From sequence record MF327009: a stretch of DNA of 64,000 nt. The stretch is one strand, 5' to 3'. Of the stretch, positions 1 through 64,000 are shown piece after piece (position 1 is the first letter of the stretch; each line of letters starts with the position of its first letter). Below the pieces are notes generated by a model. The model was not told the DNA's origin. It saw only the letters and a list, made by a program, of their open reading frames with translations, and made no database searches. Source of the DNA: Shigella phage Sf25. Both the position numbers and the translations under genes were made by a program.

Positions 1-825
1 TTAAATATTTGACCAGACTTTGTTTGCAGAGAAACGTTTTCCTTTTGAAACGAACTGCTGAAGTGGCATCAACACAACGTTCGCCCAGTCTTTCGGGGCG
101 ATTTCAACAAGGCTACCCATAATATTACCAGGTATATATGCCTTAATCATTTGGTCTGCACCCCTAAATCCTTTCACTTGACTCCAATCAATTTTTAATT
201 TCGTTTTATTAGTAATAGTAGGTGTATTTGCATATTGCTTTAAAAGCTCTTCTAGGAATTGCTGACGAGCTTTAGGTGGAATATAGTGCAAGTTCAATCC
301 GTACATTAAATTATGTTTACCTAAACCAAGATAAATTATCAAAGGAAATTTATCCCAGTAAGGAAGAGTTTCCTTGTGTTTAGCGTCATAAGCAAAAGCA
401 TATATTCGTCCCGGCTGCGGGCGAACAACTTTATGTCCTTTTACTTGCTTAATAGTTTCAGCAAACCATTTTCTGGTTTTATTATTAATTGCTGCACCTT
501 CATTACGAATTTTATCGCGCAATGTTTGTCTGAATGAATTTATCATAAGCAGTTGTCTTTCTTGCTTATTGAGTTTATTCATTGGTTTTGATTCAAGCTT
601 TTGAATCTTTTCAGCTGTTTTAATTCCTGAAGCATATTTTGACATTGCTGAAGTAAACGTAGAGTATTTGATTCCTCTTTCTTCAGCAAATTGCTTTCCT
701 GTCATTCCTTTTGCTTTGGCCTTTTTATATTCAAGACCTATTTGAATCCATTTCTTTTCGTTTAATGATTGCTTAACCTTTGGAACTTGGGGAGTGCTTT
801 CATTAATTATTTGAAAAATAGCCAT
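1..825 (-). CDS. 2: gp2 DNA end-protector protein
   Basis: 274-aa ORF; length and position upstream of 4-53-5 match T4 gene 2. Confidence 0.8.
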
Positions 826-1277
826 TATGCCCCCTTAAAGCCAAGAGCTCGTAATCCATCTTCTGTTAGAATTCTAAATTTTATTCCACGCTTTTCAGCT
901 AAAGCTTGCGCTGCTTTCCATTTGTCGGTATTAACGGAATATGTATAAATTTCATTCATAAATCTTTTCTTCGCTGCAGTTGTTAGATGTGCTGGTTTAA
1001 CTGGTGGTTGTGTTTCTTTTTTAGGTTTTATTTCAATAAAAAATTCTTGTCCAGAAGAATCTTTCATCCAAATATCCATGAAGTATCTACGTTTTTTCCC
1101 TTCTGCATTACAAAAATAAGGAATTACTGCTGTTTCACTACCCCATGCAATAATTTCTGGATTTTTATCTAACCATTCAAAAAAGAATTTTTCCCAATTT
1201 GATCTATACGTAATTTTTTTAGGGTCACCTCTATACTTTGATATATTTTTAGGAACCCATTTTCCAGAATATGCCAT
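825..1277 (-). CDS. 4: gp4 head completion protein
   Basis: 150-aa ORF, start/stop overlap with gene 2; T4 synteny and length. Confidence 0.8.
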
Positions 1278-1288
1278 TGGATTCTCCT

Positions 1289-1296
1289 TATAAATA
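1289..1296 (+). promoter_or_regulatory. T4-type late promoter TATAAATA upstream of gene 53
   Basis: exact TATAAATA about 30 nt upstream of ATG at 1325. Confidence 0.6.
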
Positions 1297-1324
1297 GATA
1301 ATATATTTATAAACAGGAGGGCCC

Positions 1325-1915
1325 ATGCTCTTTACATTTTTTGATCCGATTGAATATGCGGCCAAAACGGTGAATAAAAACGCGCCGACTATTCCTATGA
1401 CAGATATTTTTAGAAACTATAAAGACTATTTCAAACGTGCTCTTGCGGGATACCGCTTACGTACTTATTATATTAAAGGTTCACCACGCCCGGAAGAATT
1501 AGCAAATACTATATATGGAAATCCACAGTTGTATTGGGTTTTATTGATGTGTAATGATAATTATGATCCATATTATGGATGGATTACTTCACAAGAAGCT
1601 GCTTATCAAGCATCTATACAAAAATACAAAAACGTAGGTGGAGACCAAATAGTATATCATGTAAATGAGAACGGTGAAAAATTTTATAATTTAATATCAT
1701 ACGATGATAATCCATATGTTTGGTATGACAAAGGTGATAAAGCTAGAAAATATCCTCAATATGAAGGAGCACTTGCTGCGGTCGATACGTATGAAGCTGC
1801 TGTTCTTGAAAATGAAAAACTTCGTCAAATAAAAATAATAGCAAAATCAGACATTAATTCATTTATGAACGACCTTATACGTATAATGGAGAAATCTTAT
1901 GGAAATGATAAGTAA
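1325..1915 (+). CDS. 53: gp53 baseplate wedge subunit
   Basis: 196-aa ORF immediately upstream of gene 5; T4 length/synteny. Confidence 0.85.
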   Translation: MLFTFFDPIEYAAKTVNKNAPTIPMTDIFRNYKDYFKRALAGYRLRTYYIKGSPRPEELANTIYGNPQLYWVLLMCNDNYDPYYGWITSQEAAYQASIQKYKNVGGDQIVYHVNENGEKFYNLISYDDNPYVWYDKGDKARKYPQYEGALAAVDTYEAAVLENEKLRQIKIIAKSDINSFMNDLIRIMEKSYGNDK

Positions 1916-3626
1916 TAACCTTAATTGGTTTGTTGGTGTTGTTGAAGATAGAATGGACCCATTAAAATTAGGTCGTGTTCGTGTTCGTGTGGTTGGTCTG
2001 CATCCACCACAAAGAGCACAAGGTGATGTAATGGGTATTCCAACTGAAAAATTACCATGGATGTCAGTTATTCAACCTATAACTTCTGCAGCAATGTCTG
2101 GAATTGGAGGTTCTGTTACTGGACCGGTAGAAGGAACTAGAGTTTATGGTCATTTTTTGGACAAATGGAAAACTAACGGAATTGTCCTTGGCACGTATGG
2201 TGGAATAGTTCGCGAAAAACCGAATAGACTTGAAGGATTTTCTGACCCAACTGGGCAATATCCTAGACGTTTAGGAAATGATACTAACGTACTAAACCAA
2301 GGCGGTGATGTAGGATATGATTCCTCTTCTAATGTTATTCAAGATAGTAACTTAGACACTGCAATAAATCCTGATGATAGACCATTATCAGAAATTCCAA
2401 CTGATGATAATCCAAATATGTCAATGGCTGAAATGCTTCGCCGCGATGAAGGATTAAGACTAAAAGTTTATTGGGATACCGAAGGATATCCGACAATTGG
2501 TATTGGTCATCTTATCATGAAGCAGCCAGTTCGTGATATGGCCCAAATTAATAAAGTTTTATCAAAACAGGTTGGTCGTGAAATTACCGGAAATCCAGGT
2601 TCTATTACAATGGAAGAAGCGGTAACTTTATTTGAACGTGATTTAGCTGATATGCAACGTGACATTAAATCACATTCTAAAGTTGGCCCAGTTTGGCAAG
2701 CGGTTAATCGTTCTCGTCAAATGGCATTAGAAAATATGGCATTTCAGATGGGTGTTGGCGGTGTAGCTAAATTTAACACAATGTTAACTGCTATGTTAGC
2801 CGGAGATTGGGAAAAAGCATATAAAGCTGGTCGTGATTCATTGTGGTATCAACAAACAAAAGGCCGTGCATCTCGTGTTACCATGATTATTCTTACAGGG
2901 AATTTGGAATCATACGGTATTGAAGTGAAAACACCGGCTAGGTCTTTGTCTGCAATGGCTGCTACTGTAGCAAAGTCTTCTGACCCGGCTGACCCTCCTA
3001 TTCCGAATGATTCGAGAATTTTATTTAAAGAACCTGTTTCTTCATATAAAGGTGAATATCCGTATGTTCACACAATGGAAACTGAAAGCGGTCATATTCA
3101 GGAATTTGACGATACCCCGGGACAAGAACGATACAGATTAGTTCATCCAACTGGAACTTATGAAGAAGTATCACCGTCAGGAAGAAGAACAAGAAAAACT
3201 GTTGATAATTTGTATGATATAACCAACGCTGATGGTAATTTTTTGGTAGCCGGTGATAAAAAGACTAACGTCGGTGGATCAGAAATTTATTACAACATGG
3301 ATAATCGTCTTCACCAAATAGATGGAAGCAATACGATATTTGTGCGTGGCGATGAAACTAAGACAGTTGAAGGTAATGGAACTATCCTAGTTAAAGGCAA
3401 TGTTACTATTGTAGTTGAAGGTAATGCTGACATTACAGTTAAAGGAGATGCTACCACTTTAGTTGAAGGAAATCAGACTAATACAGTAAATGGAAATCTT
3501 TCTTGGAAAGTTGCTGGGACAGTTGATTGGGACGTTGGTGGTGATTGGACAGAAAAAATGGCATCTATGAGTTCTATTTCATCTGGTCAATACACAATTG
3601 ATGGATCGAGGATTGACATTGGCTAA
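1899..3626 (+). CDS. 5: gp5 baseplate hub subunit / tail-associated lysozyme (cell-puncturing spike)
   Basis: 575 aa; T4-lysozyme-like segment (EGLRLKVYWDTEGYPTIGIGHL); C-terminal VxGxxxV beta-helix repeats. Confidence 0.95.
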   Translation: MEMISNNLNWFVGVVEDRMDPLKLGRVRVRVVGLHPPQRAQGDVMGIPTEKLPWMSVIQPITSAAMSGIGGSVTGPVEGTRVYGHFLDKWKTNGIVLGTYGGIVREKPNRLEGFSDPTGQYPRRLGNDTNVLNQGGDVGYDSSSNVIQDSNLDTAINPDDRPLSEIPTDDNPNMSMAEMLRRDEGLRLKVYWDTEGYPTIGIGHLIMKQPVRDMAQINKVLSKQVGREITGNPGSITMEEAVTLFERDLADMQRDIKSHSKVGPVWQAVNRSRQMALENMAFQMGVGGVAKFNTMLTAMLAGDWEKAYKAGRDSLWYQQTKGRASRVTMIILTGNLESYGIEVKTPARSLSAMAATVAKSSDPADPPIPNDSRILFKEPVSSYKGEYPYVHTMETESGHIQEFDDTPGQERYRLVHPTGTYEEVSPSGRRTRKTVDNLYDITNADGNFLVAGDKKTNVGGSEIYYNMDNRLHQIDGSNTIFVRGDETKTVEGNGTILVKGNVTIVVEGNADITVKGDATTLVEGNQTNTVNGNLSWKVAGTVDWDVGGDWTEKMASMSSISSGQYTIDGSRIDIG

Positions 3627-4150
3627 TATACTTCCAATGAGCGCTGATTTAGGAGAATCCATGGAAGGTTCTTCTATCGACGTCACCTTTACCGCTCAAT
3701 TAGAAACAGGTGAAACGTTAGTATCTATAAATATAACTAGTTACGAAGAAACTCCTGGGGTTTTAGTAGAAGAAAATCGTTTATATGGAACGTATGAATC
3801 TGTATTTGGATTTGGAAATGATGCGTTGAAATATCGTTTAGACGTTGGTGGTGATTGGACAGAAAAAATGGCATCTATGAGTTCTATTTCATCTGGTCAA
3901 TACACAATTGATGGATCGAGGATTGACATTGGCTAATATACTTCCAATGAGCGCTGATTTAGGAGAATCCATGGAAGGTTCTTCTATCGACGTCACCTTT
4001 ACCGCTCAATTAGAAACAGGTGAAACGTTAGTATCTATAAATATAACTAGTTACGAAGAAACTCCTGGGGTTTTAGTAGAAGAAAATCGTTTATATGGAA
4101 CGTATGAATCTGTATTTGGATTTGGAAATGATGCGTTGAAATATCGTTTA
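3531..4150. repeat. perfect tandem duplication, 2 x 310 bp (3531-3840 and 3841-4150)
   Basis: identical sequence at offset 310; spans gene 5 3' end and gene 5.1 5' end. Confidence 0.95.
3601..3936 (+). other. chimeric ORF created by the duplication: first 80 codons of 5.1 fused in frame to last ~30 codons of gp5
   Basis: 112-aa ORF; C-terminus VGGDWTEKMASMSSISSGQYTIDGSRIDIG is identical to the gp5 C-terminus. Confidence 0.7.
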
Positions 4151-4465
4151 GATAATGAATTTAAAACCGCTGCTTCATGGGAAGACCTTCCAACTGATTC
4201 TAATACTCAGTTATATTTATGGAAAGCTCCTCAAAACCTCCAGAAGACATTCACTTACGAAGTAACATTAATATATGACTACCAAGAACAAGGTGAATCT
4301 GGAGGTTCTGGTAGTAATTCTAGGTCATCTTCTGATACTACTGAACCGACAGATCCTCCTGCTCTAGTAAGAAAAACTCTCGTTAAAAATTATACTAAAA
4401 CTATAGTTGGAAATTGGAGTCGTTGGGCTAATAAACTGAGAAGCTACGTGTATGAGAGGCCATAA
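3911..4465 (+). CDS. 5.1: gene 5.1-like protein (intact second copy)
   Basis: 184-aa ORF from ATG 3911, follows gene 5 as in T4. Confidence 0.7.
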   Translation: MDRGLTLANILPMSADLGESMEGSSIDVTFTAQLETGETLVSINITSYEETPGVLVEENRLYGTYESVFGFGNDALKYRLDNEFKTAASWEDLPTDSNTQLYLWKAPQNLQKTFTYEVTLIYDYQEQGESGGSGSNSRSSSDTTEPTDPPALVRKTLVKNYTKTIVGNWSRWANKLRSYVYERP

Positions 4466-4691
4466 ATGTCAGGATTAAGTTATGATAAGTGTGTTACTGC
4501 TGGCCATGAAGCGTGGCCTCCAACAGTCGTGAATGCTACAAATTAAAAAGCCATATGAAACACATGGCGGAGTGACACAACCTAGAACTTCTAAGGTATA
4601 TGTCACTGGAAAGAAAGCTGTTCAAATGGCTGATCCAATATCATGCGGTGATACTGTGGCTCAGGCATCATCTAAAGTATTCATTAAATAG
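4466..4691 (+). pseudogene. 5.4: gene 5.4 (PAAR-like tail spike tip) disrupted by internal ~68-bp deletion and frameshift
   Basis: ATG at 4466 encodes [26 protein letters not shown] then TAA at 4544; the C-terminal 48 codons (KKPYETHGG...[16 protein letters not shown]) continue in another frame to TAG 4689-4691. Confidence 0.75.
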
Positions 4692-4699
4692 GATTTAAA

Positions 4700-6682
4700 A
4701 TGGCAAATACCCCTGTAAATTATCAATTAACAAGAACAGCAAATGCTATTCCCGAGATATTCGTCGGGGGTACGTTTGCTGAAATAAAACAAAACCTCAT
4801 TGAATGGCTTAATGGCCAAAATGAATTTTTGGATTATGATTTTGAAGGCTCAAGATTAAACGTTCTGTGTGACCTTTTGGCTTATAATACGCTGTACATT
4901 CAACAGTTTGGTAATGCTGCTGTGTATGAAAGCTTTATGCGTACTGCTAACTTACGAAGTTCAGTTGTTCAAGCTGCACAAGATAACGGATATTTACCTA
5001 CTTCAAAATCCGCTGCGCAGACCGAAATTATGTTAACATGCACCGACGCATTGAATAGGAATTACATTACTATTCCTCGCGGAACTCGCTTTTTAGCATA
5101 TGCAAAAGATACTTCTGTTAATCCATATAACTTCGTTTCTACCGAAGACGTTATTGCCATTCGTGATAAAAATAACCAATATTTTCCGCGTTTAAAATTG
5201 GCCCAGGGACGTATAGTAAGAACTGAAATCATTTATGATAAATTAACACCTATTATCATTTATGATAAAAATATTGATAGAAACCAGGTTAAATTATATG
5301 TTGATGGAGCGGAATGGATTAACTGGACGAGAAAGTCAATGGTTCATGCTGGTTCAACATCAACGATTTACTATATGCGTGAAACTATTGATGGAAACAC
5401 TGAATTCTATTTTGGCGAAGGTGAAATTTCTGTTAATGCTTCTGAAGGAGCTTTGACCGCTAATTATATCGGAGGTCTTAAACCTACCCAGAACTCTACG
5501 ATTGTTATTGAGTACATCAGTACTAACGGTGCAGATGCGAATGGCGCAGTCGGATTTTCATATGCAGATACATTAACAAATATAACTGTCATCAATATTA
5601 ATGAAAATCCAAACGACGACCCAGATTTTGTCGGAGCAGATGGCGGCGGTGATCCAGAAGATATTGAGCGTATTCGCGAATTGGGTACTATTAAACGCGA
5701 AACCCAGCAACGCTGCGTAACTGCGACTGACTACGATACATTCGTTTCAGAGAGATTTGGTTCTATTATTCAAGCTGTTCAGACTTTCACTGATTCTACT
5801 AAACCTGGGTATGCATTTATTGCTGCTAAACCTAAATCAGGATTGTATTTAACTACTGTGCAACGTGAAGATATTAAAAATTATCTCAAAGACTATAATT
5901 TAGCTCCTATTACGCCATCAATTATTTCTCCTAATTATCTTTTTATTAAGACTAATTTAAAAGTCACATATGCTTTAAATAAGCTGCAAGAATCCGAACA
6001 GTGGCTCGAAGGTCAAATAATTGATAAAATTGATCGTTATTATACCGAAGATGTAGAAATTTTTAACTCGTCTTTTGCCAAGTCTAAGATGTTGACATAT
6101 GTAGATGATGCAGATCATTCTATCATTGGTTCATCAGCGACAATTCAAATTGTTCGTGAAGTACAAAACTTCTATAAAACACCTGAAGCAGGTATTAAAT
6201 ACAATAATCAAATAAAAGATCGTTCTATGGAATCTAATACGTTTTCATTTAATTCTGGACGAAAGGTTGTAAATCCTGATACTGGTTTAGAAGAAGATGT
6301 ATTATATGACGTTCGTATAGTATCAACAGACCGAGATTCTAAAGGAATCGGTAAAGTTATTATTGGTCCATTTGCTTCTGGCGATGTTGCAGAAAATGAA
6401 AACATTCAGCCGTATACAGGCAACGATTTTAACAAATTAGCAAATTCTGATGGACGCGACAAATACTATGTTATCGGTGAAATAAATTATCCAGCTGACA
6501 TGATTTATTGGAATATCGCTAAAATTAATTTAACATCTGAAAAATTTGAAGTTCAGACTATTGAATTATATTCTGACCCAACTGATGATGTTATCTTTAC
6601 TCGCGATGGTTCACTGATTGTATTTGAAAATGACTTACGTCCACAATACTTAACTATCGATTTGGAGCCTATATCACAATGA
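4700..6682 (+). CDS. 6: gp6 baseplate wedge subunit
   Basis: 660 aa; T4 length and synteny. Confidence 0.9.
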   Translation: MANTPVNYQLTRTANAIPEIFVGGTFAEIKQNLIEWLNGQNEFLDYDFEGSRLNVLCDLLAYNTLYIQQFGNAAVYESFMRTANLRSSVVQAAQDNGYLPTSKSAAQTEIMLTCTDALNRNYITIPRGTRFLAYAKDTSVNPYNFVSTEDVIAIRDKNNQYFPRLKLAQGRIVRTEIIYDKLTPIIIYDKNIDRNQVKLYVDGAEWINWTRKSMVHAGSTSTIYYMRETIDGNTEFYFGEGEISVNASEGALTANYIGGLKPTQNSTIVIEYISTNGADANGAVGFSYADTLTNITVININENPNDDPDFVGADGGGDPEDIERIRELGTIKRETQQRCVTATDYDTFVSERFGSIIQAVQTFTDSTKPGYAFIAAKPKSGLYLTTVQREDIKNYLKDYNLAPITPSIISPNYLFIKTNLKVTYALNKLQESEQWLEGQIIDKIDRYYTEDVEIFNSSFAKSKMLTYVDDADHSIIGSSATIQIVREVQNFYKTPEAGIKYNNQIKDRSMESNTFSFNSGRKVVNPDTGLEEDVLYDVRIVSTDRDSKGIGKVIIGPFASGDVAENENIQPYTGNDFNKLANSDGRDKYYVIGEINYPADMIYWNIAKINLTSEKFEVQTIELYSDPTDDVIFTRDGSLIVFENDLRPQYLTIDLEPISQ

Positions 6683-9600
6683 CAGTAAAAGCACCTTCAG
6701 TCACTAGTCTCAGAATTTCCAAGTTATCCGCAAATCAGGTGCAAGTACGCTGGGATGACGTTGGTGCTAATTTCTACTATTTTGTAGAAATCGCTGAGAC
6801 AAAAACAAACTCGGGGGAAAATCTCCCGAGTAATCAATACAGATGGATTAACTTAGGATATACTGCAAATAACAGCTTCTTTTTTGATGATGCTGATCCA
6901 TTGACATCATACATTATCAGAGTAGCTACAGCTGCGCAAGATTTTGAGCAGTCTGATTGGATTTATACCGAAGAGTTTGAAACTTTTGCTACAAATGCTT
7001 ATACATTTCAAAACATGATTGAAATGCAATTAGCCAATAAATTCATTCAGGAAAAATTTACTCTTAATAATTCTGATTATGTTAATTTTAATAATGACAC
7101 TATAATGGCTGCATTGATGAATGAATCATTTCAATTCAGCCCATCGTATGTTGATGTTTCATCAATAAGTAATTTTATTATTGGTGAAAATGAGTATCAT
7201 GAAATACAAGGTTCTATTCAGCAAGTATGTAAGGATATTAACCGAGTTTATTTGATGGAATCAGAAGGAATTCTATATCTTTTTGAGCGCTATCAACCTG
7301 TAGTTAAAGTATCCAATGATAAAGGACAAACTTGGAAAGCTGTAAAGCTCTTCAATGACCGTGTAGGATATCCTTTATCTAAGACAGTATATTACCAATC
7401 TGCGAACACAACATACGTTCTAGGATACGACAAGATTTTCTATGGCCGCAAATCTACTGATGTTAGATGGTCAGCCGATGATGTCAGATTTAGTTCTCAG
7501 GATATAACATTTGCTAAACTTGGCGACCAGTTACATTTAGGATTTGATGTAGAAATTTTTGCCACTTACGCGACTTTGCCAGCGAATGTATACCGCATTG
7601 CAGAAGCTATTACTTGCACCGATGATTACATTTACGTTGTCGCCAGAGACAAAGTTAGATACATAAAAACGAGTAATGCACCTATAGATTCTGATCCATT
7701 ATCTCCAACATATTCGGAAAGACTTTTTGAACCTGATACCATGACTATAACCGGAAATCCTAAAGCAGTATGTTATAAAATGGATTCTATCGGTGATAAA
7801 GTTTTTGCTCTTATTATTGGTGAAGTTGAAACATTAAATGCTAATCCTAGAACATCAAAAATAATTGATTCCGCTGATAAAGGAATATATGTTTTAAATC
7901 ATGACGAAAAAACATGGAAAAGAGTTTTTGGTAATACCGAAGAAGAAAGAAGACGTATTCAACCCGGATATGCGAATATGTCAACTGACGGTAAATTAGT
8001 TTCTCTGTCTTCGAGTAATTTTAAATTTTTAAGTGATAATGTTGTTAATGACCCTGAAACTGCAGCAAAATATCAGTTAATTGGTGCTGTCAAATATGAA
8101 TTTCCTCGTGAATGGCTAGCTGATAAGCACTATCATATGATGGCATTTATAGCGGATGAAAAATCTGATTGGGAGACTTTTACTCCTCAACCAATGAAAT
8201 ACTACGCAGAACCGTTCTTTAACTGGTCTAAAAAATCTAACACACGCTGTTGGATAAACAACTCCGATAGGGTTGTAGTAGTTTATGCTGATTTAAAATA
8301 CACTAAAGTTATAGAAAATATTCCGGAAACATCACCAGATAGATTAGTTCATGAATACTGGGATGATGGCGATTGTACTATAGTAATGCCAAATGTTAAA
8401 TTCACTGGATTTAAAAAATATGCATCTGGGATGCTTTTCTATAAAGCCTCTGGTGAAATAATTTCTTACTATGATTTTAACTATCGCGTGAGAGATACAG
8501 TAGAAATTATTTGGAAGCCAACTGAAGTATTTTTAAAAGCATTTTTACAAAACCAAGAGCATGAAACTCCTTGGTCGCCTGAAGAAGAGCGTGGATTGGC
8601 TGACCCTGATTTAAGACCATTGATTGGCACAATGATGCCTGATTCTTATTTGTTGCAGGATTCGAATTTTGAGGCATTTTGCGAAGCATATATTCAGTAT
8701 CTTTCTGATGGGTATGGAACTCAGTATAACAATTTACGAAATTTAATTCGTAACAAATATCCACGAGAAGAGCATGCATGGGAATATTTGTGGTCAGAGA
8801 TATATAAAAGAAATATTTATTTAAATGCTGACAAACGTGATGCTGTTGCAAGATTTTTCGAATCACGTAGCTATGATTTTTATTCTACTAAAGGAATTGA
8901 AGCATCATACAAATTTCTTTTTAAAGTTCTTTATAATGAAGAGGTTGAAATTGAAATTGAATCTGGGGCTGGTACTGAATATGATATAATCGTTCAATCT
9001 GATTCTTTGACTGAAGACTTAGTAGGACAAACGATTTATACAGCTACAGGAAGATGTAATGTTACTTATATAGAAAGAAGCTATTCTAATGGTAAATTGC
9101 AATGGACCGTAACTATTCATAATCTTTTGGGACGATTAATTGCTGGCCAAGAAGTTAAAGCAGAAAGACTTCCTAGTTTTGAAGGCGAAATTATTCGTGG
9201 GGTTAAAGGAAAGGATTTGCTTCAAAATAATATAGACTATATTAATAGAAGTCGATCATATTATGTAATGAAAATTAAATCCAATTTACCTTCTTCTCGT
9301 TGGAAGTCTGACGTTATTCGTTTTGTTCATCCAGTAGGATTTGGATTTATAGCAATTACCCTTTTAACGATGTTTATTAATGTTGGTTTAACTCTTAAAC
9401 ACACAGAGACTATAATTAATAAATACAAAAACTATAAATGGGATTCTGGATTGCCTACTGAATATGCTGATAGAGTAGCTAAATTGACTCCAACTGGTGA
9501 AATTGAGCATGATTCGGTAACAGGCGAAGCAATTTATGAGCCTGGCCCAATGGCTGGTGTAGAATATCCTCTTCCTGATGACTATAATGCTGAAAATAAT

Positions 9601-9777
9601 AATTCAATATTTCAAGGTCAATTGCCGTCTGAACGACGTAAATTAATGAGTCCTTTATTTGATGCATCTGGAACAACATTTGCGCAATTTAGAGATTTAG
9701 TTAATAAACGTCTAAAAGATAATATAGGAAATCCAAGAGACCCTGAAAATCCAACACAGGTTAAAATAGATGAATGA
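6679..9777 (+). CDS. 7: gp7 baseplate wedge initiator
   Basis: 1032 aa; T4 length and synteny. Confidence 0.9.
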   Translation: MTVKAPSVTSLRISKLSANQVQVRWDDVGANFYYFVEIAETKTNSGENLPSNQYRWINLGYTANNSFFFDDADPLTSYIIRVATAAQDFEQSDWIYTEEFETFATNAYTFQNMIEMQLANKFIQEKFTLNNSDYVNFNNDTIMAALMNESFQFSPSYVDVSSISNFIIGENEYHEIQGSIQQVCKDINRVYLMESEGILYLFERYQPVVKVSNDKGQTWKAVKLFNDRVGYPLSKTVYYQSANTTYVLGYDKIFYGRKSTDVRWSADDVRFSSQDITFAKLGDQLHLGFDVEIFATYATLPANVYRIAEAITCTDDYIYVVARDKVRYIKTSNAPIDSDPLSPTYSERLFEPDTMTITGNPKAVCYKMDSIGDKVFALIIGEVETLNANPRTSKIIDSADKGIYVLNHDEKTWKRVFGNTEEERRRIQPGYANMSTDGKLVSLSSSNFKFLSDNVVNDPETAAKYQLIGAVKYEFPREWLADKHYHMMAFIADEKSDWETFTPQPMKYYAEPFFNWSKKSNTRCWINNSDRVVVVYADLKYTKVIENIPETSPDRLVHEYWDDGDCTIVMPNVKFTGFKKYASGMLFYKASGEIISYYDFNYRVRDTVEIIWKPTEVFLKAFLQNQEHETPWSPEEERGLADPDLRPLIGTMMPDSYLLQDSNFEAFCEAYIQYLSDGYGTQYNNLRNLIRNKYPREEHAWEYLWSEIYKRNIYLNADKRDAVARFFESRSYDFYSTKGIEASYKFLFKVLYNEEVEIEIESGAGTEYDIIVQSDSLTEDLVGQTIYTATGRCNVTYIERSYSNGKLQWTVTIHNLLGRLIAGQEVKAERLPSFEGEIIRGVKGKDLLQNNIDYINRSRSYYVMKIKSNLPSSRWKSDVIRFVHPVGFGFIAITLLTMFINVGLTLKHTETIINKYKNYKWDSGLPTEYADRVAKLTPTGEIEHDSVTGEAIYEPGPMAGVEYPLPDDYNAENNNSIFQGQLPSERRKLMSPLFDASGTTFAQFRDLVNKRLKDNIGNPRDPENPTQVKIDE

Positions 9778-10774
9778 TTCAAGTGTTATCTATCGTGCGA
9801 TAGTTACTTCAAAATTTAGAACAGAAAAAATGTTGAATTTTTATAATTCAATTGGAAGTGGTCCGGATAAAAACACTATCTTTATCACATTTGGAAGATC
9901 AGAACCGTGGTCATCAAATGAAAATGAGGTGGGCTTTGCCCCACCTTATCCTACCGATTCTGTATTAGGTGTAACTGACATGTGGACTCATATGATGGGA
10001 ACAGTAAAAGTTCTTCCATCAATGCTTGATGCTGTTATTCCTCGCAGAGATTGGGGAGATACTAGATATCCGGATCCATACACATTTAGAATTAACGATA
10101 TTGTAGTGTGTAACTCAGCTCCTTACAACGCTACTGAATCAGGCGCAGGCTGGTTAGTATATCGTTGTTTAGATGTTCCTGATACCGGAATGTGTTCAAT
10201 CGCATCTTTAACTGATAAGGATGAATGCCTTAAGTTAGGTGGAAAATGGACTCCTTCTGCTAGGTCAATGACTCCTCCTGAAGGTCGAGGAGATGCTGAA
10301 GGAACAATTGAACCTGGGGACGGGTATGTGTGGGAATATCTATTTGAGATTCCGCCTGATGTATCTATAAATAGATGCACGAATGAATATATCGTGGTTC
10401 CTTGGCCTGAGGAATTAAAAGAAGACCCGGCTAGATGGGGGTATGAAGATAATCTCACTTGGCAACAAGATGATTTTGGATTAATTTACCGTGTTAAGGC
10501 AAATACTATCCGTTTTAAAGCATATTTAGATTCAGTTTATTTTCCTGAGGCTGCATTGCCGGGAAATAAAGGATTTAGACAAATATCAATAATCACGAAT
10601 CCTCTTGAAGCTAAAGCTCATCCAAATGACCCAAACGTTAAAGCTGAAAAGGATTATTATGATCCGGAAGATTTAATGAGGCATTCGGGCGAAATGATTT
10701 ATATGGAAAATAGGCCACCTATTATCATGGCAATGGATCAAACAGAAGAAATCAATATTCTGTTTACATTTTAA
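9770..10774 (+). CDS. 8: gp8 baseplate wedge subunit
   Basis: 334 aa; T4 length and synteny. Confidence 0.9.
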   Translation: MNDSSVIYRAIVTSKFRTEKMLNFYNSIGSGPDKNTIFITFGRSEPWSSNENEVGFAPPYPTDSVLGVTDMWTHMMGTVKVLPSMLDAVIPRRDWGDTRYPDPYTFRINDIVVCNSAPYNATESGAGWLVYRCLDVPDTGMCSIASLTDKDECLKLGGKWTPSARSMTPPEGRGDAEGTIEPGDGYVWEYLFEIPPDVSINRCTNEYIVVPWPEELKEDPARWGYEDNLTWQQDDFGLIYRVKANTIRFKAYLDSVYFPEAALPGNKGFRQISIITNPLEAKAHPNDPNVKAEKDYYDPEDLMRHSGEMIYMENRPPIIMAMDQTEEINILFTF

Positions 10775-10778
10775 CTTA

Positions 10779-10803
10779 AGGGAGCCCATGGGCTCCCTTT
10801 TTC
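10779..10803 (+). terminator. hairpin (GGGAGCCC-AT-GGGCTCCC) plus T-run after gene 8
   Basis: perfect palindrome followed by TTTTT. Confidence 0.6.
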
Positions 10804-10805
10804 TT

Positions 10806-10813
10806 TATAAATA
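10806..10813 (+). promoter_or_regulatory. T4-type late promoter TATAAATA upstream of gene 9
   Basis: exact TATAAATA 25 nt upstream of ATG 10838. Confidence 0.65.
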
Positions 10814-10837
10814 CTATAAACTCATAAGGAAACCGCT

Positions 10838-11704
10838 ATGTTCATTCAAGAACCAAAGAAATTGATTGATACCGGCGAAATTGGTAACGCTTCTACTGGT
10901 GATATCTTATTCGACGGTGGTAATAAAATTAATAGTGATTTTAACGCAATTTATAATGCGTTTGGCGATCAACGTAAAATGGCAGTAGCAAATGGCACTG
11001 GAGCAGATGGCCAAATTATCCATGCTACTGGATATTATCAAAAACACTCTATTGCAGAGTACGCAACTCCAGTAAAAGTTGGCACTAGGCATGATATTGA
11101 TACCTCTACTGTAGGTGTTAAAGTTATCATTGAAAGAGGCGAACTTGGCGACTGCGTTGAATTTATTAACTCAAATGGATCAATATCAGTTACTAATCCT
11201 TTAACAATTCAAGCCATTGATTCAATTAAAGGTGTTTCAGGTAATTTAGTAGTAACTAGCCCATATAGTAAAGTAACTTTACGTTGTATTTCATCTGATA
11301 ATTCTACATCGGTTTGGAATTATTCTATTGAAAGCATGTTTGGACAAAAGGAATCACCAGCTGAAGGTACATGGAATATTTCTACATCCGGATCAGTTGA
11401 TATTCCACTATTTCATCGCACTGAATACAATATGGCTAAATTGCTAGTTACATGCCAATCAGTAGATGGAAGAAAAATTAAAACAGCAGAAATAAATATT
11501 CTTGTGGATACTGTTAATTCAGAGGTCATTTCTTCTGAATATGCTGTCATGCGAGTTGGGAATGAAACCGAAGAAGACGAAATCGCTAATATTGCATTTA
11601 GTATTAAAGAAAATTATGTAACGGCGACTATAAGTTCTCCAACTGTCGGTATGAGAGCAGCAGTTAAAGTTATCGCTACGCAGAAAATCGGGGTGGCTCA
11701 ATAA
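10838..11704 (+). CDS. 9: gp9 baseplate wedge / long tail fibre socket
   Basis: 288 aa; T4 length and synteny. Confidence 0.9.
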   Translation: MFIQEPKKLIDTGEIGNASTGDILFDGGNKINSDFNAIYNAFGDQRKMAVANGTGADGQIIHATGYYQKHSIAEYATPVKVGTRHDIDTSTVGVKVIIERGELGDCVEFINSNGSISVTNPLTIQAIDSIKGVSGNLVVTSPYSKVTLRCISSDNSTSVWNYSIESMFGQKESPAEGTWNISTSGSVDIPLFHRTEYNMAKLLVTCQSVDGRKIKTAEINILVDTVNSEVISSEYAVMRVGNETEEDEIANIAFSIKENYVTATISSPTVGMRAAVKVIATQKIGVAQ

Positions 11705-13512
11705 TGAAACAAAATATTAATATCGGTAATGTTGTTGATGATGGTACCGGTGACTACCTGCGTAAAGGTGGTATAAAAATAAATGAAAACTTTGATGAGC
11801 TTTATTATGAGCTTGGTGATGGAGATGTTCCATATTCAGCCGGTGCCTGGAAAACTTATGATGCTTCATCTGGCCAAACACTAAAAGCTGAGTGGGGGAA
11901 ATCATACGCTATTAATACCTCTTCTGGAAGAGTAACTATAAATCTTCCAAAAGGAACTGTTAATGATTACAACAAGGTAATTAGAGCTAGAGACGTATTT
12001 GCTACATGGAACGTCAACCCAGTTACACTAGTAGCTGCTTCCGGAGATACGATTAAAGGGTCTGCAGTACCAGTTGAAATTAATGTTCAATTCAGCGATT
12101 TAGAACTAGTGTATTGTGCCCCAGGACGTTGGGAATATGTCAAAAATAAACAAATTGACAAAATTACCAGTTCAGACATTAGTAATGTAGCTCGTAAAGA
12201 ATTTTTAGTCGAAGTCCAAGGACAAACAGACTTTTTAGATGTTTTCCGTGGAACCAGTTATAATGTAAATAACATCAGAGTAAAACATCGTGGTAACGAA
12301 TTGTATTATGGCGATGTGTTTAGCGAAAACAGTGATTTTGGCTCTCCGGGCGAAAATGAAGGAGAACTAGTTCCTCTTGATGGATTTAATATTCGATTAA
12401 GACAGCCTTGTAATATTGGTGACACTGTTCAAATTGAAACATTTATGGATGGTGTATCGCAGTGGAGAAGTTCATATACAAGACGTCAAATTAGATTGTT
12501 AGATTCAAAATTAACGTCAAAAACTTCTTTAGAAGGAAGCATTTACGTTACTGATTTATCAACAATGAAATCAATTCCATTTTCTGCTTTTGGATTAATT
12601 CCAGGAGAACCTATTAATCCTAACTCTCTTGAGGTTCGTTTTAATGGAATTTTGCAGGAATTAGCTGGCACAGTTGGAATGCCATTATTTCATTGTGTTG
12701 GTGCCGATTCAGACGATGAAGTAGAATGCTCTGTTTTAGGTGGAACTTGGGAACAATCTCATACCGATTATTCAGTTGAAACTGATGAAAACGGCATACC
12801 GGAAATTTTACATTTCGATAGAGTATTTGAGCATGGTGACATTATCAATATCACCTGGTTTAATAATGATTTGGGTACATTATTAACGAAAGATGAGATT
12901 ATTGATGAAACTGATAATCTCTATGTATCACAAGGACCGGGAGTAGATATTTCTGGCGATGTAAATTTAACAGACTTCGATAAAATTGGTTGGCCAAATG
13001 TAGAAGCAGTTCAATCTTATCAACGCGAATTTAATGCTGTTTCAAATATCTTTGATACGATTTATCCTATTGGAACTATATATGAAAACGCTGTTAATCC
13101 AAACAACCCTGTTACATATATGGGATTCGGCTCATGGAAATTATTTGGGCAAGGAAAAGTTTTAGTTGGATGGAATGAAGATATTTCGGATCCGAATTTT
13201 GCTCTAAATAACAACGATTTAGATTCTGGCGGAAATCCTTCGCATACTGCAGGTGGAACAGGTGGTTCTACTTCTGTTACATTGGAAAATGCTAATCTTC
13301 CTGCAACTGAAACAGATGAAGAAGTTCTAATAGTTGATGAAAATGGATCAGTCATTGTTGGTGGGTGTCAATACGATCCAGATGAATCCGGTCCAATTTA
13401 CACTAAATACCGTGAAGCTAAAGCATCTACTAACTCTACTCACACTCCGCCAACATCAATAACTAACATTCAACCATATATTACAGTTTATCGTTGGATA
13501 AGGATTGCATAA
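11704..13512 (+). CDS. 10: gp10 baseplate wedge subunit and tail pin
   Basis: 602 aa; T4 length and synteny. Confidence 0.9.
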
Positions 13513-14171
13513 TGAGTTTACTTAATAATAAAGCGGGAGTTATTTCCCGCTTAGCCGATTTTCTTGGTTTTAGACCTAAAGCTGGTAATATAGATGTAAT
13601 GAATCGTCAATCAGTTGGGTCAGTGACAATTTCTCAATTAGCGAAAGGTTTTTATGAACCAAACGTAGAATCAGCTATTAATGATGTTCATAATTTTTCT
13701 ATAAAAGACATTGGTACAATTATTACTAATAAAACTGGTGTTTCTCCTGAGGGCGTTTCTCAAACTGATTATTGGGCATTTTCTGGAACTGTAACAGACG
13801 ATTCTCTTCCTCCGGGTTCTCCTGTTACAGTATTAGTATTTGGTCTTCCAGTTTCAGCAACAACTGGAATGACGGCAATTGAGTTTGTTGCAAAAGTTCG
13901 TGTTGCCCTTCAAGAAGCTATTGCGTCATTTACTGCTATCAACTCATATAAAGACCATCCAACAGATGGTAGTAAATTAGAAGTTACTTATTTAGATAAT
14001 CAAAAACATGTATTAAGCACATATTCTACATATGGAATAACTATTTCACAGGAAATTATTTCTGAGTCTAAACCTGGCTACGGTACATGGAATTTATTAG
14101 GCGCACAAACTGTAACTTTAGATAATCAGCAGACTCCTACAGTACTTTATCATTTTGAGAGAACAGCATGA
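13512..14171 (+). CDS. 11: gp11 baseplate wedge subunit / short tail fibre attachment
   Basis: 219 aa from ATG 13512 (TAATG overlap with gene 10); the ORF track start at 13494 is an upstream extension. Confidence 0.9.
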
Positions 14172-15751
14172 GTAATAATACATATCAACACGTTTCTAAT
14201 GAATCTCGTTATGTAAAATTTGATCCAACTGGTACAAATTTTCCGGAAGAGATTACTGATGTTCAGGCTGCTATAGCAGCCATTTCTCCTGCTGGCGTAA
14301 ATGGAGTTCCTGATGCATCGTCAACAACAAAGGGAATTTTATTTCTTGCCACTGAACAGGAAGTTATAGATGGAACTAATAATACCAAAGCAGTTACACC
14401 GGCAACGTTGGCAACAAGATTATCATATCCAAATGCTACCGAAGAAGTTTATGGACTTACACGTTATTCAACAGACGATGAAGCTGTAGCTGGTGTTAAT
14501 AATGAATCATCTATAACTCCGGCTAAATTTACTACAGCAATTAATCACATTTTTGATACACGAATTTCTTCTGAAAGTTCACTTGGCGTTATTAAGTTAT
14601 CATCTCTACCGCAAGCATTAGCTGGTGCAGATGATACTACTGCAATGACTCCATTAAAAACGCAGCAGTTAGCTATTAAATTAATTGCGCAAATTGCTCC
14701 TTCTGAAACCACAGCTACCGAATCGGACCAAGGTGTTGTTCAATTAGCAACAGTAGCGCAGGTTCGTCAGGGAACTTTAAGAGAAGGCTATGCAATTTCT
14801 CCTTATACGTTTATGAATTCATCTGCTACTGAAGAATATAAAGGCGTAATTAAATTAGGAACACAGTCAGAAGTTAACTCGAATAATGCTTCTGTTGCTG
14901 TTACTGGTGCAACTCTTAATGGTCGTGGTTCTACAACGTCAATGAGAGGCGTAGTTAAATTAACTACAACTGCCGGCTCACAGAGTGGAGGTGATGCTTC
15001 ATCAGCACTAGCTTGGAATGCTGACGTTATCCATCAAAGAGGCGGTCAAACTATTAATGGAACACTCCGCATTAATAACACGCTTACAATAGCCTCAGGT
15101 GGAGCAAATATTACCGGAACAGTTAACATGACCGGTGGTTATATTCAAGGTAAGCGTGTCGTAACACAAAATGAAATTGATAGAACTATTCCTGTCGGAG
15201 CTATTATGATGTGGGCCGCTGATAGTCTTCCTAGTGATGCTTGGCGTTTTTGCCACGGTGGAACTGTTTCAGCGTCAGATTGTCCATTATATGCTTCTAG
15301 AATTGGAACAAGATATGGCGGAAGTTCATCAAATCCTGGATTACCTGATATGCGTGGTCTTTTTGTTCGCGGCTCTGGTCGTGGCTCTCACTTAACAAAT
15401 CCAAATGTTAATGGTAATGACCAGTTTGGTAAGCCTAGATTAGGTGTAGGTTGTACTGGTGGATATGTTGGTGAAGTACAGAAACAACAGATGTCTTATC
15501 ATAAACATGCTGGCGGATTTGGTGAGCATGATGATTCTGGAGCATTCGGTAATACCCGTAGATCAAATTTTGTTGGTACACGTAAAGGACTTGACTGGGA
15601 TAACCGTTCATACTTCACCAATGACGGATATGAAATTGACCCGGCATCACAACGAAATTCCAAATATACATTAAATCGTCCTGAATTAATTGGAAATGAA
15701 ACACGTCCATGGAACATTTCTTTAAACTACATAATTAAGGTAAAAGAATGA
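14168..15751 (+). CDS. 12: gp12 short tail fibre
   Basis: 527 aa; T4 length and synteny. Confidence 0.9.
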
Positions 15752-17211
15752 CAGATATTGTACTGAATGACTTACCATTCGTTGACGGCCCTCCGCAGGA
15801 GGGCCAGAGCCGCATTTCCTGGATTAAAAACGGCGAAGAAATATTAGGAGCTGACACACAGTATGGAAGCGAAGGTTCAATGAATAGACCTACAGTTTCT
15901 GTACTAAGAAATGTTGAAGTTCTTGATAAAAACATTGGAATACTTAAAACATCTTTAGAAACCGCAAATAGTGATATTAAAACCATCCAGGGCATCTTAG
16001 ATGTATCTGGTGATATAGAAGCTTTAGCACAAATAAGTATCAATAAAAAGGATATTTCTGACCTCAAAACGCTAACCAGTGAACATACAGAAATATTAAA
16101 TGGAACTAATAGTACAGTTGACAACATTCTTGCTGATATTGGTCCATTTAACTCCGAGGCCAACTCTGTATACAGAACGATCAGAAATGATTTACTGTGG
16201 ATAAAGCGTGAACTTGGACAATACACTGGTCAAGATATTAATGGTCTTCCTGTTGTAGGAAATCCTAGTAGTGGAATGAAGCATCGCATTATTAATAATA
16301 CTGATGTCATTACTTCACAGGGAATACGTTTAAGTGAATTAGAAACAAAATTTATTGAATCTGATGTAGGTTCTTTGACCATTGAAGTTGGCAATCTTCG
16401 CGAAGAGCTTGGACCGAAACCACCGTCTTTTTCACAAAACATTTACAGCCGCTTAAATGAAATTGACACTAAACAGACAACAGTTGAGTCTGATATTAGT
16501 GCTATTAAGACCTCAATAGGATATCCAGGAAATAATTCGATTATTACGAGTGTTAATACAAACACTGATAATATTGCATCTATTAATTTAGAGCTAAATC
16601 AAAGTGGTGGTATTAAACAGCGTTTAACCGTTATTGAAACTTCTATTGGTTCAGATGATATTCCTTCGAGTATTAAAGGCCAAATCAAAGATAATACAAC
16701 TTCAATCGAATCTTTAAATGGAATCGTCGGTGAAAACACTTCATCTGGTTTAAGAGCGAATGTTTCGTGGTTAAACCAAATTGTTGGAACTGATTCTAGC
16801 GGTGGACAACCTTCTCCTCCTGGGTCTCTTTTAAACCGAGTTTCTACAATTGAAACTTCTGTTTCAGGCTTGAATAACGATGTTCAAAACCTACAAGTAG
16901 AGATTGGTAATAACAGCACAGGAATTAAAGGGCAAGTTGTAGCGTTAAATACTTTAGTAAATGGAACTAATCCAAACGGTTCAACTGTTGAAGAACGCGG
17001 ATTAACCAATTCAATAAAAGCTAACGAAACTAACATTGCATCAGTTACACAAGAAGTGAATACAGCTAAAGGCAATATATCTTCTTTACAAGACGATGTT
17101 CAAGCTCTCCAAGAAGCCGGTTATATTCCTGAAGCTCCAAAAGATGGCCAAGCTTACGTTCGTAAAGACGGCGAATGGGTATTGCTTTCTACCTTTTTAT
17201 CACCAGCATAA
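15748..17211 (+). CDS. wac: fibritin (whisker antigen control, wac)
   Basis: 487 aa, coiled-coil-rich; T4 length and synteny. Confidence 0.9.
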
Positions 17212-17214
17212 CAT

Positions 17215-17240
17215 GGGGCCGCAAGGCCCCAAAGGATTTT
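17215..17240 (+). terminator. hairpin GGGGCC-GCAA-GGCCCC with downstream T-run after wac
   Basis: stem-loop directly after wac stop. Confidence 0.45.
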
Positions 17241-17243
17241 TAA

Positions 17244-18945
<1,702 letters not shown>

Positions 18946-18986
18946 TAAATATTATAAACTAATTAAAGCCCAGATTAGGAGAAATC

Positions 18987-22124
<3,138 letters not shown>

Positions 22125-22155
22125 ATATATTAAAGCATATTAAAGAGGATTAAAA

Positions 22156-24135
22156 ATGACTTTATTATCTCCGGGCATTGAGCTCAAAGAAACTACGGTT
22201 CAAAGCACCGTGGTTAATAACTCTACTGGTACAGCAGCTTTGGCCGGTAAATTCCAGTGGGGTCCTGCTTTTCAAATTAAACAGGTTACAAATGAAGTAG
22301 ATTTAGTTAATACTTTTGGTCAACCTACAGCTGAAACTGCTGACTATTTTATGTCTGCAATGAATTTCTTACAATACGGAAATGATTTGCGAGTTGTGCG
22401 TGCTGTCGATAGAGATACCGCTAAAAACTCATCTCCGATTGCCGGTAATATTGAATACACTATTTCTACCCCAGGTAGTAACTACGCGGTTGGAGATAAA
22501 ATCACTGTTAAGTATGTTTCAGAAGATGTTGAAACAGAAGGTAAAATTACTGAAGTAGACGCAGATGGAAAAATCAAGAAAATTAATATTCCTACTGCAA
22601 AAATTATCGCTAAAGCGAAAGAAGTCGGTGAATATCCAACACTAGGTTCTAACTGGACTGCGGAAATTTCTTCATCTTCCTCTGGTTTAGCTGCAGTAAT
22701 AACTCTCGGAAAAATTATTACTGATTCTGGTATTTTATTAGCTGAAATTGAAAATGCTGAAGCTGCTATGACAGCGGTTGACTTTCAAGCAAATCTCGAA
22801 AAATACGGAATTCCAGGAGTAGTAGCTCTTTATCCAGGCGAATTAGGCGATAAAATTGAAATTGAAATCGTATCTAAAGCTGACTATGCAAAAGGAGCTT
22901 CTGCATTACTCCCAATTTATCCAGGTGGTGGTACTCGTGCATCTACTGCCAAAGCAGTGTTTGGATATGGACCGCAAACTGATTCACAGTACGCTATTAT
23001 AGTTCGTCGTAATGATGCTATTGTTCAAAGCGTTGTTCTTTCAACTAAGCGTGGTGAAAAAGATATTTACGATAGTAACATCTATATCGATGACTTTTTC
23101 GCAAAAGGTGGTTCAGAATATATTTTTGCAACTGCACAAAACTGGCCAGAAGGCTTCTCTGGAATTTTAACTCTGTCTGGTGGATTATCATCAAATGCTG
23201 AAGTAACAGCAGGAGATTTGATGGAAGCTTGGGACTTCTTTGCTGACCGTGAATCTGTAGATGTTCAATTGTTTATTGCTGGTTCTTGTGCCGGTGAATC
23301 TCTTGAAACAGCATCTACTGTCCAAAAACATGTTGTTTCAATTGGTGATGCTCGTCAAGATTGCTTAGTATTGTGCTCACCACCACGTGAAACTGTAGTT
23401 GGAATTCCTGTAACTCGTGCAGTAGATAATTTAGTTAACTGGAGAACTGCAGCAGGTTCATACACTGATAATAACTTTAATATCAGTTCAACCTATGCAG
23501 CAATTGATGGTAACTACAAGTATCAGTATGACAAATATAATGATGTGAATCGTTGGGTTCCATTAGCAGCTGATATTGCTGGTTTATGCGCGAGAACAGA
23601 TAACGTTTCTCAGACTTGGATGTCCCCAGCTGGTTATAATCGCGGCCAAATTTTGAACGTTATTAAACTTGCTATTGAAACTCGCCAGGCGCAGCGCGAT
23701 CGTTTATACCAAGAAGCTATCAACCCAGTAACTGGTACAGGTGGTGATGGTTACGTATTGTATGGTGATAAAACAGCTACTTCTGTTCCTTCTCCATTTG
23801 ATCGTATTAACGTTCGTCGTCTGTTTAATATGTTGAAAACGAATATCGGACGTAGTTCAAAATATCGTTTGTTCGAATTAAACAACGCGTTTACTCGTTC
23901 ATCGTTCCGCACAGAAACTTCCCAGTACTTGCAGGGAATTAAAGCTCTCGGTGGAATTTATGAATATCGTGTAGTTTGCGATACAACAAATAACACTCCG
24001 TCAGTAATTGATAGAAATGAGTTTGTTGCAACATTCTACATTCAACCGGCTAGAAGCATTAACTACATTACCTTAAACTTCGTAGCAACTGCTACTGGTG
24101 CAGATTTCGATGAGTTAACTGGTCTTGCAGGTTAA
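22156..24135 (+). CDS. 18: gp18 contractile tail sheath protein
   Basis: 659 aa; T4 length and synteny. Confidence 0.95.
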   Translation: MTLLSPGIELKETTVQSTVVNNSTGTAALAGKFQWGPAFQIKQVTNEVDLVNTFGQPTAETADYFMSAMNFLQYGNDLRVVRAVDRDTAKNSSPIAGNIEYTISTPGSNYAVGDKITVKYVSEDVETEGKITEVDADGKIKKINIPTAKIIAKAKEVGEYPTLGSNWTAEISSSSSGLAAVITLGKIITDSGILLAEIENAEAAMTAVDFQANLEKYGIPGVVALYPGELGDKIEIEIVSKADYAKGASALLPIYPGGGTRASTAKAVFGYGPQTDSQYAIIVRRNDAIVQSVVLSTKRGEKDIYDSNIYIDDFFAKGGSEYIFATAQNWPEGFSGILTLSGGLSSNAEVTAGDLMEAWDFFADRESVDVQLFIAGSCAGESLETASTVQKHVVSIGDARQDCLVLCSPPRETVVGIPVTRAVDNLVNWRTAAGSYTDNNFNISSTYAAIDGNYKYQYDKYNDVNRWVPLAADIAGLCARTDNVSQTWMSPAGYNRGQILNVIKLAIETRQAQRDRLYQEAINPVTGTGGDGYVLYGDKTATSVPSPFDRINVRRLFNMLKTNIGRSSKYRLFELNNAFTRSSFRTETSQYLQGIKALGGIYEYRVVCDTTNNTPSVIDRNEFVATFYIQPARSINYITLNFVATATGADFDELTGLAG

Positions 24136-24170
24136 TACGGTGCATTCTAAAGGCCTGTTTCGGCAGGCCA

Positions 24171-24178
24171 TATAAATA
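24171..24178 (+). promoter_or_regulatory. late promoter TATAAATA (first of two upstream of gene 19)
   Basis: exact TATAAATA. Confidence 0.55.
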
Positions 24179-24229
24179 CACTATATCCTTAATTCTTTAA
24201 TTCTATATGCCCTAGGTTAAACATAGGGA

Positions 24230-24237
24230 TATAAATA
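24230..24237 (+). promoter_or_regulatory. late promoter TATAAATA (second, proximal to gene 19)
   Basis: exact TATAAATA 15 nt upstream of ATG 24252. Confidence 0.6.
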
Positions 24238-24251
24238 CTACAGAGGCTAAT

Positions 24252-24743
24252 ATGTTTGTAGATGATGTAACACGAGCGTTTGAATCTGGTGATTTTGCTC
24301 GACCTAACTTATTCCAAGTAGAAATTTCTTATCTTGGACAAAATTTTACGTTTCAATGTAAAGCCACTGCTTTACCAGCTGGTATTGTAGAAAAAATTCC
24401 AGTCGGATTTATGAACCGTAAAATTAACGTAGCAGGCGATCGTACATTCGATGACTGGACTGTTACAGTAATGAACGATGAGGCACATGATGCTCGCCAG
24501 AAGTTTGTTGATTGGCAAAGCATTGCTGCTGGGCAAGGGAACGAAATTACTGGTGGAAAACCAGCAGAGTATAAAAAGAGCGCTGTTGTTCGCCAATATG
24601 CTCGTGATGCTAAAACTGTAACAAAAGAAGTCGAAATTAAAGGCCTGTGGCCTACTAACGTGGGTGAACTTCAATTAGATTGGGATTCAAACAATGAAAT
24701 CCAAACCTTTGAAGTAACTCTTGCTCTCGATTATTGGGAATAA
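24252..24743 (+). CDS. 19: gp19 tail tube protein
   Basis: 163 aa; T4 length and synteny. Confidence 0.95.
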   Translation: MFVDDVTRAFESGDFARPNLFQVEISYLGQNFTFQCKATALPAGIVEKIPVGFMNRKINVAGDRTFDDWTVTVMNDEAHDARQKFVDWQSIAAGQGNEITGGKPAEYKKSAVVRQYARDAKTVTKEVEIKGLWPTNVGELQLDWDSNNEIQTFEVTLALDYWE

Positions 24744-24775
24744 AATGAATGGGGAGAAATCCCCATCCTGCTTAA

Positions 24776-26400
<1,625 letters not shown>

Positions 26401-26401
<1 letters not shown>

Positions 26402-26658
26402 TGGAAGGTTTAATTGAAGCTATTAAATCAAACGACCTCGTAGCCGCTCGTAAATTCTTTGCTGAAGCCATGGCTGCAAGAACGATTGATTTAATTAAAG
26501 AAGAAAAAATCGCTATCGCTCGCAATTTCTTAATCGAAGGTGAAGAACCTGATGAAGATGACGAAGACGAAGACGAGGATGATGAAGATAGCGATGATAA
26601 AGACGACAAAAAAGACAAAGACTCTGATGAAGATGACGAAGACGAGGATGATGAATAA
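26401..26658 (+). CDS. 67: gp67 prohead core protein (acidic)
   Basis: 85 aa with D/E-rich tail; TAATG overlap with gene 20. Confidence 0.8.
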
Positions 26659-27083
26659 TGCTTCTGATCCCTGAAACTCATGAATTAGTTCTCGAGAATG
26701 TCGAAGCACTTATTCCTGAAGCACAGGGTCGCTTTGACGAATTGTCTTCTGTTTTAAATAAAGACGATATAAATACAATTGTCGAGAATATGCTTGATGA
26801 TGAAACTGATTTAGCGATTGCATTAGCTTCTATTAATGAAGATATGCCGCTAAATGAATTCATCGTTAAACATGTTTCTGCTCGTGGTGAAATTACACGT
26901 ACTAAAGACCGCAAGACGCGTGAACGTAATGCATTTCAAACCACCGGGCTGTCTAAAGCAAAACGTAGACAAATTGCTCGCAAAGCTACCAAAACGAAGA
27001 TTGCCAATCCAGCAGGTCAATCTCGTGCTCAGCGTAAGCGTAAAAAAGCTCTTAAACGCCGTAAAGCATTAGGATTAAGCTAA
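26658..27083 (+). CDS. 68: gp68 prohead core protein
   Basis: 141 aa; T4 synteny. Confidence 0.85.
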
Positions 27084-27721
27084 TGAATGAACCCCAATTA
27101 CTAATTGAAACTTGGGGTCAACCTGGCGAAATTATTGATGGTGTGCCAATGCTTGAATCCCACGATGGAAAAGACTTAGGTTTAAAACCTGGTTTATACA
27201 TCGAAGGAATATTCATGCAAGCGGAAGTCGTCAATAGAAATAAACGTCTTTATCCAAAACGCATATTAGAAAAAGCGGTAAAAGACTATATCAATGAGCA
27301 AGTTTTAACTAAACAAGCTCTCGGAGAATTAAATCATCCTCCACGCGCTAATGTTGACCCGATGCAAGCCGCTATCATTATAGAAGATATGTGGTGGAAA
27401 GGAAATGACGTATACGGACGAGCTCGTGTTATTGAAGGTGACCATGGTCCTGGAGATAAATTAGCAGCTAATATTCGTGCCGGATGGATTCCAGGAGTTT
27501 CTTCTCGTGGATTAGGTTCATTGACTGACACAAATAAAGGTTATCGTATCGTAAACGAAGGATTCAAATTAACTGTAGGTGTTGATGCAGTATGGGGTCC
27601 AAGTGCTCCAGATGCATGGGTAACTCCTAAGGAAATTACCGAATCACAGACGGCGGAAGCCGATACAAGTGCCGATGACGCCTATATGGCTCTCGCAGAG
27701 GCCATGAAAAAAGCGTTATAA
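27083..27721 (+). CDS. 21: gp21 prohead core protease
   Basis: 212 aa; T4 length and synteny. Confidence 0.9.
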   Translation: MNEPQLLIETWGQPGEIIDGVPMLESHDGKDLGLKPGLYIEGIFMQAEVVNRNKRLYPKRILEKAVKDYINEQVLTKQALGELNHPPRANVDPMQAAIIIEDMWWKGNDVYGRARVIEGDHGPGDKLAANIRAGWIPGVSSRGLGSLTDTNKGYRIVNEGFKLTVGVDAVWGPSAPDAWVTPKEITESQTAEADTSADDAYMALAEAMKKAL

Positions 27722-27724
27722 ATA
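27717..27724 (+). promoter_or_regulatory. late promoter TATAAATA upstream of gene 22
   Basis: exact TATAAATA overlapping gene 21 stop. Confidence 0.55.
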
Positions 27725-27751
27725 TTATTATCTAAACAACAGGACTACAAA

Positions 27752-28561
27752 ATGCTTAAAGAACAACTGATTGCTGAAGCGCAAAAAATTGATGCTTCCG
27801 TTGCTCTTGATAGTATTTTCGAATCAGTTAATATTTCTCCGGAAGCAAAAGAAACTTTCGGCACTGTATTCGAAGCTACCGTCAAGCAGCACGCCGTTAA
27901 ATTAGCTGAATCTCATATCGCTAAAATTGCTGAAAAAGCAGAAGAAGAAGTAGAAAAAAATAAAGAAGAAGCCGAAGAAAAAGCTGAGAAGAAAATCGCT
28001 GAGCAAGCTTCTAAATTCATCGACCATCTTGCGAAAGAATGGCTCGCTGAAAATAAATTAGCAGTTGATAAAGGCATCAAAGCCGAACTGTTTGAATCCA
28101 TGCTTGGTGGATTAAAAGAGCTCTTTGTTGAACACAACGTTGTTGTTCCAGAAGAATCAGTTGATGTTGTAGCTGAAATGGAAGAAGAGCTGCAAGAACA
28201 TAAAGAAGAATCAGCTCGTCTGTTCGAAGAACTCAATAAGCGTGACGCATATATCAATTATGTGCAGCGTGAAGTGGCATTGAGCGAAAGTACTAAAGAT
28301 CTGACTGAGTCTCAAAAAGAAAAAGTCTCTGCTCTGGTCGAAGGTATGGATTATTCAGATGAATTCTCAAGTAAATTGAGTGCCATCGTAGAAATGGTGA
28401 AGAAGTCTAATAAAGATGAAAGCACTATTACTGAGGGTATAAATACTCCTGATACTGAAGCAGCCGGACTGAATTTCGTCACTGAAGCTGTAGAAGATAA
28501 AGCTGCACCTGGTGCAGAAGATATTGTAAGTGTATATGCGAAAGTCGCATCTCGTTTCTAA
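27752..28561 (+). CDS. 22: gp22 prohead core scaffold protein
   Basis: 269 aa, E/K-rich helical; T4 synteny. Confidence 0.9.
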   Translation: MLKEQLIAEAQKIDASVALDSIFESVNISPEAKETFGTVFEATVKQHAVKLAESHIAKIAEKAEEEVEKNKEEAEEKAEKKIAEQASKFIDHLAKEWLAENKLAVDKGIKAELFESMLGGLKELFVEHNVVVPEESVDVVAEMEEELQEHKEESARLFEELNKRDAYINYVQREVALSESTKDLTESQKEKVSALVEGMDYSDEFSSKLSAIVEMVKKSNKDESTITEGINTPDTEAAGLNFVTEAVEDKAAPGAEDIVSVYAKVASRF

Positions 28562-28579
28562 TTTTAAAGGTTAACACAA

Positions 28580-30145
28580 ATGACTATCAAAACTAAAGCT
28601 GAACTTTTGAACAAATGGAAACCATTACTGGAAGGTGAAGGTTTACCGGAAATTGCTAATAGCAAACAAGCGATTATCGCTAAAATCTTTGAAAACCAGG
28701 AAAAAGATTTCCAGACAGCTCCAGAGTACAAAGACGAAAAAATCGCTCAGGCGTTCGGTTCTTTCTTAACAGAAGCTGAAATCGGTGGTGACCACGGTTA
28801 CAACGCTACTAACATCGCTGCTGGTCAGACTTCTGGCGCAGTAACTCAGATTGGCCCAGCTGTTATGGGTATGGTACGTCGTGCTATTCCTAACCTGATT
28901 GCTTTCGATATTTGCGGTGTTCAGCCGATGAACAGCCCGACTGGTCAGGTATTCGCACTGCGCGCAGTATATGGTAAAGACCCAATCGCTTCCGGTGCTA
29001 AAGAAGCATTCCACCCAATGTATGGTCCAGATGCAATGTTCTCTGGTCAGGGTGCTGCTAAGAAATTCCCAGCTTTGGCTGCTAATACTACTACAGTTGT
29101 AGGTGACATCTATTCTCACTTCTTCCAGGAAACTGGTACTGTATATCTGCAAGCTTCTGCTATCGTAACACTTGATTCTGGCGCGACTGATGCAACTAAA
29201 TTAGATGCCGAAGTTAAGAAACAAATGGAAGCTGGTGTACTGGTAGAAATCGCTGAAGGTATGGCTACTTCTATCGCTGAACTCCAGGAAGGTTTCAATG
29301 GTTCTACCGATAACCCATGGAATGAAATGGGCTTCCGTATCGATAAACAAGTTATCGAAGCTAAATCTCGTCAGCTGAAAGCTGCTTACTCTATCGAATT
29401 AGCACAAGACCTCCGCGCTGTTCACGGTATGGATGCTGATGCTGAACTGTCTGGTATTCTGGCTACCGAAATTATGCTGGAAATCAACCGTGAAGTTGTT
29501 GATTGGATTAACTACTCCGCTCAGGTTGGTAAATCTGGTATGACCCTGACTCCGGGTTCTAAAGCTGGTGTATTTGACTTCCAAGACCCAATCGATATTC
29601 GTGGTGCTCGCTGGGCAGGTGAATCCTTTAAAGCTCTGTTGTTCCAGATTGACAAAGAAGCAGTTGAAATTGCTCGTCAGACCGGTCGTGGTGAAGGTAA
29701 CTTCATTATCGCTTCCCGTAACGTAGTTAACGTTCTGGCTTCAGTTGATACTGGCATTTCTTATGCTGCACAGGGTCTGGCTACCGGCTTCAACACTGAT
29801 ACTACCAAGTCAGTATTTGCTGGTGTTCTGGGTGGTAAATACCGTGTATATATCGACCAGTATGCTAAACAGGATTATTTCACTGTAGGTTATAAAGGTC
29901 CGAACGAAATGGATGCTGGTATTTACTATGCTCCATATGTAGCTCTGACTCCGCTGCGTGGTTCCGATCCGAAGAACTTCCAACCAGTAATGGGATTCAA
30001 AACTCGTTACGGTATCGGTATCAACCCATTTGCAGAATCCGCTGCTCAGGCTCCGGCTTCTCGCATCCAGAGCGGTATGCCTTCTATTCTGAATAGCCTT
30101 GGTAAAAACGCTTACTTCCGCCGTGTATATGTTAAAGGTATCTAA
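28580..30145 (+). CDS. 23: gp23 major capsid protein
   Basis: 521 aa; T4 length and synteny. Confidence 0.95.
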   Translation: MTIKTKAELLNKWKPLLEGEGLPEIANSKQAIIAKIFENQEKDFQTAPEYKDEKIAQAFGSFLTEAEIGGDHGYNATNIAAGQTSGAVTQIGPAVMGMVRRAIPNLIAFDICGVQPMNSPTGQVFALRAVYGKDPIASGAKEAFHPMYGPDAMFSGQGAAKKFPALAANTTTVVGDIYSHFFQETGTVYLQASAIVTLDSGATDATKLDAEVKKQMEAGVLVEIAEGMATSIAELQEGFNGSTDNPWNEMGFRIDKQVIEAKSRQLKAAYSIELAQDLRAVHGMDADAELSGILATEIMLEINREVVDWINYSAQVGKSGMTLTPGSKAGVFDFQDPIDIRGARWAGESFKALLFQIDKEAVEIARQTGRGEGNFIIASRNVVNVLASVDTGISYAAQGLATGFNTDTTKSVFAGVLGGKYRVYIDQYAKQDYFTVGYKGPNEMDAGIYYAPYVALTPLRGSDPKNFQPVMGFKTRYGIGINPFAESAAQAPASRIQSGMPSILNSLGKNAYFRRVYVKGI

Positions 30146-30160
30146 TCTTTGACGATTTAA

Positions 30161-30190
30161 GGGACCTTCGGGTCCCTTTAGTTGTTTTTA
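30161..30190 (+). terminator. hairpin GGGACC-TTCG-GGTCCC plus T-rich tract after gene 23
   Basis: stem-loop with UUCG-type loop directly after stop. Confidence 0.6.
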
Positions 30191-30193
30191 TGG

Positions 30194-30201
30194 TATAAAT
30201 A
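30194..30201 (+). promoter_or_regulatory. late promoter TATAAATA upstream of gene 24
   Basis: exact TATAAATA about 28 nt upstream of ATG 30229. Confidence 0.6.
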
Positions 30202-30228
30202 AATCATATAAACTGAAAGGAAAGCGCA

Positions 30229-31512
30229 ATGGCTAAAATCAACGAACTTCTGCGCGAATCAACCACAACGAATAGCAACTCAATCGGTCGCCCAAATCTC
30301 GTTGCTTTGACTCGCGCTACCACTAAATTAATATATTCTGACATTGTAGCAACGCAAAGAACTAATCAACCTGTTGCTGCTTTTTACGGTATCAAATACC
30401 TTAACCCAGACAATGAATTTACATTTAAAACTGGTGCTACTTATGCTGGCGAAGCTGGATATGTAGACCGAGAACAAATCACAGAATTAACAGAAGAGTC
30501 TAAATTAACTCTCAATAAAGGCGATTTATTCAAATATAATAATATCGTTTATAAAGTATTAGAAGATACACCATTTGCTGATATTGAAGAAAGCGACTTA
30601 GAGTTAGCTCTTCAGATTGCAATCGTTCTTTTAAAGGTTCGTCTATTTTCTGACGCAGCGTCAACAAGCAAATTTGAAAGCTCTGATAGTGAAATTGCGG
30701 ATGCTAGATTCCAGATTAATAAATGGCAAACCGCAGTTAAATCTCGCAAACTTAAAACTGGTATCACAGTTGAATTAGCACAAGATTTAGAAGCAAATGG
30801 ATTCGATGCTCCTAATTTCTTGGAAGATTTGCTTGCAACTGAAATGGCAGATGAAATCAATAAAGATATTCTGCAGTCTTTGATTACAGTATCAAAACGT
30901 TATAAAGTTACAGGAATTACTGATACTGGATTCATTGATTTGAGTTATGCATCTGCACCTGAAGCGGGTCGTTCATTATATCGAATGGTATGTGAAATGG
31001 TTTCGCATATCCAAAAAGAATCAACTTATACAGCAACGTTTTGTGTTGCTTCAGCTCGTGCCGCTGCGATTCTTGCTGCATCAGGTTGGTTAAAACATAA
31101 ACCAGAAGATGATAAATATCTTTCACAAAATGCCTACGGGTTCTTAGCTAATGGTTTACCGCTTTATTGCGATACTAACAGCCCATTAGATTATGTAATC
31201 GTTGGCGTAGTAGAAAATATCGGTGAAAAAGAAATTGTTGGATCAATTTTCTATGCTCCGTATACAGAAGGTCTCGACTTAGATGACCCTGAACATGTGG
31301 GTGCATTTAAAGTTGTTGTTGATCCAGAAAGCTTGCAACCGTCTATCGGTTTATTAGTTAGATATGCTTTATCTGCAAATCCTTACACCGTAGCAAAAGA
31401 TGAAAAAGAAGCAAGAGTAATTGATGGTGGAGACATGGATAAAATGGCGGGTCGTTCAGATTTGTCTGTTTTATTAGGTGTTAAGCTACCAAAAATTATC
31501 ATTGATGAATAA
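30229..31512 (+). CDS. 24: gp24 capsid vertex protein
   Basis: 427 aa; paralog of gp23; T4 synteny. Confidence 0.9.
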   Translation: MAKINELLRESTTTNSNSIGRPNLVALTRATTKLIYSDIVATQRTNQPVAAFYGIKYLNPDNEFTFKTGATYAGEAGYVDREQITELTEESKLTLNKGDLFKYNNIVYKVLEDTPFADIEESDLELALQIAIVLLKVRLFSDAASTSKFESSDSEIADARFQINKWQTAVKSRKLKTGITVELAQDLEANGFDAPNFLEDLLATEMADEINKDILQSLITVSKRYKVTGITDTGFIDLSYASAPEAGRSLYRMVCEMVSHIQKESTYTATFCVASARAAAILAASGWLKHKPEDDKYLSQNAYGFLANGLPLYCDTNSPLDYVIVGVVENIGEKEIVGSIFYAPYTEGLDLDDPEHVGAFKVVVDPESLQPSIGLLVRYALSANPYTVAKDEKEARVIDGGDMDKMAGRSDLSVLLGVKLPKIIIDE

Positions 31513-31518
31513 AACAAA

Positions 31519-31540
31519 GGGACCTTTCGGTCCCTTTTTA
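31519..31540. terminator. hairpin GGGACC-TTTC-GGTCCC between convergent genes 24 and rnlB
   Basis: stem-loop flanked by T-runs, plausibly bidirectional. Confidence 0.55.
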
Positions 31541-31541
31541 T

Positions 31542-32546
31542 TTAACTTACCAATTCAATCCAAGCCGGACGAAGTACATCTTGTACCATTTTAACTAATT
31601 CCTTTTTAATCAAAGAAGGATTATCCGCTTGAGTTAGAGTAATACCTTCACGAGAAGTTTCTTCCAAAATATCTTGAACAGTTAGTCCCATCACCTTTCC
31701 AAAATCTTTTGGACCAATTTCGCCAATTTTAGAAATAACGTTATTTACTCGGTTTAGTGTAACGTAACAAGCTAAAATCCCCACCAATTTGTTATCAGCT
31801 TCTGACAGTTCAACTTTAGCTTTAATAGGCTTATCAGACTTTTTCTTTTCACTAAATTTAGAATTCTTGCATTTGATGGCTACACGATTGCGATTAGGCA
31901 GCCAAGAAGGATAACAAGGTTTCAATACATATCCTTCAGCGGTAAATACTTCGCCTTTGGCTTCAGCTTTCCAAACACATTTGTTAGCGTCAATTAAACC
32001 TGCATTATCTACGGTAAAATTATAAGACGGAACAACAGAATCCAAATCATTTGGAAGTTTAATAAGATCTTCAAATTTACCACGACCCAAAAGTGGAGCG
32101 ATTTTAAACCCAAATGAATTACAAAACGATTCCATCATGTAATCATCAACATAAGTTACATCACCACTTTCGGTAGTGACAATAATGTCAAATACATAAA
32201 AATCTTTATCGCCATAATCAACATTCTTCTGAATGCCAGGTCCAGCGAATTCGCCAAAAACTTGATAAGTCACAACAGCTGAAGTTTCCATAATTTCTTG
32301 GACAGCTTTAATAGAATCTTCGTAATTCTTTAAAATAATTTCATAACCGAAGAAATCTTCAGCAGGAAGAATCGGTCCAGTACGTTTAGCGCAAGTTACT
32401 TTATCACGCTCAATAATCAATGAGAAATTTGTGCCGTGAATCTTTTCACGAGCTACCCATTCGCCGCCAGTCAATCCTAAGCTATAAAGTTTTTCAATAA
32501 ATTTAGAGTTGTAATGATTTTCAAGACTGCTATACTTTTTAAACAT
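31542..32546 (-). CDS. rnlB: RNA ligase 2 (RnlB)
   Basis: 334 aa; nucleotidyltransferase lysine motif KIHGTN. Confidence 0.9.
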
Positions 32547-32555
32547 AATTAATCC

Positions 32556-32834
32556 TCAAAATGTAATTTCTAACCAATCACCATCACGCTGATCACTATT
32601 GACTTTAAAGCTGAATCCTTCTTTTCTCAGCCAATCACCAATTTCTTCAGTAATCAATTTATCGCGAGCAGTACAATAATAACTAAAATATGTTTTACCT
32701 TGTTCAGCTGCTTTATTAGCAAGTTCTGAAAAATCTTTAATAAAACACTCTAGCTTAAACTGTTTACTTTTTAATGCTTTTTCACGTAATTGATTAGCAA
32801 AAGATTCATTTTCATAAAGATCATACTGTTCCAT
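32556..32834 (-). CDS. hypothetical protein (T4 24.2 position)
   Basis: 92-aa ORF between rnlB and hoc. Confidence 0.55.
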   Translation of the reverse strand: MEQYDLYENESFANQLREKALKSKQFKLECFIKDFSELANKAAEQGKTYFSYYCTARDKLITEEIGDWLRKEGFSFKVNSDQRDGDWLEITF

Positions 32835-33036
32835 TTTTCACCTTTTTATTGATATGTCTTTTTCTATAGACAACTTTTTCTCGAGTTTCAAATTTATTCT
32901 TAGCAGTCATAGCTCGAGCCCATAATACAGCCACTTCTTTCGCCTGTAAGTTTAATTCACGAGCAATTTCAATGAATGACTTTCCAGACTCATGAAGAGT
33001 AAACACCACAACCTCAGTTCTCATAATCAATCTCAT
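32821..33036 (-). CDS. small helix-turn-helix-like protein (T4 24.3 position)
   Basis: 71-aa ORF; FIEIARELNLQAKEV resembles an HTH. Confidence 0.5.
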   Translation of the reverse strand: MRLIMRTEVVVFTLHESGKSFIEIARELNLQAKEVAVLWARAMTAKNKFETREKVVYRKRHINKKVKNGTV

Positions 33037-33326
33037 GTTATCGAGTTGGTGCCATTATATACATCATTTTCTGATTGTGTTTTGTGTGCTTTCAAAATGA
33101 AGAAAGGGGCCGAAGCCCCTTATGTAATACAGCCACTTCTTTCGCCTGTAAGTTTAATTCACGAGCAATTTCAATGAATGACTTTCCAGACTCATGAAGA
33201 GTAAACACCACAACCTCAGTTCTCATAATCAATCTCATGTTATCGAGTTGGTGCCATTATATACATCATTTTCTGATTGTGTTTTGTGTGCTTTCAAAAT
33301 GAAGAAAGGGGCCGAAGCCCCTTATG
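32923..33326. repeat. perfect tandem duplication, 2 x 202 bp (32923-33124 and 33125-33326)
   Basis: identical at offset 202; covers the 5' 38 codons of the small HTH gene, its upstream region and a GGGGCC-GAAG-CCCC hairpin. Confidence 0.95.
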
Positions 33327-33327
33327 A

Positions 33328-34392
33328 TTATGGATAGGTATAGATGATACCAGTTTCTAAAGCAGTTTTATGAATGATGTATCCATTACGTGATTCTTGA
33401 ACATCAACTTCTGGATAGTCTTTCATCATCTTCTGAAGCGTATAACGATGCAAGTAGTATTTACTATCTGGATCGTCAGTTTTCCAATCTTTACCTTCTT
33501 CGGTCATTTTTTGGATTTCATCCATAACCCACCAACCACACCAGATGTAAGCTGAAGTACGATGTGGAAGAGGATGAACATAAGGTAATTCACCTTCTGG
33601 CTCTGGAGCAACTTTATCAGTTACCTGAACTTGACCTTCCGCCGTAATAGTTTTGCTATCATAATCAGCAGCAGTAACAGTTGCAGTAACTTCAATAGTT
33701 TGACTTCCAATAGATGAGGTATCAATGGTATATACATTAGTTGACCCTTCTACAGGAGAAGAATCTTTCTTCCATGAATACGCAATTTGCGCTTCTTCTG
33801 GAGCATCAGTGACATTAGCAGTAAATGTAGCCGAAGCATCTTGTTGAACGTTAATAGAAGGAGGAGTCAATGTAACCTGTGGATTCATTGTCTTCTTATT
33901 AACTGTTAATGATACTTCATTCGAAGTAACTTCCTTTTCATTGTAATTTTCAGCAGTTACTTGGGCTACGCATTTAATTCTTTTTACTCCACTTGTAGTT
34001 GGAGTATAGCTAAATGTAGAGTTAGTTTCTCCACCAACTTGTGAATCATCTACATACCACTGATACGTAGCAGATGCGCCTGATGGCTGCGAAGCCAAAG
34101 CAGCGGTAAATTCAACAGCTGTTCCGATTACTCCTTCCGGAGGACTATTAGGAGTTACGGCTAAGGTAGTCGTCTGTGTCTTATTTTGAACTGTGATAGT
34201 TGTACTAATTTCAGCTGTTTCGGGACTACTATCGGCAACTTGATTTGTTGCAACTACTTTAATAGTCTTTTGACCGGCAGGTCCTTTTAATACATAACTA
34301 AAAGTTGCTTCAGCTCCATCTTGTGGAACATCATCTACAGTCCAAGCATATGTAATAGGTCCATCTCCAGTTTGACCACTGGGCGTAGCAGT
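33328..34392 (-). pseudogene. hoc: hoc (highly immunogenic outer capsid protein), 5'-truncated, no start codon
   Basis: Hoc reading frame open for ~354 codons (FTATPSGQTG... to ...GIIYTYP) but bounded upstream by an in-frame TAA at 34396-34398; no ATG/GTG/TTG before an internal TTG at 34096-34098. Confidence 0.7.
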
Positions 34393-35015
34393 AAATTAAT
34401 GTAATAAATTAAGCTAAATAATGTTTGGTGTGCAGAAGCATGCTCAAAACTAGTTGGGTGAGATTTCCAATCCGGAGTTTCAGCGATCCATTGATAAATC
34501 CACCAAGGAACAGTACAGAATCCTGGATTTTTTCCAATCAACTGAAGATTCGGGCTAAAGTTTTCCGGAAGAGTAAATACAGACGGCTTTTCAGATTCAA
34601 TAATCTCAGCTACAGCCTGTTCGAATTTTTCTTCAACAAAAGGAGTATCTTCAATCAAAACATCGGTATTTTCAGGAATTTTATCCGTTTCTACTACTTC
34701 AATTTTAATGTCAGATTTAACTGGAGAATCAATCAAAAGTGCTGCTTCTGGATTGACTTCTTCATCGTCATATTTTAATCCCTCTGCAGCATCAGCAGCA
34801 TCAATTAAGTCTTTAATAGATAACCCATCAGTCTCTGGCATAGGTTCACTAGCGAGCTTCTGGAGAGCTTCTTCAATATCAACAACGATATTATCAAAAG
34901 ATTTATTCTTTTTGACCTTTATACCAAACTGTTCAGCATATTCAGCTAATTTAGCTTTAGCTTCTTTGTTATCATCAAGAGCCTTCAGCTCTGCAATATA
35001 ATCTTTATCTATCAT
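34335..35015 (-). CDS. inh: Inh, inhibitor of prohead protease
   Basis: 226-aa ORF at the T4 inh position; its 3' end overlaps the hoc frame by ~56 nt. Confidence 0.7.
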   Translation of the reverse strand: MIDKDYIAELKALDDNKEAKAKLAEYAEQFGIKVKKNKSFDNIVVDIEEALQKLASEPMPETDGLSIKDLIDAADAAEGLKYDDEEVNPEAALLIDSPVKSDIKIEVVETDKIPENTDVLIEDTPFVEEKFEQAVAEIIESEKPSVFTLPENFSPNLQLIGKNPGFCTVPWWIYQWIAETPDWKSHPTSFEHASAHQTLFSLIYYINLLLRPVVKLEMDLLHMLGL

Positions 35016-35028
35016 AATATTTCCTCAG

Positions 35029-35036
35029 TATAAATA
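35029..35036 (+). promoter_or_regulatory. late promoter TATAAATA upstream of uvsW
   Basis: exact TATAAATA 30 nt upstream of ATG 35066. Confidence 0.55.
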
Positions 35037-35065
35037 TAGATATATTTATTACATGGTATTTAGAC

Positions 35066-36577
35066 ATGACTGACATTAAAGTACATTTTTATGATTTTAG
35101 TCACGTGAGAATTGATTGTGAAGAAAGTACATTTCATGAACTCCGTGATTTCTTTAGCTTTGAAGCTGATGGGTATCGTTTTAATCCGAAATACAAATAT
35201 GGCCACTGGGATGGACGAATCCGTCTTTTAGATTATAATCGTCTTCTTCCATTCGGCTTAGTCGGGCAAATTAAAAAGTTCTGTGATAACTTTGGCTATA
35301 AAGCCTGGATTGACCCACAAATTAACGAAAAAGAAGAATTATCAAGAAAAGATTTTGATGAATGGCTTTCTAAATTAGAAATCTATTCAGGAAATAAAAG
35401 AATTGAACCACACTGGTATCAAAAAGATGCAGTGTTCGAAGGATTAGTCAATCGTCGTAGAATTCTTAATCTTCCAACATCCGCTGGTAAATCGTTAATT
35501 CAAGCTTTGCTTGCGCGATATTATTTGGAAAATTATGAAGGTAAAATTCTTATCATTGTTCCAACAACTGCTCTAACAACTCAGATGGCTGATGACTTCG
35601 TTGACTATCGTTTATTCAGTCATGCAATGATAAAGAAAATTGGTGGCGGAGCATCAAAAGATGATAAATATAAAAATGATGCACCAGTCGTTGTTGGTAC
35701 ATGGCAAACTGTAGTAAAACAACCGAAAGAATGGTTCTCACAGTTTGGAATGATGATGAATGATGAATGCCATCTTGCTACAGGAAAAAGTATTTCATCT
35801 ATCATATCAGGTTTAAATAACTGCATGTTCAAATTTGGTCTATCTGGTTCATTACGTGATGGCAAAGCCAATATCATGCAGTATGTTGGAATGTTTGGTG
35901 AAATATTTAAGCCAGTAACGACTTCTAAGTTAATGGAAGATGGACAAGTAACTGAGCTAAAAATTAATAGTATTTTTCTTCGCTATCCCGATGAGTTCAC
36001 TACTAAATTAAAGGGAAAAACTTATCAAGAAGAAATAAAAATTATTACGGGGCTTAGTAAAAGAAATAAATGGATCGCTAAATTAGCTATTAAGCTTGCG
36101 CAAAAAGATGAAAACGCTTTTGTCATGTTTAAACACGTATCGCACGGTAAAGCTATTTTCGATTTAATTAAAAATGAATACGATAAAGTTTATTACGTAT
36201 CAGGGGAAGTTGATACCGAAACCCGCAATATAATGAAAACCTTAGCTGAAAACGGTAAAGGAATAATTATAGTAGCTAGTTATGGTGTATTTTCTACTGG
36301 TATTTCAGTTAAAAATCTGCATCACGTTGTTTTAGCACACGGTGTTAAATCTAAAATTATTGTATTGCAAACAATAGGTCGCGTATTACGTAAGCATGGT
36401 TCTAAAACAATCGCAACAGTCTGGGACCTCATAGATGATTGCGGTGTTAAGCCAAAATCTGCTAATACGAAAAAGAAATATGTTCATTTGAACTATCTTT
36501 TAAAACACGGCATTGATCGTATTCAGCGCTACGCAGATGAAAAATTCAATTACGTAATGAAAACAGTTAATTTATAA
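35066..36577 (+). CDS. uvsW: UvsW recombination/repair helicase (SF2)
   Basis: 503 aa; Walker A PTSAGKS; DExH-like MMNDECH. Confidence 0.9.
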   Translation: MTDIKVHFYDFSHVRIDCEESTFHELRDFFSFEADGYRFNPKYKYGHWDGRIRLLDYNRLLPFGLVGQIKKFCDNFGYKAWIDPQINEKEELSRKDFDEWLSKLEIYSGNKRIEPHWYQKDAVFEGLVNRRRILNLPTSAGKSLIQALLARYYLENYEGKILIIVPTTALTTQMADDFVDYRLFSHAMIKKIGGGASKDDKYKNDAPVVVGTWQTVVKQPKEWFSQFGMMMNDECHLATGKSISSIISGLNNCMFKFGLSGSLRDGKANIMQYVGMFGEIFKPVTTSKLMEDGQVTELKINSIFLRYPDEFTTKLKGKTYQEEIKIITGLSKRNKWIAKLAIKLAQKDENAFVMFKHVSHGKAIFDLIKNEYDKVYYVSGEVDTETRNIMKTLAENGKGIIIVASYGVFSTGISVKNLHHVVLAHGVKSKIIVLQTIGRVLRKHGSKTIATVWDLIDDCGVKPKSANTKKKYVHLNYLLKHGIDRIQRYADEKFNYVMKTVNL

Positions 36578-36602
36578 GGGCTTCGGCCCTTTGGAGAAAA
36601 AG

Positions 36603-36833
36603 ATGTTACTAGAATTTAAACAATTTCTTTATGAAGCTTCTATTGATGAATTTATGGGTAAAATTGCCTCTTGTCAAACATTAGAAGGTCTAGAAGAACT
36701 TGAAGCTTATTATAAGAAAAGAGTTAAAGAAACTGAATTAAAAGATACTGATGACATCTCAGTCAGAGATGCTTTGGCAGGAAAAAGAGCTGAATTAGAA
36801 GATTCAGACGATGAAGTAGAAGAAAGCTTTTAA
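36603..36833 (+). CDS. uvsW.1: UvsW.1 small acidic protein
   Basis: 76 aa from ATG 36603, separated from uvsW by a GGGC-TTCG-GCCC hairpin. Confidence 0.75.
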   Translation: MLLEFKQFLYEASIDEFMGKIASCQTLEGLEELEAYYKKRVKETELKDTDDISVRDALAGKRAELEDSDDEVEESF

Positions 36834-36888
36834 ATTAAAAAAGGCCCAACCAAAAAGGAAGGGCCAAAACTATAGACTAAAGGTCACA

Positions 36889-37056
36889 CTATAGCAAAAG
36901 TTGTGTTTCATTTAATTGTTCTTCCGAACTTTCTGAAACTGGTAGTTCTTTAATGTAATTATAGCAAGGCCCAGGATGTACAGGACCTTTGTCTGTTTCA
37001 ACAACCAATGCAGAATCGATTGGAGTTTTACAGACAACACAAATCTTATCTGACAT
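36889..37056 (-). CDS. small Cys-containing protein (possible zinc ribbon)
   Basis: 55-aa ORF MSDKICVVCKTP...GPCYNY found by manual translation; below the ORF-track size cut-off. Confidence 0.4.
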   Translation of the reverse strand: MSDKICVVCKTPIDSALVVETDKGPVHPGPCYNYIKELPVSESSEEQLNETQLLL

Positions 37057-37084
37057 GATTGTCTCCTCTGAATTATATATCTAT

Positions 37085-37309
37085 TTATACAACTCTCATA
37101 TGCATATCAATGCCCATATCTTTAGAATAAAAATATTCATCAAGATATCCGGCAAATTTTCCTTTAATATAAAGGACATCTTCACCGCATGGATGGTCGG
37201 CCAGGATACGAATATCCTGACGCTTAAGATTATGCTTTTTCATTAAGAATTGAATTTCCGTTTCAAATTCTTCTTCATAATTAAAAGCATCATCAATGCT
37301 ATATCTCAT
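37085..37309 (-). CDS. hypothetical protein (T4 uvsY.-1 position)
   Basis: 74-aa ORF directly downstream of uvsY. Confidence 0.55.
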   Translation of the reverse strand: MRYSIDDAFNYEEEFETEIQFLMKKHNLKRQDIRILADHPCGEDVLYIKGKFAGYLDEYFYSKDMGIDMHMRVV

Positions 37310-37722
37310 TATTTTCCAGCCTCAAATGCTCGCATGTCTTGAATATGCTTAATAGCAAATCCGCGTGATTTAATAGCATCAAGAGCTCCGCTACAGAAAT
37401 CCAATAAAATTCCCCAATATTGCAATGAAGTATCAACTTTTAAAACATCCTTATCAGCTGATAGAACTGTCTTCATTTCTGATTTCTCATAACGGTCCAT
37501 ACTAAATTCATCACCATCTCCTCGTCCCGAGTAGTAGTCTAATTTAGCTTTAAGAGCAACTTTTTTCTGTGCATCAATTCTAAGCATTTCCTTTTTAATA
37601 CTTGAATGCTTATTGAGCCATTTACTATATAACATCACATTATTAGCTGCTTCATACTGTAATTTAGTCGAATCTATAAACACATCTTTCTTCAATTCTT
37701 CTTGAAGATCTTCTAATCTCAT
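37309..37722 (-). CDS. uvsY: UvsY recombination mediator
   Basis: 137 aa; T4 length and synteny. Confidence 0.9.
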   Translation of the reverse strand: MRLEDLQEELKKDVFIDSTKLQYEAANNVMLYSKWLNKHSSIKKEMLRIDAQKKVALKAKLDYYSGRGDGDEFSMDRYEKSEMKTVLSADKDVLKVDTSLQYWGILLDFCSGALDAIKSRGFAIKHIQDMRAFEAGK

Positions 37723-37788
37723 ATTGTTCTCTATTCAATTGTTATTGGATGGACTTAGATTCATTATACCACGTTTATACGTGAAGCA

Positions 37789-38187
37789 TTATACTCTATT
37801 ACTGGAAGCCAGTTGCAGTTTTATCTGCTCAATATCATCGGGGTTATCGATGACCGAAAAGCGTATTTCTACTATCAGAGTATAATCATCATAAACTGGT
37901 ATTACATTAACTGCTAATTTATCAATACGTGGCTCGTAGTTTCTTACTGCGCTTTCAATGTTACGCTCAACAGTATCAGCAGTAAGAGGAGTCATATTCT
38001 CAAAAAGCTGATCAGATAAATCGCATCCAAACTCTGGGTCAAATGGCCTTGACCCTTTCCTGGTTGTAATAATTCCTAAAAGGCTATTTTTAATTGACCT
38101 TAATCCAAGAGATCTTGAAACATCTTTGTCCCAATCCATTTTCATTTCTGGGTCAATGTCAGAATAAAGCTTATTAATATTTGCCAT
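37789..38187 (-). CDS. 25: gp25 baseplate wedge subunit
   Basis: 132 aa; T4 length and synteny. Confidence 0.9.
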   Translation of the reverse strand: MANINKLYSDIDPEMKMDWDKDVSRSLGLRSIKNSLLGIITTRKGSRPFDPEFGCDLSDQLFENMTPLTADTVERNIESAVRNYEPRIDKLAVNVIPVYDDYTLIVEIRFSVIDNPDDIEQIKLQLASSNRV

Positions 38188-38813
38188 TACAATAGCTCAA
38201 AGAATTCTTTGAGTCCTCTTATTACATGAGCGTGAGTTTTTCCACACTCTGGACACTTAATTGGAACAGCCAAATAAACAGTAGGCTTTAAAAGCATATC
38301 TTTTATAGCTACAATATCTGACTCTGTGATGATAGAATATAAATCTTCCAGTTCTTTTTCATTTAAGTCTTCAACTGGAATGCTTTCCCCGTTAGCATGA
38401 ATCGTTTCTATGCATGATACTATCATGTGGGCTATATTTTTATCATCAAAAATTTTAGGGTATCGGAATTTAATTTTAATGTCACCCAGTGTATACCAGA
38501 GGTCTTCTGGTGCATCTATTTGTGTATGTAATAGATTTATATGGGTTGGTATTTCAGTTCCACAGGTGCACTTCCAGGAGTTTTCGTGATTAACTTCACC
38601 GAGAGAATGTGCCCATAAATGAATCAACAATAGTTCTGATTCTTGGCGGTTTAAATCTTTTGCATTTGTGCAGTCTTTGATTAGCTTTTTAACAATTACT
38701 TCTACGGAACCATTATTTTTGGCAGTAATAAGTTCTAGATATTCTTTAAGCGTGAATGCGCGACAATTGATTATTTTAGAACCAACTCTCACATCAAATT
38801 TGTATTCATACAT
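38187..38813 (-). CDS. 26: gp26 baseplate hub subunit
   Basis: 208 aa; T4 length and synteny. Confidence 0.85.
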   Translation of the reverse strand: MYEYKFDVRVGSKIINCRAFTLKEYLELITAKNNGSVEVIVKKLIKDCTNAKDLNRQESELLLIHLWAHSLGEVNHENSWKCTCGTEIPTHINLLHTQIDAPEDLWYTLGDIKIKFRYPKIFDDKNIAHMIVSCIETIHANGESIPVEDLNEKELEDLYSIITESDIVAIKDMLLKPTVYLAVPIKCPECGKTHAHVIRGLKEFFELL

Positions 38814-38834
38814 ATTTGAATAAAAGGAGCATCT

Positions 38835-39584
38835 ATGGCAAACATTATTCGTTGTAAATTACCAGATGGTGTTCATCGTTTTAAACCATTTACGGTAGAA
38901 GATTATCGAGATTTTTTGTTAGTTCGAAACGATATAGAACATCGGTCACCACAAGAACAAAAAGAAATAATTACTGATTTAATTGATGATTATTTTGGAG
39001 ACTATCCGAAGACTTGGCAACCATTTATATTTTTGCAGGTATTTGTAGGGTCAATAGGTAAAACTAAAGTACCGGTCACATTTGTATGTCCAAAATGTAA
39101 AAAAGAAAAGACAGTTCCATTTGAAATATATCAAAAAGAATTAAAGGAACCTGTTTTTGATGTAGCTAATGTTAAAATTAAATTAAAGTTTCCTTCTGAG
39201 TTTTATGAAAATAAAGCAAAGATGATTACTGAAAATATTCATTCTGTTCAAGTAGATGAAATATGGTATGATTGGAAGGAAATTAGCGAGTCCAGTCAAA
39301 TAGAACTAGTTGACGCCATCGAGATAGAAACATTAGAAAAAATTCTCGATGCAATGAATCCTATTAATTTAACTCTACATATGTCATGCTGTAATAAGTA
39401 CATTAAAAAATACACTGATATAGTAGACGTGTTTAAGCTATTAGTTAACCCAGATGAGATATTTACTTTTTATCAAATTAATCACACACTCGTAAAAAGT
39501 AATTATAGCTTAAATTCAATAATGAAAATGATTCCTGCTGAGCGCGGATTCGTATTAAAACTGATTGAGAAGGATAAACAATAA
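38835..39584 (+). CDS. 51: gp51 baseplate hub assembly catalyst
   Basis: 249 aa; divergent from gene 26 as in T4. Confidence 0.85.
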
Positions 39585-40759
39585 TGAGTATGTTGCAACG
39601 CCCCGGATATCCAAATCTCAGCGTTAAATTATTTGATAGCTACGACGCTTGGAGTAATAATAGATTTGTTGAATTAGCTGCTACTATTACCACATTAACT
39701 ATGCGGGATTCTCTTTATGGACGAAATGAAGGAATGCTGCAGTTTTATGATTCTAAAAACATCCATACAAAAATGGATGGAAATGAAATAATTCAGATTT
39801 CTGTAGCTAATGCAAATGATATTAATAATGTTAAAACACGAATTTATGGATGTAAGCATTTTTCTGTGTCCGTAGATTCAAAAGGTGATAACATCATTGC
39901 TATTGAATTGGGAACTATTCATTCTATAGAAAATCTTAAATTTGGTAGACCATTTTTCCCTGATGCAGGTGAATCTATAAAAGAAATGCTTGGTGTCATT
40001 TATCAAGATCGCACATTATTAACTCCAGCAATAAATGCTATAAATGCTTATGTTCCTGATATTCCATGGACTAGCACATTTGAAAACTATTTGTCATATG
40101 TAAGAGAAGTTGCTCTAGCTGTAGGAAGCGACAAATTTGTATTTGTATGGCAAGACATCATGGGAGTTAACATGATGGACTATGATATGATGATAAATCA
40201 AGAACCATATCCAATGATTGTCGGTGAGCCATCTTTAATAGGTCAATTTGTCCAAGAATTAAAATATCCATTAGCATATGATTTCGTTTGGTTGACTAAA
40301 TCGAATCCTCACAAACGTGACCCAATGAAAAATGCTACTATCTATGCTCATTCATTTTTAGATTCTTCATTGCCAATGATTACTACGGGAAAGGGCGAAA
40401 ACTCTATTGTAGTGTCAAGGTCAGGTGCTTATTCTGAAATGACTTATAGGAATGGTTATGAAGAAGCTATTCGTCTTCAAACTATGGCGCAATACGATGG
40501 CTATGCTAAATGTTCTACTGTCGGTAATTTTAACTTGACTCCTGGCGTTAAAATTATTTTTAATGATAGTAAAAACCAATTTAAAACAGAATTTTACGTT
40601 GATGAAGTCATCCATGAATTATCCAATAATAATTCAGTAACTCATCTATATATGTTCACTAATGCAACGAAACTGGAAACAATAGACCCAGTTAAGGTTA
40701 AAAATGAATTTAAATCTGATACTACCACTGAAGAAAGTAGTTCTTCCAATAAGCAATAA
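39584..40759 (+). CDS. 27: gp27 baseplate hub subunit
   Basis: 391 aa; T4 length and synteny. Confidence 0.9.
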
Positions 40760-41237
40760 AGAAGTTTCTATTCCTAAAATGGGTCTTAAACACTATAACA
40801 TTTTAAAAGATGTTAAAGGTCCTGATGAAAATTTAAAACTTCTTATTGATTCTATTTGTCCGAATTTATCACCGGCAGAAGTTGATTTCGTTTCTATTCA
40901 TCTATTGGAATTTAATGGAAAGATTAAATCTCGTAAAGAAATAGATGGTTATACTTATGACATTAATGATGTTTATGTATGCCAAAGATTGGAATTTCAA
41001 TACCAAGGAAATACATTTTATTTTAGACCTCCTGGAAAATTTGAACAATTTTTAACTGTAAGCGATATGTTATCCAAATGCTTGCTTAAGGTCAATGATG
41101 AAGTTAAAGAAATTAATTTTCTTGAGATGCCAGCATTCGTTTTAAAATGGGCAAATGATATTTTTACAACTTTAGCAATTCCTGGCCCTAATGGTCCAAT
41201 AACCGGAATTGGCAATATTATTGGATTATTTGAATGA
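40704..41237 (+). CDS. 28: gp28 baseplate hub distal subunit
   Basis: 177 aa; T4 length and synteny. Confidence 0.85.
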
Positions 41238-43006
41238 AAAAGCCACAAGAAATGCAAACGATGCGTAGAAAAGTTATTTCAGATAATAAACCAACACAGG
41301 AAGCGGCTAAATCCGCTTCCAACACTTTATCTGGACTTAACGATATATCTACGAAATTGGATGATGCTCAAGCTGCTTCTGAATTAATAGCTCAAACTGT
41401 CGAAGAAAAATCGAATGAAATAGTTGGAGCAATTGACAACGTAGAAAGCGCAGTGAGTGATACTACCGCAGGTTCTGAGTTAATTGCCGAAACTGTCGAA
41501 ATTGGCAACAATATTAATAAAGAAATCGGTGAATCACTCGGAAGTAAATTAGATAAATTAACAAGTTTACTAGAGCAAAAAATTCAGACAGCCGGAATTC
41601 AACAAACAGGAACTAGTTTAGCCACGGTTGAAAGCGCTATTCCTGTTAAAGTTGTTGAGGACGATACAGCTGAATCCGTTGGTCCTTTATTACCGGCTCC
41701 TGAAGCAGTTAATAATGATCCTGATGCTGATTTTTTCCCTACTCCTCAGCCAGTTGAACCTAAACAAGAATCGCCAGAAGAAAAACAGAAAAAAGACGCA
41801 TTTAATTTAAAATTATCTCAAGCTTTAGATAAATTAACAAAGACTGTTGATTTTGGATTTAAGAAATCCATTTCAATTACTGATAAAATATCAAGCATGT
41901 TATTTAAGTACACCATCAGTGCTGCTATTGAAGCTGCTAAAATGACTGCAATGATATTGGCTGTTGTTGTTGGAATAGACCTGTTGATGGTTCATTTTAA
42001 ATACTGGTCAGATAAATTTTCAAAAGCCTGGGATTTATTTAGTACTGATTTTACTAAATTCTCTAGCGAAACCGGAACATGGGGTCCTTTATTACAGAGC
42101 ATCTTTGATTCTATTGATAAAATTAAACAACTTTGGGAAGCGGGAGATTGGGGTGGATTGACAGCAGCTATCATAGAAGGACTCGGAAGTGTTCTTTTTA
42201 ATTTAGGAGAGCTTATTCAATTAGGTATGGCTAAATTATCTGCTGCAATTCTTCGAGTCATTCCTGGCATGAAAGACACTGCTGATGAAGTAGAAGGAAG
42301 AGCACTGGAAAATTTCCAAAATACTACTGGAGCATCTCTCAATAAAGAAGACCAGGAAAAAGTTGCAAATTATCAGTACAAAAGAATGAATGGAGACCTT
42401 GGCCCGATAGCAAAAGGATTAGATAAAATTGCTAATTGGAAAACTCGTGCATCTAATTGGATTCGTGGAGTTGATAATAAAGAAGCACTAACAACTGATG
42501 AAGAGAGAGCAGAGGAAGAAGAAAAATTAAAGCAGCTTTCTCCAGAGGAAGCTAAAATTGCTTTAATGAAAGCTAATGAAGCTCGTGCTGCTATGAATCG
42601 TTTTGAAAAATATGCCGATTCAGCTGATATGAGTAAAGACTCAACGGTTAAATCAGTTGAATCTGCCTATGAAGACCTTAAAAAACGGATGGATGACCCG
42701 GATTTAAATAATTCACCGGCGGTTAAAAAAGAACTTGCTGCTAGATTTTCTAAAATTGATGCTACTTATCAAGAGCTCAAGAAGAATCAGCCTAATGCCA
42801 AACCTGAAACTTCTGCTAAATCGCCAGAAGCAAAACAAGTCCAGGTAATAGAAAAGAACAAAGCACAGCAAGCTCCTGTTCAACAAGCATCTCCTTCAAT
42901 CAACAATACTAATAATGTTATTAAGAAAAATACTGTCGTTCATAATATGACACCTGTCACAAGCACAACTGCTCCTGGTGTATTTGATGCGACTGGGGTT
43001 AATTAA
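41234..43006 (+). CDS. 29: gp29 baseplate hub / tail length determinator
   Basis: 590 aa; T4 length and synteny. Confidence 0.9.
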   Translation: MKKPQEMQTMRRKVISDNKPTQEAAKSASNTLSGLNDISTKLDDAQAASELIAQTVEEKSNEIVGAIDNVESAVSDTTAGSELIAETVEIGNNINKEIGESLGSKLDKLTSLLEQKIQTAGIQQTGTSLATVESAIPVKVVEDDTAESVGPLLPAPEAVNNDPDADFFPTPQPVEPKQESPEEKQKKDAFNLKLSQALDKLTKTVDFGFKKSISITDKISSMLFKYTISAAIEAAKMTAMILAVVVGIDLLMVHFKYWSDKFSKAWDLFSTDFTKFSSETGTWGPLLQSIFDSIDKIKQLWEAGDWGGLTAAIIEGLGSVLFNLGELIQLGMAKLSAAILRVIPGMKDTADEVEGRALENFQNTTGASLNKEDQEKVANYQYKRMNGDLGPIAKGLDKIANWKTRASNWIRGVDNKEALTTDEERAEEEEKLKQLSPEEAKIALMKANEARAAMNRFEKYADSADMSKDSTVKSVESAYEDLKKRMDDPDLNNSPAVKKELAARFSKIDATYQELKKNQPNAKPETSAKSPEAKQVQVIEKNKAQQAPVQQASPSINNTNNVIKKNTVVHNMTPVTSTTAPGVFDATGVN

Positions 43007-43014
43007 GGAATAAT

Positions 43015-44109
43015 ATGGCAATTGTTAAAGAAATAACTGCTGATTTAATTAAAAAGTCCGGTGAGAAAATTTCAGCCGGACAGAGTACTAAATCAGAAGT
43101 AGGAACTAAAACATACACAGCCCAGTTTCCAACTGGGCGTGCTAGTGGTAATGACACTACAGGGGACTTCCAGGTAACAGATCTATATAAGAATGGATTA
43201 TTATTTACTGCATACAATATGTCATCTAGGGATTCTGGAAGTCTTAGATCGATGAGATCTAACTACTCTTCTTCATCTTCGAGTATTTTACGTACAGCCA
43301 GAAACACTATCAGTAATACAGTATCAAAACTGTCAAATGGATTAATATCAGATAATAATTCAGGAACAATAAGTAAAGCCCCTGTTGCAAATATTCTTTT
43401 ACCAAGATCTAAATCCGATGTTGATACATCATCACATAGATTTAATGATGTTCAAGAAAGTCTTATCAGCAGAGGAGGAGGTACTGCTACTGGTGTGCTA
43501 AGTAATATTGCTTCAACTGCAGTATTTGGGGCACTGGAAAGTATAACACAAGGTATAATGGCTGATAATAATGAACAGATTTATACGACAGCCAGAAGTA
43601 TGTATGGTGGTGCTGAAAATAGAACTAAAGTGTTTACTTGGGATTTGACTCCACGTTCAACAGAAGATTTAATGGCTATTATTAATATCTATCAATATTT
43701 TAACTATTTTTCTTATGGTGAAACTGGTAAATCTCAATATGCTGCTGAAATAAAGGGGTATTTAGATGATTGGTATCGTTCTACGTTAATTGAACCTTTA
43801 TCTCCGGAAGACGCAGCTAAAAATAAAACACTATTTGAGAAAATGACATCGAGTTTAACTAACGTTCTAGTGGTTTCAAACCCGACAATTTGGATGGTGA
43901 AAAACTTTGGTGCAACATCTAAGTTTGATGGAAAAACGGAAATATTCGGTCCATGTCAAATCCAGAGTATCAGATTTGATAAAACACCTAATGGTAACTT
44001 TAACGGATTAGCTATTGCTCCAAACCTCCCTAGTACATTTACTCTTGAGATTACTATGAGAGAAATTATCACGTTAAACCGTGCTTCTTTATATGCGGGG
44101 ACTTTTTAA
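43015..44109 (+). CDS. 48: gp48 baseplate tail tube cap
   Basis: 364 aa; T4 length and synteny. Confidence 0.9.
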   Translation: MAIVKEITADLIKKSGEKISAGQSTKSEVGTKTYTAQFPTGRASGNDTTGDFQVTDLYKNGLLFTAYNMSSRDSGSLRSMRSNYSSSSSSILRTARNTISNTVSKLSNGLISDNNSGTISKAPVANILLPRSKSDVDTSSHRFNDVQESLISRGGGTATGVLSNIASTAVFGALESITQGIMADNNEQIYTTARSMYGGAENRTKVFTWDLTPRSTEDLMAIINIYQYFNYFSYGETGKSQYAAEIKGYLDDWYRSTLIEPLSPEDAAKNKTLFEKMTSSLTNVLVVSNPTIWMVKNFGATSKFDGKTEIFGPCQIQSIRFDKTPNGNFNGLAIAPNLPSTFTLEITMREIITLNRASLYAGTF

Positions 44110-45074
44110 TGTATTCTTTAGAGGAATTTAATAATCAAGCAATAAACGCAGATTTCCAACGTAATAATATGTTTAGCTGCGTTTTTGCGACAACTCCATC
44201 AACTAAAAGCTCTTCGTTGATAAGTTCAATTAGCAACTTTTCTTATAATAACTTGGGCCTAAATTCAGATTGGTTAGGATTGACTCAAGGTGATATTAAT
44301 CAGGGAATTACCACGCTAATTACTGCTGGCACACAAAAACTGATAAGAAAATCAGGGGTTAGTAAATATCTTATTGGTGCCATGAGTCAACGTACAGTTC
44401 AAAGTTTATTAGGCTCATTTACAGTTGGTACATATTTAATTGACTTCTTTAACATGGCATATAACTCATCTGGATTGATGATATACTCTGTAAAAATGCC
44501 AGAGAATAGATTATCCTATGAAACTGACTGGAACTATAATTCTCCTAATATTCGTATAACTGGGAGAGAATTAGACCCTTTGGTTATTTCATTTAGAATG
44601 GATTCAGAAGCTTGTAACTATCGTGCAATGCAAGACTGGGTTAACTCCGTTCAAGACCCAGTAACTGGATTACGCGCTTTGCCACAAGATGTCGAGGCAG
44701 ATATTCAGGTTAATCTTCATGCTCGTAATGGATTACCTCATACTGCGGTGATGTTCACCGGATGCATTCCAGTGTCAGTGAGCGCTCCTGAGTTATCATA
44801 TGATGGAGATAACCAAATAACTACATTTGATGTTACTTTTGCGTATAGAGTCATGCAGGCTGGGTCGGTTGATAGACAAGCTGCGCTTGAGTGGCTTGAA
44901 TCTGCTGCTATAAATGGCATTCAAAGCGTTCTCGGAAATAGTGGAGGTGTTACTGGACTATCTAATTCGCTTTCACGACTCAGTAGATTAGGGGGAACTG
45001 CAGGAAGCATTTCAAACATTAATACTATGACAGGAATTGTCAATTCGCAAAGTAAAATATTAGGAGCAATATAA
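44109..45074 (+). CDS. 54: gp54 baseplate tail tube initiator
   Basis: 321 aa; T4 length and synteny. Confidence 0.9.
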   Translation: MYSLEEFNNQAINADFQRNNMFSCVFATTPSTKSSSLISSISNFSYNNLGLNSDWLGLTQGDINQGITTLITAGTQKLIRKSGVSKYLIGAMSQRTVQSLLGSFTVGTYLIDFFNMAYNSSGLMIYSVKMPENRLSYETDWNYNSPNIRITGRELDPLVISFRMDSEACNYRAMQDWVNSVQDPVTGLRALPQDVEADIQVNLHARNGLPHTAVMFTGCIPVSVSAPELSYDGDNQITTFDVTFAYRVMQAGSVDRQAALEWLESAAINGIQSVLGNSGGVTGLSNSLSRLSRLGGTAGSISNINTMTGIVNSQSKILGAI

Positions 45075-45078
45075 CAAT

Positions 45079-45108
45079 GGGGACCGAAAGGTCCCCATAT
45101 TTTTATTT
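45079..45108. terminator. hairpin GGGGACC-GAAA-GGTCCCC plus T-run after gene 54
   Basis: stem-loop with GAAA loop followed by TTTTTATTT. Confidence 0.6.
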
Positions 45109-45393
45109 ACGGAATGAAATAAAAGCAGCAACTGAAGCAACTAAACTGTCTTCAATATAAACTTCAATTTTTACCGGAGCTTCTGACTCAAATTTACCTG
45201 TTACTACACCTTGGAAAATGCTTTCAGTCTGCTGTGGCTTTGAAAAATTTTCAGAAGGAAAAATTCCGAACTTTTTATCTGTTCCAAAAATTTTGATAAA
45301 TTCATCATAAACTGCTTCATTAAAAGCGTTATCAGCAGGAATAACGCCTTCAACTACAAGTTCTTGACCTAAAAAGCGTAAAGAAGATTTCAT
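45103..45393 (-). CDS. hypothetical protein downstream of an early promoter
   Basis: 96-aa ORF, start 45393, preceded by the conserved early promoter. Confidence 0.55.
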   Translation of the reverse strand: MKSSLRFLGQELVVEGVIPADNAFNEAVYDEFIKIFGTDKKFGIFPSENFSKPQQTESIFQGVVTGKFESEAPVKIEVYIEDSLVASVAAFISFRK

Positions 45394-45424
45394 TTTGTGT
45401 TCCTCATGTTATGTCAGTAAGATT

Positions 45425-45453
45425 ACTATAACACAACACGAGGGACTTGTAAA
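45425..45453 (-). promoter_or_regulatory. sigma70-like early promoter (-35 TTTACA, 17-nt spacer, extended -10 TGtTATAGT)
   Basis: reverse complement of 45401-45454 reads GTTTACA...TGTTATAGT; the 54-bp element is identical to 61491-61544. Confidence 0.65.
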
Positions 45454-47511
45454 CTACATCTTGAACTTTTTAGACATTCCGTTGATGTTAACCAAAGAAG
45501 CCAAGATTTGAGAAACTTCGTTTTCCTCTTCTTTTGATTCTTCTACGAGGAATTGATTAAACCCAGCCATTGGACGAACTTCGCCAGTTTCCATTAGATG
45601 ATCGCCATCATATACCGATTCTTCTAATTGTTCAGAAGGAGGAACGATTGTGCCTTCGATTAGATACTTGTTATAAGCAGTTTCTTTCATCATGTACGTG
45701 CTTACTTTATTAATCTTCAACAAAATTCCACGCGGTAGAATAACTTCAGCTTCTGATGGAAATCCTGATAAATGACCTGGAACGATAACTTTGATTCGCT
45801 CAGCTCCTTTAATTACCATACCCACGCTAGTTTCAGCATCTTCATTAGCATATGTAGAATGACTACCCATATGCATCAAATCTTCTGCATCAATGGAACC
45901 TTCTCCTTCACCAGAAAATACTGCGCCGGAATCATCTAGAGCCATATAGTTTTTACCATGCTCACCGAAGATATTTGGTTTAAGCGATGTTGATACGAAG
46001 TTCTTGAAATAGAACATTTTATTTTCAATGTTATGACGCAAAGTTTTAAAGGTAACTTCTTGCCCACGATAAAGAGTAGTTCCTGGAGGAAGAACTGAAC
46101 CTTTAGCAAATGCAGAATCCAACGTCTCGATGTGTTTAATAGCTCGTTCCATATATTCTTCACGGGTAGAATCAGGTTTACCTAAAAGGAACGAGTTCAT
46201 TTCAACATATGAATCTGCACAATAATCTTCAATTACATCAGACTCAGCCTGAGTTAATCCTTTTGGAGTTACTTCAGTGCTTGCGTATTCATATGCCTGA
46301 GCGGCAGATTCATTAATCAATTTATAAATGCCATTCATGACAAATTGAATAATAGCTGTCTTTTCATCTGGTGTAGCTTTAGAACCTTTAACTAAATCAT
46401 TGATAATTTTCTTAATAACATCAAAGCTATTAGAAATATTAATGTCAGCAAGATCGCTTAAAATTTTATCAGTTTTATAATCAAAGAATTCTTTATTCTT
46501 TAAATATTCTTGAGAACCTTGATATGTTATATCGCTCTGCAACTTGATAGATGGATCACGTAAACGTGCATGGGCTAATGCAATATGATTTCGGAAACTT
46601 TCTAGTTCATAATCGTTAGATTTAAAACGAGAAGCACTTCTCATACCACCGATAGCTCCTTTGCTAAAGTTTGAACCAATCTGAATAACGCCAGAGTTCA
46701 TCGGACCTTCTGCTTTATATACCGGAACTTTAGATTCAAACTCTTGATATTTCTTAGCAGCGAAGCTATCACCCTGAAGTGAAGCATCAACAGTAGAATA
46801 TTGAGCTTGTGCTGCTAATCGACGACTAATTTTAGTTTTCTGAATAACAGCTTGATCCGTGCGCTTATCATTTTCTAAAGCAATAGAAGCAGCAACAGCG
46901 ACAGCTTTAGGAACAGCATTACCTGTTTTAACGTCTACATAAACATCACCAACCTTTGATTCAACTTTTGTGAATAACTCAGTTGAAATAGGAGGTACAC
47001 CTGGAATGTCTTCTAAATTGGCATTTTTACGGTAAACCATAATATATGCATATTTCTTATCATAGTCCCAGATTTCCTTTAAAAGAACATATCGACCTGC
47101 TCCTTTAGTACGTACTAAACGGTCAGCAATAACTTGCATTTGACGAGCAGCGCCATTTGTTTTACTCTTTAGTACGCGGAATAAGCATGCATCAATTTTA
47201 TACTGTTTCATTGTTTGAAGAGCAGTATCAAAAACAGCATTAATGACGCCAATTGGATTTCCACCCAAGTTTTTAAGCTTGACTAACGATAATTTCTCGT
47301 TGACACCTATCATTACGATATGCATCATTTTGTCGCCTGGCTTAACGTTTTTATTCGTATCACCGCCAGAGGTGTATGTACAAAATCTAAATCCAGGAAG
47401 CACGCTTTCTTCACCGGCTTGAATAGCAAAAATTTGTGGTATTTTATGCTTAGGATTTAAGTTAACAACCGGCGCCGAAGCGCCGTCAAATAATTCTGTA
47501 ATAAGTTCCAT
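45454..47511 (-). CDS. Alt-family ADP-ribosyltransferase paralog
   Basis: 685 aa; N-terminal MELITELFD shared with Alt; ART motifs YRGQ, FVSTSL, SEAEVILPRG. Confidence 0.85.
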   Translation of the reverse strand: MELITELFDGASAPVVNLNPKHKIPQIFAIQAGEESVLPGFRFCTYTSGGDTNKNVKPGDKMMHIVMIGVNEKLSLVKLKNLGGNPIGVINAVFDTALQTMKQYKIDACLFRVLKSKTNGAARQMQVIADRLVRTKGAGRYVLLKEIWDYDKKYAYIMVYRKNANLEDIPGVPPISTELFTKVESKVGDVYVDVKTGNAVPKAVAVAASIALENDKRTDQAVIQKTKISRRLAAQAQYSTVDASLQGDSFAAKKYQEFESKVPVYKAEGPMNSGVIQIGSNFSKGAIGGMRSASRFKSNDYELESFRNHIALAHARLRDPSIKLQSDITYQGSQEYLKNKEFFDYKTDKILSDLADINISNSFDVIKKIINDLVKGSKATPDEKTAIIQFVMNGIYKLINESAAQAYEYASTEVTPKGLTQAESDVIEDYCADSYVEMNSFLLGKPDSTREEYMERAIKHIETLDSAFAKGSVLPPGTTLYRGQEVTFKTLRHNIENKMFYFKNFVSTSLKPNIFGEHGKNYMALDDSGAVFSGEGEGSIDAEDLMHMGSHSTYANEDAETSVGMVIKGAERIKVIVPGHLSGFPSEAEVILPRGILLKINKVSTYMMKETAYNKYLIEGTIVPPSEQLEESVYDGDHLMETGEVRPMAGFNQFLVEESKEEENEVSQILASLVNINGMSKKFKM

Positions 47512-47514
47512 GAT

Positions 47515-49608
47515 TTATCCTTGAACGAACTTGTAAGGCATGTTTGTAATATCTATGCAAGACGCAATAATTCCAAGAGATGATTCTACTTTCTGTTTAA
47601 CGTTTGATGAAACAAATGATGCAAAGTCAACTCTGTCTTCTATTTCAATATCACCTGTCATTGCAACTACTTCGCCGGTTTCCATTAAATGGTCTCCATC
47701 ATAGATTACCGATTCGGTGAGCTCTTCCGTGGTCATAACTTCAGCTTGAATGAGTTTTGTATTATTAGACGTGGTTCCGTCATTATTAGAAGCATCAGTT
47801 ATTTTATTAACTTTGACCATCAATCCGCGCGGTAGAATAACTTCAGCTTCTGTTGCTATTCCGAGACTTCCTGGATATACAACATTAACTTTATGAGCTC
47901 CATCAATTGCCCATCCTATTTGAACTTTAACGTATTCAGGATTTTCTTTATACGCTCTTATTTCGTTTGGATTAATAGTTATTCCTTCTTCATTTTTATC
48001 AACTGTTAATTCATTGCGAGCTTCTGGTTCTAAAAGACCAATACCAGCATGTGTAATTCCAAAACGTCCAAAAATGATAGGAGTTAAAGAAGTAGATACA
48101 AAATTTCTGAAATAGAACACTTTATTTTTAACTAGTGCTTCGTATATAGGAGCAGTCATACTTTGAGCACGATAAACTGTGATGCCTTCCGGTATGCGGT
48201 CACCATTTTCAAAAGCTGAATCTAAGTTATTTATAGCAGATTCAATTTCTTTTTCACTCATTACATCATATCGTTCTGGATTGTAACGACCTAAAAGAAG
48301 ATTATTGATGTCAGTATATCCTGAACCGCAATATTCTCTAATGCCACGCTTTTGTGATGGAGTATATTTAGAACCATCGCGGGCAATAGTAATATCAATC
48401 ATTGGACCAGCACCAATTCCAGAAAAACTGTAAATCATTCGTTTGAGGAATTTAGTTTTTGCTGCGTTCCAGGAATTTTTAGTTATTTCTTCCCAGACTT
48501 CATCTGGTTGTCCTTTACGATTTTTATTATGATTAGCAAGCCATTTATCTTTATAATCTTCAAAGAATTGATTTACAGCTGCTGCGTATTTCTCTAAACA
48601 TTTTATTGAAGTAGTTGGTTCATTTTTAATTGCATTAAAAATTACTTCTTTAATTTTTTCTGAAACTTCACCGACTTGACTCATTGGAAAGAATTTATAA
48701 TCATAGTGAAGTTCATCTGCCGTTCCTTCGGCAATAATTTTTGCTGCCTTAGTTTTAGAAGCTAATGAATTAATTCCAAGCTTCATTTCTTCTGCTTCGG
48801 GAATTAAAGGTGCAGTAGTTGGTTTATTAAAATTAGCTGCTGTAGATTCATACTTCTGGAATAATTCACTTTCAAATCTAGAAGATTCCAATGACTGACT
48901 TTGTGCAATTGCTCTACGGGAAATTTTAACTTTAACGATTACAGCTTGGTCAGAACGTTTATCGTTTTCTTGTGCAATAGATGCTGCAATTGCCTCATTT
49001 TTAGTTACTTGAGCTCCAGTATCTTTATTGATATAAACATCGCCAACTTTCGATTCAACTTTAGTAAAGAGCTCGGTACTAATTTCCGGAACTCCTGGAA
49101 TGTCTTCTAGCGATACATTTTTGCGATGTATAAGAATATATGCATACTTTTTATCATAATCCCAGAGTTCCTTAAGAAGGACGTATCTGCCACCTGAACG
49201 ACTACGGATAAGTCTATCAGCAATAACTTGAATTTGTCGAGCTTGACCAGCGGTTTTAGACTTAAGAATACGAAGCATACAAGCATCAATTTTATACTGA
49301 CGCATTGTTTGCATTGCAACAGTAAAAACTGAATTGATATAATTAATTGGGCTTGGACCAAGACCTTTTAATTTAGCAATTGAACCTTTAGCAGTTAATG
49401 TAAAAGGAACAATATGCATCATTTTATCGCCCATTTTTAAATCGCGATTAGTATCACCTCCAGATGTATAGGTACATAAACGAAAGCCTGGCTGTTCAAT
49501 TGCATCATCAACGTGAACTGAAAAAATTTGCGGTATTTTCTTCTTTGGATTTAAGTTTGTAATCGGAAGAGTAGTATCTTCGTCAAATAATTCTGTAATG
49601 AGTTCCAT
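47515..49608 (-). CDS. alt: Alt ADP-ribosyltransferase (packaged internal head protein)
   Basis: 697 aa from second Met; motifs YRAQ, FVSTSL, TEAEVILPRG; adjacent to gene 30. Confidence 0.85.
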   Translation of the reverse strand: MELITELFDEDTTLPITNLNPKKKIPQIFSVHVDDAIEQPGFRLCTYTSGGDTNRDLKMGDKMMHIVPFTLTAKGSIAKLKGLGPSPINYINSVFTVAMQTMRQYKIDACMLRILKSKTAGQARQIQVIADRLIRSRSGGRYVLLKELWDYDKKYAYILIHRKNVSLEDIPGVPEISTELFTKVESKVGDVYINKDTGAQVTKNEAIAASIAQENDKRSDQAVIVKVKISRRAIAQSQSLESSRFESELFQKYESTAANFNKPTTAPLIPEAEEMKLGINSLASKTKAAKIIAEGTADELHYDYKFFPMSQVGEVSEKIKEVIFNAIKNEPTTSIKCLEKYAAAVNQFFEDYKDKWLANHNKNRKGQPDEVWEEITKNSWNAAKTKFLKRMIYSFSGIGAGPMIDITIARDGSKYTPSQKRGIREYCGSGYTDINNLLLGRYNPERYDVMSEKEIESAINNLDSAFENGDRIPEGITVYRAQSMTAPIYEALVKNKVFYFRNFVSTSLTPIIFGRFGITHAGIGLLEPEARNELTVDKNEEGITINPNEIRAYKENPEYVKVQIGWAIDGAHKVNVVYPGSLGIATEAEVILPRGLMVKVNKITDASNNDGTTSNNTKLIQAEVMTTEELTESVIYDGDHLMETGEVVAMTGDIEIEDRVDFASFVSSNVKQKVESSLGIIASCIDITNMPYKFVQG

Positions 49609-49632
49609 CATATCCTCTCTAGTGTTTATTCT

Positions 49633-49640
49633 ATTTATAA
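49633..49640 (-). promoter_or_regulatory. late promoter TATAAATA (minus strand) upstream of alt
   Basis: reverse complement of TATTTATA, about 22 nt upstream of alt ATG. Confidence 0.55.
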
Positions 49641-49660
49641 AATTAAAGGCCCGAAGGCCT

Positions 49661-49849
49661 TTAATAATCTATTGGTAAGAGAGTACGATATATTTCAAAC
49701 TTTGGACCTTTTTCATAGGCATCAAATGTTTCTGTGAATTTATTATAAGCATATGCATCTATAAATTCAATCATAATTTGTGATACAGAAGTAGAAACAT
49801 CTCCACCTTCTTTTTGAGCCACGACAATTGTTTCTAAGTAAGCTTTCAT
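49661..49849 (-). CDS. hypothetical small protein
   Basis: 62-aa ORF between gene 30 and alt, ATGA overlap with gene 30 stop. Confidence 0.5.
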   Translation of the reverse strand: MKAYLETIVVAQKEGGDVSTSVSQIMIEFIDAYAYNKFTETFDAYEKGPKFEIYRTLLPIDY

Positions 49850-51309
49850 AGACCAGTTACCTCATGAAAATCACCAAATACATCCTCGAATGTATTAGCT
49901 TTAGTTTTATCTTCACGTAAACGAATCGCAATCGGAAGAAATAATTTAACGTAATCGGTGCGGCCATCAGATTTTAACCAACCATTGCATTCGCACTCTA
50001 GAATTTTTCCAATATAATAATTTTGGTTTTCCATAATGCGAGTACGGTCAAGTTCATGCGATTTTACACCGGCTTTATCTTTTAAGCCTGAACCAGCATT
50101 TACTTTAATTTTTCCACACTCTGATTCAAGAATAAATCCACCCGCTTTAGTAGGGTCTTTACGGTGAGGATAAATTCCTACAATTTTTAAATCAACATCA
50201 ATTACTTCTTTAAATTTATAAAGATTTTTTGAACGAGCATTTTCCCATAATCCATCGATATTTTTGAGAATAATACCTTCAAGACCTTGGTCAATATACT
50301 TTTTATAAATTACCTTAGCTTCATCTAGGTTATTTACTACCTGGTTTTCAATTAAAATTACTTTATCATATCCTGATGTCATTTGTTCTAGTTTAGAAAA
50401 ACGTACATCATATTTTAAACGAAACGCCGGAAGACCGTATATTTCTACCAACGGGACATAATCCCAAACCTGAAACTTCATGCATTGAGCTTCTTTTTCA
50501 GAAATGGTTCCTTTTAAGGATTTATTGGCGATTCCATTAGAAGTAGTACGAGATTCCGCTACTTCGGCGAATTCTTTAGCTTTACTAATTTCAGGATAAG
50601 CATCAAAAAGAAAATCTAGGCCTTCTGGTTCCTTTTTAACTTGCTCATGGTATACCAATTCGCCATCAATTAACACACCTTCTGGATGAATCTGGCGGGC
50701 TTCAGCAGTCATTTTGATTAACTCTTCCTTAAGAAGATCTAATCCTAGATATTCATTACCAGCTCGTGATAAAAGACGAACATCATCTAATTCATCGCCT
50801 CGGACTTCAGCAAAACACCGGGCTCCATCTGCTTTTAACTGCGCAAAGGCTGGAAACTTGATATTCTTACTAATGCCCTTTTCATCATAAGAACTTGCCA
50901 GCATTTGAGGTTGTTCAGGAATTAAACCTGGCCAAACTTTGTTTGCAATAGATACTGAAGCACCGCATTCAAGGTCTCGCATCATCACTCGACGCAAAAC
51001 TTCAACATCATCCTTTTTACCATCAGTGATATATCCAGTTAATTCCTCAATTGCAGCATTTCCAGTCAATTTCCGAGTAGCTAACGTGAATTCAATGAAA
51101 TCAAGCATATCGGTAATGGTCAGCATTCCAAAACTCTGGGTAGCAATACCAGGTTTAGGCCATTTCTTGATATAATACTGTAACCCACGAGAATAAGTCA
51201 GACGATATACTCGTTTAAGCAATTCATTATCTTTATTCTTTTCAAGAATTGCTTGCTTCTGCTTAGTTGATCCAATAGATGCTATTTCATTCAGAATTTT
51301 AAGAATCAT
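49846..51309 (-). CDS. 30: gp30 ATP-dependent DNA ligase
   Basis: 487 aa; adenylation motif KADGAR. Confidence 0.95.
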   Translation of the reverse strand: MILKILNEIASIGSTKQKQAILEKNKDNELLKRVYRLTYSRGLQYYIKKWPKPGIATQSFGMLTITDMLDFIEFTLATRKLTGNAAIEELTGYITDGKKDDVEVLRRVMMRDLECGASVSIANKVWPGLIPEQPQMLASSYDEKGISKNIKFPAFAQLKADGARCFAEVRGDELDDVRLLSRAGNEYLGLDLLKEELIKMTAEARQIHPEGVLIDGELVYHEQVKKEPEGLDFLFDAYPEISKAKEFAEVAESRTTSNGIANKSLKGTISEKEAQCMKFQVWDYVPLVEIYGLPAFRLKYDVRFSKLEQMTSGYDKVILIENQVVNNLDEAKVIYKKYIDQGLEGIILKNIDGLWENARSKNLYKFKEVIDVDLKIVGIYPHRKDPTKAGGFILESECGKIKVNAGSGLKDKAGVKSHELDRTRIMENQNYYIGKILECECNGWLKSDGRTDYVKLFLPIAIRLREDKTKANTFEDVFGDFHEVTGL

Positions 51310-51573
51310 TGTTCATCCTTCAGAGTTTGATTTACAGCTCTATTATAAATCAATTCATCATTAAGCTCAGTTAAAGACCTATGATATGTAGTTCTAACTT
51401 TATTTCCTTGCATCCAGTGCTTGATATAAATGAAACCTTGCTCTACACATTTTTAAAAATTCGTTCGTCTTTTTGAGCTCGGAATTCTGGATTGCATCTA
51501 AAGAATTGATTTACGTGACCGTAATCACGCGTAGTATTACCTTCATTTTCATAAATAGTGTGAACGACAAACA

Positions 51574-51762
51574 TTAGAATGCTCCTTGGAAAATATTATC
51601 ACCACAAGTAGGTCTATTATACAAATACTCTATGCCACCAGGTTTAATATAGTTCCATGTCTGAAACGGATGTGTCTGATATGGATGATATAGATGATTA
51701 TAAGGATTAAACCCAGGAGTTCTCCAGGTAGTGTTCCAACGAAAAGAATCATTTTTAATCAT
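51574..51762 (-). CDS. hypothetical small protein (possibly the 3' part of the upstream HAD gene)
   Basis: 62-aa ORF whose frame stays open upstream into the HAD gene 3' end. Confidence 0.4.
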   Translation of the reverse strand: MIKNDSFRWNTTWRTPGFNPYNHLYHPYQTHPFQTWNYIKPGGIEYLYNRPTCGDNIFQGAF

Positions 51763-51779
51763 CTTTTCAATTACATCTT

Positions 51780-52412
51780 TTATAGCTTTTTCACTATCAA
51801 AACTTTCTTTATTTTCCTTCGGTGAAAAAGTTTATTTTCTACATCATTCCATGTATAAACTCGCTGCGCAGTTTTTGGAATATTGTCACGCTCTCCTCGA
51901 GCCATCCAATAAACAGGAACATTTAATATTTCACTCGCATGATCGCAATGATGCGCGAGATCGTCAATATAACAAATTACGTTATATTTCTCTTTTGCCT
52001 TTTTGAACAACTCTTCTTTTGAAGAATCATGACCACACATCATTACTTCCGAGAAGGCGCCAGGAAAAAGAGCATTCAAATTAAATTGACGATTCAACAG
52101 AGCGTCAATAGAATCACCCAATGCTGTAACAGCTACAAAATTATAATCTTCTTTTAGTTTGTTAATTACACACAGGGCATCTTTATATGGAGACAAGTAA
52201 CGAATAAAATCTGATCGATTATATTTTTCAATTAACTTGACACCAAGTTCTTCATCACAATTAAAGAGTTTACCTGGAGAAATAAATTTCTCATCTTGGA
52301 TCATTTTTAAAATATGTTCTAACGGAAGATTATATTTCTGAGCAAAATAAGGAAGACCTGATTGCCAGCTTAAACAAACTCCATCAATATCAGTTAAAAT
52401 AGTAGGCTTCAT
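51780..52412 (-). CDS. HAD-superfamily hydrolase-like protein
   Basis: 210 aa; N-terminal motif I LTDIDGV (DxDG). Confidence 0.65.
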   Translation of the reverse strand: MKPTILTDIDGVCLSWQSGLPYFAQKYNLPLEHILKMIQDEKFISPGKLFNCDEELGVKLIEKYNRSDFIRYLSPYKDALCVINKLKEDYNFVAVTALGDSIDALLNRQFNLNALFPGAFSEVMMCGHDSSKEELFKKAKEKYNVICYIDDLAHHCDHASEILNVPVYWMARGERDNIPKTAQRVYTWNDVENKLFHRRKIKKVLIVKKL

Positions 52413-52873
52413 AGAGAGTCTCTTAATAGGTTTAACACATCAATAAATTCAGCTTCGGTTAATATTGTATCATCTTTTGTTAGACCACTAGCCATGCTGT
52501 GCTTCAAAACTTTTCCTTTCGAGGCTTGTAATGCATCGCGAAAGCCCCTGTTTTGGAACGCTGCTTCAAAATATGCATTTGTGTATAATTCTTTCCACGC
52601 TGGGGAGTATCTTGAAAACGGAACTCCAAGCCAAAAGAGGGTCCCACGGTCCTGAGCTCTAGCATAAGACCTTCCAGCTTGTTGGGCGGCAAGCCCGGAT
52701 AACCCAAATATACGTCTTTGCTGTTCAACATTTTTCACCTTACATCCTTGGAGGAATCCTTCGAGACCTCCAAATTGGATACCATCCATAACAAAAGGCC
52801 ATTGGGCGAAATTACTTAATGCGCATGATGGCCATTTAAAATTGCTTCTAATCTCTAACTCAGACATTTTCAA
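52409..52873 (-). CDS. NADAR / YbiA-like (DUF1768) protein (T4 30.3 family)
   Basis: 154 aa; SNFAQWPF and EGFLQGCKV resemble E. coli YbiA motifs. Confidence 0.65.
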   Translation of the reverse strand: MKMSELEIRSNFKWPSCALSNFAQWPFVMDGIQFGGLEGFLQGCKVKNVEQQRRIFGLSGLAAQQAGRSYARAQDRGTLFWLGVPFSRYSPAWKELYTNAYFEAAFQNRGFRDALQASKGKVLKHSMASGLTKDDTILTEAEFIDVLNLLRDSL

Positions 52874-53066
52874 TACTTATAATTTCAACATCAGCCCAAT
52901 GACCATAGCAAGGAAGACGAAATTCAACTGGCCAGTTAGGGTCCTTTTCTAATATAATAGACTGAACTTGTGGCTCTTCATATTCATCGGTATACGGACC
53001 TTTATACGTTACTTTATATGTGACCTTAATATGCTGAATTCCAAAAATCTTATTAATTATATTCAT
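52860..53066 (-). CDS. hypothetical small early protein
   Basis: 68-aa ORF in co-directional overlapping array. Confidence 0.5.
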   Translation of the reverse strand: MNIINKIFGIQHIKVTYKVTYKGPYTDEYEEPQVQSIILEKDPNWPVEFRLPCYGHWADVEIISIENV

Positions 53067-53260
53067 ACTAATTCCTTTAATCCGTAAATAGGAGATAATT
53101 CATCGCCCATACGAAGGTCTTCATTTCCATCTACCCAGGAAACAATATAAGCCTCTTTTATTTGAATACCACTCCATTTAAATGGAGGTAGAACCTTAGA
53201 AATTAATCCAGGTATACCAACTCCCTTTAATTCAACAGTTTGACCTAAAAAGAATTTCAT
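53063..53260 (-). CDS. hypothetical small early protein
   Basis: 65-aa ORF, ATGA overlap with neighbours. Confidence 0.5.
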   Translation of the reverse strand: MKFFLGQTVELKGVGIPGLISKVLPPFKWSGIQIKEAYIVSWVDGNEDLRMGDELSPIYGLKELV

Positions 53261-53547
53261 TAGAACCTCATCTGAAAACCGTGCGATTTAACATTACCGC
53301 CACCAATATCAGAGATATTAATTTCGCGCGCAATTGAAGGGTCAATGTCAATTTCACGATTGAGTTTAGTGATAGCTAAAGTATCGCGCCCATTTACAGT
53401 ACGGAACTCTAAAGGACATACTACATTAACGTAGTTTTTAATCGATTCACTGGTAGGTTGCAAATGAACAGGAAGGTCTTTAGGCGCCTTTGAGAAAACC
53501 ACTTCACAGAAATTTTTGCGGGTATCAAAATAAGTAGTCATAAACAT
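53260..53547 (-). CDS. hypothetical small early protein
   Basis: 95-aa ORF. Confidence 0.5.
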   Translation of the reverse strand: MFMTTYFDTRKNFCEVVFSKAPKDLPVHLQPTSESIKNYVNVVCPLEFRTVNGRDTLAITKLNREIDIDPSIAREINISDIGGGNVKSHGFQMRF

Positions 53548-53588
53548 AGTATTTTCCTCAGTAAGGGGCCGAAGCCCCTCATTTTATT

Positions 53589-53954
53589 TTAAATATCAAA
53601 TTCGTTAAGAACTACATCAAAGATTGCTTCAAGATGCTCAGGTTTAGCTCTGTTACTCAGAATATGACGAATCCAAGTTTTAACCAGAAGCTTGCGATTA
53701 ACGCCATTCCAGCAAGGATGAGTCCCTAAATCGCGTTGACGAAAATCATCATCCAAAGCGATTTTGAAGTTGGAACCTTCCATTGTGATTGAAACCGTGA
53801 TGCCATTTTCAAATCGCATATAAACGTAGTTAGGAGTCATATACTGTTCAATTTCGCATACTGATCCATTTTGATGTTTCCAAAGGCAAATAGTATCAAT
53901 AGAACCTGCAATACCATTAGAAACATATTTACGTTCAAAGTTGATGTAGTTCAT
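53589..53954 (-). CDS. hypothetical early protein
   Basis: 121-aa ORF. Confidence 0.55.
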   Translation of the reverse strand: MNYINFERKYVSNGIAGSIDTICLWKHQNGSVCEIEQYMTPNYVYMRFENGITVSITMEGSNFKIALDDDFRQRDLGTHPCWNGVNRKLLVKTWIRHILSNRAKPEHLEAIFDVVLNEFDI

Positions 53955-54022
53955 TTTTATTCTCCGAGATGTTTAATTGCGGTACAGGTATATAATATCA
54001 TATCCTGTACCAAAGTAAACAA

Positions 54023-54355
54023 TTATTTTACTACTTTCCAGTGCTTCATGTCAAGTTTACCAACTTTTTTCATCTTCTCAATTAAGCGTTCGGCACGTTG
54101 GCGAGCTGTAACATAATACCATTCACCTAATTCATTTTGTTCAATTTTTCCAACGATTACTGTATTCAATTCATAAATCCAACCAGTAAAGAAATTATGA
54201 ACTTGAATTGTAAAGGTGAAATCTGTTCCCATACCTTCTGTTGTTTCTACTTCAATAATATCACCTTCAACTGCCATTAAGAACCACATAGTTTCATCAT
54301 ATTTACCATTGAAGCATTTAGTTTTAACTGCAGCGTTCAGATTAATCGTTTTCAT
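54023..54355 (-). CDS. hypothetical early protein
   Basis: 110-aa ORF preceded by an early promoter. Confidence 0.55.
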   Translation of the reverse strand: MKTINLNAAVKTKCFNGKYDETMWFLMAVEGDIIEVETTEGMGTDFTFTIQVHNFFTGWIYELNTVIVGKIEQNELGEWYYVTARQRAERLIEKMKKVGKLDMKHWKVVK

Positions 54356-54382
54356 TTTATTCTCCTTTGTTTCTGTAAGATA

Positions 54383-54411
54383 ATACTAACACAAAGGAAC
54401 CATACTGTAAA
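54383..54411 (-). promoter_or_regulatory. sigma70-like early promoter (-35 TTTACA, 17-nt spacer, TGtTAGTAT)
   Basis: reverse complement of 54383-54412 reads GTTTACA-N17-TAGTAT. Confidence 0.5.
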
Positions 54412-54430
54412 CAACTTTGTGCAATCTTTG

Positions 54431-54460
54431 GAAAATAAAAAAGGACTCCCGAAGGAGTCC
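54431..54460 (-). terminator. rho-independent terminator (GGACTCC-CGAA-GGAGTCC hairpin plus U-run) after the duplicated basic-protein gene
   Basis: perfect 7-bp stem followed on the minus strand by TTTTTTATTTTC. Confidence 0.65.
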
Positions 54461-54465
54461 TCAAC

Positions 54466-54807
54466 TTATGCTTTCTGCTTACCAAAACGAGAAGCATCAT
54501 CTCGAAGAACCGCACGTGCTCGGCGCATGATCTTCTCAACAGTTTGATTGATACGAGAGTTCGACCCACGCTTGTAGCCAGCGCGTTTAGAATCACCAAC
54601 TTTCTTTTCAACTGCTTTCTTTGCTTTAGCTTGTTTTTTCTGCTTACCAAAACGAGAAGCATCATCTCGAAGAACCGCACGTGCTCGGCGCATGATCTTC
54701 TCAACAGTTTGATTGATACGAGAGTTCGACCCACGCTTGTAGCCAGCGCGTTTAGAATCACCAACTTTCTTTTCAACTGCTTTCTTTGCTTTAGCTTGTT
54801 TTGCCAT
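54466..54807 (-). CDS. small lysine/arginine-rich protein carrying an in-frame 55-codon tandem duplication
   Basis: from ATG 54807: MAKQAKAKKAVEKK...RFGKQK then KQAKAKKAVEKK...RFGKQKA; 113 aa, about 58 aa without the duplication. Confidence 0.65.
   Translation of the reverse strand: MAKQAKAKKAVEKKVGDSKRAGYKRGSNSRINQTVEKIMRRARAVLRDDASRFGKQKKQAKAKKAVEKKVGDSKRAGYKRGSNSRINQTVEKIMRRARAVLRDDASRFGKQKA
54472..54801. repeat. perfect tandem duplication, 2 x 165 bp (54472-54636 and 54637-54801)
   Basis: identical at offset 165, in frame within the basic-protein gene. Confidence 0.95.
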
Positions 54808-55095
54808 TATAAATTCTCTTTTAAATGAAAATGCAGGACTTATTGGCATTGCCTGCGCAAGCCCTCAAGGGGAACATAGGTTTTTGGATATTTAACGACC
54901 AGGATAACCATAAACCCGTCATCATACCACCAAGACTTACACAGATAACACTTTTCTGACGCATGATAGTAACATTCAAGAGGTACACCGTAAAACTGCC
55001 GGGGTCTTGAAACTATAATGATTCGCAAATCATTAATCAGACAGTTCGACGGCTCCTCGATTTAGCTCACACTAAGGCAGTGAATCTCCAATAAA

Positions 55096-55344
55096 TTACT
55101 TCAATGTTACCACAAAGTGACGAACTGCTTTTCGTGCAGCAGAAGCCAGAGGCTTAGCATACTTAAGTTCATCTTTTTCCTGGAGCTCAGCAGCTAATGC
55201 AGTTTGAGCAGGATTCAGATGTTTGAAATAACGCAGGATTTCAAGAGCTTCGGCTTCAACATCAATAGATGCGCCATAGTTTTCGTGACCATTATTCCAT
55301 GCGTTTCGTTGCAGTTCAAGAGCGTGTTGTAATTGTTTAATCAT
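55096..55344 (-). CDS. rIII: rIII lysis-inhibition accessory protein
   Basis: 82-aa ORF directly downstream of gene 31 as in T4. Confidence 0.7.
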   Translation of the reverse strand: MIKQLQHALELQRNAWNNGHENYGASIDVEAEALEILRYFKHLNPAQTALAAELQEKDELKYAKPLASAARKAVRHFVVTLK

Positions 55345-55428
55345 TTAAAAATTCTCGTTAGAGATTAAAACTCGGTAGTCACGTTCTTCTGAATTTCATC
55401 TTCTTTCGACAGATCTCTCAGTTGTAGA

Positions 55429-55734
55429 CTAACAGGTAACGAATTTTTGTTTAATTTCTTTTGGCTGCTTAAGACCCAGAGCTACAAAAGGGTGTGGAAC
55501 GTTTCGAATTTGACCAACTGGAAGAGAAGTCAAATCACCAACTTCACAGAAACCTTCAGGAACATCAGGACCAACAGAGTGAACTACACACAGTTCAGGA
55601 ACTTCACCTTGAACACGTTTACCGATAATAAGTCCTGATTCTGTAACTTCTTCATCACCGGCTTGTGCAGGTTCAGAAACTAAAATAACATATTCACCGA
55701 CAGCACGAATTGGTAGCTGTTGTACTTCAGACAT
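55429..55734 (-). CDS. 31: gp31 co-chaperonin (GroES analogue)
   Basis: 101-aa [25 protein letters not shown]...; T4 synteny. Confidence 0.8.
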
Positions 55735-55790
55735 CGTTTTTCCTTTTTGTTAGCAGATGAATTAATAATAACAAATAATTCTTAAAGCAT

Positions 55791-56099
55791 TTATTTACCA
55801 ATAAATTGAAGCAAATGCTCAACTTTCATACCATTAACGGAAATCAATTTGTCAATAGAAAAACCTCGCCATGCACCAAGCTCAACATCAAATACTGGAA
55901 TCATATCAGTAGATTCTTTCCGAGCAGATTCAGTCAATTTACCAGTTTGCATGGTTGGCATAAAGTCCGCATCACGAGTGCCTTTCATAGTACGAATAGT
56001 ACCATCAGACTTTTCAAAAACTACGTTTGAAATACCCATGGACAATTTAGTTTTCAAAATTTCACGAATTGCTACTTTCTGTTCAGTTGTCAGTTTCAT
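55791..56099 (-). CDS. hypothetical protein (T4 31.1 position)
   Basis: 102-aa ORF. Confidence 0.55.
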   Translation of the reverse strand: MKLTTEQKVAIREILKTKLSMGISNVVFEKSDGTIRTMKGTRDADFMPTMQTGKLTESARKESTDMIPVFDVELGAWRGFSIDKLISVNGMKVEHLLQFIGK

Positions 56100-56336
56100 T
56101 TATTTACCTATTACAGTTTTAATATGGGTTGTTCCACGTTCTTTAAGAGTGGAAAGCAATTTTTGGCATTTTTCTAAATCAGATTTCCAACTATACGGCC
56201 TATCAATACAAACCCATTCTGACTTATAATACTGCTTCCATTTAGAGAAAAAATATTTCTTATACTCTACAGCAAATGAAATGTTCTCGTTAGAATAAGA
56301 ACTAATTGCTGTGAGCTGTACCAAACGAAATTTCAT
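56100..56336 (-). CDS. hypothetical protein (T4 31.2 position)
   Basis: 78-aa ORF. Confidence 0.5.
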   Translation of the reverse strand: MKFRLVQLTAISSYSNENISFAVEYKKYFFSKWKQYYKSEWVCIDRPYSWKSDLEKCQKLLSTLKERGTTHIKTVIGK

Positions 56337-56917
56337 TATTCACCACAGAATTCGTTGATATTTTCCCAATTTAACTTATTTAAGTTTTTCTTAGGAACAT
56401 TAAACACTTCAATACCTGCATTTCGCAGAATATCATCCCAGCCAGGTTTATTTTTATCGTATGTTTCACAATAAACCAACTTTTTAATTCCAGATTGAGC
56501 TATCGCTTTTGCACAATCTGAGCAAGGAGAAAGTGTTACATACATAGTAGCACCTTCAATTGAAGAACCGTTTCGTGCAGCAAACAAAATCGCATTTAGT
56601 TCAGCATGAATTTCATTTTTAGACGACCATTCAGAGTGAGCGCTACGGTGTTCTTTCGCCAAGACAAAACGATCAGTTGAACCAAACGATACGCATTCAG
56701 GCTTATTACCTTGAATGATAGTATGTTTAGGCTTATTCAGCAACCAACCTTGCTCAGCAGCATAATCACAACAGTTCACACCACCAGCAGGTGAACCATT
56801 ATATCCGGTAGAAATAATACGTCCATTCTTTTCAATTACTGCTCCTACCTTCCAGGAGCAACATTTTGATTCCTGCGATACTAAATATGCAATTTGAAGT
56901 ACTGTACTCGCTTTCAT
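56336..56917 (-). CDS. cd: dCMP deaminase
   Basis: 193 aa; zinc-binding motifs HAE and PCSDC. Confidence 0.9.
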   Translation of the reverse strand: MKASTVLQIAYLVSQESKCCSWKVGAVIEKNGRIISTGYNGSPAGGVNCCDYAAEQGWLLNKPKHTIIQGNKPECVSFGSTDRFVLAKEHRSAHSEWSSKNEIHAELNAILFAARNGSSIEGATMYVTLSPCSDCAKAIAQSGIKKLVYCETYDKNKPGWDDILRNAGIEVFNVPKKNLNKLNWENINEFCGE

Positions 56918-57252
56918 TTCATAATCACCAGATAAGCAGATTTAGCAGTTTCAACACGATAAATTTCGTGACGAAGTTTAGTTATACTTTTAATAACAGA
57001 ACTAATTATATTCTGCCCATCTTTAAAGCGGTTTTTCTTATCAATAAAAATTGCGCCAACCATCTTTTTGTGAAGCTCAACTGGATACTTCGTCACAATA
57101 ATAGCATCATATACGGAAGGATGAATACTATTTACTAGAGTGTCATTCATTAAAGTTATTCTAATGAACTGTGCTGTTTCAGAGTCAAGCGCTCTATGAT
57201 CACCAGTATCATTTTCAAGACAATTATCAATTATATCAGTTAAATTCATCAT
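56914..57252 (-). CDS. hypothetical early protein
   Basis: 112-aa ORF, ATGA overlap with cd. Confidence 0.5.
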   Translation of the reverse strand: MMNLTDIIDNCLENDTGDHRALDSETAQFIRITLMNDTLVNSIHPSVYDAIIVTKYPVELHKKMVGAIFIDKKNRFKDGQNIISSVIKSITKLRHEIYRVETAKSAYLVIMK

Positions 57253-57485
57253 AGTACGCCATACACCCTTTGTGCTTCAACTAATCCATCAAAATCCAGT
57301 TTAAGATGTGTTATTTGATCACCATCACCTGGATTCACAATTACTAATACTGAACGAGGAGTTTCGGTAATAACACGAACCGATGTTTCAGGAAATCGTT
57401 CAGAAACCTTATTTACCAATTCCTGAGCAAATAGTTTAACTTTTTCTTGGAATTCTTTAACAGTAATTGGTTTTTCACTTAGCAT
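57249..57485 (-). CDS. hypothetical early protein
   Basis: 78-aa ORF. Confidence 0.5.
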   Translation of the reverse strand: MLSEKPITVKEFQEKVKLFAQELVNKVSERFPETSVRVITETPRSVLVIVNPGDGDQITHLKLDFDGLVEAQRVYGVL

Positions 57486-58006
57486 GTTGATCCCAGCTCC
57501 TTACTTTCAACGTTTTTAACTAATTTGACAGAAACTAATTCGGCATCTTGGGTAATCATTACCGGGCCTTCTTCATACTCTTCAAGATATTCTAGAGCTT
57601 TCTTTTTAGCTTCTTCCTTCGTATCAGTTTGAGCATAGATATAGAACATACAACCAGTAATACCTACTACTTTCCACTTAATTTCTTTATCAGTTTTAAT
57701 TTCAAATTTACTGATAGAGTCATCTTTTTGAACTTCTTCGAAAAAATAATATTCTGACATATAAGTAATTGAAAATAACGGGCTATCTTTATAAGATTCG
57801 CCCATTACATCAACAGCTTTATACCAGCAGTCATCAATTTCACGTTTAATGCTAATAACATTTTTCGCAGAATCTATTTTTACTTTAAATGAATTTTCCC
57901 CAATAAACTTGGCAATTCGTTTATTAGCCCCGCAAGTTTCATTAAAAATATCTTTATATCCAGCTTTAAAGCGATAAACCTTATCTTCTTCAAACCATTT
58001 GCTCAT
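57479..58006 (-). CDS. hypothetical early protein
   Basis: 175-aa ORF preceded by an early promoter. Confidence 0.55.
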   Translation of the reverse strand: MSKWFEEDKVYRFKAGYKDIFNETCGANKRIAKFIGENSFKVKIDSAKNVISIKREIDDCWYKAVDVMGESYKDSPLFSITYMSEYYFFEEVQKDDSISKFEIKTDKEIKWKVVGITGCMFYIYAQTDTKEEAKKKALEYLEEYEEGPVMITQDAELVSVKLVKNVESKELGSTC

Positions 58007-58036
58007 TTCAATTTCCTCATTTGTTTTGGTAGAGCT

Positions 58037-58065
58037 ATAATATCACAACTCTACCGTAAAGTAAA
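58037..58065 (-). promoter_or_regulatory. sigma70-like early promoter (-35 TTTACT, 17-nt spacer, extended -10 TGaTATTAT)
   Basis: reverse complement of 58035-58068. Confidence 0.55.
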
Positions 58066-58068
58066 CTG

Positions 58069-58344
58069 TTAAATTGCCTTGAATTCTGATGTCTGTGATT
58101 CAAAACGAATATCGCCTTTGATGACTAGCTCAGCATCAAGACCGAATACGACAATGATATGTGCGGAACCTGGATACAGCGTAATGGCAATAGAATCAAC
58201 CTGGTCTGGAAGCAAAGTATTCAATACATGAGTCACTTGAGCATGAATTCGAAGCTCGGCTGCGTTATCAAGCTTTTCAAACATATTATTAGCGATAATT
58301 TGGCTAAACACTACTTCTACGATTTTAGAATAAGTCGGAAACAT
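58069..58344 (-). CDS. hypothetical early protein
   Basis: 91-aa ORF. Confidence 0.5.
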   Translation of the reverse strand: MFPTYSKIVEVVFSQIIANNMFEKLDNAAELRIHAQVTHVLNTLLPDQVDSIAITLYPGSAHIIVVFGLDAELVIKGDIRFESQTSEFKAI

Positions 58345-58346
58345 AT

Positions 58347-58547
58347 TTACCTCACATAATTTTCTTCAAGCCAATCAATAACATCCAACGCATTATCAAA
58401 AGTTGAACCATCTACTTTATCTTCTGTTTCATAATCAAGAACATCTAAGCCTACTCTTCCATCAACAATAGGCCATAAACAAAATAGATATTTCTTTTCT
58501 TTTTCAATTTTATCACAAAGACGATAAATCTTTTCTATATTATTCAT
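58347..58547 (-). CDS. hypothetical early protein
   Basis: 66-aa ORF. Confidence 0.5.
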   Translation of the reverse strand: MNNIEKIYRLCDKIEKEKKYLFCLWPIVDGRVGLDVLDYETEDKVDGSTFDNALDVIDWLEENYVR

Positions 58548-58736
58548 AAGTTTTCCATGGTAAAGGCAGTTTAGTTTTCTTTACTGTTAGTTCAATATCA
58601 GGATTCTTTTCTCTTAATTTAAGGCATTCCTCCCAAGCTCTGATTTCACTAGTGAATACACAAAATTGCCCATTACTAGTACCAACTAAACCACTATTTA
58701 CAATAACAATAGACCAAGTTTCATGATGCCACGCCA

Positions 58737-58737
<1 letters not shown>
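58540..58737 (-). CDS. hypothetical early protein
   Basis: 65-aa ORF. Confidence 0.5.
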
Positions 58738-59962
<1,225 letters not shown>

Positions 59963-59965
59963 TTA

Positions 59966-60196
59966 TTATTTCTCAACCAATGATTGAATATAATCATGCA
60001 GGTCTTTAGATGCTTTACCCCACTTATTTTGGTATTCATTTTTAAGATTAGCCCGAGATTGAGCTAATAAAACATCATTAGTTGGAGGTAAAGATTCTAA
60101 CCGTTGAATCTGGCGTCCATAAATCATTGCAGCCATCTCGGATTCATAAATCAATCCTTTGAGATGTTCAAATTGATGCCATGAAATCATTTGCAT
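59966..60196 (-). CDS. hypothetical protein
   Basis: 76-aa ORF. Confidence 0.5.
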   Translation of the reverse strand: MQMISWHQFEHLKGLIYESEMAAMIYGRQIQRLESLPPTNDVLLAQSRANLKNEYQNKWGKASKDLHDYIQSLVEK

Positions 60197-60639
60197 TTAT
60201 CCTCTTTTAACTCTTGACGATAATAACATATCATAGTTTTCTGATCATGTACATATCGTTTTACATCATTAAGCCAAATGCGAAATTCCTGGGAATCTTC
60301 AAATGGCATACCGACCCAAGCTTTACCATCAATAACTTTAACTTGCCAGGATAGTTTAGCTTCATCGTATGACTTTATTTGTACTGGCCAATTAGGATGA
60401 ACTGTTTCTTTCTTTACTTCTAGAGGCTTTGTCGAACAACCAACTAGAAGACCAATAGATAATATTACCCAAGCTTTACCATCAATAACTTTAACTTGCC
60501 AGGATAGTTTAGCTTCATCGTATGACTTTATTTGTACTGGCCAATTAGGATGAACTGTTTCTTTCTTTACTTCTAGAGGCTTTGTCGAACAACCAACTAG
60601 AAGACCAATAGATAATATTACTGCTGATAGTTTAATCAT
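60187..60639 (-). CDS. outer-membrane spanin (o-spanin lipoprotein) carrying an in-frame 51-codon tandem duplication
   Basis: 150 aa; signal peptide with lipobox LLVGC; residues ILSIGLLVGCSTKPLEV...DGKAWV occur twice in tandem. Confidence 0.7.
   Translation of the reverse strand: MIKLSAVILSIGLLVGCSTKPLEVKKETVHPNWPVQIKSYDEAKLSWQVKVIDGKAWVILSIGLLVGCSTKPLEVKKETVHPNWPVQIKSYDEAKLSWQVKVIDGKAWVGMPFEDSQEFRIWLNDVKRYVHDQKTMICYYRQELKEDKCK
60314..60619. repeat. perfect tandem duplication, 2 x 153 bp (60314-60466 and 60467-60619)
   Basis: identical at offset 153, in frame within the o-spanin gene. Confidence 0.95.
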
Positions 60640-60989
60640 TTAGAAAGGTCCTGGATGTCTTCTGCGAACTTGTTGAAGGAGTTGTTGATTTGTTTTTCAA
60701 CCAATCCTGGCTTACTAGCCACCACATCCGCCTTCTTTGCGTCTTTGCGCAGCTTTTCATTTTCACGCTCAATAGCAGCAATTGCCTCACGATTTTTATT
60801 ATTCATTGCATCAATATAATTATATTGATTTTTTAAATCATTTAATGCTAAAGCATTTTCATTAGCAGTTTTTGTAATTTCTACGACAGACGTTTCTAAT
60901 CTTTCAATTTTGTGTTTTAAAACTAAAGAAGTTCCGCCCAATATAATTACAATTAATAGTAAACCTGCTGTAGTATTACTTAATTGCAT
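60636..60989 (-). CDS. inner-membrane spanin (i-spanin)
   Basis: 117 aa; N-terminal transmembrane segment then coiled-coil; directly upstream of the o-spanin. Confidence 0.7.
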   Translation of the reverse strand: MQLSNTTAGLLLIVIILGGTSLVLKHKIERLETSVVEITKTANENALALNDLKNQYNYIDAMNNKNREAIAAIERENEKLRKDAKKADVVASKPGLVEKQINNSFNKFAEDIQDLSK

Positions 60990-61483
60990 AAAGTTTTAAT
61001 AACCTCTATAATATCGTCTTGAGAAAGACCGTTAATTAAAATATGATGTTCAGCTGGAGATTTAGAAATTTTAAAGCATGCCGCAACATCTTCTGCCATA
61101 TCTGATGCACTACGATTTGGATTACTAATTCCAAGACGATGCTTTCCAGTCAAAGGATTAACGATGATATAGCATTTGCAGCTATTGATATGAACATTAG
61201 GCTGAGTCTGATTAATGAATACTTCGCACTCATACTTAGCGAGTTGATTTTCTAAAAAGACTTTCATCTCCTCAACCGCATCAGGAAGCATATCACGGGC
61301 TTGCTCAAGACGACGATTTCGATATTCTTTAATGGTCGTTTTCCGCTTGACTTGCTTAGCTAAATCTTTCTTAAGATCGGTGATATATCCAACTCGACGA
61401 TTTCCTTTAAATACAGAAATCCCATCTGTAGTATCACCGTATGCTTCAACGACCATCTCAGTAGTAATAAGCTGCAAATCCAT
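60980..61483 (-). CDS. alc: Alc, inhibitor of host transcription
   Basis: 167 aa from second Met; position between rnlA and the spanins. Confidence 0.75.
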   Translation of the reverse strand: MDLQLITTEMVVEAYGDTTDGISVFKGNRRVGYITDLKKDLAKQVKRKTTIKEYRNRRLEQARDMLPDAVEEMKVFLENQLAKYECEVFINQTQPNVHINSCKCYIIVNPLTGKHRLGISNPNRSASDMAEDVAACFKISKSPAEHHILINGLSQDDIIEVIKTLCN

Positions 61484-61514
61484 CATAAAGTCCTCATGTT
61501 ATGTCAGTAAGATT

Positions 61515-61543
61515 ACTATAACACAACACGAGGGACTTGTAAA
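61515..61543 (-). promoter_or_regulatory. sigma70-like early promoter upstream of alc (second copy of the 54-bp element)
   Basis: 61491-61544 is identical to 45401-45454: -35 TTTACA, 17-nt spacer, TGtTATAGT. Confidence 0.65.
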
Positions 61544-61547
61544 CAGC

Positions 61548-63135
<1,588 letters not shown>

Positions 63136-63162
63136 AATAAAATGGGCCTTGTGGCCCACTCC

Positions 63163-64000
63163 TTAAAAATATTTTTTAAAACTCATCATAACTTTATCAT
63201 CAACATCATTATCAATCTGTGCTACAAGGTAAGATGACAGTTCTACTTCTTGTGGCGCGGATTGAACATTATCAGAATTAAGATATTCACGAATCCAAGG
63301 ATACGGATGTTTAACCGGAGCATCAGTAATTGGGCATGGAAGACCGCACTGTTTCATACGAGATACAGTTAAGTAATCAATAAAGCTCCACATGCTATTT
63401 GTATTTAATCCAGGAACATCGCCATCTTTAAATAAATGAACTGCCCAGTCTTTTTCTTGACGGTTAACTTCCATGAAAATATCAACTGCTTCTTGTTCAC
63501 ACTCTTGGGCAATTTTAACCCATTCATCACCATCAGTGCCAAGTTGAAGTTGACGAATAATATATTGGGTGCCTTTAAGGTGAAGCTGCTCATCACGTGC
63601 AATGAACTTCATAATCTTGGCATTACCTTCCATGATTTCCATGTTTTTATGGAAGTTAAAGGTACATGCGAAAGATACATAAAAACGAATAGCTTCCAAT
63701 GCGTTGATTACATGCAAGCAGAGGTAAAGAGATTTCATTAGCGCTCGTTTAGTACATTCAACAACTTTGCCTAGCTCTTCTTTACGAAATCCTTCTGATA
63801 AAATTCCTTCATAATCTTCAACCGCATTCTGGTATTCACGAGTCTTAACTAGAACATCATCGTAATAGCGACCAATGGACTCGGCACGTTTCATAATAGC
63901 TTTATCTAATACAATCTCATCAAACACCTTTGACGGATCAGTATAAAGATTTCGCATGATATGAGTATATGAACGACTGTGAATAGTTTCACTAAAAGTC
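63163..64000 (-). CDS. nrdB: ribonucleotide reductase small subunit NrdB, C-terminal part (runs off the window)
   Basis: frame open to the window edge; R2 iron-ligand region ...ETIHSRSYTH... Confidence 0.8.
   Translation of the reverse strand, partial: TFSETIHSRSYTHIMRNLYTDPSKVFDEIVLDKAIMKRAESIGRYYDDVLVKTREYQNAVEDYEGILSEGFRKEELGKVVECTKRALMKSLYLCLHVINALEAIRFYVSFACTFNFHKNMEIMEGNAKIMKFIARDEQLHLKGTQYIIRQLQLGTDGDEWVKIAQECEQEAVDIFMEVNRQEKDWAVHLFKDGDVPGLNTNSMWSFIDYLTVSRMKQCGLPCPITDAPVKHPYPWIREYLNSDNVQSAPQEVELSSYLVAQIDNDVDDKVMMSFKKYF

Follow-up and report, generated by a model that had tools for sequence, protein, structure and literature searches.

The short Gp31 co-chaperonin gene in the Shigella phage Sf25 genome record probably results from misassembly

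Can a T4-like phage do without the C-terminal end of its Gp31 co-chaperonin, or does a short gene 31 in a genome record reflect the way in which the record was put together? This question is raised by the window analyzed here, a 64,000-nt stretch of the Shigella phage Sf25 sequence record MF327009. An earlier note made from the sequence alone had described a 101-aa open reading frame (ORF) ending in KQKFVTC and followed by an 84-nt spacer with an AGATCT palindrome. Taking T4 Gp31 to be 111 aa long, the note had suggested that the ORF may be C-terminally short, with the last ~10 residues replaced. We found the ORF as described, on the minus strand at 55429..55734 (MSEVQQ...KQKFVTC, followed by TAG), and the reference length proved to be correct, as T4 Gp31 comprises 111 aa in PDB entries 1G31 and 2CGT and gene 31 is annotated as a 336-nt CDS in the T4 genome (NC_000866). 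The protein encoded in the window is thus 10 residues shorter than its T4 counterpart.

A search among solved structures returned T4 Gp31 (1G31/2CGT) as the single match for the ORF. All 101 residues of the window protein (codons 1-101, 55432..55734, minus strand) are identical to residues 1-101 of T4 Gp31, giving 100% identity to 1G31 over this range, and the protein displays the high identity, including the long mobile loop, that is expected of a T4-type Gp31. It also matches the PHROG 931 profile ('head morphogenesis') with E = 3.5e-43 over profile positions 2-98 of 109. A gene-by-gene comparison with phages SholemSchwarzbard and T4 showed that the order of genes at the locus (cd, 31.2, 31.1, 31, rIII and 30.9) is the T4 order, so that the cd-31.2-31.1-31-rIII synteny expected of a T4-type gp31 gene is present. 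Judged by sequence identity and synteny, the gene is T4 gene 31; the source phage is T4-like (Tequatrovirus) and carries gene 31 in its normal place.

The earlier note had proposed an alignment to T4 gene 31. DNA alignments of the window to T4 (NC_000866), KRT47, ime09 and RB14 revealed near-identity interrupted only once, by a clean gap of 93 bp on the window side. The missing sequence, CACTATAAAGCTATTCCGTGTCTTTATAAGTGATATAAATAATAATATGAATTGGGTGTCGGAATAATAAGTTAACCGAACAATTCTATGTGG, begins directly after codon 101 (ACC TGT) and takes in codons 102-111, the TGA stop and, from the 31-rIII spacer, 60 nt that include TATAAATA. Residues 102-111 (HYKAIPCLYK) are therefore deleted from the window Gp31 and not replaced, in which respect the earlier note was mistaken: the deletion removes these codons together with the stop. 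The junction lies at 55431..55432 and reads ACCTGT/TAGTCT in the gene strand. The TAG immediately after Cys101 (55429..55431, minus strand), identified from the alignments to the relatives, is in T4 a TAG of the spacer located 31 codons farther and in frame. Because the 93 nt correspond to exactly 31 codons, this triplet now serves as an in-frame stop. Relocation of the missing 3' end within the window was considered and rejected, as the segment was not found elsewhere in the window, and inspection of the gene 31 breakpoints revealed neither microhomology nor inverted repeats.

The retained part of the 31-rIII spacer occupies 55345..55428 (minus strand) and is 84 nt long, versus 147 nt in T4. 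The AGATCT palindrome is indeed present in it, at 55411-55416. The retained spacer is 100% identical in T4, KRT47, ime09 and RB14, and AGATCT is thus no peculiarity of the window. The predicted RNA structure in the spacer did not exceed that of shuffled controls, either for the 84 nt (z = +0.68) or for the full T4 spacer (z = -0.93). With folding at the level of shuffled sequence and no terminator-like site in the spacer, we rejected a structured RNA or a terminator as the driver of a site-specific event. The downstream gene rIII, which encodes a lysis-inhibition accessory protein, is intact (55096..55344, minus strand, 82 aa) and 100% identical to its SholemSchwarzbard counterpart. The TATAAATA element that was lost with the deletion lies directly after the T4 gene 31 stop codon, upstream of rIII. 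It fits the T4 late-promoter consensus; in the window it occurs 19 times against 9.4 expected.

How unusual the loss of these ten residues would be for a protein of this family was evident from comparisons with other Gp31 proteins. We aligned the window protein with 22 homologues that share at least 51% identity. All of them but one keep the C-terminal segment HYKxxPCxYK, with the motif H-Y/W-K-x-x-x-C-x-Y, and a set of 19 homologues (identity of 55% or more) shows no variation at H102, K104 and Y110. Only a 103-aa entry deviates; it comes from a 2.1-kb contig, stops within the C-terminal segment and is probably cut. Homologues ending where the window protein ends, which the earlier note had named as evidence against its proposal, were accordingly not found in this set. 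The window protein itself does not contain the motif characteristic of T4-type Gp31, and PHROG 931 positions 99-109 are left unmatched. A comparable picture was obtained with the Pfam Cpn10 domain (PF00166). The window Gp31 is a member of this family, scoring 25.9 bits against a cut-off of 21.1 (E = 1e-5), but its Cpn10 domain is incomplete, without the C-terminal strand that pairs with an adjacent subunit and covering profile positions 2-64 of 93 only, whereas residues 9-109 of full-length T4 Gp31 match positions 2-92 of 93. These profile boundaries and the unmatched PHROG 931 tail indicate that the lost piece is the end of the Cpn10 domain, its last third in Pfam terms, and not an appendage to it.

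In cpn10 proteins, the heptamer interface is made by the N- and C-terminal segments; in an alignment with other cpn10s, the T4 segment 'KAIPCLY110' falls on their C-terminal strand, and Tyr110 is an interface contact in 1G31 (PMC2845623). Gp31 rings are less stable than GroES rings (PMC6318259). AlphaFold models of the monomers predicted a beta-barrel core for both the 101-aa and the 111-aa form (pLDDT 82.7 and 84.4, respectively), and a truncated Gp31 would therefore not be obviously unfoldable. In the same models, the N-terminal arm and residues ~103-111 have no intramolecular strand partners, which is consistent with a role of both as inter-subunit elements. Seale and Horowitz reportedly observed in 1995 (J Biol Chem 270:30268; listed in PMC2836360) that GroES deprived of C-terminal residues no longer oligomerises. 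Since the lost segment belongs to the ring interface, a real loss should severely damage, indeed cripple, this essential protein.

To determine how rare the truncated form is, we searched for the junction with a 40-mer centred on it, which matches only if the join is present (megablast requires an exact word of 28 bases). No match was found in 50,697 phage records, a set that does not include the Sf25 record itself; the close relatives all matched as two pieces, situated 93 nt (or 72 nt) farther apart. The junction pattern was likewise not found in GTDB genomes, JGI metagenomes or IMG/VR, where the silence is weak evidence, as the wild-type version occurs in only two IMG/VR contigs. A relaxed search that permitted any base other than C after ...ACCTGT also gave no match. 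Upstream of rIII, a gene 31 product of 111 aa was present in all ten contigs listed; the exact rIII protein occurs in 3347 assembly-index blocks, 1168 of them with contigs shorter than 5 kb.

An exact-sequence look-up of the 101-aa protein returned, apart from contig-end products in Logan, only AUV63344.1, the 'head assembly chaperone' of Shigella phage Sf25. The Logan products derive from three contigs (L003, L004 and L005) of three T4-like strains with ~97% mutual identity, each of which ends at the last base of codon 101. A recurrent breakpoint at codon 101 was considered for these contigs, but we put the coincidence down to a look-elsewhere effect, since the look-up retrieves nothing but products of exactly the queried sequence and hence contigs that end at this codon. 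A few contig ends are to be expected at any codon, as thousands of fragmentary assemblies include the region.

We also asked whether the capsid protein might carry a change that offsets a defective Gp31. Mutations in gene 23 known as bypass31 are an escape from the loss of gene 31, according to Andreadis and Black 1998 (J Biol Chem 273:34075) as cited in PMC3012670. The window gp23 (AUV63309.1) is, however, 100% identical to gp23 of SholemSchwarzbard, a phage with an intact gene 31 of 111 aa. This excludes a compensating gp23 change private to the window, and compensation of the bypass31 type was rejected.

The remainder of the record proved to be informative about the origin of the deletion. 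With SholemSchwarzbard, which is 97-100% identical to the window, as the comparator, we found at least eight further lesions of the assembly type that are private to the record. Three perfect tandem duplications of 2.0 copies each, with periods of 310, 202 and 153 bp, are located at the gene 5/5.1 boundary (3531-4152), in the 24.3/hoc intergenic area (32923-33326) and in the pseT.3/spanin region (60314-60621), respectively, with junctions at about 3841, 33125 and 60467, and look like untrimmed contig overlaps. A further tandem duplication of 165 bp (54472..54802, 2.0 copies, 100% identity, junction at 54636/54637) lies inside gene 30.9, where it converts a 72-aa ORF into one of 127 aa with a repeated block of 55 aa; it is not present in SholemSchwarzbard, which is otherwise identical there, and we read it as the trace of an end-to-end join between two overlapping contigs. 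Over the same 68 kb, SholemSchwarzbard contains no tandem duplications of this kind. Two more deletions were detected against the same phage. A loss of 68 nt at ~4539, in sequence otherwise 100% identical, splits gene 5.4 (PAAR-type spike tip) into two frames, and a loss of ~133 nt at ~34395, at the hoc/inh boundary, takes away the beginning of hoc and ~19 codons from the end of inh. The flanks of the latter are 86-92% identical, and part of this difference may be natural, as the region is naturally variable. Both deletions show microhomology of 0-1 nt. Finally, single-base losses at ~51453 in gene 30.1 (T6 to T5) and at ~51825 in gene 30.2 (A6 to A5) cause frameshifts in sequence otherwise identical to SholemSchwarzbard, and homopolymer losses such as these are typical sequencing errors. 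Frameshifts were also the reason why Sf25 was left out of a published pangenome study (PMC8056088). As a separate matter, a 175-aa ORF at 57479-58006, between cd.2 and cd.3, is found in Logan contig L003 and not in T4 or SholemSchwarzbard; no Pfam hit is recorded for it, and it probably represents the kind of variable insert that is ordinary in the hyperplastic regions of T4-like phages.

Neither the gene 31 junction nor the other six structural junctions had a match in the 50,697 phage records. The lesions also cluster: the distance to a duplication junction is 698, 1270 and 794 nt for the three deletions, the last of these values being that of the gene 31 deletion. In a simulation, such pairing of deletions with duplication junctions had a probability of P = 0.004, which argues for a common cause. 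The similarity to SholemSchwarzbard changes near the gene 31 junction. Mismatches are almost nil from 53785 to 55491, with a single one in 54637-55431, and then occur about once per 42 nt (49 in the 2058 nt that follow the join), the first of the 49 lying 60 nt past the gene 31 join. Judged from this pattern, the ancestry signal switches at or very near the deletion junction, which fits a join of separately derived pieces.

The deletion and its uniqueness, seen together with the clustered lesions in the rest of the record, lead us to infer that the gene 31 truncation is probably an artefact of contig joining or assembly. Separate contigs would have been pieced together to give the deposited sequence. 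Overlapping neighbours, once concatenated, would have produced a perfect tandem duplication of two copies; where neighbours did not quite meet, butting them together would have lost a short stretch and left a join that shows no microhomology, and homopolymer errors would have been left uncorrected. The gene 31 lesion would be a join of the gap type, at the far end of a piece of ~0.8 kb that begins at the 165-bp duplication. The living phage would then encode a normal Gp31 of 111 aa, with TATAAATA upstream of rIII, and its reads would contain CACTATAAAGC...CTATGTGG, with none spanning ACCTGT/TAGTCT. It speaks against such an artefact that a gap misjoin would have had to create, by coincidence, a tidy ORF with a stop in frame right at the join. 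This coincidence is tempered by the fact that a random join of any kind runs into a stop after a few codons.

The alternative of a genuine deletion that is fixed in the phage, with Gp31(1-101) made and working well enough with GroEL to fold gp23, seems unlikely to us, although it takes the deposited sequence as it reads. The part that binds GroEL would be intact, given that the first 101 residues, mobile loop included, are fully T4-like, and the core of the monomer is still predicted to fold; the length of the deletion is a multiple of three and leaves a tidy ORF. Deletions without microhomology occur naturally in T4, and illegitimate recombination is a known source of deletions in this phage. 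If the deletion were real, the apical domains of GroEL might template the seven mobile loops without the C-terminal ring strand, or the Shigella host or the temperature of growth might make the requirement less strict, and expression of rIII would depend entirely on read-through from promoters farther upstream. Against this stand the conservation of the lost ring-interface segment in the homologues (bar the one entry that is probably cut), which makes a real loss biologically implausible, the loss of oligomerisation that is said to follow C-terminal truncation of GroES, and the fact that the junction occurs nowhere in the phage records, IMG/VR, JGI metagenomes and GTDB genomes searched. Moreover, the record is demonstrably rich in errors, and the other private lesions of the assembly type make a biological truncation the less likely reading. 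Gp31 is an essential co-chaperonin for the folding of gp23, for which GroES is no substitute (PMC3012670), yet Sf25 was obtained as a plaque-forming phage. That a viable wild Tequatrovirus carries a real 93-bp deletion and makes a Gp31 without the conserved C-terminal interface strand is a still more doubtful proposition.

Least probable, in our assessment, is that the deletion exists in a defective sub-population, or in one of two related phages in a mixed lysate, and that a chimeric consensus was assembled from the mixture, the defective genomes being complemented in trans by co-infecting wild-type phage. Such an origin would agree with the SNP pattern relative to the nearest relative, which switches close to the junction, and the many breaks and overlaps match what de Bruijn assembly of mixed strains is expected to yield. 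Mixtures of this kind, however, are normally removed by plaque purification, and even this scenario would in practice amount to misassembly of the dominant genome.

If the truncation is an artefact, as we consider probable, its significance is that of a data-quality flag. Gene 31 (AUV63344.1), genes 5.4, 30.1, 30.2 and 30.9 and several other places in the record would be unfit for use as natural variants, and the 101-aa 'Gp31' should stay out of protein families as a short isoform. If, on the other hand, the deletion were real, it would be a natural experiment in which a Cpn10 co-chaperonin does in vivo without its conserved C-terminal strand, the one that forms the ring, and a pre-formed ring held together by this strand would be dispensable for the GroEL-assisted folding of a T4-type capsid protein. 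The truncated Gp31 might then assemble on GroEL, or the host or the growth conditions might relax the requirement. Such a result would be of moderate interest to chaperonin specialists and would open no new field.

Among known systems, the closest is T4 Gp31 itself (1G31; 2CGT in complex with GroEL), the co-chaperonin that replaces GroES for the major capsid protein gp23. The window protein shares with it residues 1-101, the position between 31.1 and rIII, and the assignment to both Pfam Cpn10 and PHROG 931, but differs by the absence of residues 102-111, which complete the Cpn10 domain and add to the subunit interface. As written, the window gene 31 thus departs from its family in two defining features: its Cpn10 domain is incomplete, and the conserved motif at the C terminus is missing. 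We see no sign of a new kind of system, and as biology the short Gp31 is most likely not real. C-terminally truncated GroES has had the same part of Cpn10 removed (residue 109 of T4 Gp31 corresponds to Pfam position 92 of 93), but that is reportedly a host protein cut in vitro, whereas the window presents a lesion at the level of the gene in a deposited phage genome. With T4 gene 31 amber mutants and bypass31, a change in gp23 would be the escape if the truncation were real and inactivating; unlike the bypass31 mutants, the window gp23 carries no private change. With misjoined phage assemblies, which contain untrimmed overlaps and concatenated gaps, the window has in common tandem duplications of 153-310 bp, microhomology-free deletions and homopolymer indels.

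What the first reader, a model, noticed from the sequence alone, without database searches (positions are those of the whole stretch)
60314..60619. 153-bp in-frame tandem duplication inside the o-spanin lipoprotein gene
60314-60466 is repeated exactly at 60467-60619 (51 codons). The predicted o-spanin becomes 150 aa instead of about 99 aa and carries a second internal copy of the lipobox and signal-peptide segment LLVGCSTKPLEV. This could alter outer-membrane targeting or spanin function in lysis.
Basis: partly seen in the sequence, partly recalled or inferred. Interest (0 to 1): 0.5.

Follow-up and report, generated by a model that had tools for sequence, protein, structure and literature searches.

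The report
Likely assembly-made duplication in spanin gene
The perfect 153-base tandem repeat inside this T4-like phage's outer-membrane lysis gene is really in the deposited sequence, but it is one of four such private duplications in a draft-quality genome record and is most likely an unmerged contig overlap, not a biological variant.

Summary
Bases 60314-60466 are repeated exactly at 60467-60619. The minus-strand ORF 60187..60639 encodes 150 aa with a second internal lipobox, and collapsing the repeat gives exactly the commonest 99-aa T4 PseT.2-type o-spanin allele. The window is Shigella phage Sf25 (MF327009), positions 1-64000, and the 150-aa protein is its deposited gp77, a database singleton.

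I judge the biological reading unlikely, for these reasons:
- The novel junction is absent from 50,697 phage records and three large contig collections.
- All 37 homologs are 95-112 aa.
- All 10 independent contigs carrying Sf25's own flanking alleles have a single-copy 99-aa gene.
- The window holds four perfect 2.0-copy duplications (310, 202, 165, 153 bp), all private. It also has two private deletions and a frameshift that break non-essential genes.
- Sister genome Sf24, from the same submitters, has one private perfect duplication. 319 kb of T4-like sequence from other sources has none.
- The window's relatedness switches within 13 bp of the repeat edge.
- A published pan-genome study excluded Sf25 because of frame shifts in core genes.

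Best explanation: an unmerged overlap at a contig join (confidence about 0.7). A real, recent duplication remains possible (about 0.25), and only reads or PCR can settle it. Interest is low.

The parts
60314..60466 (.). Copy 1 of the 153-bp unit (codons 59-109 of the minus-strand ORF as deposited)
   Evidence: exact identity with copy 2
60467..60619 (.). Copy 2 of the 153-bp unit. The novel junction is 60466|60467, and 2 bp 'AC' (60620-60621) continue the period
   Evidence: Junction 40-mer absent from 50,697 phage records. Junction 34-mer absent from the viral, metagenome and genome contig collections
60187..60639 (-). o-spanin gene (T4 PseT.2 homolog) as deposited: 150 aa, lipobox Cys17, second lipobox Cys68, conserved C-terminal Cys138 and Cys149 (equivalent to Cys87 and Cys98). 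It is 99 aa after collapsing the repeat
   Evidence: PF26831 Phage_T4_Spanin on the single-copy homologs
60636..60989 (-). i-spanin gene (T4 PseT.3 homolog, 117 aa), overlapping the o-spanin start by 4 bp. This is the 'separated' two-component spanin arrangement
   Evidence: (Sf25_gp78, 'Spanin Rz'); Kongari et al. 2018, PMC6139136
60302..60313 (.). Interval in which the window's relatedness switches. To the right, 60314 to 62465, there are 0 mismatches to contigs L003 and L004. To the left there are 53 mismatches in 2000 bp, the first at 60301
   Evidence: The best-relative lists for the left and right flanks do not overlap
3531..4152 (.). Sibling feature: perfect 310-bp x 2 tandem duplication spanning the 3' end of gene 5 and the 5' part of gene 5.1. 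Private to this record
32923..33326 (.). Sibling feature: perfect 202-bp x 2 tandem duplication covering the 5' part of gene 24.3 and the upstream spacer up to the hoc stop codon. Private to this record
54472..54802 (.). Sibling feature: perfect 165-bp x 2 in-frame tandem duplication in gene 30.9 (127 aa, against 70-72 aa in the other listed members of its 33-member cluster). Deposited as Sf25_gp62 and private to this record

Best explanation
The gene is an ordinary T4-type outer-membrane spanin (a PseT.2 homolog). It is a lipoprotein that, together with the adjacent inner-membrane spanin (a PseT.3 homolog), disrupts the outer membrane at the last step of lysis. The 153-bp perfect duplication inside it is most likely not present in the phage. 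It is probably a finishing artefact of the deposited Shigella phage Sf25 genome. Two assembled pieces that overlapped by about 155 bp were probably joined end to end without merging the overlap, which writes the shared stretch twice. The same process would explain the three other perfect duplications, where overlaps were kept. It would also explain the private deletions, where adjacent pieces were butted together across a small gap. What is shown: the repeat exists in the record, it is unique to it, it has siblings in the same record, and relatedness switches at its edge. What is inferred: that a contig join is the cause.
For: (1) Uniqueness. The junction is absent from 50,697 phage records (the method was validated by the positive control) and from the viral, metagenome and genome contig collections. 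The 150-aa protein is a one-member, one-contig cluster, while the collapsed 99-aa allele has 208 members on at least 1000 contigs. All other homologs are 95-112 aa.
(2) It is not alone. There are four perfect 2.0-copy duplications (310, 202, 165, 153 bp) in 64 kb, and each junction is private. There are none in 319 kb of T4-like DNA from 20 other sources. There is one private 265-bp perfect duplication in sister genome Sf24 from the same submitters.
(3) Other defects in the same stretch. A private deletion of about 67 bp frameshifts gene 5.4, a private 132-bp deletion removes the hoc start and the inh end, and gene 30.2 is split.
(4) Independent literature. Sf25 was excluded from a Tevenvirinae pan-genome analysis because frame shifts in a number of genes left it lacking core-genome components (PMC8056088). 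That is incompatible with a viable phage if taken literally.
(5) Signature of a join. Contigs L003 and L004 match the window perfectly from the left edge of copy 1 for about 2.1 kb to the right, but differ by 2.6% to the left, starting 13 bp from the repeat. The nearest relatives of the two flanks are disjoint sets. Three of the four duplications rank in the top 1-9% of relatedness change-points in the window.
(6) All 10 independent contigs carrying Sf25's exact i-spanin or PseT.1 alleles have a 99-aa single-copy o-spanin.
(7) Junction microhomologies of 2, 0, 1 and 2 bp are what chance gives.
(8) Established knowledge: T4 recombines efficiently between short homologies, so perfect tandem repeats of 150-310 bp are unstable. 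Four coexisting in one clone would be unexpected.
Against: No reads are available, so the artefact is inferred and not shown. The source paper's assembly methods could not be read.

All six structural anomalies in the window spare essential genes. Both intragenic duplications are in frame (1/9 by chance), and the other two span gene boundaries and leave intact gene copies. Roughly 60% of the window is essential structural genes, by my own estimate from the gene map. This pattern is what selection on real mutations would produce. Under the artefact model it needs the extra assumption that contigs break preferentially in variable, non-essential regions.

A single-contig assembler would only output a tandem duplication if some reads spanned the junction, so the artefact model requires a fragmented assembly that was concatenated.

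The lineage-switch test is clear only at this duplication and at the 132-bp deletion. It is absent at the 310-bp duplication and unresolved at the 165-bp one. Within the window itself no essential gene is actually broken.
Confidence: 0.7

Rival explanations
1. The duplication is real and recent. It would be an in-frame tandem duplication in the Sf25 stock, created by illegitimate recombination or replication slippage at a 2-bp microhomology. It may have been an unequal crossover between two co-infecting T4-like phages, which would also explain the lineage switch at the repeat edge. Signal peptidase II would cut at the first lipobox (Cys17). The mature lipoprotein would then be a complete, normally folding o-spanin module hung on a 51-residue extension. 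That extension consists of an orphan beta-hairpin segment, the hydrophobic remnant ILSIGLLVG and an extra periplasmic Cys68. Function would be retained or partly impaired, and tolerated because spanins are conditionally dispensable in laboratory culture.
For: The repeat is in frame and leaves the whole C-terminal module intact. The AF2 model of the 150-aa product keeps the hairpin (99-110) and helix (113-140) at pLDDT 79-92, the same as wild-type hairpin 48-59 and helix 62-89. All six anomalies in the window avoid essential genes. The submitters annotated the product as a gene, and in Sf24 they noted the similarity of the two duplicated ORFs. An unequal crossover between different parents predicts exactly the observed coincidence of duplication and lineage switch.
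Against: It requires four independent, very recent illegitimate events, plus two deletions, to be fixed together in one plaque-purified clone. No comparable event appears in 319 kb of other T4-like DNA or among about 500 related records at this locus. Perfect 150-310-bp tandem repeats should be lost quickly in a phage that recombines as readily as T4 (established knowledge). The record is independently reported to have frame shifts in core genes. If real, the allele carries risks: the breakpoint splits the near-invariant W-V|G-M-P motif in copy 1; the internal segment is borderline hydrophobic for a stop-transfer sequence (Kyte-Doolittle 19-residue mean 1.62); a third periplasmic Cys is added to a protein whose two Cys are both essential (PMC6139136); and no in-frame start codon exists in codons 31-68 that could make a normal lipoprotein from copy 2.
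Confidence: 0.25
2. The repeat is a natural, selected architectural variant of the o-spanin family, with a two-module lipoprotein in which the internal lipobox has a function such as alternative processing or dual membrane anchoring.
For: The only support is that the ORF is open and the second lipobox is a perfect LVGC followed by Ser.
Against: No other member of the family has it. All 36 other homologs are 95-112 aa, and the junction is absent everywhere. The two copies are 100% identical at the DNA level, so there has been no time for selection to act. An internal lipobox has no preceding n-region or start codon.
Confidence: 0.02

Closest known systems
Phage T4 PseT.2 o-spanin with the PseT.3 i-spanin (separated two-component spanin; Pfam PF26831 Phage_T4_Spanin)
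   Same: The collapsed gene is 100% identical to the commonest 99-aa Tequatrovirus allele (P0002, named for example in RB68). It has the lipobox Cys17, the invariant Cys87 and Cys98, the same neighbours (alc, pseT.3, pseT.2, pseT.1, pseT) and the same 4-bp overlap with the 117-aa i-spanin gene.
   Different: As deposited, the ORF has 51 extra codons repeating residues 8-58. This gives 150 aa, a second lipobox and a fourth Cys. No other member shows this.
Unmerged contig-overlap duplications in draft genome records (a known class of assembly or finishing error)
   Same: It has exactly two copies at 100% identity, lengths in the range of sequencing reads (153-310 bp), no meaningful microhomology, and several instances in one record. 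It is private to the record, a sister record from the same submitters is also affected, and relatedness changes at the join.
   Different: This could not be verified at read level. All instances happen to spare essential genes, which a purely random artefact would not be expected to do.
Classical T4 tandem duplication mutants (for example rII-region duplications; recalled from established knowledge, not tested here)
   Same: Both are head-to-tail duplications arising by illegitimate recombination, and both are unstable through homologous recombination between the copies.
   Different: As I recall, the classical mutants are much longer, were obtained under strong selection, and occur singly. 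Here there are four short unselected duplications together.

Membership tests
T4 PseT.2-type o-spanin (PF26831) | Sequence homology to PseT.2 / PF26831 | tested here: met
   all hits carry precomputed PF26831, and the top 99-aa hit is 100% identical over the shared part; collapsing the repeat gives P0002 exactly. The local Pfam copy lacks PF26831 and gave only a sub-threshold UPA_2 hit, which I treat as noise.
T4 PseT.2-type o-spanin (PF26831) | N-terminal lipoprotein signal with a lipobox Cys and a non-Asp residue at +2 (outer-membrane sorting) | tested here: met
   LVGC with Cys17 and Ser at +2. Cys17 is invariant in 21 homologs.
T4 PseT.2-type o-spanin (PF26831) | Two conserved C-terminal periplasmic cysteines (Cys87 and Cys98 in T4), both essential | tested here: met
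   present at 138 and 149 in the deposited ORF, equivalent to 87 and 98, and invariant in the family. Their essentiality comes from PMC6139136.
T4 PseT.2-type o-spanin (PF26831) | Adjacent i-spanin gene (PseT.3-like, N-terminal membrane anchor, coiled-coil) in the separated architecture | tested here: met
   the 117-aa ORF at 60636..60989(-) overlaps the o-spanin start; annotated as Spanin Rz / Rz-like spanin; only weak coiled-coil-type Pfam hits.
T4 PseT.2-type o-spanin (PF26831) | Family length of about 95-112 aa with a single hairpin-plus-helix module | tested here: not met
   The deposited ORF is 150 aa, while all 36 other homologs are 95-112 aa. The feature is met once the repeat is collapsed. 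In the AF2 models the 150-aa product confidently shows only the single C-terminal module, and residues 1-60 have pLDDT below 50.
T4 PseT.2-type o-spanin (PF26831) | Outer-membrane disruption activity (complements lambda Rz/Rz1) | not testable with these tools
   Shown for T4 PseT.3/PseT.2 in PMC6139136, but not for this allele.
Contig-join (unmerged overlap) artefact | Exactly two copies, 100% identical, private to the record | tested here: met
Contig-join (unmerged overlap) artefact | Recurrence in the same record or pipeline and absence from comparable genomes from other sources | tested here: met
   Four in the window and one in Sf24. None in KAW1E185, ECP2301, Sf21 (first 50 kb) or 18 other loci.
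Contig-join (unmerged overlap) artefact | Discontinuity of relatedness at the join | tested here: inconclusive
   Clear at this duplication and at the 132-bp deletion. Top 1-9% of change-points for three of the four duplications. Absent at the 310-bp duplication and unresolved at the 165-bp one.
Contig-join (unmerged overlap) artefact | No reads span the junction, and coverage does not support two copies | not testable with these tools
   No reads are available. The Sf25 record is not in the annotated collection, and the source paper is not held.

The most novel reading that the evidence does not exclude
All four perfect duplications, and the two deletions, are real. On this reading Sf25 is a freshly made illegitimate recombinant between co-infecting T4-like phages. 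The spanin duplication would mark the exact crossover point between a KAW1E185-like left arm and an L003-like right arm. It would be a rare snapshot of how mosaic boundaries in T4-like genomes are first created, before homologous recombination erases the duplicated scar. The phage would also express an o-spanin with a 51-residue tether extension and an internal, unprocessed lipobox.
Probability: 0.2. Interest if true: 0.5.

Novelty: not a real feature. Interest (0 to 1): 0.12.

Why it matters
If the duplication is an artefact, as I think, its main value is as a curation warning. The Sf25 record (MF327009) and its derived protein entries carry sequences that probably do not exist in the phage. 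Examples are the 150-aa 'outer membrane lipoprotein Rz1' AUV63357.1 / A0A2K9VM38 and the 127-aa gp62. These entries can mislead spanin classifiers, length statistics and pan-genome work. If the duplication is real, it would be a natural experiment on how much extra tether length, an internal hydrophobic segment and an extra cysteine a T4-type o-spanin tolerates. The set of four duplications would also document illegitimate inter-phage recombination caught in the act. Neither reading changes what is known about how spanins work.

Tried and rejected
- I tried to read the Sf25 record directly, but MF327009 is not in the annotated collection.
- I tried to read the source paper, Doore et al. 2018, for its sequencing and assembly methods. 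It is not held under either its DOI or its PMC id.
- An exact look-up of the 150-aa protein among called genes in public assemblies found nothing, and an exact look-up of the window's gp5 allele also found nothing. So the lineage-switch test could not be sharpened at the 310-bp duplication.
- The lineage-switch test at the 165-bp duplication, using 19 relatives, was uninformative, because no relative is identical on either side.
- The local Pfam scan gave only a sub-threshold UPA_2 hit for the o-spanin. I rejected it as noise, since the real family, PF26831, is missing from that copy.
- There is no solved structure of a homolog in the PDB.
- P0030, a 105-aa ENA fragment, was considered as a possible second sighting of the junction. 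It is an unrelated frameshifted fragment.
- I considered whether an internal start could produce a normal lipoprotein from copy 2 and rejected it. There is no ATG, GTG or TTG in frame in codons 31-68.
- I considered whether the repeat could be a natural family feature and rejected it on length and junction evidence.
- The low confidence for residues 1-60 in the AF2 model of the 150-aa product is not informative, because the homologs aligned to the second copy and left the first without coverage.
- Unresolved detail: UniRef lists the 150-aa entry as 'n=2, Tax=root'. The second member could not be identified. The 15-billion-sequence collection holds only one copy, on one contig.

Full report
**Observation.** The repeat is exactly as described. 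Tandem Repeats Finder gives 60314-60621, period 153, 2.0 copies, 100% identity and no indels. A direct comparison confirms that the two units are identical and that the periodicity continues for 2 more bases ('AC'). The repeat lies in a minus-strand ORF, 60187..60639, of 150 aa. The protein is MIKLSAV[ILSIGLLVGCSTKPLEV...DGKAWV][ILSIGLLVGCSTKPLEV...DGKAWV]GMPFEDSQ...KCK. It has LVGC lipoboxes at Cys17 and Cys68 and cysteines at 17, 68, 138 and 149.

**Context.** The neighbours are those of phage T4: polynucleotide kinase pseT, two small ORFs, the o-spanin, a 117-aa i-spanin overlapping it by 4 bp, alc, and RNA ligase 1. About 500 Tequatrovirus records match the region at 90-99% identity. The 150-aa product is identical to AUV63357.1, Shigella phage Sf25 gp77. 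Sister genome Sf24 (MF327008) starts at the same base and has gene 5 at the same coordinates, so the window is Sf25 positions 1-64000. The accession MF327009 is confirmed in PMC6563131.

**Identity of the gene.** The gene belongs to the T4 PseT.2 o-spanin family. All homologs carry PF26831 Phage_T4_Spanin. An alignment of 21 homologs has invariant Cys17, P31, W33, P34, Cys87 and Cys98. Kongari et al. 2018 showed that T4 PseT.3/PseT.2 complement lambda Rz/Rz1 and that both Cys87 and Cys98 are essential (PMC6139136). Removing one copy of the repeat yields exactly P0002, the commonest 99-aa allele, with 208 members on at least 1000 contigs.

**Is the duplication found anywhere else?** It is not.
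- The best matching records span 1048 bp against the 1201-bp query, so they are single-copy.
- A 40-bp query centred on the junction forces BLAST's 28-mer seed to span it. It finds nothing in 50,697 phage records.
- The same test on Sf24's own duplication recovers Sf24, so the method works.
- The exact 34-mer junction is absent from the viral, metagenome and genome contig collections.
- The 150-aa protein is a one-member cluster, and all other homologs are 95-112 aa.
- Two independent contigs carry the identical Sf25 i-spanin allele, and eight carry its exact PseT.1 allele. All ten encode a 99-aa o-spanin.

**The decisive context.** A whole-window scan shows that the spanin repeat is one of four perfect 2.0-copy tandem duplications:

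| Position | Period | Location |
|---|---|---|
| 3531-4152 | 310 bp | end of gene 5 and start of gene 5.1 |
| 32923-33326 | 202 bp | start of gene 24.3 and upstream spacer |
| 54472-54802 | 165 bp | in frame in gene 30.9 |
| 60314-60621 | 153 bp | in frame in the o-spanin gene |

- All four sites are single-copy in Sf24, and all four junctions are private to this record.
- The 127-aa gene 30.9 product is also a deposited Sf25 protein (gp62). It is the only long member of a cluster whose other listed members are 70-72 aa.
- Microhomologies at the junctions are 2, 0, 1 and 2 bp.
- Sister genome Sf24 has one perfect 265-bp duplication in 168 kb, also private.
- KAW1E185 (69 kb), ECP2301 (71 kb), the first 50 kb of Sf21 and 18 other loci (179 kb) have none.

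**Further signs of a draft-quality record.**
- A private deletion of about 67 bp frameshifts gene 5.4 inside a block that is otherwise 100% identical to Sf24.
- A private 132-bp deletion removes the hoc start and the inh 3' end. The window switches from 84% to 100% identity with Sf24 exactly there.
- Gene 30.2 is split.
- A pan-genome study excluded Sf25 because frame shifts in a number of genes left it lacking core-genome components (PMC8056088).
- Sf24's own annotation contains placeholders and a frameshifted uvsW.

**Signature at the spanin repeat itself.** Contigs L003 (ENA) and L004 (Logan) are identical to the window from 60314 through the unit to 62465, about 2.1 kb. To the left they differ at 53 of 2000 positions, and the first difference is at 60301, 13 bp from the repeat edge. 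The best relatives of the left flank (KAW1E185 and others, 99.1-99.3%) and of the right flank (Maryam, RB14 and others, 96-97%) are disjoint sets. Ranked against all positions in the window, three of the four duplications fall in the top 1-9% of relatedness change-points, and the 310-bp one does not. At the 165-bp duplication the test is uninformative. A join between two separately assembled pieces explains both the repeat and the switch in one step.

**Why not simply call it real?**
- All six anomalies spare essential genes. The two intragenic duplications are in frame, and the other two straddle gene boundaries. Selection on real mutations would produce this pattern. The artefact model must assume that contigs break preferentially in variable regions.
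- An unequal crossover between two co-infecting phages would also couple a duplication to a lineage switch.
- Against this, four such events plus two deletions would have to coexist, all perfectly fresh, in a phage family whose recombination system removes short tandem repeats efficiently (established knowledge). Nothing comparable is seen in any other source.
- My weighting is about 0.7 for an artefact, about 0.25 for a real recent mutation and about 0.02 for a selected family variant.

**What the protein would be if real.**
- The AF2 model of the wild-type protein (mean pLDDT 80, and 84-94 for residues 31-99) shows a beta-hairpin at 48-59 packed on a helix at 62-89.
- The breakpoint V58|G59 separates the hairpin from the helix in copy 1. 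A complete mature module is regenerated downstream.
- In the 150-aa model that module folds as in the wild type, with the hairpin at 99-110, the helix at 113-140 and pLDDT 79-92. The first 60 residues are unmodelled because they have no alignment coverage.
- Processing at Cys17 would therefore give a lipoprotein with a 51-residue extension. The extension contains an orphan hairpin segment, the hydrophobic remnant ILSIGLLVG (Kyte-Doolittle 19-residue mean 1.62, borderline for membrane retention) and an extra Cys68.
- No in-frame start codon in codons 31-68 could yield a normal lipoprotein from copy 2.
- Possible outcomes range from near-normal function to mis-sorting or aberrant disulfides, given that both native cysteines are essential.

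**Verdict.** The sequence observation is correct and the gene identification is correct. The feature is most probably not biological. It is of low scientific interest except as a curation flag for MF327009 and the protein entries derived from it.

Noticed in passing
window 3531-4152, 32923-33326, 54472-54802: Three further perfect 2.0-copy tandem duplications (310, 202 and 165 bp), each private to this record. The 165-bp one is in frame in gene 30.9, giving 127 aa (against 70-72 aa in the other listed cluster members), deposited as Sf25_gp62.
   Followed up: yes
window ~4540 (gene 5.4, starts 4466): A private deletion of about 67 bp relative to Sf24, KAW1E185 and ECP2301 frameshifts the PAAR spike-tip gene 5.4, giving 26 aa and then a stop. 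It lies inside a 4.4-kb block that is otherwise 100% identical to Sf24.
   Followed up: partly
window ~34395 (hoc/inh boundary): A private 132-bp deletion relative to three relatives removes the hoc start codon region and the 3' end of inh. Identity to Sf24 jumps from 84% on the left to 100% on the right exactly at the breakpoint.
   Followed up: partly
window ~51577-52439 (-): Gene 30.2, a single stop-to-stop ORF of 288 aa in Sf24 and ECP2301, is split into two overlapping ORF pieces in the window. This is an apparent frameshift.
   Followed up: no
L002 42090-42619 (Sf24 record 92090-92619): Sister genome Sf24 has its own perfect 265-bp x 2 tandem duplication. It is not a multiple of 3 and is annotated as two ORFs 'similar to' each other (gp121 and gp122). 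The junction is found only in the two Sf24 records.
   Followed up: yes
window 61491-61544 and 45401-45454: An exact 54-bp dispersed repeat lies upstream of alc and again in the alt region. It contains a sigma-70-like promoter (TTTACA, 17-nt spacer, TATAGT, preceded by TG) and a ribosome-binding site. It looks like a reused T4 early-promoter cassette, and the Logan contig L004 ends there.
   Followed up: partly
window 57490-58011: A 522-bp segment absent from Sf24 but present in KAW1E185 and ECP2301, where it is a 175-aa ORF. This is ordinary mosaic gene content.
   Followed up: no
L003/L004 versus window 60314-62465: An ENA metagenome contig (ERZ27303200 k141_778181, 169 kb) and a Logan contig (SRR5371447) share a 2.1-kb stretch 100% identical to Sf25 (pseT.2 5' part, pseT.3, alc, rnlA 3' part). 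They are about 2.6-3% different on either side. This shows very recent exchange of this block among co-circulating T4-like phages.
   Followed up: partly
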